IMG/VR virus record: IMGVR_UViG_3300025311_000002
Location: 1 to 38,357 of that record
From: a virus
Reading direction: 5' to 3' (one strand)
DNA length: 38,357 nucleotides
Positions 1 to 38,357 of this stretch are shown one piece after another. The position numbers and the translations under genes are program-made. Below the pieces are notes generated by a model. That model did no database searches. It was not told where the DNA came from and saw nothing but the letters and a program-made list of their open reading frames with translations. Each line of letters starts with the position of its first letter. Position 1 is the stretch's first letter.

Positions 1-127
1 CTCTGCTATACCCAGCTTAAAGCGGGTTGCACTCCCACCCGTCCCGGAATTGTCATTGCCAAGCGCCCATCCAGAGCACGAACCCACCGACATAACATCA
101 ACGGTGTTTGCCGCACCGAATCCAAAA
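1..127. repeat. Terminal direct repeat, copy 1. Identical to 38231-38357, which marks a circular-assembly overlap; unique genome length is 38,230 bp.
   Basis: Read directly: ctctgctatacccagcttaaagcgggttgc...ccgcaccgaatccaaaa occurs at both window ends and lies inside one continuous minus-strand reading frame. Confidence 0.95.
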
Positions 128-1341
128 AAAGCGCCATTTACATTCTCAATGGCGCGGATATATTCAATACGGCAGCCAGCAAACCCAACAAAATTGTCAT
201 TGTAGAAAGATGCCCCCTTACAGCGATTTCCCTCGGCAGCTCGGAACTTACAGTTTGATACATTGTATGGGTCTGGGTTTGACCCGCCAAACAATTTTTG
301 CTCTAGGAAAATACAAGAGCCGCCAAGATCATTGCCTCGCATCCATCCGAAATTGGTCCCCACAATTCCACGGAGAACAATCCCATGCTGTCCGGCCGCA
401 GTAGTCTGGCTGTTCTGATCAAACGTGATTCCGCCCAGGGAGCCACCATTCCAAGTATTTGAAACGCCGCTAGTGGCTGTGCCATTGTTAATGTGAATGA
501 ATGGGGCGTTTGTAGCATCGGCACGCTTAAATGTGACAGCCTCATGCCCATCAGTCGTTATTTCCGGCCATAGTTTGTCCGTGAATGCGCTATCAAATAC
601 AAGCTGTCCGGCAGTCATCATGTATGTGCCTGCTGAGATATGCCCATGCTGCCCAGACGCAATGCATACGTCAAACATCTTCTTGACAGAAGCCGTGGCA
701 TTATTAGCGCCAGTTTTATCTGCTCCGAAGTGAGATACGTCCAAGAAGTCATGGCCAATTCGCATCCAGCAACCATTTCCACTAGGATTGGTTTCCCCCG
801 TCCCCGCTAAGAACGCAGCCAGACCGCCTTGAGTACCATCCCAAGGGACAGTAGGACTAATGATTGTCCCCCCGTTGTGGGCGGATTTAGCTTTGGTGGA
901 ATCCCATACAAACGTACCACCACCGACAGGCCCCGTTGCCGTCCCCTGCCAGCCGGGATGATAGGCCGCAACATTGAGGGTGTCGCCAGAGTTGGCACTA
1001 TCCAGTTTGATCAGCGCGGCGACATCAGAGACGGACTGATTGCCAGCGCTCGACGGCGTGAGCTGCGAGAAAACGAGGGTGCCATTCTTGTTCTTGACAG
1101 TCACCGAGAAGCTGACGCCAGTGTAAATATTGGCCGGTGAACCATTCTGAGACGGATAGCCATCAAGCGTCCGGATCGGCTGTGCGGCCGGAATGGTTAG
1201 CGCTTCATCGAAATAGACCGTCACCGGGTTCGTTTCGGGATTGAGACCGGCCGTGCCGATGTAGATGTAGCCATCCTTGAGCGGGTCGCCATCTACGTCG
1301 GTGAAGATGGAAAACGGGGACTTAATCTGAAACGCGGCCAT
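1..1341 (-). CDS. Tailspike / polysaccharide depolymerase, N-terminal 447 codons. The ORF leaves the window start and continues at 38230 down to 37406, giving a full product of about 721 aa.
   Basis: The ATG at 1341-1339 overlaps the upstream stop (TAATG). My translation reads MAAFQIKSPFSIFTDVDGDPLKDGYIYIGTAGLNPETNPVTVYFDEALTIPAAQPIRTLDGYP..., then YHPGWQGTATGPVGGGTFVWDSTKAKSAHNGGTIISPTVPW and GCWMRIGHDFLDVSHFGADKTGANNATASVKKMFD. These are signatures of pectate-lyase-3-type beta-helix tailspikes. The frame is continuous with ORF 37406..38323 through the repeat, since (1341-93) is divisible by 3. Confidence 0.85.
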   Translation of the reverse strand, partial: MAAFQIKSPFSIFTDVDGDPLKDGYIYIGTAGLNPETNPVTVYFDEALTIPAAQPIRTLDGYPSQNGSPANIYTGVSFSVTVKNKNGTLVFSQLTPSSAGNQSVSDVAALIKLDSANSGDTLNVAAYHPGWQGTATGPVGGGTFVWDSTKAKSAHNGGTIISPTVPWDGTQGGLAAFLAGTGETNPSGNGCWMRIGHDFLDVSHFGADKTGANNATASVKKMFDVCIASGQHGHISAGTYMMTAGQLVFDSAFTDKLWPEITTDGHEAVTFKRADATNAPFIHINNGTATSGVSNTWNGGSLGGITFDQNSQTTAAGQHGIVLRGIVGTNFGWMRGNDLGGSCIFLEQKLFGGSNPDPYNVSNCKFRAAEGNRCKGASFYNDNFVGFAGCRIEYIRAIENVNGAFFGFGAANTVDVMSVGSCSGWALGNDNSGTGGSATRFKLGIAE

Positions 1342-3308
1342 TATTGACGCTCCTGTTGTTCGCCTAGAGCACGCTTAACGCGAGCCTTGATCTTTGCATC
1401 TTTAACTCTGTTACTGAGAAGGCGAAAGCTGGTCATGATCGGAGCTGGGACGCCCGATGTTCCGCTGATCGCCACATCCATTAGACCGGCAAGTACACTG
1501 GCCGTGTTGCTCGTGTTCACTGTGCCAGGGGGTACCGTAAGGACGTCTTTAGCTACTTCATTGATGGTGCGAAGCTGTTCAGCCCCTTTCTTGCCAAAGA
1601 CAAGTTCTAACTTCCCGTTCTTGTCCAGATTGGTTAGTACGCGGTCGAGCTGTGCCGGCGATACGATGCGATTGCCAAATTGGTCTGGCGCCACATTGCG
1701 CAAGGCTTCTTCCTTGATGTATTGCAAGGTTCCACCTTGAAGCTCCTTCCATGCCTGCATGCCTTTAGGGCCTTCCGTCTGCAACAGCCGACGCACCTGC
1801 CGGACAGTATCCAGTGACGTGCCAGGGTCGATGATTGATCGGTTTAACACGTCCTCAAGGGCGATGGCGCGATCATTCGTCCCCCTCTTAGAGCCGATCA
1901 GGTTCTTAACCAGGCCGATATTTTCATATTCGGAAGCATAGCGCGCACGAGCCGAGCGCGCCCGCTGATATAGATCACCGCCGAGCCCTTCCGTCTGCGC
2001 ATCAATCATTTGCTTCAATTCAGTTGCAATGCGCACATCATTCGGATCATTGCTCTTAACGAAACGATTTATGGACTTGCGCAGGTTTTCCGCCTGGCCG
2101 AGCGTGACTTCGCCGATTTGCAGCGTCCCGTCTGCCAGAGCCCCAGAGCCAACGCCCTGCACTTTGATCTCCTCGGCAAATGTGCTCATGATCGGCGCTG
2201 ATGATCGGCCGGCGCGGTTCTGATTCAGATAGTCCGCCACCGGAGAGAGGTTGGCAGGCTCTGACATCTCGCCTGCTTTTTCAGCCTCTTTATAGAGACC
2301 ACGGATTTTTGCCTTATCACGAGCGGCCCGACTGCGTATCGCCTCGTCCACCGATATACCAACCGTTCGCCGAAATCCCGATTCCGGTGCCTCGGCGCCA
2401 GTCAGGTCAATAAAGGCGTCAAGGTTCTGCTGCAATTGCCGATTCTGCTGCGCAAATCGCTCACGCAGCGGCTCACCAACCTCGGGCAACTTAGCGGTCT
2501 CCCGTTCAAATCGGACATCCTCGAACTGGCGAGTTTTCTGGCCTTCCGTCAGTTTGATAGGGACTGGCAGCTCTTCGGCCTTCATGGCTCGCTGCGTTGC
2601 AATATCCACCCCGGCTGATCCGGCAGATGGTTGCGTTCCAGGTGTAGGCTTGCGCTCGCCGATGGCCTGGCGAATAGGTGCCACAACCCGTCTGGCACCT
2701 GCGACGACAGGGGCAGCAGCTTGCCTGGCAGTGGCGACAGCGGGCGCAGCAGCAGCGCGGATGCCCTGGGCTATAACTCCCAGCTCCTGGGTAAACGGAG
2801 TGATCGGCGTCAATGCCTCAGCGCCCTTGGCAAGCACTCCTAGCTGCGCCTGCCCAGATTGAGATCGCGGCGCATACGTCCATGCTCTGGCATACCTTTC
2901 GCCTTCCTGTTTTATGGCCTCGGCTGCTTCTTGGGTTCCAAACTTGCCCGACAGAAGTTGCTCGGCAAGGCCCTTCAATGTGCCGCCAATCTGTCCCGCA
3001 AATCCCGTAGTCGCAGCAGAAAGTGCTGATAAATCGGCCTCTGCGGCTCCGATAATATCTTCGCCTAGGCTAAATTCCGGCTGCACTGCGCGGCGGCGCA
3101 ACCGCTCCTCGCGTATAAACTGCTCTTGCGCGGCTTCTTCGGGCGAGCCTGGGACGGCAGGGAGATCGAGACTTGGGGGCGCCGGTGGTGCCGTTCGACT
3201 CGCACGAATAGACGCGACACGCTCCTTTAGCTCGGGCGCATCCGGCTTTATGCTGTCCGGGATATTCCTGATGATGATCCCGTCTTTTGTCGTGATCGAG
3301 TATGGCAT
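1341..3308 (-). CDS. Internal (ejection) protein at the P22 gp16 position, 655 aa.
   Basis: It is the last gene of a block syntenic with P22 gp14-gp7-gp20-gp16, immediately upstream of the tailspike. The protein is Ala/Gln/Arg-rich and helical. Its stop overlaps the next start. Confidence 0.6.
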   Translation of the reverse strand: MPYSITTKDGIIIRNIPDSIKPDAPELKERVASIRASRTAPPAPPSLDLPAVPGSPEEAAQEQFIREERLRRRAVQPEFSLGEDIIGAAEADLSALSAATTGFAGQIGGTLKGLAEQLLSGKFGTQEAAEAIKQEGERYARAWTYAPRSQSGQAQLGVLAKGAEALTPITPFTQELGVIAQGIRAAAAPAVATARQAAAPVVAGARRVVAPIRQAIGERKPTPGTQPSAGSAGVDIATQRAMKAEELPVPIKLTEGQKTRQFEDVRFERETAKLPEVGEPLRERFAQQNRQLQQNLDAFIDLTGAEAPESGFRRTVGISVDEAIRSRAARDKAKIRGLYKEAEKAGEMSEPANLSPVADYLNQNRAGRSSAPIMSTFAEEIKVQGVGSGALADGTLQIGEVTLGQAENLRKSINRFVKSNDPNDVRIATELKQMIDAQTEGLGGDLYQRARSARARYASEYENIGLVKNLIGSKRGTNDRAIALEDVLNRSIIDPGTSLDTVRQVRRLLQTEGPKGMQAWKELQGGTLQYIKEEALRNVAPDQFGNRIVSPAQLDRVLTNLDKNGKLELVFGKKGAEQLRTINEVAKDVLTVPPGTVNTSNTASVLAGLMDVAISGTSGVPAPIMTSFRLLSNRVKDAKIKARVKRALGEQQERQ

Positions 3309-4571
3309 TTAGAAGTCCACAACGATTGGTTCGTCAGTCGCTGGCTTTCCAGATGGCGCAGAGGAAAGCGGAACGCCAGTCTTGCGGGATAGGCGACCTC
3401 GCGCCTCTTCCATCTTGCCAACTAGGTCTTGGATATTTTTGACCAGTTGCCGATGCCCTTGCTTGAGGCTTAGGTTTTTCAGGCCAGATACCAGCTTTTC
3501 GCCTTCCGATTGCGTCAACGCGCCAAGACCTCGCATCTGCTCGACTTGAGACAGGAAGGATTGTGAACTGAGCGTTTCAACCAGTGCCTCAAAGTTGGCC
3601 GTATCTTCGCTCAGCGTCGGCAATCTGGAGCCGATTGGCCCGGTTGCATCTTTTATGACGCTGAATGGCGTGTTGAGCGCCTCTCGCGCCGTTGAGATGA
3701 GGCCATCCATCGACGCCGCGCCAGCTTCGTATGCGGCAACTCGCTCGCGCACAGTCGCGTCTCGGTCGGCGATCATCTTTTCGACTTGCAGATTCAGCTT
3801 GGCACGCTCTGTTGCATTTGCCTCTCGCTTAGCTGCCACTTCTGCGGCTGCGATGTTCGCATTCTGCTGAGCGATACGCATGTCGGACTGGAGCTTTTTG
3901 ATGTCCCAACCCTTTTTCTGCTGTTCAAGAACAGCATCGGACTCGGCGAATCTTGCTAGGACCGCCGCTTTTTCAGCCTTGCTTTCGGATTCCTTCAGTG
4001 CGGACGGCTGGAGTTCTTCGGCCCGACGCTCGGCGCCGATTTTGGTTACTGACTCAATAACCTTATCACCGCCAGGAAGTTGCGCCATCAGCAGGCCAAT
4101 CGTGTTCTTGGCCGCGGCGGGGCTTTGCTCGGCGATAGTAGCCCATGTCTCATACGCCTTGGCCTGATCTTCTCGGCCACGATTGCGCTCACCATGCGCA
4201 CGCTCACGCAGGAGGCTTAGGCCGAACTCCGGCTTGTCCGATCCAAGGGCGGACATCACCTGTGCGCCGAATTGTAGCTCCTTCTCGCGGTCGGCTTCGG
4301 TCAGAACCGCAGCGCTGGCACGCAGATTGTCGCCAACTTCTTTCGGCATGAGCCCGGCAACTCTGGCGTAATCCTCGCTGGTCGCATTGGGATTGGCGTA
4401 GAGACCTGACAGCGCCTCCTGCATGGACTGCTGGCGCTCTAGCTCAGCCTGCTTGGCACGGGCGGCGGCCTGTGCCTCGGCCAGCCCTGCGCCCAGCTTG
4501 GCACTGCCCAGGAAGGCTTCGACCGGGCTCTGAATGTCGAGGCGGTAATCAATAGGAGCAACCATCATCAA
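3309..4571 (-). CDS. Internal (ejection) protein at the gp20 position, 420 aa, coiled-coil rich.
   Basis: Assigned by synteny. It is Ala/Glu/Lys-rich and shares a 4-nt overlap with the upstream gene. Confidence 0.55.
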   Translation of the reverse strand: MMMVAPIDYRLDIQSPVEAFLGSAKLGAGLAEAQAAARAKQAELERQQSMQEALSGLYANPNATSEDYARVAGLMPKEVGDNLRASAAVLTEADREKELQFGAQVMSALGSDKPEFGLSLLRERAHGERNRGREDQAKAYETWATIAEQSPAAAKNTIGLLMAQLPGGDKVIESVTKIGAERRAEELQPSALKESESKAEKAAVLARFAESDAVLEQQKKGWDIKKLQSDMRIAQQNANIAAAEVAAKREANATERAKLNLQVEKMIADRDATVRERVAAYEAGAASMDGLISTAREALNTPFSVIKDATGPIGSRLPTLSEDTANFEALVETLSSQSFLSQVEQMRGLGALTQSEGEKLVSGLKNLSLKQGHRQLVKNIQDLVGKMEEARGRLSRKTGVPLSSAPSGKPATDEPIVVDF

Positions 4572-5224
4572 CCCCCGAAGAGACCGGCAAAGCTAGGCGT
4601 TTGGCCAGCGCCGTATTGAGCGCCTAGGAACTGTGCCGGCAGGTTCAAGACATTCCCGATAGCCTGCGCCCGTCCCTGAATGCCGCCCGCACGAGCCGCG
4701 CCGGCCTGCTGGAGCAGATTGGCGACATTCGCCCCCGTCTGCATACCAGCCGAGCCCACGCCCGCCGCCGATTGCTGACCAAGCGCAGTAAGTCCGCCCA
4801 GCTTGGCATAGCGATCCTCGATGGTCTGCGCCAGGAGATTCGGCCGGAACTGAGCGAGGGCGCCCTGGATGTTGCCCCCCCGGAGACCGCCTGTGGCCGA
4901 CGCACGCTGCAACAGCGCCTCTTCGCCCTGGCGTAGCAACGCCTGGAAAGCCGGGGATGCCTCGACGCCTGCAATCGCCTCACGCTCGGCCCCAGGACCA
5001 CCAAGACCAACGAAAGCCTGCTGCGCCTTTAGTGCCGGCGTGCCTGCCTCGACATAGGGCCGTAGAAGCTCCTGGAGCGCGTCGAACTGGCGCCGCTGCT
5101 CGTCAATTCCGGCCTCGGCCGCGCCGGCCTGCGCCTTGGCCGCTTTCGAGGCAGCCTGATGCTGCAAGACACCACTGCCAATCGATGTGCCGCCTACGAC
5201 TAGGCCGGTTACGGGATCAGGCAT
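4568..5224 (-). CDS. Internal (ejection) protein at the gp7 position, 218 aa, Gly/Ala/Gln-rich.
   Basis: Assigned by synteny. The sequence is low-complexity (...GGLTALGQQSAAGVGSAGMQTGANVANLLQQAGAARAGG...). It overlaps both neighbouring genes. Confidence 0.55.
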   Translation of the reverse strand: MPDPVTGLVVGGTSIGSGVLQHQAASKAAKAQAGAAEAGIDEQRRQFDALQELLRPYVEAGTPALKAQQAFVGLGGPGAEREAIAGVEASPAFQALLRQGEEALLQRASATGGLRGGNIQGALAQFRPNLLAQTIEDRYAKLGGLTALGQQSAAGVGSAGMQTGANVANLLQQAGAARAGGIQGRAQAIGNVLNLPAQFLGAQYGAGQTPSFAGLFGG

Positions 5225-5729
5225 GTTGAAACTCCGCTAAATAGTCGTCCAGCTTTTCGCCGTAGAGCTGGAGGATCAAATGGGCGTTTTTCGTGGCAGC
5301 AGTCGGGCCGTGGCAAATACTGACCACCATGACCACTACATCGTAATACGATGCCCGCCACACAAATGACCTGGCATCTGCGAGGCCCTGCCGCTCCATG
5401 GTGTCCGATGCCTGCCACTTGATGATGGCCGTAGCGATCACCGGAATCAGCTGGTTGGCATGGCGAGCGAAAAACTCATTCTGGAGCCTGCCCACCAGGC
5501 AATCCCAGATGACGGCATTAAGATCGTCACGCGAGACAGGATCACCATCGGCGATGTCATCAAAGACTTGGATGATTCGATAGAGCGACAGAAGCCACTC
5601 GACAGCAGCCGAGGGGAGGGCGAATACTTCTTCGAGGTTTTTGCGCAGCCAGTCGGTCATGCTCGGTTTCCGAGGACATGAGCCGCTGGCCGCTCTTATA
5701 AAGGTCTCAGCTGTTCGCGATTTAACCAT
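5217..5729 (-). CDS. Hypothetical helical protein at the gp14 position, 170 aa (147 aa if it starts at the ATG at 5660).
   Basis: Open frame between the needle-proximal small gene and the gp7-like gene, with an 8-nt overlap downstream. The start is ambiguous between 5729 and 5660. Confidence 0.5.
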   Translation of the reverse strand: MVKSRTAETFIRAASGSCPRKPSMTDWLRKNLEEVFALPSAAVEWLLSLYRIIQVFDDIADGDPVSRDDLNAVIWDCLVGRLQNEFFARHANQLIPVIATAIIKWQASDTMERQGLADARSFVWRASYYDVVVMVVSICHGPTAATKNAHLILQLYGEKLDDYLAEFQHA

Positions 5730-5747
5730 ATTGCAGATGGCTTGTCT

Positions 5748-6083
5748 TTAGGCGATCTCTCGCCCGGAGACCCGCAGCACGATTGAACTGGAAGCGCTCG
5801 CAATGGTGCTGATGACCCCACCCGGTTCAAGGTACTGGCCGACCAGATCGGGGAAGCCATGGGTCTCGCCAGGGGCGATGGTGCGGGTCTGGCTGACGAT
5901 ATTCGACGAGCCAACCGTTCCGCCGTTCGGGATGATGTTTACGGTCAATGTAACATTGGCCGATGTAACATTGGTGCCGGTGAACTTGTCGATGCTGGCC
6001 CGTACATTGCTGGCGGTGTACTGCGTTGTCTGCGTGTTCTCGGCGAACTTGGCAGGGACCAGGGGCTTAATGGTGGTGGTCAT
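5748..6083 (-). CDS. Hypothetical small beta-rich virion-module protein, 111 aa.
   Basis: Compact ORF 9 nt downstream of the needle gene. Composition is Thr/Ser/Val-rich. I recognise no family. Confidence 0.5.
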   Translation of the reverse strand: MTTTIKPLVPAKFAENTQTTQYTASNVRASIDKFTGTNVTSANVTLTVNIIPNGGTVGSSNIVSQTRTIAPGETHGFPDLVGQYLEPGGVISTIASASSSIVLRVSGREIA

Positions 6084-6092
6084 GGCGCGATC

Positions 6093-7394
6093 TCATTGGT
6101 TGACCTGGAATACGGCCATAGTGGCAGATGAAACAGCAGGAGCAAACGCGGTGGCAGCATCAGAATTGAGCGTGATTGTCGTCGAATCGACTGCCCACAT
6201 CAGTTCCATGTAGTCATTTGCGGCCATCTGCTGGGGAATGGTGCGCGTAATGGCTGCCTCACCAGTGGCCCCCTGAATGGCGACTCTGAGCGCCGAATTG
6301 GCAATATCTGTGCCATTCTTACGCAGCCAGACCCAGATGTAACCTACTGCGGCTGATGATTTGGCGGCCTGGACGGTGAAAGTGAAGTCATAGACGCCAG
6401 AATTGGCCGTGACGATGCGCGAATCCGGGGTGCCAAGGCTAACGCCACTTGTGGCGACTGTGGTGTTAAAGCTCACTGCCGTGGCCGTGTTGATAGCTGT
6501 TGCAGTCTGATCCACTGTGCTGATGAAGCCGCCGTAATACAGCTGTAGGAAGATGGTCGGCCGGCATGCGATTCGCCCTACGGTGGCGCTGACAGTTAGG
6601 ACAACGGCAATGGGGATCACGAGGGCTGGAGCCGATGGCTTAACCTTCGTCAATCCGCCTGCGGTCGTCGGGGAACAGTATAGGATGTCGCCAACAGCCC
6701 ATGTCTCGCCGTAAGATGTGCCAGTTGTGTCGATGTTGGTCACGATACCGCGACTGGTCACATAGCCATCGGTGTTGTTGGGGATGTCATGAGCCGAGAT
6801 CCCTAGGACGTAGATGCTGGGTTCAGAGCCATCGGCCAGGTACTTCTTGCCAGACACATCGCCGCCACCGCCGACACCGGCCAGCCCGATCACATTGCCC
6901 TTGCTGATGGTGCTGCCTGTCGCGTTGGTTACGTCGTCCAGATCCTCCTGGCCGATCTGCAACGTAACATTGTTCTCTAGGTTGACTTGCGGCGTGCTGG
7001 CGTCGTCATCCCAGCTAAACCGCCCGACCTTGGCAGCCTGCTTGGTACTGCGGCGCAGATCGAAGTAATCAACTGCGGGATCGCGCTCGGTCGGTGGCTC
7101 GCCGAACTCAGCGTTAGCTGCCAACTGCTGGACGACCGCCGACAGGGCGTTAACCCTAGCCTCTAGGGCGGTTATATTGGCGTCTGCCTCCTGCTTTACG
7201 GCCTGGCTATCGCCTTGTGCTGCCTGAGCCGCTGCCTGGGCGCTCTGGGCGTTAAAGGCGATCTCCTGCACTACGTCAGGGGCGATCTCGTCGGCCGTCT
7301 GAAATAGCTTCTCAAACTGCTTGATGGCCTCGTGATCTTTGCCGAGGAAGGCGGAAAGCTGGGCGCGTGTGAGCTTTAGCTGTCCTGTTGCCAT
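6093..7394 (-). CDS. Tail needle / plug (P22 gp26-like N-terminal coiled coil) with a large C-terminal beta-rich domain, 433 aa.
   Basis: It lies directly after the gp10-like gene. The N-terminus is heptad-like (...AQSAQAAAQAAQGDSQAVKQEADANITALEARVNALSAVVQQLAANAEF), followed by about 300 aa of Gly/Thr/Val-rich sequence. Confidence 0.6.
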   Translation of the reverse strand: MATGQLKLTRAQLSAFLGKDHEAIKQFEKLFQTADEIAPDVVQEIAFNAQSAQAAAQAAQGDSQAVKQEADANITALEARVNALSAVVQQLAANAEFGEPPTERDPAVDYFDLRRSTKQAAKVGRFSWDDDASTPQVNLENNVTLQIGQEDLDDVTNATGSTISKGNVIGLAGVGGGGDVSGKKYLADGSEPSIYVLGISAHDIPNNTDGYVTSRGIVTNIDTTGTSYGETWAVGDILYCSPTTAGGLTKVKPSAPALVIPIAVVLTVSATVGRIACRPTIFLQLYYGGFISTVDQTATAINTATAVSFNTTVATSGVSLGTPDSRIVTANSGVYDFTFTVQAAKSSAAVGYIWVWLRKNGTDIANSALRVAIQGATGEAAITRTIPQQMAANDYMELMWAVDSTTITLNSDAATAFAPAVSSATMAVFQVNQ

Positions 7395-7395
7395 G

Positions 7396-8799
7396 TCAGG
7401 CCCCCAGCGGGCTTATCTGTGCCTCTAGCCTGGCGATGGACAGATGGGCATCGCTCGTGCCACGGAAGCGCTGAATGCGCCAGTTGCGCATGAAGCCCTG
7501 GCGCAGCCACAGCAGCCGCTTATTGCGCTCGCCAGTCTTGCCGGCCTTCACAGATCGTTCCTGGCTCCAGACCATGCCATCAAGCGAATATTGCGCCCAT
7601 ACCGTAGGATCATCGCCCACCTTGGCGCGGCCGGTCAGGCAGATCAGCTCCAGCTCGTGGAACACCGCGCCTCTGCTGCCGTTGTAGGCAATGGTCGTGC
7701 CAAAGTCCCATCCGTTGACCTGCCCCCAATGGCTGGAAACCTCATCCGAGAAATAGCCGAGGCTGGTAGTCTGCGGGTCGCCGACAATCCATCGATCGTA
7801 GCAGTAGACGAAGTTGCGGGCGCGGTATTGGCTGTTGCCGATGATGCTGGTGGTCAGCGTGAACCATACCGGACTACCCAGCAGCTGCGTTGCATAGGCG
7901 TCATAGACCAGGGTCTGATCTGGCAGATGGATGTACAGCCACTGATGACCATCAGAGACGCGGGTTTCCAGCAACGCCTGTGATAGCGTTGACTCGGAAT
8001 AGCCGGCCAGAATCTGGTCGATCTCTTTGGTAGATAGCTTTGACGTTCCGCCATTGGCCGCCATCCAGATCGCGATGCTCTCATTGCGACCACCACCCAT
8101 GAAAACGATGTTTTCCGTCAGGACGGCGCAGGTAAACGTACCTACTGTCCCCCGCATGATCTGCGCGCCTTCGATGCGCTGGAATGGGAAGAAGTCGCCG
8201 CCGATGTTATCGAAGATTTCGATGGTGTAGCGGTTCAGGGCGTTGACTTCGTTGCGGACCTTGAGCAGCGCCTTGACCGGATCAGGGTCGATTTCAGATG
8301 ACCCGTACTTGAGCGGGTTGACCGCAAACGGGTTATCCAGATCGGTCACAACCAAGGATGTGCCGTCCGTGGTCATGAAATAGCCATCGATCCACAGCAT
8401 ATCCACGACAGTGCCGAGATCGGTGTCTGTCACCTGCTGGAGCGTCGTGCCATTCCAGAGATAGAGCTTGCCGCTGGATGCGATGGCCAGGCGGTCAAAC
8501 GAATAATCAAACGTCACCTGGCCAGAGCCGCCGACATCACCTAGGGTAGTGGTCGCACCAGCTGCGTCAACGCGGACCAGCTTGGTTCCCATAACCCGAT
8601 AGCATGCTCCATTCCAGTTGATGCCGCCTCGATCAATGCCGGGATTGCCGGTGGATAGCTGGACGATGCCGTCAGCCGGCCGCAGATAGCCCTCGCTGAT
8701 CCCGGTGTTTTTCGGCACCGGAACCAGATTACGAGGATACGATGTCCGAAAGTCGGATGCCGAGTCAGAAAATATCCCCGAAAGCACCGGCAACTGCAT
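7396..8799 (-). CDS. Tail hub / packaged-DNA stabilisation protein, P22 gp10 family, 467 aa.
   Basis: Length matches and motifs align with remembered P22 gp10 (472 aa): YLRPADGI, GxxYRVxGxKLxxV, LVYDA, and a C-terminal ...RLLWLRQGFMRNWRIQRFRG. A GAGG Shine-Dalgarno lies upstream. Confidence 0.8.
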   Translation of the reverse strand: MQLPVLSGIFSDSASDFRTSYPRNLVPVPKNTGISEGYLRPADGIVQLSTGNPGIDRGGINWNGACYRVMGTKLVRVDAAGATTTLGDVGGSGQVTFDYSFDRLAIASSGKLYLWNGTTLQQVTDTDLGTVVDMLWIDGYFMTTDGTSLVVTDLDNPFAVNPLKYGSSEIDPDPVKALLKVRNEVNALNRYTIEIFDNIGGDFFPFQRIEGAQIMRGTVGTFTCAVLTENIVFMGGGRNESIAIWMAANGGTSKLSTKEIDQILAGYSESTLSQALLETRVSDGHQWLYIHLPDQTLVYDAYATQLLGSPVWFTLTTSIIGNSQYRARNFVYCYDRWIVGDPQTTSLGYFSDEVSSHWGQVNGWDFGTTIAYNGSRGAVFHELELICLTGRAKVGDDPTVWAQYSLDGMVWSQERSVKAGKTGERNKRLLWLRQGFMRNWRIQRFRGTSDAHLSIARLEAQISPLGA

Positions 8800-8808
8800 A
8801 TCAGCGCC

Positions 8809-9045
8809 TCACAGAAGAATGCACCAATCATCAGAAAGCATATCAGTCTGCGAAGCCAGCCACGGCACCTTGGCCCCAGGCGTCGTCTTGGCATCATCAG
8901 GATAGCTCATGAAGATATACGGCAGCGTCATTTTACTGTGTTCGTCGGGCCACTGTAACTCAAGCCACAGACCTTTGCCGTTCCAGCCCTCGCGCTGGAC
9001 TTTGCTTCCGCGTTTCAGAGCTTCAAGGGCGTCGCCAAAATTCAT
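8809..9045 (-). CDS. DUF2829 / Tad2-like small protein, 78 aa.
   Basis: MNFGDALEALKRGSKVQREGWNGKG...VPWLASQTDMLSDDW matches the DUF2829 consensus as I recall it (MxFGEALEALKxGKKVxRxGWNGKG ... PWxASQTDMLAEDW). A strong Shine-Dalgarno (GAGGATGGG) precedes the start. Confidence 0.75.
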   Translation of the reverse strand: MNFGDALEALKRGSKVQREGWNGKGLWLELQWPDEHSKMTLPYIFMSYPDDAKTTPGAKVPWLASQTDMLSDDWCILL

Positions 9046-9061
9046 GTTCCCATCCTCGTTT

Positions 9062-9517
9062 TTACACCGTGTACTTTTCGTACTGCACAGCGACGGTCAT
9101 GTCATCGGCTGCCACATCAATGGCCGCCTTATCCAGAACTTGCAGCGTGTAGCCAGGCTTAAGCCACAGCCCATCAGGGATGGCGACCAAGGCGGCATCG
9201 TTGGTGAATGCTGTCTCGCGGAAAATGCCCTGCATGAACATATAGGTGCGCGTGGTAGTGGCGACTTGGCCAACACCAGAAACAACCTCTGCAATGGTGT
9301 TTCCTGACGCATCCTTGACGCGAATAGTCACAAGGCGGCTGCCAACAGCGGTCGTCGCAGCCAATAGGACATAGGCGAAGTTGAGCCGCCACATTTCATT
9401 GCCGGGGACCACCCACGACTTATCGGAGTCATTGGCCGTAGCGTCGTAGATTTCGCCAACCGGCGCGACGAATGCAACTGATTCGGACCAACTGCCTGGC
9501 CGGATTTCCTGGCGCAT
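9062..9517 (-). CDS. Hypothetical beta-rich protein, 151 aa.
   Basis: Tightly packed ORF in the late operon. I recognise no family. Confidence 0.5.
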   Translation of the reverse strand: MRQEIRPGSWSESVAFVAPVGEIYDATANDSDKSWVVPGNEMWRLNFAYVLLAATTAVGSRLVTIRVKDASGNTIAEVVSGVGQVATTTRTYMFMQGIFRETAFTNDAALVAIPDGLWLKPGYTLQVLDKAAIDVAADDMTVAVQYEKYTV

Positions 9518-9531
9518 GTTAAACCCTCGTT

Positions 9532-9996
9532 TTACCCGACTCTGTACCAGACGTTGGTAGCCTTGTCGTATTTCAATCGGAAGAAGTCATCAGCTCCGAG
9601 CGAAGTAGGCTCGCCCGTAACTGTGGCGCCGCTGCCATTCACGGTCAGGGCCGTTACCTGCTGGGTGCAATTCACCAAAACTTCCTGCTTGTCCGCCGCT
9701 ACCGTGCTGGCAGGCAGCACAAGCGTGCCCGCAGCAAAGCCGGCAGTGGGCGTTAAGATCAGGTGGATATTGGCCGTTCCGCTCGTGATGGTCACGGAAA
9801 ACCCGGTAGCTGATGGGGAGGCATACTGCGTCGTAAACGCGCCGGCATCCGGGAAGGTCAGGCCACTCTGGATATACGCCAACAGAATGCTGCGGGGAAG
9901 TCGGCGCCAGTCGCCGGCCTCGGTATCCCAGATCAGAATCTGATCGCCCGCATCCAGCGAGTCGCCTACGGCCACATGGTTACCGTTACCGGACAT
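9532..9996 (-). CDS. Hypothetical virion-associated protein, 154 aa, with an N-terminal motif seen in fibre or adaptor proteins.
   Basis: SLDAGDQILIWDTEAGDWRRLPRSILLAYI resembles the D-x-ilv-x-D...k/r-l N-terminal motif of podovirus fibre proteins. The rest is beta-rich. Confidence 0.4.
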   Translation of the reverse strand: MSGNGNHVAVGDSLDAGDQILIWDTEAGDWRRLPRSILLAYIQSGLTFPDAGAFTTQYASPSATGFSVTITSGTANIHLILTPTAGFAAGTLVLPASTVAADKQEVLVNCTQQVTALTVNGSGATVTGEPTSLGADDFFRLKYDKATNVWYRVG

Positions 9997-10005
9997 GTCA
10001 TTGCC

Positions 10006-10509
10006 TCACAGAAAATCAAGCTCGCCGTCGTTGCCAATCTGCAAGGCATCCTCGGGCGCGGTGATGAATGGGTTGTCTCGCCGCCATGGCAGCGTGCCAG
10101 CACCGGCCGGCATCGTTCCTGGCAACTGCATTTCGGGCGGGACGGCAAACTGCTGGAGCATTGTATCATAGGCCGCCTTGGCCATTTGCCGGGTTTCCAG
10201 ACTGACCTGGCGGCCATAGAGCGGGGCGATAGCGAGACCAAGATTCGCGAAAATGGCATAATTCGCGTGGTCCGGTACGCCTGTCTCTGCGTCGAGATCG
10301 CTATTGCCAGGGCTTCCGGGTAGCGGGTAGCCGAGCCTGATGCCCTTGGCATTCCACGAGGCCATCATGGCGTCCAGACGCCGCAAAGCGCTCTCCAGGT
10401 CCTCCGGGCTTAGGTCAAAGACGTAGGAGGCAAGGCCGATCTCCTCAAATGCGGCCTTTACGAAGTCGCGCTTGGTGTACGACATCTCAACCCCCGAGGG
10501 CGTCGGCAA
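10006..10509 (-). CDS. Head-to-tail adaptor, P22 gp4 family, 159-167 aa. The likely start is the ATG at 10485.
   Basis: KRDFVKAAFEEIGLAS...DLESALRRLDAMMASWNAKGI...GLAIAPLYG parallels P22 gp4 (166 aa; LRKLGVAS...DLEAMMAEW...RIAP). The ATG at 10485 sits 1 nt after the upstream stop. Confidence 0.75.
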   Translation of the reverse strand: MPTPSGVEMSYTKRDFVKAAFEEIGLASYVFDLSPEDLESALRRLDAMMASWNAKGIRLGYPLPGSPGNSDLDAETGVPDHANYAIFANLGLAIAPLYGRQVSLETRQMAKAAYDTMLQQFAVPPEMQLPGTMPAGAGTLPWRRDNPFITAPEDALQIGNDGELDFL

Positions 10510-10810
10510 TCATCTTGGACAGCTTATGGTCACGAGTGCGGCCGTCGAACTGGATGCCGAGCTCACGCGCCTTCTGCTCAAGCTCTTCCCGCGTCGGCGG
10601 CTCATCGTCGCCAGGGATGGGCGGCACGTCGAGCACCTTCTTAGCGTTGGCCTTGGCGTCAGTCGTGGTCAAGTGCCAGCCAGCGGCAAGAGCGGCCTGG
10701 ATTTCGTCGTCAGGGACGATCTTGTAATCGTAGCGGTCCCCATGGATGTCATGAGGGCCAGGCCACTTGTAGAGCATCGTTGTCATTGCGGCATATCCGG
10801 TCGGTGACAC
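10487..10810 (-). CDS. Hypothetical protein with a C-terminal HeH/SAP-like motif, up to 107 aa (start uncertain).
   Basis: PTREELEQKARELGIQFDGRTRDHKLSKMI is the helix-extended-helix motif common in phage head-module proteins. The track start is a GTG; ATGs at 10786 and 10777 are alternatives. Confidence 0.5.
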   Translation of the reverse strand: MSPTGYAAMTTMLYKWPGPHDIHGDRYDYKIVPDDEIQAALAAGWHLTTTDAKANAKKVLDVPPIPGDDEPPTREELEQKARELGIQFDGRTRDHKLSKMIADALGG

Positions 10811-10862
10811 ATCCTGGTCATGGTATCAAATCCGAGAGTTAATGCCATCCCTGGCGCCCGCA

Positions 10863-11078
10863 TCACCCTTCGGTCAGTGCGCCGTAGCCCTTCGGCCCTT
10901 CCAGATCGGCCTTTACGGCGGCCTTGGCGTCTGCATCGGATACCGCGCCGCCGAAGGCGTAGGCATGCGGCAGAGCCACGCCGTCAATGGATGGGGTCAC
11001 GCGCTTGGTGGTTACCGATGCGCTGGTGATCGAGTTGGTCCGGGTCACACTGTCGATTGCATAGGTCAGAGTTGGCAT
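10863..11078 (-). CDS. Hypothetical protein, 71 aa.
   Basis: ATG preceded by an AGGAGAA Shine-Dalgarno, in the late operon. Confidence 0.5.
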   Translation of the reverse strand: MPTLTYAIDSVTRTNSITSASVTTKRVTPSIDGVALPHAYAFGGAVSDADAKAAVKADLEGPKGYGALTEG

Positions 11079-11090
11079 TGTTTTCTCCTA

Positions 11091-11684
11091 TCACTTCTTA
11101 CCGTTGCGGGCTTGCCATGCCAGAGTTGAGTCAGCCGGTGACGCGAAATCCATTGTGAACCCCGTCTTAGTCGGCACGAGGTCGTAGTTAGGCAGCGGCT
11201 TCGATGAATTGATATTGACTACCGGGTGATCGCTGAACGGCACGTCGTACACCACATCCAGCGTAGTCGCCGTGCTATCGAGCTTCACCGTGCCGGATTG
11301 CGGCATAAGGATGCGGCGCTGCACGCCTGAACTGTCGACGCCTTGCATATCCACCTGGCCGGCGGAGTCGCGGCTCATTTTCAGCATGACCTTGCCGCTG
11401 GCGTCGAGAATGTCAATCGAGCCGGTCACCGTGTCGACGATGGCGGACATGCTCACCGCACGCTTTGTGCTGGCGACGGGCGCTACCGGCTGCGGGTCAT
11501 AGGTGGCAAACCAGTTGTCCATGCTGGTCTGCACGGCGCCGGACGCGGTACCGGTGGAATAGTCCAGTTCGACGGTGTGCCCGTCATCCGAGCGCGTGCC
11601 GCGCCAGGAATCGACGTAGGACACAACGCCTTCTGGGCTGCTCATGGCGACGTTGGTAGTCAGTTGCTCAATAGTTACGGCCAT
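11091..11684 (-). CDS. Hypothetical fibre-module protein, 197 aa, possibly with a lectin-like C-terminus.
   Basis: The ATG at 11684 has an AAGGAG Shine-Dalgarno at good spacing, whereas the track's GTG at 11693 abuts the Shine-Dalgarno. The C-terminal VVYDVPFSDHPVVNINSS...TGFTMDF vaguely resembles H-type lectin modules. Confidence 0.45.
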   Translation of the reverse strand: MAVTIEQLTTNVAMSSPEGVVSYVDSWRGTRSDDGHTVELDYSTGTASGAVQTSMDNWFATYDPQPVAPVASTKRAVSMSAIVDTVTGSIDILDASGKVMLKMSRDSAGQVDMQGVDSSGVQRRILMPQSGTVKLDSTATTLDVVYDVPFSDHPVVNINSSKPLPNYDLVPTKTGFTMDFASPADSTLAWQARNGKK

Positions 11685-11696
11685 TATCGGCACTCC

Positions 11697-12833
11697 TTAA
11701 AGGGCCACGGTCGGCGGGGTCAGCCGATACGGGTTTGACGTGTGCAAGATGGATTGGGTGCCTGCGCCCCAGGCCATGTAGGCAGCGAGCCGGTCGCGTT
11801 CGTCGGTGGTGCATTGGGCGCGGAAGGCGATCATCTCGTAGATGCGGCCGACCATCGTTTCCGTCCCGCTGCTGGCGGTACGGCCGATGAAGAGCGTGCC
11901 AGTGCCCGATGACGTGCCGCTAACGGCTGCGGACGACAATGAGGCGGTTTGATTACCGCTCAAGTACAGTTCCATGTTGGCGCCCCCGCGACGACCAACC
12001 ATCGTGATCGGGTTGGTGGCTCCGTTCGCCGCAGCAGTGCCTAGGTTGCCCGAGATACGCGCCGAGGTGATTGGCAGATCAAGGTAGGTGTTGTTGTCCG
12101 ACCATTTCGGGTGGTAGTTCACCTGGCCGCCAGAAGTGGCCGGGATCTGCGCAAACAGCGAAGTCGAGCGCGCCCCATCTGCCGAGTAAAGCGCCGCAAT
12201 GGTGAAGTTTGTGCCGTTAATCAACGAATCCTGCACGGCGCTAGTGCCCATCCAGTCGCCGGAGAAGTCTGCATAGAGCGGGTTCGCGGTGTCATTGATG
12301 GTCGGCTGGTTCGCCGCCGTCGCTTGCGTCAGGTTGTAGCCGGTGCCGGCCGTGCCAAGATTGGCAATGGTCTGCACGGTCGAGCCGTTAAGCGTCAGCG
12401 AGGCGGCGTTGCGGAAATTCCACCAGAACAGCGGTGTACCACCAGTCAGGTCGGAAGGCAGCCACAGACGCGATGCTGCGGCGATGCCGTTGGCGTCACG
12501 AGCGATCGGGTTGGTGCCGTTGCTTTCCAGAGTGACGGTACTACGGCCGGCAACAGTGCAAGTGTTGGAATTGTTGCCGGCTACCAAGTTGGAGAACACC
12601 TGGCCGTTAGCAGTGCGCAGAGTCACCGTATTTGCCGAGGCATCAGATCGGGTGATCTCAATGCGGTTGTCGGCATTGCCTACGGCGGTCGGGATGTCGA
12701 TGGTGAGGCTGCCGCTGGTGGCATTGACGTGATAGGCGCTGCCCCATGCGGCCGTGAAAGCTGCCGTCTGGATGGTCGCGTTGAGTGTCGGCGTGGCCCG
12801 GTAGTCGGCGATACCGCTGGTGAATTTAGTCAT
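11697..12833 (-). CDS. Fibre-associated protein with a C-terminal LamG / concanavalin-A-like lectin domain, 378 aa.
   Basis: Strong Shine-Dalgarno (AAGGAGA). The C-terminal pattern ...NFTIAALYSADGARSTSLF...LYLSGNQ...LFIGR...GRIYEMIAFRAQCTTDERDRLAAYMAW is typical of LamG-type jelly rolls. Confidence 0.55.
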   Translation of the reverse strand: MTKFTSGIADYRATPTLNATIQTAAFTAAWGSAYHVNATSGSLTIDIPTAVGNADNRIEITRSDASANTVTLRTANGQVFSNLVAGNNSNTCTVAGRSTVTLESNGTNPIARDANGIAAASRLWLPSDLTGGTPLFWWNFRNAASLTLNGSTVQTIANLGTAGTGYNLTQATAANQPTINDTANPLYADFSGDWMGTSAVQDSLINGTNFTIAALYSADGARSTSLFAQIPATSGGQVNYHPKWSDNNTYLDLPITSARISGNLGTAAANGATNPITMVGRRGGANMELYLSGNQTASLSSAAVSGTSSGTGTLFIGRTASSGTETMVGRIYEMIAFRAQCTTDERDRLAAYMAWGAGTQSILHTSNPYRLTPPTVAL

Positions 12834-12844
12834 TGTGCGTCTCC

Positions 12845-15766
12845 TTAAACGTCAGACCAGGTGCCGGTCTGCGGCATGGCATACCAAGTTCCGGCCACGG
12901 CGCGAATGCGCAGGGTCGAGCCTACCGCACTGCTACGCAGGTTGGTTACGGTCGTCCCGGCGTTGTTGATGCTGCCGGTCACTCGCAATTCCTGCGCCGC
13001 ATGCACCAGGAAGGCATATTCAACGCTATTGGTCACTGTCGGCAGGATCAGATTGACCAGACCAGTAGCGCCGCTGTTGTGGAATAGCGCCCCGCTGTCG
13101 TGAATGCTCAGCGTTTCATTGGCGGTCTTGGCGGCCTGCGCCTGGCCGGTGTAGTGCCAGAACGTGCCGTTGTAGGTGGCTTGCGAGTTCAGTGTAGTGT
13201 CGTGGACTACCAAGCCGTTGGCCGGACTGGCAATGGCCTGCTTCTGCGCGGCGGTCATGCGCGGCGGCAAGATACCCTGCGTCGTGCTGTCCACTTGCAG
13301 CTTTGCCGACGCGCTGGGAGTAACACCGATGCCGAGTGATCCATTACTGGTCAGGCGCATTTTCTCGGTCGGCGTCAGCACATCAGCTGCGGTCGAGAAG
13401 GTCAACGCGCCGTTGGTCTGGTTACTGACGGTGCCCTGGGTGTTCTCCCAGCCGATAGAGGCCGTGTGTCCAGCGCCACCGCCGAACGAGTTGGAGAAGA
13501 ACGAGATAGCGTGCTGGTTGGTGGACGTGCCGCCAACGTTGTTGTTCCATGCGATCGCCAGCAGCGGCTTGTTGGTATTGTCCAGATTCTCGATCAGCAC
13601 CTCATACTCAGACGCTTGAGTCGAAGTGAGCGCCGTGCCTGTGCTGCCGGTCCTCGTATGCAGACGGCCAGCAAGCGGCGCGATGCCGATGCCGAGCGCG
13701 CCAGTCAGCGTATCGCCAGCGATATTCACGGCGCCGAGCGTGGTGCGCATCGCCGCAACGGTCGTATCGTCCAGCACGGTCAGCGCCGCGTCGGTGACGG
13801 CCAGGCCGGTCAGGTTGCCGGTGCTGTTGCGACCGAGCACCTGGTTCGCCGACAGTGCCACGTCCGTTGGATTGGCCGCGCCCGTGGTCGCGTTGACCTT
13901 AACCGTGTTCGCCGCCATGTCCGCCAGCTTGGCATTGGTCACGGCGTCGTCAGCAAGATTGGCGGTGGCCACTGAACCAGCAGCACTCGACAACTTGCCA
14001 GTAATCTTTTCCCACGATGTCCACACCGCATTGGCGTAAGTTCGAACAAACATTTCGCCAGCCACACTCCCCGTACCAGAGCCTAATGCCCACGCGGTTT
14101 GACTGCGCCAGTCACTAGAAGATGCGTTGCTGTGCCGCTGATGCAGTATGTAGAACCAGCCAGTAGCAGGCGCACCGGTCATGTTTTGGCCATCGTAGAA
14201 CCCCGATTGAGTCAGAGTATCCAAGTTGCCGTTGGTGAACAGTTCTGCCAGGTCCCAATTGATCGTGTTGAACACGGCATCGACAGAGCCATCGGTGAGG
14301 CTGGTTGCACTGGCCGCGCCGAGCGTTGCCCTGGCCGTAGCGGCATCGGCGTCATCCAGGACGGTCAATGCGAAGTCAGTGACGGATTTGGCGGCGATGT
14401 TGCCGGTGCTCGACCGGGCCAGGAACTGATTGGCCGCCAGCGCCAGGTCAGACGGGTCGCCGGTCGAAGCGGTCGCGTTTACCTTGACAGTATTCGCGGC
14501 CATATCCGCGAGTTCGGCATTGTCCACGCTGTTCGCCGGCAGGATGCCGCCGCTGACGTTGGCGAAAGCAAGCGCGGTCGTGCCGATCGTGATGGTGCCG
14601 TTAGTCGTCAGCATCCACAGTGTATCGAGGTTCGCCGTGCCTTCGCTGACCGGCACGATCATGCCGCCGGTCACTTCGCCAGCCGGCGTACCATCGAAAT
14701 CCGAAGCGCGGGGCGATGGGCCGGTGGCCGATACAATGTAAATCCCGTTTGCGCTCGCCGTGCTCTGGTTCTTGACCAAGATGCGGTCGCCAGTTACTAG
14801 GGTCACGCCATCGAGTACATCGCCATTGTTCAGGTCGCTATTGAGGTTGATATTCGCAGTAGTCGCTGCGCGGCAGGCGTCCTTGATGACGGCGCTATTG
14901 GCTGCCTGGATGGTCGCACGCACTGCCTGCGCATCGGCGTCGTCTAGGATGCTCAGCGCGAAATCGGTAATGGACTTGGCCCCAATATTGCCGGTACTGC
15001 CGCGTGCGGGGAATGTGTTGATCGCAAATGCCAGATCGGTCGGGTCTGCCGTAGAAGCGGTTGCGTTCGCCTTGAGTGAGTTCGCCGCCATGTCGGCCAG
15101 CTCGGTGTTATCTACGCTATTGGCCGGCATCGTAACCGTACCAGTGAACGTAGGCGAAGCAAGCGGGGCCTTGAGCGCCAGGGCGGCATCAGACTCGGCC
15201 TTGCTGTAGCTGGTGCCGGTGCTGCTGATCTGGACGAAGCCATCAGCATCGACCATCACAATGGCTTCCCGGTTATCCGGGATGCTGAAACTGTTGTCCT
15301 CGGTCGGGTTGCTGTCGAAGTCCACCAGGCCGGAGAACTCACCAGCGCCGGTGGTGACGCTGAATGTCTGCGCCGTGCCGCTATGGTTCTGGATGTAGAA
15401 CAGCTGCGCAGTGCCAGCCGCTGGGATGGGCCAGGAGGCGGTACTGAGCGCCGCCATACTGCCGCCAGTCTCGATGTGAAACACGCGGGTAGCGCCGCTG
15501 GATGCCGGGGTCAGGGCAACGCTGGCCGTGGTGATCTGCACCTTACTGAGCGCGCTGGTGCCGCCGCCTGCACCACCAAGCCCAGACGGGTTAGCGATTT
15601 GGACGGGAGCAGTCGCGGCAGGGCCGGTGCTGTAGATGTTGCCGGTCGGCTGGAGCGTGGTGGCGTCGATGATCTCGATGAAGCCGCCAGACAAGGCGGT
15701 ACCGTTGCCAGCGTCAAGCTCCGCCTGCGTCATGCGGTAAATAATGGGGTAGCCGGTCTGAGACAT
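12845..15766 (-). CDS. Large multidomain fibre protein, 973 aa, with three internal modules of about 75 aa each.
   Basis: AAGGAG Shine-Dalgarno. It carries tail-fibre motifs [16 protein letters not shown] and ATTANINL...[16 protein letters not shown]...NGIYIV. Three copies of [31 protein letters not shown]...LDDADAxxxRATL are present. The C-terminal module contains [17 protein letters not shown] and [15 protein letters not shown]. Confidence 0.75.
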
Positions 15767-15777
15767 GGTTCCGCTCC

Positions 15778-17067
15778 TTAATCGAAGAAGAGATCGACAT
15801 CTTGCAGGGTGCCCGATGCACTGATCTGCCAGACGACAAGTTGATCATTTGCCGCCAACACCAGCGGGGGGCTCAGCGTAATGCCGTTGGCCGAATGCGT
15901 GCTGTTGGCCGGGATGACGAACTCAGAGGCATTCCCGCTGACCGCGCCAGCGATACCAATCCGGATGTCTGCCGTATGCGGCACGCCAATGCGATAGTCA
16001 ATCTTGGAGATCGTCTTGGCACCATTGAGCGCGAGGCCGTTGCTGTCCTCCAGGGCGATGACGCGGCGACGGAACAAGGGCGGCGTCACCGGGCCGGAAA
16101 TGATCACCGTGGCAGTTCGAGACCGGAACCAGTACAGCGACAGGCCATTGAATGTCTGCTTTGTCCAGTCAGCAGGAACAGTAAATCGGACGCGGATGAT
16201 CTGCGCACCAGAGCCGCCAGGATCAGCGATAGGAGCCGCGCCACTGACGTTGGGCAGCGTCGTCCATGTCAGGGTGTCGCTCAGGTACTCATTGGCCACT
16301 GTGCGGGCGCCGGCCGTACCGAAAACGTGGTAGTAGTCGTCAACACCAATGGGCTTCTTGGGGAACCCGTAGTAGACCGAGGCGCCAACCGTGAAGATCA
16401 CGGCCGAGGTATCGAAGCCTGGCACTTCATCGAACGTGGCATCACTCACGGCCGACGAATGCATGGCCGTCAGATCGAGGAAGTTGCCAACAGCGGCATC
16501 AATGCCCCAAATACGGGCCAGAGCCGGTGCCACAGTCGCGCCAGACACGCCAGACAGGCGCAGGACGACGTATTTCCGCGCAGTCATGCCGAACCGTGGC
16601 GCGATGGACTTGCGATCGGCGCTACCGCCGAAGGTGACATTATGCCGGCCGGTGTTCCGCAGGGCATTGGACGGATCCACCAGGCTCGGGCAGGCCGTGA
16701 GCGTGCTGCCATCGGTGGAATGCAGCACTTCCAGCGTGCCGCCAGTGTAGACACCAGCGGTCGTCACATCGAGGATCAAGCCGCCGATGTCGCTATCGGC
16801 TACCCAGAGTTCATCACCTGCTACCAAGTTGGCAAGCGGGCCGAAGGGCTCGAAGGCGTTGGACGTACCAGACATGGCCAGGGTGGAAACGTCCTCATAG
16901 ACTTCCTGGCTGCCGACCATATTTTTCCGAATCACCGTGATGGTGTAGGAAATGTCGATGTCGGTGATTGCGTTTTGGAGAAGCGAGAGCGGGTTGGTGC
17001 CAAGCAGAAACCCGTCAGAATTGGGGCCGTCTGCTCGCGAGATACGAGGCAATGGCAGCGTGATCAT
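15778..17067 (-). CDS. Hypothetical virion-module protein, 429 aa, first gene after the post-coat terminator.
   Basis: ATG with a GGAG Shine-Dalgarno at 7 nt. The protein is beta-rich. I recognise no family. Confidence 0.5.
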
Positions 17068-17110
17068 TCATGATCTCCAGCGATGCCACGCCCCCTTGGC
17101 GAGTTGCCCC

Positions 17111-17168
17111 AAAAATTGCCTGGCAGGCGGTGGGGCGCCGCTCTTCGGAAGCGATCCTAGCCAGGCAA
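17111..17168 (-). terminator. Putative leaky intrinsic terminator / attenuator after the coat gene.
   Basis: On the minus-sense RNA, TTGCCTGGC (reverse complement of 17160-17168) pairs perfectly with GCCAGGCAA (reverse complement of 17116-17124). The stem is followed by TTTTT (reverse complement of 17111-17115). The 35-nt loop contains a GGCG/CGCC mini-stem. It sits in a 144-bp gap in an otherwise gap-free operon. Confidence 0.35.
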
Positions 17169-17211
17169 ACCCATTTAGTGGCTGGGTCAGCCATTTACAT
17201 CGGTGCTGCTA

Positions 17212-18501
17212 TCAGGTCTGGCTAAACAGCATGATGCCGGCCATTTCCTCGTTCACGAGACCAACACCGAAGCGGGTATCGACACGATACTTGAACTTCT
17301 TTGTGTTGATGTCGAAGAACTTGAACATGGCCAGCTGCACGCCAACGTCGGTGGTGCCCTGCATCATCGCTTCTCCAACCGAGGAATCGAAGCCGTTGCG
17401 ACCCGGCAGCAGTTCGATAGCGCGGCTATCCCAGAACATCGAGACATTGGACGACACGGTATTCAGGAACGTAATAGCGGCGCCGTTGGCCGGGGTCGCG
17501 GTCACGTTCTTGTATTCGCTCTCGGCCTGGGTCGGCGAACTGTCAGCCGCGATGATCGGCGGGCTGATGGTCACGACACCGCTGCCACCAGCACCAGATA
17601 CAATGGCGGTGATGGTGAAGGTCTTGAGCTGGCCAGTGTCGGCCTTGGTGATGTGATTGACGGAGTTCACACCCGCGATGGTCAGACGATCGCCCACCTT
17701 AACCGTGCCGGAAGTGACCGCGATGGTCAGATTCTGGTAACGGTTGTCCTTGTTGGCGGTCTCGCCAGTCGAGGCGGTAGTAGTGGCGGCCGGGACATGG
17801 CGCTGATTAGCACCGTTCACGGTCACTGTCACACCGGCAGCGGCGGTCAGGCGGTAGGTGTATTCGGTTTCGTAGGTCTCGAAGCCGGACACGCGGCCGA
17901 CATAGTTTTCCTCGTAGGCACGATTGACTTTGGGGTTGGCCGAAGTCTGCGGCTTGGCGAGGGCGCCTGCCATGGCGTTGTAGTGGCGAGTGTGCAGGCA
18001 GAAGTTGCGGCGCAGGCCATCAACAACGCCCTGCTCCTTCATCACGGCATCAGCTTCGGCGATGTCATCATAGCCAGTCGGCGCAGCGGTGCGCTTGACG
18101 ACCAGCGTAGCCTGCTGACCGATCACGTTGGCGATGGCGACGTTGATGTCAGACGACAACTTCTGGAAGGCAGCTTCTTGCTTGCGCTTCAACTGGAGCG
18201 GGTCGTTGAGATCGTCAGTGGTCATCGTCCACGGACTGGTCTTGTTGTAACCAATGCTGATCGGGACGGACAGCTGGGTCACGTCGGCGAAGGACGAAGA
18301 GATATCGGTGCCGGCCGCGCCATCGGTCGAGGTGGCAATATACGGCTTCGGACGCCAAATCTGAGTGCCCTGCGAGCGTTCCAGCACAACGGGATCGGCG
18401 TTGAACACGCCAACATTACGGGCGATGGTCAGGCGGTCATCGAAGCTTGCCAGCAACTCATCGAAGAATACGGTATCCTGTTTGGAAAAAGCGGTCGCCA
18501 T
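17212..18501 (-). CDS. Major capsid (coat) protein, P22 gp5 family, 429 aa.
   Basis: Position after the scaffold gene and length (P22 gp5 is 430 aa) both fit. The architecture is similar (...GDRLTIAGVNSVNHITKADTGQLKTFTI...FWDSRAIELLPGR...). An AGGAG Shine-Dalgarno precedes the start. Confidence 0.85.
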   Translation of the reverse strand: MATAFSKQDTVFFDELLASFDDRLTIARNVGVFNADPVVLERSQGTQIWRPKPYIATSTDGAAGTDISSSFADVTQLSVPISIGYNKTSPWTMTTDDLNDPLQLKRKQEAAFQKLSSDINVAIANVIGQQATLVVKRTAAPTGYDDIAEADAVMKEQGVVDGLRRNFCLHTRHYNAMAGALAKPQTSANPKVNRAYEENYVGRVSGFETYETEYTYRLTAAAGVTVTVNGANQRHVPAATTTASTGETANKDNRYQNLTIAVTSGTVKVGDRLTIAGVNSVNHITKADTGQLKTFTITAIVSGAGGSGVVTISPPIIAADSSPTQAESEYKNVTATPANGAAITFLNTVSSNVSMFWDSRAIELLPGRNGFDSSVGEAMMQGTTDVGVQLAMFKFFDINTKKFKYRVDTRFGVGLVNEEMAGIMLFSQT

Positions 18502-18617
18502 GATCGGCTCCTGTTAAATTCGGTTTTTGAACGGTTCTTTGTTCTCACCATTACGGAGGCGGTGCCGATCATAGCTCGTCACTTGAGGGAGACGGTGACC
18601 CTTATTGCGTGAATATA

Positions 18618-19475
18618 CTACCGGGCTGCCTTCTCTCGCAAGTATCGGGCCACCTTTGTGCGGTCGCCGGTGCGGTCTGCCTCGGCTTGCAGGCGCTCAA
18701 GCTGCGCATCTTGACTGACTGCGCCACCAGTCGAGGCCACAACGGTCTTTTCTGGTTGCGGCGGGGCCTTACGGCTTCCTACTTTCAATTGGGTCTCCAG
18801 CTTCGCGACGGCGAAGGCAAACGCGATCGGGTCTTTGATGGCCGCCAGATCTTTGGCCTTCGTCGGGTTCTTGCCCAGAGCATAGACGACCAGGGCCGGA
18901 TTGTCAGAACCTTGCAGGATGACGCCTTGCTGCGTCGTGCTGAGCGCTTCCATTACGGCGCCCTCGGCATCTTCGTAATCAGGCGCTTTCAAGTTGGCCT
19001 TGGCCGTTTCGTAGCCAGACAGCCGCGCCTGCCACGCCTTCTGTTGGTTCTCGACCTCGGCGCGCTGCTTGGCCTCGTGCTCTGCCACCTTGATTCGCTG
19101 CTCGTGCCATGCCTCCATAGCAGCCGCGAACTTCTCGGCGTCGTAGGCGTCGCCAGGATTGCCGGTGGGGTTGTCAAACGTCGGCTTGGGGCCGAGCTTC
19201 GGCACGTCGGTGCTTGCCGGCGCTGCCTGGCGCTTGACCTGCTCCTCAAGCTCTCGGATACGCCGCTTATCCTCCCGGTTCTGCTTGCGCAGGTCGCGCA
19301 CCCATTCAGGCGCGGCTGCCTGCTCCTGTTCTTCGGCCAGCTCATCGCCGATGGTGACGATTACGCCTTCCGGCTCCTCGGCCTCTGGCGCCTCAACCTT
19401 CTCTTCCTGCACCTCCACGTCAACAGGAGCGACCTGTTCGATGTGTTCTTCCATCTGTTCCTGCTCTTCGCTCAT
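18618..19475 (-). CDS. Scaffolding protein, 285 aa.
   Basis: It lies between the portal and coat genes. The protein has an acidic N-terminus and is highly charged and helical, with a basic C-terminal helix-turn-helix-like end (...DRTKVARYLREKAAR) like the P22 gp8 coat-binding domain. Confidence 0.75.
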   Translation of the reverse strand: MSEEQEQMEEHIEQVAPVDVEVQEEKVEAPEAEEPEGVIVTIGDELAEEQEQAAAPEWVRDLRKQNREDKRRIRELEEQVKRQAAPASTDVPKLGPKPTFDNPTGNPGDAYDAEKFAAAMEAWHEQRIKVAEHEAKQRAEVENQQKAWQARLSGYETAKANLKAPDYEDAEGAVMEALSTTQQGVILQGSDNPALVVYALGKNPTKAKDLAAIKDPIAFAFAVAKLETQLKVGSRKAPPQPEKTVVASTGGAVSQDAQLERLQAEADRTGDRTKVARYLREKAAR

Positions 19476-19526
19476 TTACCATGCCCCTTGCTCGTCCGAG
19501 TATGCGGCCGGACGGATGCCGCTTGT

Positions 19527-21599
19527 CTATGGTTGCGGTACGGCAACCACGGATACATCAGGCACCGGAGGCGGTTCCGGCGCGAATCTGTCGATCACCT
19601 GCAATGCCTGAACCTGCTCGGCTGCATCGGTCTCGGCAATCGTCTTGATCGTCTTGGCCCTGGTCTCTTCGGCCCTGGCGAGAGTGTACACGGTATCAGC
19701 GCGAGCTTTAACGGCTGACGCCTGAGCCTCCTCTGCCGCAGCCTGGAGATAGAGCGCGTTGGCGTCGGGCTCTCTGTTGGCTTCGGCCGCGGCTAGTTTC
19801 TGCTTCTCTTCCTCGGTCGGCTCGACAACGCCCATGGTGACCAGCTTCTTGCGGTAGAACTTGCGCAGGTCGTCCATGCCCTCGCCTTCCATGTTCATCA
19901 GGGCCGCAGCGCCTAGAACTTGGACGGTCTCGGGATCCGTCGTGATGGCCATTAGGCCGGTCAGAGCGCGCACCACCGCAGCTTTCCGGCTGCTCGACGA
20001 CGGGCCGACATCAACCGCCACGTCGAACTTGGCCGCGGTCAGGTCATTTTCATACTCAACGCCGCCAGGGACGCCAACGGGCTTATTCAGAACGACGGAA
20101 TTGATCTCACCAGTACGGCCGACACCCTTCATCTTGCGGCCATCTTCAACATAGACATCCTTGGCCATCGACAGCCAGACCTCGCCACATCGGCGGACGG
20201 CCTTCGACATGTTCGACATGTAGATATACGCCTGCATGTCGATACGGGCCTGGATCATCTCGACAGCCTTGCCCGAGATATTGGAGACCATCTTATCGGC
20301 TTGCTGCTGATTGCCCATCAGCTCGGCCATATCCTGCTCGGTCAGTTGTAGCAGGGCGGCCATGGCAGGCGGAATCTCCGGAACCTTGGTATATGACGGC
20401 GGGATGATTGCCGGCTGGCCATTGGCGTCTGTGACCGGGTTCATCAGCAGATACGGGTAGTCCTTGATGTTGTCCTGAGACCACATCATCTGATGGCCTG
20501 CCATCTGCTCCGGGGTGAATATAGGTTTCGAGAGGCTGGACAGGGCGGAAATCTCAGCCAGCTTGGACAGCTGCATGTTCTTGAGCCGCTGGCTATCCTT
20601 GGCCGGCCGGACGTGGCCCATGTAGCGCTCAACGCCATCGACGAACCAGCGCTTTCCGTAGACTGGGATAACGGGGATGTTCTTGCCGGCGATATAACCG
20701 CAGTCCTCCAGCACCTTGCCACCGGACAGGATGTACTTGCGCACCTTGCGCGTCTTTGTGATCTTCTCGCCGGCCTGGCGACTGCCGATAGCGGTCAGGC
20801 GGTCTCTCAATTCCTCGTCGCGCTCAAAGTCGTCCTCGGTATAGCGCTCCTCGCTACCGTCGATGCTCTGCCAGATTTCAACCTTGGTCTTGACCTTCTC
20901 GACAACGTAATACTCGGCGACATAGACCAGATTCGGCGTTGCCCAATCAAACTCGCGCTCAGTGACGGTGGCAGGCCAGGTTGACGGCGAATCGCCATAC
21001 TCGGCCTCGTACCCTTCCTGCGTCATCGAATGCAGCACAAAGCAGTGCTTGGCGTCGGCCTTGTTCTGGCGCTTGGCATCGAGGTCGAAGAAAACGGACG
21101 TGTCGGCATCCGGGATCGGTATGATGCGGATACGTTGAGGGCCTTCCTCTTCGTCCTCGTCCTCGTATTCCGTCCGCAGGCGCCATGCACCAAAGCCACC
21201 GCCTACGGCCTCCTCGAATGAGCAGTCATAAGCCTCTTCGGCCCCGGAGTCCTGCTCATCGGCCCGGTATAGGCTGTCCAGCGTGTCAGCTAGGCGCTCA
21301 TCGGCCGAGCCATCCTTGCTGACGAAATCGACCGTAATCCGGTTGTTGCGGTATTCGTTAATCACCCGAGTGACGGCCAGTAGCACCTTGTTGATCTCGA
21401 ACTTTGGCTTATTGGCGAACTGCTCGGCCAAATTGCCTTCCCACTGCGCCCCGGCGATGGAATAGAACCGGCGATCTTGCAGGCACTGCTGCCGGATGTC
21501 CCATGTCGCGCTAAAGATGCGGTCGAACTGGACCAATGCGTCAGCATGGACATTGACTAGGCGCTGCTCGTTGCTGATTCGTGCCATGGTGGCTACCAC
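19527..21599 (-). CDS. Portal protein, P22 gp1 type, 690 aa (686 aa from the ATG at 21587).
   Basis: GAWRLRTEYEDEDEE...ADAKHCFVLHSMTQEGYEAEYG aligns with P22 GAWRLVTDYEDQ...[24 protein letters not shown]. A long helical C-terminal barrel region is present. Confidence 0.9.
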   Translation of the reverse strand: MVATMARISNEQRLVNVHADALVQFDRIFSATWDIRQQCLQDRRFYSIAGAQWEGNLAEQFANKPKFEINKVLLAVTRVINEYRNNRITVDFVSKDGSADERLADTLDSLYRADEQDSGAEEAYDCSFEEAVGGGFGAWRLRTEYEDEDEEEGPQRIRIIPIPDADTSVFFDLDAKRQNKADAKHCFVLHSMTQEGYEAEYGDSPSTWPATVTEREFDWATPNLVYVAEYYVVEKVKTKVEIWQSIDGSEERYTEDDFERDEELRDRLTAIGSRQAGEKITKTRKVRKYILSGGKVLEDCGYIAGKNIPVIPVYGKRWFVDGVERYMGHVRPAKDSQRLKNMQLSKLAEISALSSLSKPIFTPEQMAGHQMMWSQDNIKDYPYLLMNPVTDANGQPAIIPPSYTKVPEIPPAMAALLQLTEQDMAELMGNQQQADKMVSNISGKAVEMIQARIDMQAYIYMSNMSKAVRRCGEVWLSMAKDVYVEDGRKMKGVGRTGEINSVVLNKPVGVPGGVEYENDLTAAKFDVAVDVGPSSSSRKAAVVRALTGLMAITTDPETVQVLGAAALMNMEGEGMDDLRKFYRKKLVTMGVVEPTEEEKQKLAAAEANREPDANALYLQAAAEEAQASAVKARADTVYTLARAEETRAKTIKTIAETDAAEQVQALQVIDRFAPEPPPVPDVSVVAVPQP

Positions 21600-23047
21600 T
21601 TACTCACTGTAGGTATTGGGGCAAAGTCGGCCTTCTTGGCCGCGGGCAGCCGCTGGACCAGATCAACGGCGTCGAACATCGGATCTAGCTGGTCGTCGTG
21701 CGCGCCTGCCGGGAATGTGGCCGCTTCATCCAGGAACTCGGACAGCCAGGGCGCATCCTGTGGCAGCAGCACGTTGCCAGACTCGATGAAGGGCGCGGCA
21801 TCATCTCCCCGGCTGATCTTATCCTTTGACCGAGGAATAGGCAAAACCGGGACGCCCTCACGCCGCAGGGTCTGGATCAGGCCGGTACCGGATACCTTAT
21901 CCTCGACATACATGCCCCGCAGCGTGGCGCCGAGGCTAGAGTGAAGATGCTTCATCCAGAAGGCACGAGCCTGAACAAGCAATTCAGGAGATTCCCACTT
22001 GCCCCTCACCTGGTCAATTAGGACAGCCTCTCCAGTCATCGATCTAGCCCAGCACTGTAGCACCGAGAAATCATGGCGCGTTTCGGTCTTTTGGGCCGTA
22101 TCCACCCCGATAAATCGGAAATCGAGCGGCGGAAGCGCCCGCCAGTAGCGGAACCACGACGTTTTCAGAATGGCACCGCCACGCGGGGATGGCCGCTGCT
22201 GGAGCTGGCCGGCCGTACCGTAGGAGCCAAGGGTTTTCTCAAGCTCGCGCACCTGTTCCTCGCCGAATCGCTCCGGGAACATGAGTTCACCTTCATGCGT
22301 TCGCGGGTCAGTCCAGCCAATAGCCGTCGTACAGCGACGATCAGGCTCAAAGCGCATGGGGATGCACAGATGCACATACGGCAGGCCCATTTCGAGGATG
22401 ACGCCGGAAACGTCCTTCTCATTGAGCCGCTGCATGATGACGACAATGGCCGACTTCTCGGAGTTGACGCGGGTTGGCAGGGTCTCGGTAAAGGCAATGC
22501 GGACCGCGTCCAGCTTGGCCGCGCTGTTGGCGTTGTCGGCGCTCACCGGGTCATCGAGGATTACTCTGTCGCCGCGCACCCCTGTCATGGAGGTAAAGGC
22601 ACGCGCCTGACGTACCCCTTTTTGGGTATTGCCGAACTCGCGCTTGCCGTCCAGGTCAGATGCCAACTCGATTGGCCACAGCGACTGATACCACTCGGAC
22701 TTGATCAAATCGCGACAGCGGCGACTATCACGGATGGCCAGTTGTTCCTCGTGCGCAGTGCCGATAAAGCGCATCTCCGGCAAGCCACGCGGCCCCCATT
22801 CCCAAGCAGGCCAGATAACGCTGGTCAGCAGGCTTTTCATGCTCCCTGGTGGCACGTTAACCAGAAGCCGGGTGATCTCGCCCCTGGTCACAGCCTCAAG
22901 GTGCAGACAGATGGCATCGAGCGCCCAGCCCCACTTGAGCTCAGCGGCCGGCTCCAGCACCTTCCAAGCGCGCTTGGCGAACTCTGCCAGGCTGCGCTTG
23001 CAAAGCTCACGCTCGATGGCGATCAGGTCAGCCGCCGTTATCTGCAT
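21593..23047 (-). CDS. terL: Terminase large subunit, 484 aa.
   Basis: Walker A-like VNVPPGSMKS and Walker B VILDD are present, with a C-terminal RNaseH-like nuclease region (IGVDTA...HDDQLD). The gene lies upstream of the portal gene. Confidence 0.9.
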   Translation of the reverse strand: MQITAADLIAIERELCKRSLAEFAKRAWKVLEPAAELKWGWALDAICLHLEAVTRGEITRLLVNVPPGSMKSLLTSVIWPAWEWGPRGLPEMRFIGTAHEEQLAIRDSRRCRDLIKSEWYQSLWPIELASDLDGKREFGNTQKGVRQARAFTSMTGVRGDRVILDDPVSADNANSAAKLDAVRIAFTETLPTRVNSEKSAIVVIMQRLNEKDVSGVILEMGLPYVHLCIPMRFEPDRRCTTAIGWTDPRTHEGELMFPERFGEEQVRELEKTLGSYGTAGQLQQRPSPRGGAILKTSWFRYWRALPPLDFRFIGVDTAQKTETRHDFSVLQCWARSMTGEAVLIDQVRGKWESPELLVQARAFWMKHLHSSLGATLRGMYVEDKVSGTGLIQTLRREGVPVLPIPRSKDKISRGDDAAPFIESGNVLLPQDAPWLSEFLDEAATFPAGAHDDQLDPMFDAVDLVQRLPAAKKADFAPIPTVSKW

Positions 23048-23543
23048 TGTCTTTGGCGGCCATGATCTGCGCTAGGACATCCGTGGGCAGCTTCGATACA
23101 TCAATCGTCTGCTCAACCTTGATTGGTGCGGTCTCGTCGCCTGCCAGGGCCAGGCGGTCGCCGTACTTGCGTGGAGCGAGTCGGGCCAGCAGCCATTTGC
23201 GGGTGTCCACCTGGAGTTTTTGCTTCTGGACGGCACCAGAATCAGTCATGCCGCTGTCCGTGCTGCCAACCGGCGTGTCTGAGATTCTTACGATGTCGTA
23301 AGCCATTCGGGAGATCAGATCATCTCTAGCGCGCGCATAGATGTCAGCGAGTTTCGGGTCTTTATCTGCCCACAACAGGAACGTGCTGTGCTTGACTCCA
23401 ACCTGCTTGCACGCCGCATAACAGTCGAGCTCATCGTCATTCATCAGCCTGACGATCTCTTTAGCTAGCTCTTCCCGCTCTTCCGGGCTTCTGCGCTCTC
23501 CAGGCTTATGCTTCCCTTTAGCTGGCTTCTTCGCCTCTGTCAT
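23028..23543 (-). CDS. terS: Terminase small subunit, 171 aa from the ATG at 23543.
   Basis: An N-terminal HTH-like region is followed by ARARDDLISRMAYDIVRISD...QKLQVDTRKWLLARLAPRKYGDR, a signature shared by many small terminases. It overlaps the terL start. Confidence 0.75.
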   Translation of the reverse strand: MTEAKKPAKGKHKPGERRSPEEREELAKEIVRLMNDDELDCYAACKQVGVKHSTFLLWADKDPKLADIYARARDDLISRMAYDIVRISDTPVGSTDSGMTDSGAVQKQKLQVDTRKWLLARLAPRKYGDRLALAGDETAPIKVEQTIDVSKLPTDVLAQIMAAKDNADNGG

Positions 23544-23556
23544 TCGATAGCCCCGT

Positions 23557-23769
23557 TTACGCCAACGTCCATGCCACTGCCCCGACAGCGCCAGTCGCCA
23601 TAGCAATGCCCACGTTCAGCCAGACGTGGCATAGACAATACTGGCTCACGCCATTCCCTATTGAGATCAGCATGGACGCCACATTGCTCTGTGAATACCA
23701 GAAGAGCGCATTGATACATGCGATCACTAATACAACGATGCAGCCGAGATAGAATAGCTCCAAGCTCAT
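23557..23769 (-). CDS. Small membrane protein, 70 aa, about 2-3 hydrophobic segments.
   Basis: MSLELFYLGCIVVLVIACINALFWY...VGIAMATGAVGAVAWTLA. Its ATG overlaps the upstream stop (ATGA). Confidence 0.55.
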   Translation of the reverse strand: MSLELFYLGCIVVLVIACINALFWYSQSNVASMLISIGNGVSQYCLCHVWLNVGIAMATGAVGAVAWTLA

Positions 23770-23942
23770 TTTCCGCCCTCAATTCTGTATTCGCATTCAA
23801 AGACGATGATTGCAGGCGGCGCCATACATACTGACCATTCGCCAGTAGTAGGCGCCGTCCTGCGCATGCAGTCCTCGCAACCCTCGCGCCATCCTTCTGA
23901 GTCGCTGCCAACTCCAGCACAGCGAGCGATATCATCCAGCAT
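23766..23942 (-). CDS. Cys-rich micro-protein, 58 aa. It is below the track's size cut-off.
   Basis: My translation is MLDDIARCAGVGSDSEGWREGCEDCMRRTAPTTGEWSVCMAPPAIIVFECEYRIEGGK. The start lies 3 nt after the upstream stop, and the stop overlaps the next ATG (ATGA). Confidence 0.4.
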   Translation of the reverse strand: MLDDIARCAGVGSDSEGWREGCEDCMRRTAPTTGEWSVCMAPPAIIVFECEYRIEGGK

Positions 23943-23945
23943 GGC

Positions 23946-24047
23946 TTACTTCTTTTCCTTCTTGATCTTCTTCCGCAGCTTGTCGCCGTTGACCTTGGAG
24001 CCTTCCTTGTACTTCTCTTTCAGCTTCTCAACTTTCGGGTTTGCCAT
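23946..24047 (-). CDS. Lys-rich micro-protein, 33 aa. It is below the track's size cut-off.
   Basis: My translation is MANPKVEKLKEKYKEGSKVNGDKLRKKIKKEKK. The ATG lies 2 nt after the upstream TGA, with AGGCGAG upstream. Confidence 0.35.
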   Translation of the reverse strand: MANPKVEKLKEKYKEGSKVNGDKLRKKIKKEKK

Positions 24048-24049
24048 GA

Positions 24050-24310
24050 TCAGTCACTCGCCTTGATGTTCTCGTTGAAGTTCTTCATTTCCACTGTGAG
24101 CTTTGCCACATTGACTGTAAGGGAATTTACCGCGCTTACCGTCTCCTTCCAGTCGCTACGCATGACGGTGTTTTCCTTCTCCAGTACGGCGATACGGGTG
24201 ATGATCTCGGCCTCGCTGGATACCTGCCCCTTAACGTATCCGATTCCTGCTGACCCCACGGCAAGCGTTGTGCTCAGCACCCACATTGGGATAGAGACGT
24301 GCTCACTCAT
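24050..24310 (-). CDS. Membrane-anchored coiled-coil protein, 86 aa from the ATG at 24310. Candidate i-spanin-like or class III holin-like lysis component.
   Basis: The N-terminal transmembrane segment is IPMWVLSTTLAVGSAGIGYV. It is followed by a heptad-like region (ITRIAVLEKENTVMRSDWKETVSAVNSLTVNVAKLTVEMKNF). It overlaps the upstream gene by 8 nt. Confidence 0.5.
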   Translation of the reverse strand: MSEHVSIPMWVLSTTLAVGSAGIGYVKGQVSSEAEIITRIAVLEKENTVMRSDWKETVSAVNSLTVNVAKLTVEMKNFNENIKASD

Positions 24311-24482
24311 GGGGCTTGTCCTCCTTGCCTTCTCGGAGGATATACGCCAGGGCCGCACAGAGGCCGGTCAGGGCGTTAATGGGAATGGCCAGATGCGGGA
24401 AGGCCGGAGTGATCGCCTGCAATGCCAGGCCGATGCCCGCCCAGGTGGACGGTTCTTCAAGGCGCAGCTTCTTACGCTTCAT
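24303..24482 (-). CDS. Holin-like small membrane protein, 59 aa from the ATG at 24482.
   Basis: MKRKKLRLEEPSTWAGIGLALQAITPAFPHLAIPINALTGLCAALAYILREGKEDKPHE has a basic N-terminus, two hydrophobic segments and a charged C-terminus. It lies immediately after the endolysin. A longer 101-aa reading from 24608 exists (see findings). Confidence 0.5.
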   Translation of the reverse strand: MKRKKLRLEEPSTWAGIGLALQAITPAFPHLAIPINALTGLCAALAYILREGKEDKPHE

Positions 24483-24963
24483 TTTTCGAGGTCTCCTGAT
24501 CGCTCTTGATGGTAGGCAGCTTGTAGTTCTGGACAGGAATTGCGTACCCTTTCGGCACCCTGTACCCAATAACGCGAGAGTAGTCAAAAGGGCTGATCTT
24601 GACCGCATCGCCCTGGTTACCGCCTAGGACCAGTAACCGGCCATTTTCGTCCTCGCCTACTGCAAACCCTACATGGCCACCGCCCTGGCGACCAAAAACG
24701 ACCACACAGCCGTAAACCGGGCCACCGAGAGGATCACCCCAATTCAGCCAGTCCTTAGCCCGCATCCAGTTCTTAGGCAGGCTGTAGCCGGCTCGGTCCA
24801 TGCAGGCGGCAACGAATACGCCGCACCAGGGAGTCTCATCATCCTTCCACCATGCCCGGAGCTTGCGCAGCCAGGATACAATGGTCGGATTATGCTTTGG
24901 CCCCTTGATCTCTGTAACGCCGATGTGGCCCCTTGCGGCTTTCAGCCAGCCCGGTTCGTTCAT
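24472..24963 (-). CDS. Endolysin, NlpC/P60-CHAP-like cysteine peptidase (TIGR02594-like), 163 aa.
   Basis: A catalytic-type Cys sits in ETPWCGVFVAAC and a His in GGGHVGFAVGED. The N-terminal ...GVTEIKGPKHNPTIVSW motif is typical of this phage peptidase family. Confidence 0.75.
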   Translation of the reverse strand: MNEPGWLKAARGHIGVTEIKGPKHNPTIVSWLRKLRAWWKDDETPWCGVFVAACMDRAGYSLPKNWMRAKDWLNWGDPLGGPVYGCVVVFGRQGGGHVGFAVGEDENGRLLVLGGNQGDAVKISPFDYSRVIGYRVPKGYAIPVQNYKLPTIKSDQETSKNEA

Positions 24964-24998
24964 TGCCTGCCCCCTTGTTTTCCCTAGAGTGTAGCATC

Positions 24999-25241
24999 CT
25001 ACTCGATGGCCTCGCTACCGAACCGCTGGACCAGGCTAGTCAGCGCCCCGAGCATCACAAATACCGAGCCACCCTCGGTAGCATAGCCCGTCAAGACGCC
25101 GCCGTCTGATGTCTGGCCAGCGATGGCCACGGTTACCAGATCGCCAGTCCTGGCCATTGCAAGCGCCTGTTCCAGCTTCTCGATAACCATCGGGTCGGCC
25201 ATCTTAGCGGCCGGAGCAAGGGCGATTACGTTATCGTTCAC
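24999..25241 (-). CDS. Hypothetical protein, 80 aa, GTG start.
   Basis: The GTG is preceded by a strong AGGAGGA Shine-Dalgarno. It occupies the slot where lambdoid phages carry Q but shows no Q-like features. Confidence 0.5.
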   Translation of the reverse strand: MNDNVIALAPAAKMADPMVIEKLEQALAMARTGDLVTVAIAGQTSDGGVLTGYATEGGSVFVMLGALTSLVQRFGSEAIE

Positions 25242-25260
25242 TTCATCCTCCTGGTTAAAT

Positions 25261-25334
<74 letters not shown>

Positions 25335-25422
25335 GTTTTTGGTGCCGCTTACGATAATGCGGCGATGGTGCCGGCCGGGAACCCCCAGCCCTTCTGCCCC
25401 GTTACACAGAGCCGCCATCCGA

Positions 25423-25641
25423 TCAAGCCCGCTGGTTCCACTTCTCTAGCGCACGATGCTCTATCGTGGAGTTGTCGGCATATCCCGGCTTGCTTGAATC
25501 TCCGGTCGCGCCACGCCGCACGAAGCATACGTCACATTCATAGAACACAGTGTCGGCATAGCCGTTGTGATCGCCCCCTCTGCGGAGCTTCTTTTTCGCC
25601 TTCCTGCCACAGAAAGGGCAGGGCAATGGCTCGATTCCCAT
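25423..25641 (-). CDS. Lar-family restriction-alleviation-like zinc-ribbon protein, 72 aa.
   Basis: LPCPFCG...(22 aa)...YECDVCFVRRG...STIEHRALEKWNQRA matches the Lar family pattern: CPFCG, then CxxC, then a C-terminal A..WN.RA. Confidence 0.65.
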   Translation of the reverse strand: MGIEPLPCPFCGRKAKKKLRRGGDHNGYADTVFYECDVCFVRRGATGDSSKPGYADNSTIEHRALEKWNQRA

Positions 25642-25642
25642 A

Positions 25643-25945
25643 TCAGTCCCTGCCTCGCCTTACATGCTGCGTACAGCGCACAATCCTAGTCCCATCCGGC
25701 TCAACCTTGATCACCGGCATCGCCTCGAAAGGTTGCATGCTGCAATCCTCATGCAACCTTTCGCAACTGGCGCACATGCCACCTTTCGTGACTGGGCAGA
25801 CCGTGCCAGTGAATGTCGATCCATCGTCAAACACAACCAATACCGAACAGTTCCCGACATTCGCCTTTTCAATGGCGTCCATAACGTCATTGATTGCCTT
25901 TTTTCTCGCTTCAATCATGGCCATCAAAAGCCGCAAACAGGCCAT
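25643..25945 (-). CDS. Hypothetical Cys-rich protein, 91-100 aa (alternative starts at 25924 and 25918).
   Basis: Open frame translationally coupled to the Lar-like gene (TGAtATG). I recognise no family. Confidence 0.45.
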   Translation of the reverse strand: MACLRLLMAMIEARKKAINDVMDAIEKANVGNCSVLVVFDDGSTFTGTVCPVTKGGMCASCERLHEDCSMQPFEAMPVIKVEPDGTRIVRCTQHVRRGRD

Positions 25946-26153
25946 TAGCCAGGCCAGTTCCGATGGCGCAGCCCATGGCAGGCTCCCAGATTTCCGCCAA
26001 ACTTCCGCCGCACACGATCATTAAGATGCTATATGCGCAACCGGCCAGCAGAAGCGCCATTAACCCCGTCAATAACGCAGTTGCCAGAGCACTAATCATC
26101 TTGTTGGCCATGTCCTTATCCTCATTCATACGCATGCCCGCATGTTCGCCCAT
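25911..26153 (-). CDS. Small lipoprotein or membrane protein. It is 66 aa from the ATG at 26111, which has the best Shine-Dalgarno; the track ORF is 80 aa.
   Basis: From 26111 it reads MANKMISALATALLTGLMALLLAGCAYS..., with a canonical lipobox L-A-G-C at Cys25 after a basic n-region and hydrophobic h-region. A GAGGATAAGGA Shine-Dalgarno lies upstream. Confidence 0.5.
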   Translation of the reverse strand: MGEHAGMRMNEDKDMANKMISALATALLTGLMALLLAGCAYSILMIVCGGSLAEIWEPAMGCAIGTGLANGLFAAFDGHD

Positions 26154-26191
26154 GTGATCGCGCTTTGCAACCCCTAACCTCGCCTAGCCGA

Positions 26192-26317
26192 TCACTTATC
26201 AGCCGCCAGCCATACCACGGCGCCAAAGATCGGCACCATCCACCAGCCCTGTTGCACCACTAGCGCGCCGATGATCATGGCGCAGATCAGGTCAGCCCTC
26301 TGGCTCCCGGTAATCAT
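26192..26317 (-). CDS. Hydrophobic micro-protein, 41 aa. It is below the track's size cut-off.
   Basis: My translation is MITGSQRADLICAMIIGALVVQQGWWMVPIFGAVVWLAADK. Its ATG overlaps the stop of the Ref-like gene (ATGA). Confidence 0.4.
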   Translation of the reverse strand: MITGSQRADLICAMIIGALVVQQGWWMVPIFGAVVWLAADK

Positions 26318-26598
26318 TCGTTCAGCCCCTCGATTGTCATTGCCAATAGGTCAAGTTCATTCAGCTTGTATCGGGCTTCAAAGCCTCGCGTACCGAGACC
26401 GTGAAGGCCGTTCTGTCCTCGGTGGTGCTCTGGGCAAAGCGACACCACCAGAAAGTTGCTGGCTCGCTGCCCCATGCCCTGGCCCTCTCGGACGTGATGA
26501 AGCTCGGCCGGCGTCTCACCGTAGCCCAGATGCCGGCAGAGGATGCAGCCGAGCCTGGCCACCCGATCCATGTGCGCCTTCTCTGCCTTAGTGGCCAT
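26314..26598 (-). CDS. Ref-like (RecA-dependent, HNH-type) nuclease, 94 aa from the ATG at 26598.
   Basis: AHMDRVARLGCILCRHLG...AELHHVREGQG...VSLCPEHHRGQNGLHG matches the phage P1 Ref / RecA_dep_nuc motif arrangement: LGC..C, then HH.R, then C..HH. Confidence 0.65.
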   Translation of the reverse strand: MATKAEKAHMDRVARLGCILCRHLGYGETPAELHHVREGQGMGQRASNFLVVSLCPEHHRGQNGLHGLGTRGFEARYKLNELDLLAMTIEGLNE

Positions 26599-26818
26599 TA
26601 GCGCCCTCTCTTTTCTCGCGAGCGCCTTGCAGAAGCTCATTTGCGCAGTCCAGCAGGTTCTCTAGGCATTCAAGCGAGACTTTCACGCTCTCGCCGTCCT
26701 GCTCGATCACAAAGAACATGGTTCCACCCGCCAGCGTTTCGGGGTCAATGGAAATATCGCACTCAATGCCGCCACTATTGGCCACCTCAAATTCCACCGG
26801 CCGATACGTCATTGTCAT
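26588..26818 (-). CDS. Hypothetical acidic protein, 76 aa.
   Basis: Coupled ORF between the DUF1064 and Ref-like genes. Confidence 0.45.
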   Translation of the reverse strand: MTMTYRPVEFEVANSGGIECDISIDPETLAGGTMFFVIEQDGESVKVSLECLENLLDCANELLQGAREKREGANGH

Positions 26819-27156
26819 ACCTCCCTAATCTCGATGCCATGAATTGCCATGAGCAAATGGCGCTTAATACGGTAGCCCTCAGTGATGACGCCCTTAACAT
26901 CCTCAACCACCTGCTCACCCCGCTCCATATACACAAAATCGGCCACATAACGCAGCGACGGCCGTTTTCGTCCATGTATCCGCACCGATGGCGCCAGTTC
27001 AAACACCACCTGGCGTTGCAGGTCGCTAATCTGGCCGGCTCGCTCCATCAGGCATAGTTCGGCATATCGCCTGGCCTCGCGCAGAGAGTCGAAGGTGATG
27101 CCATCCACCTCGGTCTTGCGGTTGCGGTACTTAGCCCTCACGCCAGACATGGCCAT
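26815..27156 (-). CDS. DUF1064 family protein (phage endonuclease/resolvase-like), 113 aa.
   Basis: KYRNRKTEVDGITFDSLREARRYAELCLMERAGQISDLQRQVVFEL...YVADFVY...VEDVKG is the DUF1064 signature as I recall it. Confidence 0.7.
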   Translation of the reverse strand: MAMSGVRAKYRNRKTEVDGITFDSLREARRYAELCLMERAGQISDLQRQVVFELAPSVRIHGRKRPSLRYVADFVYMERGEQVVEDVKGVITEGYRIKRHLLMAIHGIEIREV

Positions 27157-27550
27157 CCTCCGGTGCGCTGAATCTGACGCCCTTCTCGATCCCGAATGCC
27201 GTCATCAGGTCGATCAGGTCGCCCATTTCGCGAATGCTCATGCTGCTGGTGGACTTGCCCAGCACCACGAAGCCGCCGTCGATGCCAGGGACCACGTTTT
27301 GCTTGCTGAGCGATGCGGTAAATACATGCTTCCACTCCTCGGCCGAGAGATAGCGGCCGTACCACTCGATCTGCCGGCTGATGTCAGTCAGCATGCTCCA
27401 CAAAAGCGCGTTCTGCTCCAGACTGCGCTTCGACTTCGCGAGCGTAAGTGTCATGACTATGCCTTGCTCGGGCAACTGCATATCCCTCAATCTGGCCAGT
27501 GCCACGTTACGCAGGCCCTCGTCTCGGATATAGACCTTAATCGCCTTCAC
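27131..27550 (-). CDS. ninB: NinB/Orf-family recombination mediator, 139 aa, GTG start.
   Basis: RSLEQNALLWSMLTDISRQIEWYGRYLSAEEWKHVFTASLSKQNVVPGIDGGFVVLGKSTSSMSIREMGDLIDLMTAFG aligns along its length with lambda NinB (RSLDQNRKLWACLGDVSRQVEWHGRWLDAESWKCVFTAAL...). The GTG start overlaps the upstream stop (GTGA). Confidence 0.85.
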   Translation of the reverse strand: MKAIKVYIRDEGLRNVALARLRDMQLPEQGIVMTLTLAKSKRSLEQNALLWSMLTDISRQIEWYGRYLSAEEWKHVFTASLSKQNVVPGIDGGFVVLGKSTSSMSIREMGDLIDLMTAFGIEKGVRFSAPEDGHVWREG

Positions 27551-27939
27551 GCTGCCACCCCTTCTTTCCGGGATGCCACCATTGCGCCTACGGCGTCCTT
27601 GATTTCGTCATCGATGGCCTTGTAATACGCGATCTGCTCCTGCCTGGTGGGCATGGATGCAATCTTGTGCGCGTGGTAGGCCACTCGATAGGATCGACGC
27701 AATTCCGCACCAGTCTGGCAGTAGCGCTCCGTTGGCGCGTGGCAGGCATTGCAGCCCATCAGATGGCTAAAGTACGGGTCTCGCTCATTACGGTACAGTT
27801 CCAGCTTCACCATATCTGCCTCTTCCATAAATTCCGCGTCCTGTTCTCGCTGCCTTCGTTCTTCCATGTCATCGCGCCAGATGTCATATATGGCGACAGC
27901 GAATGCTGCCAAGACAAGGCCGCCCCATAAGAAAATCAC
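27547..27939 (-). CDS. Membrane-anchored hypothetical protein with a Cys/His cluster, 130 aa, GTG start.
   Basis: Strong AAGGAGGA Shine-Dalgarno. The N-terminal transmembrane segment is IFLWGGLVLAAFAVAIY, and a GCNACHAPTERYC motif is present. Confidence 0.5.
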   Translation of the reverse strand: MIFLWGGLVLAAFAVAIYDIWRDDMEERRQREQDAEFMEEADMVKLELYRNERDPYFSHLMGCNACHAPTERYCQTGAELRRSYRVAYHAHKIASMPTRQEQIAYYKAIDDEIKDAVGAMVASRKEGVAA

Positions 27940-27960
27940 AACTATCCTCCTTTCTATCCT

Positions 27961-28506
27961 TCATGCACCGGGCCGATACTGCCGGGGCAGCAAATCCGTG
28001 TCACCTAGAATCACCGTTTTCATTTCCGCCGCCCTATCGGCGATCCCCCGCTTAATTGCCAGCGCCGCGCCGTCAATATACGCCCTATGCTGAAAATTGA
28101 ACGTCTCCAAGGCATTACCGGCAGGCATCCAACGCCCATTGATATATAGCGCCTGATCGCCCAACATGTAGTATTGGTCCGTGTGCTTATTGGCCCATGC
28201 GGCCAATAGGTCCGCCAGCTCGGTGATGGATGACGACGAGCGAGTCATGAATATCTTGCCGACTGCATCGCCGTCAAGGCGGTAAATATCATCGTCGCCC
28301 GCCTGATCGGCCAGCATGTATATAACTTCGTGAGCATTACGCGTCGGGCAAGTGAACCGATAGGGCACCAGCTCGCACAACCAAAAATGAGTGTGTCCTA
28401 GGTCCTTCATATCGGCCATGGCCGCCTGATAGGCCTCGTCTTGGGTATCGTGGAATTGGTGCAGCGCGTAATCGCCATCGTCAAAATAATAGGTGTACTT
28501 GTTCAT
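27961..28506 (-). CDS. Hypothetical protein, 181 aa.
   Basis: Clean ORF in the accessory region. I recognise no family. Confidence 0.5.
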   Translation of the reverse strand: MNKYTYYFDDGDYALHQFHDTQDEAYQAAMADMKDLGHTHFWLCELVPYRFTCPTRNAHEVIYMLADQAGDDDIYRLDGDAVGKIFMTRSSSSITELADLLAAWANKHTDQYYMLGDQALYINGRWMPAGNALETFNFQHRAYIDGAALAIKRGIADRAAEMKTVILGDTDLLPRQYRPGA

Positions 28507-28520
28507 TGGTCCGTGTCCTG

Positions 28521-28748
28521 TTAGTTGCTAATGCTTGCGCCAGCTAGTGAGTAATCCAGGCCGCAAGTGACGGCCTCCATAACCGACACCACAGCATCAT
28601 TAAGCGCAGTGCCCCGCGCCAATTCCGCATTAATCAATTCCCGGTCGTCATAGGTCCAGCGGGCGTGCTGGACAAAGGCCGCGATCTTGTCGCGGGGCAC
28701 TGGCCGCCCGCTGGCAAGATCGGCCGCTGTTTTATGGTCGAAGCTCAT
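28521..28748 (-). CDS. Hypothetical protein, 75 aa from the ATG at 28748.
   Basis: The ATG is preceded by a GGGAGA Shine-Dalgarno. The track's upstream start is a TTG. Confidence 0.45.
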   Translation of the reverse strand: MSFDHKTAADLASGRPVPRDKIAAFVQHARWTYDDRELINAELARGTALNDAVVSVMEAVTCGLDYSLAGASISN

Positions 28749-28798
28749 TTGGCCGTCTCCCTGCCTCCGCCCCCGCCCCCTTCTTAAATGCTTCCAGA

Positions 28799-28978
28799 TC
28801 AAATGCCATGGTCAGTCGCCACCGTTATCCGTTCAATGAACATCGCGCCATTACCCAGCGGCCCATCAGGCAGCACATGAAGCTCGCCGCCGATGGCCAC
28901 GATCTGATAGGGCCGCTGCCGCGCTTCTGCATACTTCTCAGCTGTTGCCACGGCAATTGCAGCGTCAGCGCAGATCAC
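28799..28978 (-). CDS. Hypothetical micro-protein, 59 aa, GTG start. It is below the track's size cut-off.
   Basis: My translation is (M)ICADAAIAVATAEKYAEARQRPYQIVAIGGELHVLPDGPLGNGAMFIERITVATDHGI. The GTG overlaps the upstream stop (GTGA), and the ORF fills an otherwise empty 170-bp gap. Confidence 0.4.
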   Translation of the reverse strand: MICADAAIAVATAEKYAEARQRPYQIVAIGGELHVLPDGPLGNGAMFIERITVATDHGI

Positions 28979-29331
28979 AGTTCGATCTCGATGCTGATGG
29001 TTTTGATGTATCCAGTTTTTTCACTTCCGAAGGTTGATGCCTCCTCAGCATTAGCGAAAAAACGGCATCCGAGATCAAAGCCATATTCTTCATGGCGATA
29101 AACATTGAACCAGCGCTTGATCTTCTTCGGCGCCATTTCCAGCGAATGATTCCCGCTGACGCCATCTTCGCCACATAGGATGATGACACCAGATTCACTG
29201 ACGACAACGATCCTTGTGTGTTCGCGTGCTTCCGGCGCATGCGCGACAAACGTGACATCGATAAATCCATTGTTATCGCTTACAAGCCGGATCGGCTCGC
29301 CGCGCTTTGCTGCCTCAAGATCGAATTTCAT
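28975..29331 (-). CDS. Hypothetical protein, 118 aa from the ATG at 29331.
   Basis: MKFDLEAAKRGEPIRL... Its ATG overlaps the stop of the pentapeptide gene (ATGA). The region is visibly lower in GC. Confidence 0.5.
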   Translation of the reverse strand: MKFDLEAAKRGEPIRLVSDNNGFIDVTFVAHAPEAREHTRIVVVSESGVIILCGEDGVSGNHSLEMAPKKIKRWFNVYRHEEYGFDLGCRFFANAEEASTFGSEKTGYIKTISIEIEL

Positions 29332-30083
29332 TTCTTGCTCCAAAGCTCGACATGTTTGTCAGCCAAGGCAATGGCTGCCAAATATTCTTGGGCGTGGATG
29401 TTGTCTCCATGTTCTCGCGTGAGATTTTCGATAAACTTCTCGCGAGTTCCGAAAAAGTAACCAGCCCTGAACCATTCGCCTTTGTCCGTCAAAAACACCA
29501 TCAGTTGGTCTGAGCACGAGCCTATAGGCCCAATTGCGAAAACTGGCCGATCGCCGACAAGTTTCCCGTATTCTTCGCCCAAGTTCGCGCCGCGCAAGTC
29601 CGCGCCGCGCAAGTTCGCGCCGTACAAGTCCGCGCCGCGCAAGTTCGCGCCGTACAAGTCCGCGCCGTACAAGTCCGCGCCGCGCAAGTTCGCGCCGCGC
29701 AAGTCCGCGCCGCGCAAGTCCGCGCCGCGCAAGTCCGCGCCGTACAAGTTCGCGCCGTACAAGTCCGCGCCGTACAAGTCCGCGCCGCGCAAGTCCGCGC
29801 CGCGCAAGTCCGCGCCGTACAAGTCCGCGCCGCGCAAGTCCGCGCCGCGCAAGTTCGCGCCGCGCAAGTTCGCGCCGTACAAGTTCGCGCCGCGCAAGTC
29901 CGCGCCGTACAAGTCCGCGCCGCGCAAGTTCGCGCCGCGCAAGTCCGCGCCGCGCAAGTTCGCGCCGTACAATTTCGCCGAGCATTTCATTGCCGCTTGC
30001 AGGCTTTTCAGCAATGTATTCTGCTCGCATCCATAGACGTACAAGACTTCACCAGACCAGCGTGACTTAATTTTGATTTTCAT
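29328..30083 (-). CDS. Pentapeptide-repeat protein, long copy, 251 aa. It has a 38-aa N-terminal cap, 26 x A[D/N]L[R/Y]G repeats and an approximately 85-aa C-terminal domain.
   Basis: The ATG at 30083 has a GGAGGG Shine-Dalgarno. The protein reads MKIKIKSRWSGEVLYVYGCEQNTLLKSLQAAMKCSAKLYGANLRGADLRGANL...GANLGEEYGKLVGDRPVFAIGPIGSCSDQLMVFLTDKGEWFRAGYFFGTREKFIENLTREHGDNIHAQEYL.... The track's 311-aa version is an upstream read-through artefact. Confidence 0.85.
   Translation of the reverse strand: MKIKIKSRWSGEVLYVYGCEQNTLLKSLQAAMKCSAKLYGANLRGADLRGANLRGADLYGADLRGANLYGANLRGANLRGADLRGADLYGADLRGADLRGADLYGADLYGANLYGADLRGADLRGADLRGANLRGADLYGADLYGANLRGADLYGANLRGADLRGANLGEEYGKLVGDRPVFAIGPIGSCSDQLMVFLTDKGEWFRAGYFFGTREKFIENLTREHGDNIHAQEYLAAIALADKHVELWSKK
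29580..29969. repeat. Tandem array of 26 x 15 bp (forward unit caagtYcgcgccgNN), varying at only two sites.
   Basis: Counted directly in the sequence. Units differ only at C/T (Asp/Asn) and CG/TA (Arg/Tyr). All six frames are open across the array. Confidence 0.95.
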
Positions 30084-30112
30084 TGCCCAACCCTCCATCA
30101 TGGGCCACCAAC

Positions 30113-30316
30113 TTATGATCCATCGCGCAAGTTCGCGCCGCACAAGTCCGCGCCGCGCAAGTCCGCGCCGCACAAGTCCGCGCCGCGCAAGTCCGCGCCG
30201 TACAAGTTCTCCGGGCATTTCATTGCCGCTTGCAGGCTTTTCAGCGATGTATTCTGCTCGCATCCATAGGCGTACAAGACTTCACCAGACCAGTATGACT
30301 TAATTTCGATTTTCAT
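30113..30316 (-). CDS. Pentapeptide-repeat protein, short truncated paralogue, 67 aa.
   Basis: MKIEIKSYWSGEVLYAYGCEQNTSLKSLQAAMKCPENLYGADLRGADLCGADLRGADLCGANLRDGS. The first 100 nt or so are nearly identical to the long copy, offset by 233 bp. It has five 15-bp units (30128-30202) and a GGAG Shine-Dalgarno. Confidence 0.65.
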   Translation of the reverse strand: MKIEIKSYWSGEVLYAYGCEQNTSLKSLQAAMKCPENLYGADLRGADLCGADLRGADLCGANLRDGS

Positions 30317-30352
30317 GTTCTCAACTCCATCTGTGTTTTGCTCGACGAACAG

Positions 30353-30381
30353 AATATAGCGCAGCCTGTTCGGTTAGTCTA
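30353..30381 (-). promoter_or_regulatory. Putative sigma70-type promoter for the pentapeptide cassette: -35 TAGACT, 17-nt spacer, -10 TATATT.
   Basis: Minus-sense sequence is TAGACTaaccgaacaggctgcgcTATATT. This is nearly the same architecture as the putative PR (TAGACGtaattttgttgctgcgcTATTAT), including the shared GCTGCGCTAT. Confidence 0.4.
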
Positions 30382-30404
30382 TGACTCTTTCGCAAAAAGG
30401 AGGG

Positions 30405-30509
30405 CTATTTCAGGAGATACACAATCAGCGCCAGCGACCACACGAACATAGCCACATCGAGGCGCATGGCCAGCGCCCACTTACCGATGGCATGGATTCG
30501 GTCACGCAT
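30405..30509 (-). CDS. Hydrophobic micro-protein, 34 aa.
   Basis: MRDRIHAIGKWALAMRLDVAMFVWSLALIVYLLK. Its ATG overlaps the 3' end of the DnaC-like gene by 8 nt. It corresponds to the internal Met of track ORF 30405..30590. Confidence 0.3.
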   Translation of the reverse strand: MRDRIHAIGKWALAMRLDVAMFVWSLALIVYLLK

Positions 30510-31284
30510 CAGAGCCACCACGGCGGCTTTCACCCTCCAATGGCACCCACTTGCCACCATCGCGCAGTCGGTCGAATATGCGCTCACCAAGGGCCTGCTT
30601 TAGGCCGTCTCGGTCTAGGTTCGTGGTGATGATGGTGGGTAGCTCATCGTTGTAGCGCCGGCATAGCACATCCGCTACAGACGCAATCTCAGCCTCCGTG
30701 CCCAGGGATGCCCCAACGTCATCCAGCACCAGCAGATCGCAGCCTGCGTACCGCTGGAATACCTCCAGTTCAGACGGGCCTCCTCGCCGCCCCCAGGTGC
30801 TGCGGATCGTGGCGATCAGCTCTCGAACCGTCGTGAACATGGCGAACTGGTTGCGAACGGCCGCCTCCCTGGCGATAGCGCAGGCGATCCAGGTTTTCCC
30901 GGTGCCGACAGGACCAGCCAGGATCATGGCGCCGCCCTGACAGTTATCCAGGTACTCCCGGACTCGCTGCCGCTGCCTGGCGCTCAGGCGACGCCAGCGG
31001 GCATTCCGGTACTTGCGAGGAATGCCAGCGATCTCCAGCCTGGTGATGGCCGCTGCCGCATAGCCCTTGCGCTTGTCAACTTGTCCTGCGCGTCGCTCTC
31101 GTCGCTGGCTGCGCTGCTCCTGGCATACAGGGCAGATCGGCAACTGGTCCTGCGCCACGCGGAGGAACGTCTGTTCACCATGGGTTGCGCAATTGACGAT
31201 GACATTCTCGGTTGCCGGCTGCTCACCTGCCACCATGCGCTTTAGGTACTCAACGGGTGTTTGACAGAGATCAGAACTGCCCAT
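30502..31284 (-). CDS. DnaC/IstB-like AAA+ helicase loader with an N-terminal Cys4 zinc motif, 260 aa.
   Basis: Walker A is GPVGTGKTWIACAIA and Walker B is LLVLDDVG. The N-terminal motif is CATHGEQ...CPVCQ. The gene overlaps the end of the initiator gene. Confidence 0.8.
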   Translation of the reverse strand: MGSSDLCQTPVEYLKRMVAGEQPATENVIVNCATHGEQTFLRVAQDQLPICPVCQEQRSQRRERRAGQVDKRKGYAAAAITRLEIAGIPRKYRNARWRRLSARQRQRVREYLDNCQGGAMILAGPVGTGKTWIACAIAREAAVRNQFAMFTTVRELIATIRSTWGRRGGPSELEVFQRYAGCDLLVLDDVGASLGTEAEIASVADVLCRRYNDELPTIITTNLDRDGLKQALGERIFDRLRDGGKWVPLEGESRRGGSDA

Positions 31285-32053
31285 TTGCCCCCACTCCCGC
31301 TGTGTAGTCCATGCCGCTCAGGTCAGCACGATGGCCGTATGGGCTGTTAGGACGTTGCTGGTTGCCAGGGCGACTGCTCTGTTCCCTGCGCACCCAATTG
31401 CGCCATGTGGCGAACCAGTCGGCTTTTCGGCCCTTGGCGCCAGCAGCGGATTGCCAGTAGTCCCTGAAAGTCTCCCAGGTTGTCTGGAGCCTTCCAGGCA
31501 GCATGCCAGCCTCAGTAGCCCATGCTGCCCACTCTTCCGGGATGCTATCCAACGTGAGCCGAGTTCCATTGTTGGCGGTAGTGCGCGCCTGTTGCGCACT
31601 ACTCTTTTCTTCTGATGGTTCTATGATGGTTAATGACGGTTTGGGTGCAACAGCTATTGCACCCTTTACTGCGTCAGATTGCACCCTAGGCGTCGTGGAT
31701 TGCACCCTTTGGGGTGCAACTTTTGCACCCTTCTCTTGATCAATGGGTGCAATTTCTGCACCCTTTAACCAGGCCGGGTTAATGCGATATTCGCGCGGAT
31801 AGCCACGACCATTTGCATCGCGCCCTCCAGTGCCATGCGCCACCAGCATCAGCCAGCCAGCCTCCTCCATCTTGCGGAGTTGGTATTGCACAGTGCGCTC
31901 GGATTGACGGGTCCTTATCGCCAGCCTTTTGATCGACGGATAGATATTCTGGCCTTCATCGTCAGAATGATCAGCCAGGGCCAGCGCCAGCACCATTTCG
32001 CCGCCGCCATTTGGGTATCGGTCAAAAATGGCCGTCATCACCTTAATGCTCAT
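31271..32053 (-). CDS. Replication initiator (lambda O-like role) with an N-terminal winged-HTH, 260 aa from the ATG at 32053.
   Basis: Strong GGGAGG Shine-Dalgarno. MSIKVMTAIFDRYPNGGGEMVLALALADHSDDEGQNIYPSIKRLAIRTRQSERTVQYQLRKMEEAGWL is an HTH_36-like domain. Iterons are embedded in the linker region. The gene lies upstream of the DnaC-like loader. Confidence 0.7.
   Translation of the reverse strand: MSIKVMTAIFDRYPNGGGEMVLALALADHSDDEGQNIYPSIKRLAIRTRQSERTVQYQLRKMEEAGWLMLVAHGTGGRDANGRGYPREYRINPAWLKGAEIAPIDQEKGAKVAPQRVQSTTPRVQSDAVKGAIAVAPKPSLTIIEPSEEKSSAQQARTTANNGTRLTLDSIPEEWAAWATEAGMLPGRLQTTWETFRDYWQSAAGAKGRKADWFATWRNWVRREQSSRPGNQQRPNSPYGHRADLSGMDYTAGVGANGQF
31643..31764. promoter_or_regulatory. 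Candidate origin of replication: eight copies of the 8-mer TTGCACCC / GGGTGCAA inside the initiator gene.
   Basis: GGGTGCAA occurs at 31643, 31712 and 31745. TTGCACCC occurs at 31657, 31679, 31700 and 31723, and cTGCACCC at 31756. Three of these form inverted pairs with 3-6 bp spacers. An AT-richer stretch with GATGGTT repeats (31601-31642) flanks the cluster. Confidence 0.6.
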
Positions 32054-32109
32054 CCCTGCCTCCCTCAAAAAATAAGGCCCCCTTTCGAGGGCCACGCCAT
32101 GATTGCAGA

Positions 32110-32289
32110 TTACTCTTCGGCCGGCTTTTCCGCCTTTAGCTTACCCTTCGTAATCACTTGGAGTTGGTACTGCCTACCCATTGGTGGGTAGATGCCCCAC
32201 CCACAAATGGATGATGCAGCGCGCATGCCAAGTTTTTTAGCCAGCTTGCGCAGGCCACCAGCCCAATCAATTGCTTCTTGCGTCGTCAT
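32110..32289 (-). CDS. Cro/YdaS-like small HTH regulator, 59 aa from the ATG at 32289.
   Basis: GGAGG Shine-Dalgarno. MTTQEAIDWAGGLRKLAKKLGMRAASSICGWGIYPPMGRQYQLQVITKGKLK has the YdaS/Cro-like layout. It is the first gene of the rightward operon. Confidence 0.6.
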   Translation of the reverse strand: MTTQEAIDWAGGLRKLAKKLGMRAASSICGWGIYPPMGRQYQLQVITKGKLKAEKPAEE

Positions 32290-32312
32290 GGTTACCTCCG
32301 TTCGGGAGCCCA

Positions 32313-32341
32313 ATAATAGCGCAGCAACAAAATTACGTCTA
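32313..32341 (-). promoter_or_regulatory. Putative PR-like promoter: -35 TAGACG, 17-nt spacer, -10 TATTAT.
   Basis: Read on the minus strand upstream of the cro-like gene, in the divergent intergenic region. Confidence 0.4.
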
Positions 32342-32356
32342 GCCGAACATTTATTG

Positions 32357-32385
32357 TTGACGCGTCCGAACGCAGGGGCTAATCT
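32357..32385 (+). promoter_or_regulatory. Putative PL-like promoter: -35 TTGACG, 17-nt spacer, -10 TAATCT.
   Basis: ttgacg at 32357-32362 and taatct at 32380-32385. It is back-to-back with the putative PR. CCGAAC motifs at 32343 and 32366, and an inverted copy at 32299, flank the promoters. Confidence 0.4.
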
Positions 32386-32424
32386 TCACTCATCGCAAAC
32401 GCGAACGCTCTTTAACAACTCGTA

Positions 32425-32629
32425 CCCTGGACGACCAGGGGAACTAAGTAACCAGGCCGGCTTGAGTCCGACGCATAGCGCATGAGGGCGCTCCCTGCGG
32501 GGCGGAGTAGCCAAGCCGATCTGGTGAACTAGACTTCACAGGCCAGCGCCTTGTCAGTGCGGGTTATTGCATGCGGGTGCCTGATTCGTGCGCACCAAGG
32601 CGCTGGACTTGTGAGGTTTGATATCTCAC
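32425..32629 (+). ncRNA. Structured 5' leader of the leftward operon, with several stable stems and no convincing ORF.
   Basis: Four stem sets are visible. The first is CCCTGG-acga-CCAGGG (32425-32440). The second is CGCTCC-ctgc-GGGGCG (32489-32504). The third is an 8-bp long-range stem, CCAGCGCC (32543-32550) with GGCGCTGG (32599-32606), enclosing GGTGC...GCACC (32576-32596). The fourth is GTGAG-gtttgatat-CTCAC (32611-32629). Confidence 0.35.
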
Positions 32630-32655
32630 ACAAACCAACCTTCAAGGAATACGGC

Positions 32656-33033
32656 ATGAACATTGACGATTTGACCTATGGCGACTTGAAGAAGATCGCT
32701 GCTTTGTTTTCTGGAAATGGCGAGGCCAAGAATGCGGCCATCGATGATCATCTGATCGGAAAGCCGGTAATTATTCGCACCTACAGCGCTGGCGTTCATT
32801 TTGGGATTCTTGATGCGCGCAATGGCGCGGAAGTGCGACTTCGGGATACGCGCCGCATTTGGTATTGGGAAAAGGCATTTACTCTGTCCCAGGTTTCCCA
32901 GGATGGCGTCGGCGGCAATACCAAAATGCCAGCAGCGATCCCGGAAATCATTTTGACAGAGTGCGTAGAAATCCTTCCTTGCAGTGAGAAGGCGGCGGAA
33001 TGCCTGCGCTCATACAACGTGCATGAGGTCTAA
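32656..33033 (+). CDS. Conserved phage protein of unknown function, 125 aa from the ATG at 32656.
   Basis: AAGGAA Shine-Dalgarno. GKPVIIRTYSAGVHFGILDARNGAEVRLRDTRRIWYWEKAFTLSQVSQDGV...ILTECVEILPCSEKA resembles a widespread phage family I cannot name reliably. Confidence 0.6.
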   Translation: MNIDDLTYGDLKKIAALFSGNGEAKNAAIDDHLIGKPVIIRTYSAGVHFGILDARNGAEVRLRDTRRIWYWEKAFTLSQVSQDGVGGNTKMPAAIPEIILTECVEILPCSEKAAECLRSYNVHEV

Positions 33034-33034
33034 T

Positions 33035-33310
33035 ATGCGTCATTGGCATAAACCTGACGGCTCCGGCTCCGGCTACGGCGACGGCTCCGGCTACGGCTCC
33101 GGCTCCGGCGACGGCTCCGGCTCCGGCTACGGCTCCGGCTACGGCTCCGGCTACGGCTCCGGCGACGGCGACGGCTCCGGCGACGGCTCCGGCTACGGCG
33201 ACGGCGACGGCTCCGGCGACGGCTCCGGCGACGGCTCCGGCGACGGCTCCGGCTACGGCGACGGCGACGGCTCCGGCGACGGCTCCGGCGACGGCTCCGG
33301 CGACGGTTAA
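33035..33310 (+). CDS. (Gly-X)41 low-complexity acidic protein, X = Ser/Tyr/Asp only, 91 aa.
   Basis: The ATG lies 1 nt after the upstream TAA, with a GAGG Shine-Dalgarno. The protein is MRHWHKPD followed by GS/GY/GD dipeptides. A double stop (taataa) ends the gene. Confidence 0.6.
   Translation: MRHWHKPDGSGSGYGDGSGYGSGSGDGSGSGYGSGYGSGYGSGDGDGSGDGSGYGDGDGSGDGSGDGSGDGSGYGDGDGSGDGSGDGSGDG
33059..33307. repeat. Hexamer array built only from GGCTCC, GGCTAC and GGCGAC. It includes a perfect 60-bp tandem duplication (33181-33240 = 33241-33300).
   Basis: Read directly. The two 60-nt sequence lines are identical, and every Gly codon is GGC, except that the final codon before the stop (33305-33307) is GGT. 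Confidence 0.95.
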
Positions 33311-33359
33311 TAATCGAGAATGCCGGCTGCATTAAGCAGACGGCCATGGAGGGCGCGTC

Positions 33360-33497
33360 ATGACACGGATATTTCTTAACGGCCAACGGATCACCATCCC
33401 GGCGCCTTTGCATGTGGCATTGCATGCTCTGGTGTCGGCTCACATCAACGTAACAGAGCGCCGCCATGGCGCATGGATGGCAAAATGGGTGCAATGA
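33360..33497 (+). CDS. Micro-protein, 45 aa.
   Basis: GGAGGG Shine-Dalgarno 6 nt upstream. MTRIFLNGQRITIPAPLHVALHALVSAHINVTERRHGAWMAKWVQ. Its stop overlaps a downstream ATG (ATGA). Confidence 0.45.
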   Translation: MTRIFLNGQRITIPAPLHVALHALVSAHINVTERRHGAWMAKWVQ

Positions 33498-33775
33498 ATC
33501 GGGTCATCAATCTGTGTCATCAGGCGCGCATCTCTCCGGAGGACAGGCTTGACGCACTGCGCAAGCGTGAGGGTGAGATCATCGGCGAAGGCCACCTTTG
33601 GGATGATGCGTGGAACGTCCTGAACACCACCGACCACAATATCTGCGAGCGGGTTGCATTCGCAGCCAACAGTGGCGATCTGGCGGAAGTCGGCCGGCTG
33701 ATTGTTGGCCTCATGGAAATAGAACGGAACAACCGCGCCATCAATCAGGCGATCAAAGAAGAGGATGGACAATGA
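33473..33775 (+). CDS. Hypothetical protein, 93-100 aa. The ATG at 33494 is favoured by ATGA coupling.
   Basis: Track ORF. Three in-frame ATGs are available (33473, 33485, 33494). The protein is helical and charged. Confidence 0.55.
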   Translation: MDGKMGAMNRVINLCHQARISPEDRLDALRKREGEIIGEGHLWDDAWNVLNTTDHNICERVAFAANSGDLAEVGRLIVGLMEIERNNRAINQAIKEEDGQ

Positions 33776-33933
33776 AAACCTATCATGTCACCGTGCGTAT
33801 GGATGGCGTTCGCAGCACCTGGACGGTAATTGCACGCGGCCCCTCGCTGGCCATCAATGCCGTGGCCAAGTGCTTGGCGCGTGACGATGGCAATATGCCG
33901 TCCTGCGCCCTCATTGCGAAGCTGGCACAATGA
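33772..33933 (+). CDS. Micro-protein, 53 aa.
   Basis: MKTYHVTVRMDGVRSTWTVIARGPSLAINAVAKCLARDDGNMPSCALIAKLAQ. It has ATGA overlaps at both ends. Confidence 0.5.
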   Translation: MKTYHVTVRMDGVRSTWTVIARGPSLAINAVAKCLARDDGNMPSCALIAKLAQ

Positions 33934-34031
33934 GCCGCTGTCAGATTTTCGGCCGGCTGTATCGCTTCTATCGCGGCTGCAACTATGGCCGCCTAGCCGC
34001 CGTCAAACATGCATGGAGTAAGAGTAAATGA
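33930..34031 (+). CDS. Basic micro-protein, 33 aa.
   Basis: MSRCQIFGRLYRFYRGCNYGRLAAVKHAWSKSK. It has ATGA overlaps with both neighbours, including the recT start. Confidence 0.4.
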   Translation: MSRCQIFGRLYRFYRGCNYGRLAAVKHAWSKSK

Positions 34032-34774
34032 CTATGCCGATCGCCACACCGAAGCCTGCCTTTTCCCTGATGCCCCAGAGCATTGAAGAGGCGATGAAGT
34101 TTGCCGAAATGCTCAGTCGCTCCGATCTGGTGCCCAAAGACTACCAGGGCAAGCCTGGAAACATCCTGGTTGCTATGCAGTGGGGTACTGAGCTCGGCAT
34201 GCAGATCATGCAAGCAATTCAGAATATTTCCGTCATCAACGGCCGTCCTGCCATGTGGGGTGATTCCGTCATCGCCCTGGTGCGCTCCTCGCCGGTTTGC
34301 GAGTACGTCATCGAGGACGTTGCCGACACGGTGGCTACTTGCCGCGCCAAGCGCCGAGGCGAGCCGGAGCAAATCCGCACATTCAGCCTGGACGACGCCA
34401 AGCGCGCCGGCCTACTCGGCAAGCAAGGCCCTTGGACCCAGTACCCCAAGCGCATGATGCAGATGCGCGCACGATCCTGGGCGCTGCGCGACGTGTTCAC
34501 CGACGTGCTGCGCGGCATGGCCGTGGCCGAAGAGGTCATGGACCTGCCACCCGAGCGCGACATGGGGCAGGCGCAGGTCGTTCAACCTGTTGCTGACAAG
34601 CCGCCCTACCCCGCCGACAAGTTCACCGAGAACTTCCCCAAGTGGGAGGGTTTGATCGCGAGCGGCCGGAAATCGGCGGCCGACGTGATCGCCACCATCG
34701 AAAGCAAGAACACCCTCAGCGCCGAGCAGCGCGCTGCCATCCTGGAAATCGCTCCCGAGGTCACCGCGCAATGA
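34028..34774 (+). CDS. recT: RecT-family single-strand annealing protein, 248 aa.
   Basis: AMKFAEMLSRSDLVPKDYQGKPGNILVAMQWGTELGM...INGRPAMWGDSVIALV...KRMMQMRARSWALRD is the RecT signature. Confidence 0.85.
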   Translation: MTMPIATPKPAFSLMPQSIEEAMKFAEMLSRSDLVPKDYQGKPGNILVAMQWGTELGMQIMQAIQNISVINGRPAMWGDSVIALVRSSPVCEYVIEDVADTVATCRAKRRGEPEQIRTFSLDDAKRAGLLGKQGPWTQYPKRMMQMRARSWALRDVFTDVLRGMAVAEEVMDLPPERDMGQAQVVQPVADKPPYPADKFTENFPKWEGLIASGRKSAADVIATIESKNTLSAEQRAAILEIAPEVTAQ

Positions 34775-36339
34775 AAATCCTGAACCTGACCCAGGGCTCC
34801 CCGGAATGGCACGCTGCCCGTGCCCAGCACTTCACCGCCAGCGAGGCGCCCGTGATGATGGGTGCCTCCAAGTACCTTACCCGGTCGGAACTGCTAAAGC
34901 AGAAAGCCACCGGCCTGGTGCCGGAGGTGTCAGAGCGACAGCAACGCTTGTTCGACAAGGGCCATGCGACCGAGGCCCTGGCCCGTCCTCTGGTCGAGGC
35001 GATGATTGGCGACGAGCTATTCCCGGCCACTGGTGTCGACGGTGAGCTGCTGGCCTCCTTCGACGGCATGACCATGCTGGAAGACACGCTGTACGAGCAC
35101 AAGCTGTGGAACGAGGACCTGGCAAACCAGGTGCGCGCTAGCGAGCTGGATCCGCACTACTACTGGCAGCTCGAACAGCAACTGCTGGTCAGCGGTGCCG
35201 AGCGCACCATCTTCGTGGTGTCGGACGGCACCCGCGACCACTTCGAGCACCTGGAATACCGCCCGGTGCCCGGTCGGGCCGAGCAGCTGCAAGCGGGCTG
35301 GGCGCAGTTCAAGGCCGATCTGGCGGCTTACGCCCCGGCCGAGGCCGCGCCCGTCGTCGAGGGGCGCGAGGTCATGGCTCTGCCGGCGTTGTCCGTGCAG
35401 TTGGTGGGCGAGGTGAAATCGTCCAACCTGGCGCTGTACCAGAACACCGCCCTGGCGTTTATTCGCGCCATCAACACCGACCTGCAAACCGACCAGGACT
35501 TCGCCGACGCGGAAAAGATCGTGAAGTTCTGCGACAAGGCCGAGAAGGAGCTGGACCTGACCAAGCAGCAGGCCCTGGCGCAGACCGCCAGTGTCGACGA
35601 GCTGTTCCGCACCATCGACGTGCTGAAGGCGGAAATGCGTAGCAAGCGCCTGGAACTGGAAAAGCTGGTCAAGTCGCGCAAGGAAGCGATCCGCCTGGAG
35701 ATTCAGCGTACCGCCGAATGGTCGTTCCTGTCGCATGTCGACAGTCTGAATGCGCGCCTGGGCCGGGTGAAGCTGCCGACATTGCGCCCAGACATCGCCG
35801 GCGCCATGAAGGGCAAGAAGACCCTCGCGACGTTGCGCGATGCGGCCGACACCGCCGTCGCCAAGGCCAAGATCGAGGCCTCGACGCTGGCCGAGCAGTA
35901 CGAGCGCAACCTGGCCACCCTGAACGAACTGGCCGGCGCGCACGCCTTTCTGTTTGCCGATGTGCAGCAATTGGTCTTGAAGGCCAACGACGACCTAGTG
36001 GCATTGATCAAGGTCCGTGTTGGCGAGCACACGCAGGCAGAGCATCAGCGCCGTCTGGCGGAAGACCTAGCCAAACAGCAACAGACCACCGCCGAGTCGG
36101 CGCACGCCATACAGGACGCACCAGCCGCTGAGGAAGTAGTGGAGCAAGCCGCTGCCCCTGCCGGCCGGCGTGGAGGCAGCTCCGGCCGACTGGTTTCCAA
36201 TTCCCCTCAGTATCGGCCGACGGACGACGAGATCATCAGCGCCCTCAGCACCTGTTTCAAGGCCACAACCAGCGTCGTGCGCGAATGGCTCCTGGGCATG
36301 GACCTCGCGAAAGCCGATCGCTTCGCCAAGGCCAGCTAA
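34771..36339 (+). CDS. YqaJ-type (lambda Exo-like) recombination exonuclease fused to a C-terminal coiled-coil extension of about 320 aa, 522 aa in total.
   Basis: The ATG overlaps the recT stop (ATGA). The N-terminus LNLTQGSPEWHAARAQHFTASEAPVMMG...YEHKLW...YYWQLEQQLLVSGAERTIFVV is a YqaJ PD-(D/E)XK domain. The remainder is a helical region resembling DUF1351-type recombination-module proteins. Confidence 0.75.
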   Translation: MKILNLTQGSPEWHAARAQHFTASEAPVMMGASKYLTRSELLKQKATGLVPEVSERQQRLFDKGHATEALARPLVEAMIGDELFPATGVDGELLASFDGMTMLEDTLYEHKLWNEDLANQVRASELDPHYYWQLEQQLLVSGAERTIFVVSDGTRDHFEHLEYRPVPGRAEQLQAGWAQFKADLAAYAPAEAAPVVEGREVMALPALSVQLVGEVKSSNLALYQNTALAFIRAINTDLQTDQDFADAEKIVKFCDKAEKELDLTKQQALAQTASVDELFRTIDVLKAEMRSKRLELEKLVKSRKEAIRLEIQRTAEWSFLSHVDSLNARLGRVKLPTLRPDIAGAMKGKKTLATLRDAADTAVAKAKIEASTLAEQYERNLATLNELAGAHAFLFADVQQLVLKANDDLVALIKVRVGEHTQAEHQRRLAEDLAKQQQTTAESAHAIQDAPAAEEVVEQAAAPAGRRGGSSGRLVSNSPQYRPTDDEIISALSTCFKATTSVVREWLLGMDLAKADRFAKAS

Positions 36340-36380
36340 CCTACCACCAACGACAAACCATTATCACTTCGGAGTACATC

Positions 36381-36662
36381 ATGAAGCACCCGCAGATTCC
36401 GCTGACCGCCGTTGAATCCTCACAGATTCACGCCATCGGCCATGACGCAAGCACCAACACCCTCGCCATCCAGTTCAAAAGCAAGGGCGGCCCAGGCAGC
36501 GTGTGCCACTACGCCAACTTCACCGACGAGCAGTACGAGCAATTCAGCAAGGCCGCATCTATCGGCGCGCACTTCGGTAAGTTCATCAAGCCGGAGACTG
36601 AAAAGCATCCGTATGTGAATGTCGCCGCCGACACTTCGGAGAACGCCGAATGCGAGGCGTAA
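36381..36662 (+). CDS. KTSC-domain protein, 93 aa.
   Basis: GGAG Shine-Dalgarno. [60 protein letters not shown] matches the KTSC pattern. Confidence 0.7.
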
Positions 36663-37150
36663 ACAAAGTCATCCTGGTCGGCAACCTCGGCCGCGACCCG
36701 GAAGTTCGCTATCTGCCGAGCGGCGGCGCCGTGGCTCAAGTCACGGTCGCCACCAGCGAGTCCTGGCGCGACAAGAACACCGGTCAGCCGGTGGAGCAAA
36801 CCGAGTGGCACCGGGTGGTGTTCTACGGCAAGTTGGCCGAGATCGCGGGCGAGTACCTGAAGAAAGGCAGCAAGGTCTATATCGAAGGCTCGCTACATAC
36901 GCGCAAGTGGCAAGACAAACAGACCGGCCAGGACCGCTACGCCATCGAGATCAAGGCCAGCCAGTTGCAGATGCTGGACGGCCGGCAGGATAACGGCGAC
37001 AGCGCCAACCATGGTGCCGACGATTACGACAATTGGGACCAGCAACCGGCCAAACAGCCGAAACAGCAGGCAGCGCCGCGCGGTAATGGACAGCAGCGCC
37101 AAGCCCCACCGCCGCTGCCTGATGACTTCGTCGACGATATTCCGTTCTAG
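36650..37150 (+). CDS. ssb: Single-stranded DNA-binding protein, 166 aa.
   Basis: The OB-fold N-terminus is [38 protein letters not shown]...[15 protein letters not shown] Gly/Gln/Pro-rich linker follows, and the protein ends in the canonical acidic tail DDIPF. Confidence 0.95.
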
Positions 37151-37165
37151 GAAACGACCCCATGA

Positions 37166-37330
37166 ACTGTCCTTGGGCTACCATCCAAGGGCAGTGAGAT
37201 CGGCGAAGAGATTGACGGCAGCATGGTCTGGGACTTCGTGCGAGCCGGCCGTATCGCGGACGTGGCCACTTACTGCGCTGGCGATGTCGAGCGTGTGAGG
37301 GCGATTCATAAGCGCATGACGTTTCGGTAG
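37166..37330 (+). pseudogene. Remnant (last 54 codons or so) of a PolB-exonuclease-like 3'-5' exonuclease (PF10108-type) lacking its N-terminal domain and start codon.
   Basis: The in-frame translation is TVLGLPSKGSEIGEEIDGSMVWDFVRAGRIADVATYCAGDVERVRAIHKRMTFR*. This matches the family C-terminus as I recall it (LGLPGK...G..V......G....I..YCE.DV). A stop lies immediately upstream at 37163-37165. Confidence 0.55.
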
Positions 37331-37405
37331 GAAGTATAATAATCCATATCGACGCTATCGGCTTAAATAGCGAGCCAATAGTTTCACCACCATCCTCTAT
37401 GGTTA

Positions 37406-38357
37406 TTAATTCATCCTGGACACGCTGAAATTGTTTTCATTCACGCTTGACATGGTTGTGAGATTAACCGGGCTACCCGTGTTTTGATCGGCATTGATAT
37501 TTATTGTAGCGCCAGCCGCGGTGATGTTGACCTCATGTATGATCTCATATGCCACTGCGTTTGCAGTGGTTGCATAGTAATTTCTAGCTGCATCTACAGA
37601 CCCATTTACCATCACTGCCATACGGATGCGAGTGCCGATTGCCACGGCAAGAATTATGCGCGCTGCAATACGATATTGACCTGGGCCAATACAAGTGTAT
37701 GTCCATGTTGTTGGGTTATATGATGAGGACGGGTCCGCCAACTCCGTCCCATATTGGACTGTATTTGCGCCAGTAGTGAAGCCACCGGAAGGCAAAGCAA
37801 AGGTTGTTGCGGCTCTGGCCAATGAACACACTTTCTTCAATGTATCCAAGATTGGCGCCCCTTGAGCATCTGTATAAACGACTTTCGTATTGCTATTGAA
37901 ATTCGTGTAGAAATCCGTAGCAACAAACCCGAATCCAGCGTTATCCTGGGTCTGTCTGCGAACTCTGATGTCTGTAAGCTGACCGCCAGCAATGCCAAAA
38001 TCAAAGAATTGGCCGAGATCGGGCTTTGTGCCGCCCGTTTCTATCCGGTCAATGATATTCAGGTCAAGCATCGTCACCGGATTGGCAGAGCTGGCCTGCA
38101 AGGCTAGGCGAGGCCAATAGCCGCCAGACGGATTTAGAGGCCCGAAGTTATAACGATGCACAAAACGGACGGTTCCGAAATCTGAGTTACTGACCCTCCT
38201 AATGTCTATGCCATTCTGAACGTCATCAAACTCTGCTATACCCAGCTTAAAGCGGGTTGCACTCCCACCCGTCCCGGAATTGTCATTGCCAAGCGCCCAT
38301 CCAGAGCACGAACCCACCGACATAACATCAACGGTGTTTGCCGCACCGAATCCAAAA
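37406..38357 (-). CDS. Tailspike / depolymerase, C-terminal part of the junction-spanning ORF. Bases 38231-38357 duplicate 1-127.
   Basis: Track ORF 37406..38323 is the in-frame continuation. It is beta-rich with Gly/Asn/Thr-rich turns. It is the last gene of the late operon, as gp9 is in P22. Confidence 0.8.
   Translation of the reverse strand, partial: FGFGAANTVDVMSVGSCSGWALGNDNSGTGGSATRFKLGIAEFDDVQNGIDIRRVSNSDFGTVRFVHRYNFGPLNPSGGYWPRLALQASSANPVTMLDLNIIDRIETGGTKPDLGQFFDFGIAGGQLTDIRVRRQTQDNAGFGFVATDFYTNFNSNTKVVYTDAQGAPILDTLKKVCSLARAATTFALPSGGFTTGANTVQYGTELADPSSSYNPTTWTYTCIGPGQYRIAARIILAVAIGTRIRMAVMVNGSVDAARNYYATTANAVAYEIIHEVNITAAGATININADQNTGSPVNLTTMSSVNENNFSVSRMN
38231..38357. repeat. Terminal direct repeat, copy 2 (duplicate of 1-127).
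   Basis: Same 127-nt string as the window start. Confidence 0.95.

Follow-up and report, generated by a model that had tools for sequence, protein, structure and literature searches.

A phage early-operon pentapeptide-repeat protein encoded by near-identical 15-bp units, with a plausible role in counter-defence

Gene 24_60 of Vibrio phage 24 (SBVc24_0060) counters the RexAB-like system Sucellos, and its deletion sensitises the phage; escapers of phage 24 carry the changes Y112R and N115D (bioRxiv 10.1101/2024.07.02.601686). When read in register with the pentapeptides, these two changes correspond to the i+1 and i-1 switch positions, respectively. Homologs of this gene are found in CP-T1 and in Edwardsiella phages, and in the Salmonella phages ST64T, L, epsilon34 and g341c, in which the gene is named orf232 and lies directly 3' of the anti-restriction gene ral. 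All of them encode small repeat proteins from early operons, as does the locus described here. A different group of pentapeptide-repeat proteins is that of Qnr, MfpA and AlbG, which have a quadrilateral β-helix fold and an A(D/N)LXX repeat. For MfpA, the argument for DNA mimicry was based on a size, a shape and an electrostatic surface that resemble those of B-DNA (PMC8145042). Solenoids of this fold have also been designed, as is the case for beta1 (PDB 4yc5, 5di5 and related), a synthetic protein with engineered caps.

The locus compared here with these systems belongs to a viral window of 38,357 nucleotides, this being the whole stretch of DNA that was analysed. The source is a temperate, P22-like phage from Rifle aquifer groundwater, whose host was probably a betaproteobacterium. 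A megablast search of positions 27500-32000 against 50,697 phage records gave no match, so this is a phage without a close sequenced isolate. The features of the region are the following:

28975 to 29331, minus strand: downstream ORF of 118 aa, with an ATGA overlap with the long gene and only a weak match to phrog_29630.
29328 to 30083, minus strand: long gene for a pentapeptide-repeat protein of 251 aa, made up of cap, array and C-terminal domain.
29328 to 29573, minus strand: C-terminal α/β domain, aa 171-251 plus the stop codon, with four predicted strands and two predicted helices.
29574 to 29588, minus strand: flanking degenerate unit ANLGE.
29589 to 29963, minus strand: 25 exact 15-bp units GCG[G/A]ACTTG[CG/TA]CGGC coding for A[D/N]L[R/Y]G, aa 41-165.
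29964 to 29978, minus strand: flanking degenerate unit AKLYG.
29979 to 30083, minus strand: N-terminal cap, aa 1-35 (MKIKIKSRWSGEVLYVYGCEQNTLLKSLQAAMKCS), predicted β-hairpin plus helix.
29891 to 30316, no strand assigned: 233-bp tandem duplication (TRF, 1.8 copies, 93% matches).
30113 to 30316, minus strand: short paralog of 67 aa, with the same cap and 5 units (ADLRG/ADLCG alternating), without the C-terminal domain.
30317 to 30501, minus strand: AT-richer intergenic gap (185 bp) that separates the short paralog from the DnaC-like gene.

Codon-by-codon reading places the long gene on the minus strand, from 30083 to 29328, with an RBS-like GGAGGG 7 nt 5' of its ATG; the strand had been left unstated in the preliminary description. 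The cap (aa 1-35) is followed by the degenerate AKLYG, the exact units, the partial ANLGE and then around 80 aa. The array is therefore confirmed, with 25 exact and 2 degenerate units in place of the 26 uninterrupted ones counted initially. Membership of Pfam PF00805 was taken as an unbroken run of 8 or more A(D/N)LXX pentapeptides and a score above the Pfam gathering threshold; with this number of units, the long protein matches PF00805 with an E value of 4.5e-75 and 247 bits, for a cut-off of 20.2. In its AF2 model (pLDDT 90.1) one bridge per 5 residues is found over aa 42-166, and a Foldseek search with this model retrieved solved structures of pentapeptide-repeat proteins with E values from 7e-13 upwards. 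The top PDB matches were idealised consensus pentapeptide-repeat solenoids, with an rmsd of 0.8 Å over 141 columns for 5di5. Together with the Pfam match, the model supports the pentapeptide-repeat β-helix that had been proposed, and predicts a right-handed quadrilateral one with four units per coil. The resulting rod would be very regular, with around 6.5-7 coils, capped at one end by the hairpin and helix (strands 2-6 and 13-18 and helix 24-33 in the AF2 model) and at the other by the α/β domain of around 80 aa. The top structural match, beta1, shows 55% identity with the window protein, and both are idealised solenoids of very few unit types; beta1, however, has engineered caps, whereas the ends of the phage rod are formed by a natural cap and by the conserved C-terminal domain.

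At the DNA level, TRF detected the 15-bp array at 29576-29967, with 26.1 copies and 0% indels. As initially claimed, only two switch positions vary among the 25 units and no other base differs, and all six frames are free of stops across the array, which explains the spurious ORFs of the original track. The four possible combinations of the two switches are all present (9 DR, 7 NR, 7 DY and 2 NY units), and the D/N state of a unit shows no statistical association with its R/Y state (Fisher p = 0.40). No clear segregation into a face-specific charge pattern was found when the units were sorted by k mod 4.

A diversity-generating retroelement was also considered as the source of this variation. 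Mutagenesis by such elements acts at template adenines, whereas the switch sites here are G/A and CG/TA; in addition, neither the ORFs scanned nor the Pfam tags on related contigs gave a match to a reverse transcriptase, and this candidate was rejected.

The C-terminal domain was modelled with a pLDDT of 92.8. Its fold gave no match in a search of the PDB (best E 0.57), and its sequence matched no Pfam family and no NCBIfam entry, the PDB sequence profile being matched through the repeats only. In BFVD, by contrast with the PDB, the fold matches the C-termini of other phage β-solenoid proteins. The domain is recognised by the motifs RP, GPIGS, AG[C]FF, HGxNxH, EY, H and W; conservation is 92-100% at each of the residues R, P, GPIGS, C, F, H, H, E, Y, H and W. 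The window protein has all of these motifs except for a Tyr at position 209, where elsewhere a Cys is 97% conserved, and because of the missing Cys this copy could be functionally impaired. A profile search detected the domain in at least 2,521 clusters (50% identity), nearly always at the C-terminus of proteins of 83-447 aa. Other proteins consist of the domain by itself, or carry it joined to solenoids of hexapeptide, bactofilin-like and other types. It is matched by phrog_20532 (E 6e-9) and phrog_7964, and a word index gave 38 homologs; a scan of genome contigs with a 6-sequence alignment gave 4 loci. The cap is likewise shared, with a consensus xIxIKxRxTGxVLF common to family members and spanned by phrog_31265 and phrog_31567. 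The same succession of cap, array and C-domain is found in the members of PHROG 20532/7964, in WAX22767.1 of Pseudomonas phage Amjad_SA and in gp3 of EBPR siphovirus 1, so the window protein is an ordinary member of a large phage family (PHROG 20532/7964), whose database members are all annotated as hypothetical or unknown.

Long and uniform arrays are also usual in this family. The number of units reaches 39 in complete IMG/VR family genes, with a median of 18.5; prophages in isolate genomes have 23 (Azoarcus) and 38 (Comamonas), and the cultured phage Amjad_SA has around 27 near-identical units written with different codons. Near-identical 15-bp arrays with switch positions are in fact the norm both in the C-domain family and in that of orf232/24_60, contrary to the initial view of the array as unusual and undescribed; what distinguishes the window copy is its number of unit types (4), the lowest in relation to length. 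In the IMG/VR family genes, distinct nucleotide units are nearly always distinct peptide units as well. We counted the variant codons in 43 family arrays with distinct consensus units. At the exposed codons (i-1, i+1 and i+2), 150 variants were non-synonymous and 7 synonymous, whereas at the buried codons (Ala and Leu) the numbers were 2 and 8, giving 152 and 15 for all codons. A nucleotide-level test of this non-synonymous excess gave a binomial p of 7e-7, for a count that refers to variant states and not to independent mutation events, in arrays that may still have common ancestry despite their different consensus units. The preliminary description had concluded that the array must be very young or actively homogenised; a homogenised backbone agrees with these data, but that wording does not account for the non-synonymous excess at the exposed codons.

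We compared the locus with the 24_60/orf232 family on the basis of phage records and IMG/VR loci. Phage 24 and CP-T1 share with the window the A[D/N]L[R/Y]G code in near-identical 15-mers, and the Salmonella phages use A[D/N/Y]L[R/C][G/D]; in both families the switch positions fall at exposed residues only, and the number of units varies among close relatives. Both also have a C-domain of around 80 aa with a G-x-x-V-R-A-G-C...T-x-E-E-[FW] motif. Alignment of the two C-domains with hhalign gave probabilities of 24-65% over 19-59 columns around the RAGC motif, which at the sequence level is at most suggestive of homology, and a word-index search for homologs of the 24_60 C-domain gave no candidates. 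The differences are also clear. The GPIGS hairpin of the window family is missing from orf232, and the N-terminal region is a MKIKIKSRWSGEVLY hairpin cap in the window as against MNxxDLxKILEEHKxW in 24_60/orf232; the tblastn match of the window protein to CP-T1 covers query residues 20-206 and leaves most of the cap uncovered. The genes are also placed differently, that of the window in the early-right (nin) region and orf232 after ral, in the early-left operon.

The location proposed for the cassette, with O-like and DnaC-like replication genes on one side and ninB on the other, was borne out, and the long gene has the same orientation as the early-right operon in which it is embedded. In relatives, the corresponding genes sit in early operons adjoining erf, YqaJ and repressor genes, at a place that differs from phage to phage. 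The coupling proposed for the downstream gene is confirmed by the ATGA overlap, and no conserved partner gene was found, as the downstream genes of relatives differ. The short paralog (PF00805, E 1.7e-10) was created from the 5' part of the long gene by the 233-bp duplication, and is also found in the related contigs L002, L004 and L006, and with 57 aa in L007; it falls inside the range given in the preliminary description. Of the low-GC patch also described there, the flanks are indeed at 45-52% GC for around 58% in the window, while the array itself is at 72%. One promoter-like site was found in the gap (30381-30353, TAGACT-17-TATATT, 9/12 matches). However, such sites numbered 3 for 2.8 expected from shuffling, so that the site is not evidence of a promoter, and the claim that the cassette has its own is not sustained.

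On the basis of the evidence documented above (fold, repeat structure, location in an early operon, length variation in the family and non-synonymous excess at exposed codons), the best overall explanation, with a probability of around 0.5, is that the long protein is an early accessory β-helix rod, unstable in its repeats, that binds a protein as a counter-defence decoy or inhibitor. In every unit the buried Ala and Leu are fixed, and the exposed D/N (i-1) and R/Y (i+1) residues form a patterned surface. As the 15-bp units that encode the rod are so alike, their number can be changed, and the order of the switch states reshuffled, by slippage and by recombination, either unequal or intragenic; such changes always stay in frame and should be much faster than point mutation. 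The target of the rod would be a factor of the host, and most plausibly a sensor or effector of abortive infection or of another defence system, and the instability of the repeats would supply the variation needed for tracking this target. A counter-defence function, already proposed in the preliminary description, is plausible by analogy with 24_60, and the gene does lie in the early accessory region of a temperate phage; the DNA-mimic mode attached to it is the part that was not supported. PADLOC gave no match for the repeat proteins or the four neighbouring proteins, and Pfam no functional hint.

This explanation was weighed against four others, of which an assembly artefact in the number or uniformity of the repeats is very improbable. 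The array (390 bp) does exceed the length of short reads, many contigs break at it (26/80 and 22/80 viral contigs in the two repeat-protein families, which makes database unit counts unreliable), and near-identical phage contigs with flanks of 99.85-100% identity have 25, 10, 9 or 2 units, the smaller numbers coming from MEGAHIT. Such differences among assemblies could be due to collapse at low k, and in L002 the deletion joins precisely the 48-bp internal repeats; we infer a biological origin for them, and a one-unit (15-bp) difference is known between phages L and ST64T (PMC8022706). For the window array itself, exact internal repeats reach 65 bp at most, and the array is therefore resolved by k-mers above 65 and by reads of 100-150 nt. 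Its exact 251-aa product is present on 5 contigs, a second Rifle aquifer sample has the 25 units with one N-to-K change, and MEGAHIT contigs from other samples that begin within the array match the last 10 and 14 units of the window at 100%. The unit order is thus reproduced by assemblies of other samples, with the 25-unit order identical in contigs of at least two, and the array can be taken as real. Equally long uniform arrays exist in the cultured phages and isolate genomes mentioned above, and that of phage 24 was verified by PCR and Sanger sequencing (bioRxiv 10.1101/2024.07.02.601686). We also consider it unlikely that the gene is a moron expressed from the prophage, protecting the lysogen through superinfection exclusion or defence rather than aiding lytic growth. 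The AT-richer 185-bp gap with its promoter-like site, the lower-GC flanks, suggestive of acquired DNA, and the variable location among phages would fit such a gene, but sites of this kind are no more frequent than expected by chance, the early-right operon encloses the gene and runs in the same direction, PADLOC found no matches, and the sole characterised analogue serves the phage against a host system.

The two remaining alternatives concern the way in which the protein would work. According to one of them, the rod imitates B-DNA as in Qnr, MfpA and AlbG, and binds gyrase, RecBCD or a restriction enzyme. The fold is the same (Foldseek E of 1e-8 to 1e-6 with MfpA, QnrB1 and AlbG), there are weak sub-threshold matches to NCBIfam families of the Qnr/MfpA type, and the early-operon position, like that of orf232 next to ral in phage L, fits an anti-restriction or anti-RecBCD role. 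Nevertheless, judged from the sequence, the charge does not look DNA-like: Asp and Arg are equally frequent in the array (16 each), and in the whole protein, which has a pI of 8.3, there are 33 basic residues for 31 acidic ones. The NCBIfam scores are far below the cut-offs (53.4 bits for 240 with Qnr, 61.7 for 360 with MfpA, and all the Qnr subfamilies below theirs), the uninterrupted array leaves no Qnr-type loops, and in the AF2 model the four-strand, two-helix α/β domain takes the place of the dimerisation helix. Moreover, Arg is half of the exposed switch states, and the D/N and R/Y variation swaps charge and would break a constant DNA-like surface. DNA mimicry is thus not supported by the sequence and appears improbable: unlike Qnr, MfpA and AlbG, the window protein is neutral to basic, is written in nucleotide-uniform repeats and comes from a phage early gene. 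According to the other alternative, which we regard as rather doubtful, the function resides in the C-domain, as an enzyme, a metal-binding or an oligomerisation module, and the rod is a spacer or scaffold drifting by slippage. It is the C-domain that is conserved and that is found alone and on other solenoids, and rods of around 3 to 39 units in the family suggest that rod length is freely tolerated. However, neutral drift predicts at least as many synonymous as non-synonymous variants, contrary to the 150 and 7 at exposed codons, and the escape changes of phage 24 fit surface positions of the rod and not the C-domain. Both views are in any case compatible, with the C-domain as the effector and the rod as the specificity element.

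Going beyond the decoy or inhibitor rod proposed for the window protein, we put forward, only tentatively, that a recombination-driven hypervariable surface system operates in the C-domain family, and probably in that of 24_60/orf232 too, with the C-domain as a common effector or assembly module. Concerted evolution of the 15-bp units would homogenise the solenoid backbone, the combinations of residues at three exposed positions would make up a small code, of D/N by R/Y in the window protein, and slippage together with intragenic recombination would reshuffle, expand and contract this code.

Considered alone, the window gene is one more phage pentapeptide-repeat protein of an already known kind. 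The near-identical units, the small code of exposed residues and the changing number of units are features of the whole family, and the same logic is found in 24_60, the only phage protein of this type for which an anti-defence role has been demonstrated. This offers a testable model for rapid variation of a binding surface without a dedicated diversity-generating enzyme, and flags a conserved domain, with no match among the solved PDB structures, for structural and functional work. On the practical side, short-read assemblies are broken or collapsed by such arrays. If the hypervariable system is true, a few generations would be enough for phages to readjust a binding surface directed against host defence proteins, and the C-domain would be the hallmark of a broad and as yet unrecognised class of solenoid proteins used by phages in counter-defence.

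The long gene was read codon by codon, and its organization and surroundings are as follows.

Features of the region, in minus-strand order
32095-31271, minus strand: O-like initiator
31284-30502, minus strand: DnaC-like loader, followed by a 185-bp gap
30113-30316, minus strand: short paralog (67 aa) just upstream of the long gene, with the same cap and five units, without the C-terminal domain
30083-29328, minus strand: long gene (251 aa), consisting of
a 35-aa N-terminal cap
one degenerate AKLYG unit
29589-29963 (aa 41-165): 25 exact units GCG[G/A]ACTTG[CG/TA]CGGC, encoding A[D/N]L[R/Y]G
one partial ANLGE unit
a C-terminal region of about 80 aa
After the long gene, minus strand: 118-aa ORF, coupled to it by an ATGA overlap
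27550-27131, minus strand: ninB, after the 118-aa ORF and more small ORFs

Tandem Repeats Finder (TRF) placed 26.1 copies of a 15-bp repeat, free of indels, at 29576-29967. As stated in the preliminary description, the copies differ only at two switch sites, the other bases of the 25 units being invariant, and the array is stop-free in all six frames, which explains the overlapping mechanical ORFs. All four unit types are present (DR 9, NR 7, DY 7, NY 2), and the D/N and R/Y switches are statistically independent. The short paralog, which has 57 aa in another contig (L007), belongs to a 233-bp tandem duplication (29891-30316, TRF) that created it, and its units alternate Arg (CGC) and Cys (TGC); TGC is a one-step intermediate between the CGC (Arg) and TAC (Tyr) of the long array. 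A second coding repeat following the same logic was observed at 33056-33306 (plus strand), where a small early-left ORF (32984..33310), lying just after a DUF6948 gene (32551-33033), ends in around 42 units of six bases, GGC[TCC/GAC/TAC], that specify (Gly-[Ser/Asp/Tyr])n; TRF called this repeat with period 12 and 21.4 copies.

The window corresponds to a temperate P22-like phage, as supported by the Sf6-type terminase and P22 portal of a matching contig, together with a CHAP lysis gene and RecT-like and YqaJ genes. The lower GC content proposed for this patch applies to the flanks of the array (45-52%) but not to the array itself (72%), and the promoter-like element attributed to the cassette is a site at chance level. 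The genes for relatives of the protein belong to early operons, where erf, YqaJ, repressor and nin genes are their neighbours and their position varies, as is usual for accessory genes.

The array as such was confirmed, with its 25 exact units and the exact 251-aa product present on five contigs. One of these is the 38,371-bp scaffold ANAN16-1, a label that we take to denote the Rifle aquifer metagenomes of Anantharaman et al. 2016, from which a fetched stretch of 6,756 bp is 100% identical to the window. A second sample showed 25 units with one Asn to Lys change, and MEGAHIT contigs from other samples begin within the array and match its last 10 and 14 units exactly. The longest exact repeat within the array is 65 bp, so that it is resolved by longer reads or k-mers. 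Essentially the same phage is also represented by contigs with 2, 9 or 10 units and flanks 99.85-100% identical; the 2-unit allele is a deletion between 48-bp repeats at both array ends, and such short alleles may reflect either population variants or low-k collapse. In a contig from sample ERZ4903055 (L003:1-44), poly-G junk precedes an array with an AAC to AAA (Asn to Lys) unit, a variant that is probably real and not a read-end error, because a full-length allele (L006) has the same change.

The protein matches Pfam PF00805 (E 4.5e-75). In its AlphaFold2 model (pLDDT 90.1), a hairpin-helix cap is followed by a perfectly periodic solenoid (aa 42-166) and then by a C-terminal domain with four strands and two helices. 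The best solved structural matches were designed consensus solenoids (5di5: rmsd 0.8 Å over 141 columns), MfpA, QnrB1 and AlbG coming next (E 1e-8 to 1e-6). Modelled alone, the C-terminal domain reached a pLDDT of 92.8, and it had no match in the PDB fold search (best E 0.57) and no family in Pfam. In BFVD it matched the C-termini of phage proteins (TMq 0.6-0.77) preceded by several types of solenoid, annotated as pentapeptide repeat, hexapeptide repeat, polymer-forming cytoskeletal (bactofilin-like) or other beta-solenoids. It also matched standalone proteins 82-104 aa long. Among the polar residues of the domain, a Cys, three His and one Glu are the most conserved, and they could make up a metal or active site. 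In the long protein, residue 209 (29457-29459, minus strand) is Tyr where 97% of 185 family domains have that Cys (AGYFF vs AGCFF).

A word-index search with this domain recovered 38 proteins, 109-153 aa long, that combine a cap, 3-7 units and the domain. An exhaustive profile search against 1.84 billion representatives gave 2,521 clusters at E <= 1e-3 (807 at E <= 1e-10), whose proteins have 83-447 aa and nearly always carry the domain at the C-terminus. The array had been considered exceptional, a view refuted by these relatives, among which long uniform arrays are the norm: 54 complete IMG/VR genes have a median of 18.5 units and a maximum of 39, isolate-genome prophages of Comamonas and Azoarcus have 38 and 23, and the cultured Pseudomonas phage Amjad_SA carries around 27 near-identical 15-mers with different codons. 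Of the viral contigs of this family, 26/80 end inside or next to the array, as do 22/80 of those of the orf232 family described below (IMG/VR loci L027-L186), and an isolate scaffold of Variovorax sp. N23 (L187) has an N-gap inside it. Such arrays systematically break short-read assemblies, making the unit counts in databases unreliable.

Almost all arrays have as many distinct peptide units as distinct nucleotide units. Variant codons were counted in one array per distinct consensus 15-mer (n=43), taking only variants present in at least two units. This gave 152 non-synonymous and 15 synonymous variant states, which are not independent mutation events, distributed in such a way that the exposed codons (unit positions i-1, i+1 and i+2) accounted for 150 and 7, and the buried Ala and Leu codons for 2 and 8. 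No synonymous variant at all was found in 35 of the 43 arrays, and at the nucleotide level the synonymous share was 13%, against 28% expected (p = 7e-7). This signature fits a repeat turnover that homogenises the backbone, with retention of amino-acid changes at the surface.

Regarding function, the analysis did not support the proposal that the protein mimics DNA: Asp and Arg each occur 16 times in the array, acidic and basic residues number 31 and 33 in the whole protein (pI 8.3), all Qnr and MfpA models score far below their cut-offs, and both loops and a dimerisation helix are missing. A counter-defence role is plausible by analogy with gene 24_60 of Vibrio phage 24, which encodes a pentapeptide-repeat protein and whose repeats had to be read by PCR and Sanger sequencing (preprint bioRxiv 10.1101/2024.07.02.601686). 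According to that preprint, deletion of 24_60 left the phage highly sensitive to Sucellos, a RexAB-like system, and evolved escapers carried Y112R and N115D in 6/6 cases. The GenBank record of 24_60 (SBVc24_0060), with 140 aa and 8 units, falls short of the length implied by the preprint numbering and lacks the corrected sequence; with the register set from residue 24, residues 110, 112 and 115 would occupy positions i-1, i+1 and i-1. A homolog without gene annotation was located in phage CP-T1 (L015:2480-2977; JQ177061.1 12900-13397; 165 aa, 13 units). Both share near-identical 15-mers, GCA[G/A]ACCTA[CG/TA]CGGC, which spell the same A[D/N]L[R/Y]G code as the window with other codons. Further homologs are orf232 of Salmonella phages ST64T, L, epsilon34, g341c and NM-3, and proteins of Edwardsiella phages; they have 12-24 units, and their code combines D/N/Y with R/C and G/D. 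The orf232 gene of phage L directly follows the anti-restriction gene ral, and one of only two sites that differ between phages L and ST64T (>99.9% identical) is a 15-bp orf232 unit (PMC8022706). The C-terminal domains of the window protein and of 24_60/orf232 may be homologous, with hhalign probabilities of 24-65% around a shared G-x-x-V-R-A-G-C...T-x-E-E-[FW] motif. The N-terminal caps differ.

As the most likely mechanism, the protein would act as a rigid solenoid that binds a host protein through its exposed residues, a defence protein being the most plausible partner, and the instability of the repeats would provide fast, in-frame variation in rod length and pattern. The long gene joins an already known, uncharacterised protein family, in which the variation signature across members and the C-terminal domain, without a PDB fold match, are worth pursuing.

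Follow-up and report, generated by a model that had tools for sequence, protein, structure and literature searches.

Several eukaryotic Sm-type proteins (SmD1, SmD3, SmB, and LSm4) carry C-terminal Arg-Gly repeats, in which the arginines are methylated and bound by the Tudor domain of SMN. Escherichia coli Hfq has a disordered C-terminal domain whose acidic tip competes with RNA, and the Hfq proteins of Acinetobacter and Moraxella have Gly-rich tails. The locus described here lies in a 38,357-nucleotide viral sequence (IMG/VR record IMGVR_UViG_3300025311_000002; hereafter, the window) and places a gene of the DUF6948 family, whose product has a predicted Sm-like fold, directly upstream of a gene for a low-complexity protein in which Gly alternates with Ser, Tyr, or Asp (the Gly-X protein). 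The pair recalls the eukaryotic proteins in combining a predicted Sm-type barrel with a disordered Gly-X dipeptide tail for multivalent interactions, and two phage fusions (L070 and P0228) share the barrel-then-tail domain order. It differs in that X is Arg and the tail basic in the eukaryotic proteins, whereas X is Ser, Tyr, or Asp and the tail acidic in the phages. Further, the phage tail is usually a separate, overlapping, hypervariable gene, and there is no sequence homology between the two systems. The likeness to Hfq lies in an Sm fold, predicted in our case, and in a disordered extension, acidic or rich in Gly, for which we propose in the phages the role that the Hfq tail has, modulation of binding by mimicry of nucleic acid; the tail of Hfq, however, is fused, lacks strict Gly-X alternation, and is not hypervariable in length, and DUF6948 has no sequence similarity to Hfq. 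The acidic-tail mechanism of Hfq is the model that we adopt for the phage pair.

Other repeat-bearing or acidic proteins offer partial parallels. FUS and hnRNP proteins have prion-like low-complexity domains with [G/S]Y[G/S] motifs and share with the phage protein Gly/Ser spacers, regularly placed Tyr, and association with an RNA-binding-type fold, whereas the phage protein shows strict dipeptide alternation, is Asp-rich, lacks Gln and Asn, and spans only 50 to 130 aa. The Bombyx fibroin heavy chain (GAGAGS/GAGAGY) likewise alternates Gly with residues that include Ser and Tyr, but the phage array is without Ala, has Asp at 39% of its X positions, is tiny, and has no recognizable signal peptide; the resemblance is one of composition and not of homology. 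The Ser-Asp repeats of staphylococcal Sdr and Clf proteins are also short-unit dipeptide coding repeats with in-frame length polymorphism between strains; they differ in forming the cell-wall stalks of surface adhesins, without Gly, Tyr, or an Sm-like partner. Lambda Gam, T7 gp5.9, and Ocr are, like the Gly-X protein, acidic early phage proteins, and the site near recombination genes is analogous, but they are folded and repeat-free, and no homology between them and the Gly-X protein was found.

The features of the locus are listed below by position in the window.

32110 to 32313, minus strand: divergent Cro-like gene (Pfam P22_Cro, E 1e-11), marking the immunity/early control region
32656 to 33033, plus strand: DUF6948 gene, 125 aa (Pfam PF22253, E 1.8e-27), first gene of the early operon
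33025 to 33028, plus strand: Shine-Dalgarno-like GAGG, read from the sequence, 6 nt before the Gly-X ATG, overlapping the 3' end of DUF6948
33035 to 33310, plus strand: Gly-X repeat gene, 91 aa; the same ORF is called by gene callers in near-identical contigs
33035 to 33058, plus strand: leader peptide MRHWHKPD, 8 aa, with the ATG at 33035 to 33037
33059 to 33304, plus strand: hexamer array of GGC followed by TCC, TAC, or GAC, 41 units, encoding (Gly-Ser/Tyr/Asp)41
33133 (approximate), no strand: mosaic breakpoint inside the array, contig L011 versus the window
33166 to 33306, plus strand: exact period-60 repeat within the array, 2.35 copies of a 60-nt unit
34028 to 34774, plus strand: RecT-like annealase (PHROG 561 at 8e-61, Pfam RecT), downstream in the same operon
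34771 to 36339, plus strand: RecE/YqaJ-type exonuclease (PHROG 7655 at 1e-207, Pfam YqaJ), downstream in the same operon

A recount of the sequence confirmed exactly what a preliminary description of this DNA had reported for the array, namely 41 Gly-X units written in only three hexamers (by our count, GGCTCC 19 times, GGCGAC 15 times, and GGCTAC 7 times), a final Gly codon GGT (33305 to 33307, followed by the stop codon TAA at 33308 to 33310), and a 60-nt duplication. Within the latter, 81 consecutive bases from position 33166 match their own copy shifted by 60 nt, and the array as a whole has a Tandem Repeats Finder score of 327. The 91-aa product contains 42 Gly, 19 Ser, 16 Asp, and 7 Tyr residues and is strongly acidic, as had been proposed, with a net charge of -14 and a pI of 4.05. 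The described rise in Asp toward the C terminus is found as a mild family-wide tendency (36 versus 16 arrays, p = 0.006). A single-sequence AlphaFold2 prediction of the Gly-X protein has a pLDDT of 43.8 and no secondary structure, and by this model the protein is probably intrinsically disordered. Database searches gave only sub-threshold low-complexity Pfam matches (TrAA12) and no match in PHROGs, PADLOC, or NCBIfam; array proteins related to that of the window show sub-threshold Pfam matches to keratin head and CFAP143. No near-identical DNA to the window was found among GenBank phages.

Several candidate explanations for the makeup of the array were rejected. Folding of the array RNA is much poorer than that of shuffled controls (z = +5.9), and a structured-RNA role was rejected on this ground. 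Ala is absent from the window array and makes up 0.5% of X residues across the family; a special avoidance of Ala (through the GGCGCC palindrome) was nevertheless rejected because Ala, with 8 counts, is no rarer than the other one-step neighbors (Pro 4, Thr 4, Val 2, and Cys 8). Supply of the array by the phage tRNA-Gly was likewise rejected, as its anticodon TCC reads GGA and GGG and the array codon is GGC. As for a diversity-generating retroelement, no second array copy that might serve as its template was found in the window, where part of the ORFs were scanned for reverse transcriptase, and the variable positions of the array are T/G and C/A rather than adenine specific.

The DUF6948 stop codon occupies 33031 to 33033, and the Gly-X ATG follows 1 nt later; this spacing, together with the Shine-Dalgarno-like site, supports the proposed translational coupling of the Gly-X gene to its upstream neighbor. 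Relatives of the array use other codon sets, either GGC with TCT, TAT, and GAT or whole arrays on GGG, GGT, or GGA. Each array keeps to one synonymous set while the sets differ between relatives, and the economy of three hexamers is a property of the family rather than a peculiarity of the window phage. Changes of codon set are synonymous in the Gly-X frame only and alter the other frames (for example, APAT versus ALAM), indicating that the Gly-X frame is the coding one. An Ala-Pro-Ala-Thr reading in the +1 frame was rejected, as this frame is not kept in relatives with T-ending codons, and so was a 154-aa Arg/Ser ORF on the minus strand (33030 to 33494), whose loss in T-ending codon sets is predicted from the sets themselves. 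The whole segment might instead be a noncoding, slippage-prone repeat whose open frames are a mere by-product, given that five of the six frames are open across the array and that in relatives the frame picked by gene callers often differs. This would leave unexplained why the Gly-X frame alone is conserved across codon sets, why length variants, without exception, differ by multiples of 6 nt and preserve both the leader and the terminal GDG-stop, why a Shine-Dalgarno-like site and a coupled start are present, and why arrays are joined in frame to folded domains in relatives; the predicted loss of the minus-strand ORF under T-ending codon sets also speaks against it, and we find it scarcely credible. 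The frame conservation, the ribosome-binding site, and the start 1 nt past the upstream stop all bear out the earlier view of the plus-strand frame, and on sequence grounds positions 33035 to 33310 are a real protein-coding gene with an acidic, low-complexity Gly-X product.

Comparison across viral genomes indicates that DUF6948 and the Gly-X array form a conserved, translationally coupled two-gene cassette that is widespread and so far undescribed. A Gly/Ser/Tyr/Asp-rich ORF lies directly downstream of DUF6948 in all 80 viral loci examined. At least six Gly-X units start within 400 nt downstream in 76 of these, and in the remaining 4 the downstream sequence is degenerate but G/S/Y/D-rich, being fused in frame to DUF6948 in L070. 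The start of the array ORF overlaps the DUF6948 stop in 67 of the 76 loci and lies within 15 nt of it in another 5 (72 in total). In the reverse direction, DUF6948 precedes 51 of 66 mixed Ser/Tyr/Asp arrays, compared with 1 of 25 arrays of GA, GS, or GD only; most of the mixed arrays without DUF6948 follow a small ORF that, judged by eye, has apparently the same architecture. Two natural DUF6948-array fusions were found (L070 and P0228), and no third gene conserved with the pair was found. The window locus shows every trait of the cassette, with DUF6948 upstream on the same strand, a 1-nt spacer, Ser, Tyr, or Asp in 41 of 41 units, one codon per residue, and in-frame length polymorphism. The cassette occurs in tailed phages and prophages from Proteobacteria to Bacteroides. 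Our literature search found no description of it, or of DUF6948 with such arrays, and the Ymer genus paper does not discuss the array gene.

Across 67 arrays (1,763 X positions), X is Ser in 35%, Tyr in 31%, Asp in 25%, and another residue in 9%. Tyr or Phe is present in all 57 complete arrays and Asp in 56 of them, while none of the 57 is basic and some arrays in the family are only weakly charged. The median array length is 69 aa, and leaders range from 2 to 14 aa; that of the window resembles the leader MKRWHKPS of a protein from Ralstonia phage NK-7 annotated as "fibroin heavy chain-like protein." Identical hexamers are common to the arrays of different phages. Array-only genes are the most frequent form in relatives (in 46 of 61 complete ORFs the stop lies within 12 aa of the array), and such ORFs retain the start codon, the coupling, the conserved alphabet, and the terminal Gly. 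At least four unrelated types of C-terminal domain are attached to arrays in relatives. These four have no Pfam or PHROGs match, and their PDB sequence matches (designer PPR proteins and calmodulin) were judged to be compositional.

The DUF6948 protein of the window is identical to P0041, which occurs on 23 contigs. The family comprises 2,806 clusters at 50% identity and was found in at least 577 viral contigs; a scan of reference genomes with the DUF6948 alignment returned only 2 loci, because the patterns used covered the N terminus only. The AlphaFold2 model of the protein has a pLDDT of 89.7 and a pTM of 0.73. The best 50 PDB matches listed by Foldseek are all Sm/LSm proteins or Sm-containing snRNP/spliceosome entries, and archaeal Sm proteins match the model with a target TM of 0.70 to 0.75, an rmsd of about 3 Å, and an E of about 1e-3. 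The fold is predicted with high confidence to be Sm/LSm-like, with an N-terminal helix and a strongly bent five-stranded beta-barrel. The Sm relationship is one of predicted fold only: DUF6948 has no Pfam LSM or Hfq match and no PDB sequence match, searches for Sm1/Sm2 motifs or sequence homology to Sm, LSm, or Hfq found none, and hhalign against E. coli Hfq gave a probability of 0.15. An Arg/aromatic cluster is invariant in the family (R41, Y43, H48, F49, R66, R67, W69, W71, and K90). DUF6948 proteins are about neutral (median net charge, -1), so any electrostatic complementarity with the array would be only local.

The array gene varies in length among close relatives. Alleles of 53, 71, 75, and 91 aa, in 6-nt steps, occur in near-identical phages, and alleles of 187 to 259 aa occur in near-identical Bacteroides phages, although some of this variation could be an artifact of short-read assembly, many contigs ending inside arrays. 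The commonest allele in sister contigs (L010, L014, and L018) is 71 aa, 20 aa (60 nt) below the 91 aa of the window. The residue alphabet remains constant while array length changes. Of the earlier suggestion of a hypervariable contingency gene, the in-frame length alleles uphold the hypervariability, but no frameshifting changes in repeat number are seen; all length changes are in frame and therefore give no on/off phase variation. Contig L011 further shows mosaicism within the array. Its identity to the window ends at about position 33133, where the array runs on in frame into an unrelated C-terminal domain, and an ERF module lies downstream in place of RecT. This domain shares 46% identity (E 1e-24) with its counterpart in L135, another DUF6948-linked array protein. 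We infer that replication slippage or unequal recombination drives array evolution, with selection holding the residue alphabet.

The gene had been placed second in a leftward early operon, ahead of recT/exo. It does follow DUF6948, the first gene, and the RecT-like and exonuclease genes do lie downstream; the operon, however, is on the plus strand, and "leftward" holds only by analogy with lambda because the Cro-like gene is divergent. The genes found most often, but not always, beside the cassette are those for RecT, SSB, and exonuclease. In other relatives it is found near terminase, ParB-methyltransferase, Thy1, and further genes. In a Bacteroides uniformis genome it adjoins an S24 repressor, as it adjoins the Cro-like gene in the window. 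Many tailed phages and prophages carry the cassette as a pair of early genes.

We tentatively propose, with somewhat less than even confidence, that the Gly-X protein is a disordered, acidic, Tyr-bearing partner of the Sm-like early protein. The two would act together, the Gly-X protein serving as a disordered "tail in trans" that docks on the invariant Arg/aromatic cluster of DUF6948. The tail may mimic single-stranded nucleic acid, with Asp standing for phosphate and Tyr for base, and so gate the binding surface of the Sm-like protein in the manner of the acidic Hfq tail; alternatively, its Tyr residues may act as multivalent "stickers" that draw complexes into clusters. The arrays of many relatives would, in addition, each tether one of the at least four C-terminal domains to the Sm-like hub. 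Slippage would be tolerated because array function would depend on composition and length and not on exact order. Points against this proposal are that the Sm link is by predicted fold only, that fusions are rare (two), and that DUF6948 is about neutral.

Other roles can be set against this one. One, raised in the preliminary description, is that of a polyanionic decoy. The array would then be a stand-alone nucleic-acid mimic acting against a host nuclease or defense sensor such as RecBCD, in the way of lambda Gam or T7 gp5.9, with DUF6948 as no more than a neighbor or helper. The charge and pI of the window protein, the acidic or neutral character of all 57 complete arrays, the early-operon site ahead of recT/exo, and the frequency, if not constancy, of RecT, SSB, and exonuclease neighbors would agree with such a decoy, and hypervariability would suit an arms race. 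The sole constant neighbor is nevertheless DUF6948 and not the recombination genes, and the cassette also lies beside terminase, ParB-methyltransferase, and Thy1 genes. Further, Tyr or Phe occurs as universally as Asp, the charge of some arrays is weak, extra C-terminal domains are present on many, and there is no PADLOC, Pfam, or NCBIfam match. The Gam-like form of the idea comes from genomic position alone, by analogy with lambda, and no homology to the Gam, gp5.9, or Ocr anti-nuclease families was found in Pfam, PHROG, PADLOC, or NCBIfam; we consider a decoy unlikely. An equally unlikely role, in our estimate, is that of a mere flexible linker or recombination joint, in which the array is a spacer for C-terminal effectors and a piece of common DNA at which phages swap modules, and the array-only allele of the window is a truncated remnant that itself does little. 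The variety of C-terminal domains that follow arrays, the breakpoint inside the array in L011, a contig of the window's own phage species, and the hexamers shared between phages all fit a linker. A remnant, however, would not be expected to be the commonest form or to keep its start codon, coupling, alphabet, and terminal Gly, and a plain spacer needs no Tyr and Asp in every array.

The preliminary description had likened the protein to silk fibroin, and the Gly-X alternation sustains this likeness in composition; the lack of Ala, the strong acidity, and the low-confidence AlphaFold2 model without secondary structure do not. A self-assembling structural material, in the form of silk-like or amyloid-like beta-sheets or of a gel or condensate driven by Tyr (for example, a compartment or plug), with DUF6948 as its dedicated chaperone or nucleator, is favored by the resemblance of the Ser- and Tyr-bearing alternation to fibroin and to FUS-type motifs and by the annotation of the NK-7 homologue, and a cotranslated partner would fit a chaperone role. 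Yet the high Asp content (16 of 91 residues) disfavors packed beta-sheets without counter-ions, the array contains no Ala, the model contains no strands, and arrays are short, all of which makes this role distinctly improbable. We think it very improbable that the cassette encodes a toxic or host-modulating peptide and its antidote, with an aggregation-prone array that harms the host and an Sm-like protein that tempers it, in the manner of kil or a toxin-antitoxin pair. The tight overlap and conserved order of the two genes, and an early position where, by positional analogy only, lambda carries kil, would suit such a pair; neither protein resembles any toxin or antitoxin family, and the natural fusions L070 and P0228 sit oddly with it.

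A broader extension of the partner proposal, which we regard as rather unlikely, is that tailed phages encode a minimal ribonucleoprotein-granule-like device, an Sm-like ring with a separately encoded, FUS-like low-complexity chain of Tyr, Ser, and Asp, among their first expressed genes. The array would be a hypervariable element changed by slippage, and its length and charge would tune how RNA of the host or phage, or a defense factor, is captured, or would diversify this capture in an arms race with the host. It would further act as a universal adaptor through which interchangeable effector domains join the hub.

The earlier account of this DNA missed the link to DUF6948, the large family, and the frequent C-terminal domains on arrays. 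The arrays are also an annotation blind spot, being often skipped or called in the wrong frame, as in Iodobacter phage PhiPLPE, and assemblies often break inside them. The cassette is present in cultured phages, including Ralstonia phage NK-7, the Pectobacterium Ymer group, and PhiPLPE. For the DUF6948 family, the analysis supplies a predicted fold, a constant partner, and a hypothesis that can be tested. If the partner proposal is true, the cassette would be an example, perhaps a rare one among prokaryotic viruses, in which an Sm-like protein and a low-complexity tail of Gly dipeptides act together, and the Gly-X protein would be a natural case of a function that withstands, or takes advantage of, very fast turnover of in-frame repeats.

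Re-reading the window sequence bore out the Gly-X gene of the preliminary description at 33035-33310 (+), with three hexamer types only. The gene consists of an ATG, seven further leader codons (MRHWHKPD in all), 41 hexamers (19 GGCTCC, 15 GGCGAC, and 7 GGCTAC), GGT, and TAA, and Tandem Repeats Finder scores the array at 327. The 60-bp duplication described for it is also present, as the sequence from 33166 is self-identical at a 60-nt shift over 81 bases (2.35 exact copies). The 91-aa protein (G42, S19, D16, Y7) has a net charge of -14 and a pI of 4.05. The upstream gene matches Pfam DUF6948 (E = 1.8e-27), and its stop lies 1 nt before the Gly-X ATG. Features of the window referred to here are:

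32656-33033 (+), DUF6948 gene, 125 aa
6 nt before the Gly-X ATG (+), GAGG, read from the sequence
33030-33494 (-), Arg/Ser-rich ORF, 154 aa, an opposite-strand by-product of the repeat
29328-30263 (-), pentapeptide-repeat gene, Pfam E = 3.5e-73, arrays at 29576-29967 and 30124-30207
36285-36662 (+), KTSC-domain protein, between the exonuclease and SSB genes

The phage portal is P22-like, and among cultured phages those of Pseudomonas and Ralstonia have the most similar portal proteins (45-47% identity). The pentapeptide-repeat gene is built on a 15-bp tandem array; near-identical sister contigs have this region called as genes of 67+251, 57+143, or 57+171 aa, so it too looks length-polymorphic or assembly-unstable. 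The 305-aa ORF at the window end, 37406-38323 (-), has no Pfam or PHROG match.

Only one of the six reading frames is interrupted across the array, so choosing a frame requires comparative evidence. The window and three related viral contigs (L003, L004, and L006) use GGC with TCC, TAC, or GAC, and three others (L001, L002, and L005) encode the same peptide pattern using GGC with TCT, TAT, or GAT. These differences are synonymous in the Gly-X frame only; in the +1 frame, Ala-Pro-Ala-Thr becomes Ala-Leu-Ala-Met. From the codon sets, the minus-strand Arg/Ser ORF is predicted to be lost with the other sets, and it was rejected as a candidate. In 67 arrays anchored on the neighboring gene alone (1763 X positions), X is Ser (35%), Tyr (31%), Asp (25%), Asn (3%), or Phe (1.5%), with each other residue below 1%. 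Each of these arrays uses essentially a single Gly codon and a single codon per X, and the choice varies between arrays (GGC, GGG, GGT, or GGA for Gly; TCC, TCT, AGC, or TCA for Ser), a pattern indicating that the peptide alphabet is probably under selection and that each array is rapidly homogenized. Arrays also form in-frame junctions with folded domains in many relatives. Folded as RNA, the array has far less structure than its dinucleotide shuffles (z = +5.9), which argues against a structured-RNA role. Comparison across relatives shows the ORF at 33035-33310 behaving as a real gene translated in the Gly-X frame; that it is no gene at all is extremely improbable. Gene callers often pick the wrong array frame in relatives (ALAMAL... 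or GPGTGP...). The window's tRNA-Gly, at 25261-25334 (-) with anticodon TCC, reads GGA/GGG, whereas all 41 hexamers of the array carry GGC, and is therefore no obvious supplier.

A Gly-[S/Y/D] array lies directly 3' of DUF6948 in all eight lineages sampled first, which comprised viral contigs L001-L006, MAG contigs L008 and L009, and the contexts of three distant homologues (L020-L027). Scanning viral contigs with a 32-sequence DUF6948 alignment identified at least 577 loci. At 76 of the best 80, at least six consecutive Gly-X units start within 400 nt of the DUF6948 end, and the remaining four carry degenerate Gly/Ser/Tyr/Asp-rich sequence in the array's place. Such degenerate sequence is joined in frame to DUF6948 at locus L070, a natural fusion, and a representative-protein search returned a second DUF6948-array fusion (P0228). 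The array start codon overlaps the DUF6948 stop in 67 of the 76 loci and is at most 15 nt away in 5 more. A 13-nt overlap between the DUF6948 C terminus and the array ORF recurs in a subset of relatives (within L028-L107, e.g., L069, L091, and L096), where aligned peptides suggest that conserved Glu-Trp codons (gaATGg) enclose the array ATG.

The reverse search, with a DNA pattern of ten GGN-KMY units, matched 119 viral stretches. DUF6948 precedes 51 of the 66 mixed S/Y/D arrays with enough upstream sequence and just 1 of 25 Gly-Ala, Gly-Ser-only, or Gly-Asp-only arrays. Most of the 15 exceptional S/Y/D arrays follow a small ORF of apparently the same architecture (e.g., VVVVDRGWIFAGDV...HVFKW), and by eye these ORFs look like divergent DUF6948 relatives missed by the profile. 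No third conserved gene was found among the neighbors of the loci surveyed; the commonest, RecT, SSB, and exonucleases, each occur in only about 10% of loci. These counts show a conserved, coupled two-gene cassette of DUF6948 and Gly-X, and its position in the genome is early. The large DUF6948 family comprises 2806 clusters at 50% identity (E <= 1e-3), and two 216-aa members (P0165 and P0256) carry two tandem domains each. We found no paper mentioning DUF6948 or Gly-X array motifs, and one GenBank record, from Ralstonia phage NK-7, names a homologue "fibroin heavy chain-like protein." In Iodobacter phage PhiPLPE (NC_011142; locus L228, 1190-1460), a 272-nt unannotated gap between gp84 (DUF6948) and gp83 holds a Gly-[S/Y/D] array ORF.

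The window DUF6948 protein occurs at 100% identity on 23 contigs. Repeat-length polymorphism, expected of the hypervariable gene envisaged earlier, is evident in contigs with flanks at least 99% identical, where the Gly-X gene encodes 53, 71 (commonest), 75, or 91 aa. Every allele retains the leader and the terminal GDG-stop, and the lengths differ only by multiples of 6 nt; the window allele exceeds the 71-aa allele by 20 aa (60 nt), the size of one copy of the duplication. In sister contig L011 (3353-3826), whose DUF6948 is 100% identical, identity to the window stops inside the array at about 33133, and the array runs in frame into a different C-terminal domain, followed by an ERF module instead of RecT/exonuclease. 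This domain is 46% identical to the C terminus of another DUF6948-linked array protein, so the L011 architecture is natural and the array acts as a mosaic joint. It also has weak similarity to DUF7666; DUF7666 proteins recur near the cassette (L020 1607-2257; L230 5948-6818), the one in L020 with a C-terminal low-complexity Ala/Arg/Gly tail (AARAARAAGAAGAAEAAG...).

Array proteins of Bacteroides phages (187, 227, 229, 235, 239, 241, 243, 247, 257, and 259 aa) have the same leader and a 149-aa C-terminal domain that is 100% identical among them, and their arrays vary in both length and S/Y/D order, an independent confirmation of hypervariability. Another match, P0311 (205 aa), has an unrelated N terminus and looks like a chimera. 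A Bacteroides uniformis assembly holds one such protein in the order S24 repressor (divergent), small ORF, DUF6948, array protein, mirroring the position of the window cassette beside cro. Metagenome contigs often end inside or just past the array, 90-220 nt beyond DUF6948 (L015-L017, L019, and many of L028-L107). The array is thus an assembly breakpoint, and part of the length variation could be artefactual. The alleles and relatives show arrays varying in frame, with the alphabet held constant.

The AlphaFold2 model of DUF6948, built on the alignment (pLDDT 89.7, pTM 0.73), runs from an N-terminal helix through a disordered linker and a beta-barrel to a C-terminal helix. All 50 Foldseek PDB matches listed are Sm/LSm proteins or Sm-containing snRNP/spliceosome entries; archaeal Sm proteins align with target TM scores of 0.70-0.75 (rmsd about 3 Angstrom over about 83 residues, E about 1e-3). 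Matches in a viral structure library are other DUF6948 proteins and proteins labeled Sm-like or RNA-binding. Sequence and profile comparisons found no relation to Sm or Hfq, so we describe DUF6948 as having a predicted Sm-like fold and not as a member of the Sm family. Its invariant basic and aromatic residues are R41, Y43, H48, F49, R66, R67, W69, W71, and K90.

In a set of 57 distinct complete arrays (median length, 69 aa), Tyr or Phe is present in every array and Asp in 56, no array is basic, and net charge per residue has a median of -0.11. The C-terminal Asp gradient noted in the window extends to this set as a modest enrichment of the C-terminal half (36 versus 16 arrays, p = 0.006). The preliminary description had proposed a stand-alone polyanionic decoy, which we consider unlikely for a chain so regularly encoded beside DUF6948. 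Near the window lineage, ORFs that consist of the array alone predominate (of 61 complete ORFs, 46 stop no more than 12 aa past the array), and arrays elsewhere precede at least four unrelated domain types, for which no Pfam or PHROGs match was found; that the array is a mere linker or recombination joint seems equally unlikely. Modeled alone, the window protein has a pLDDT of 43.8 and no secondary structure, weak evidence for disorder. Self-assembly into a silk-, amyloid-, or gel-like material, chaperoned by DUF6948, is slightly less probable again, and a kil-like toxic peptide with its antidote is quite improbable.

We tentatively prefer, with a little less than even confidence, a partnership in which the Gly-X chain and the Sm-like protein form a complex and the chain, encoded in trans, serves as a disordered tail. 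In Hfq, the acidic C-terminal domain mimics nucleic acid and gates the binding surface; the Gly-X chain may similarly mimic single-stranded nucleic acid and gate the binding surface of the Sm-like protein. The Arg-Gly tails of Sm proteins, like FUS-type domains, are multivalent chains that cluster complexes, and the Gly-X chain might alternatively provide multivalent Tyr stickers that cluster its own. The nearest known kind is a protein of Sm fold that bears a disordered Gly-dipeptide tail; the phage cassette differs from it in that two genes are involved, the chain is acidic and not basic, the array is hypervariable, and the setting is viral.
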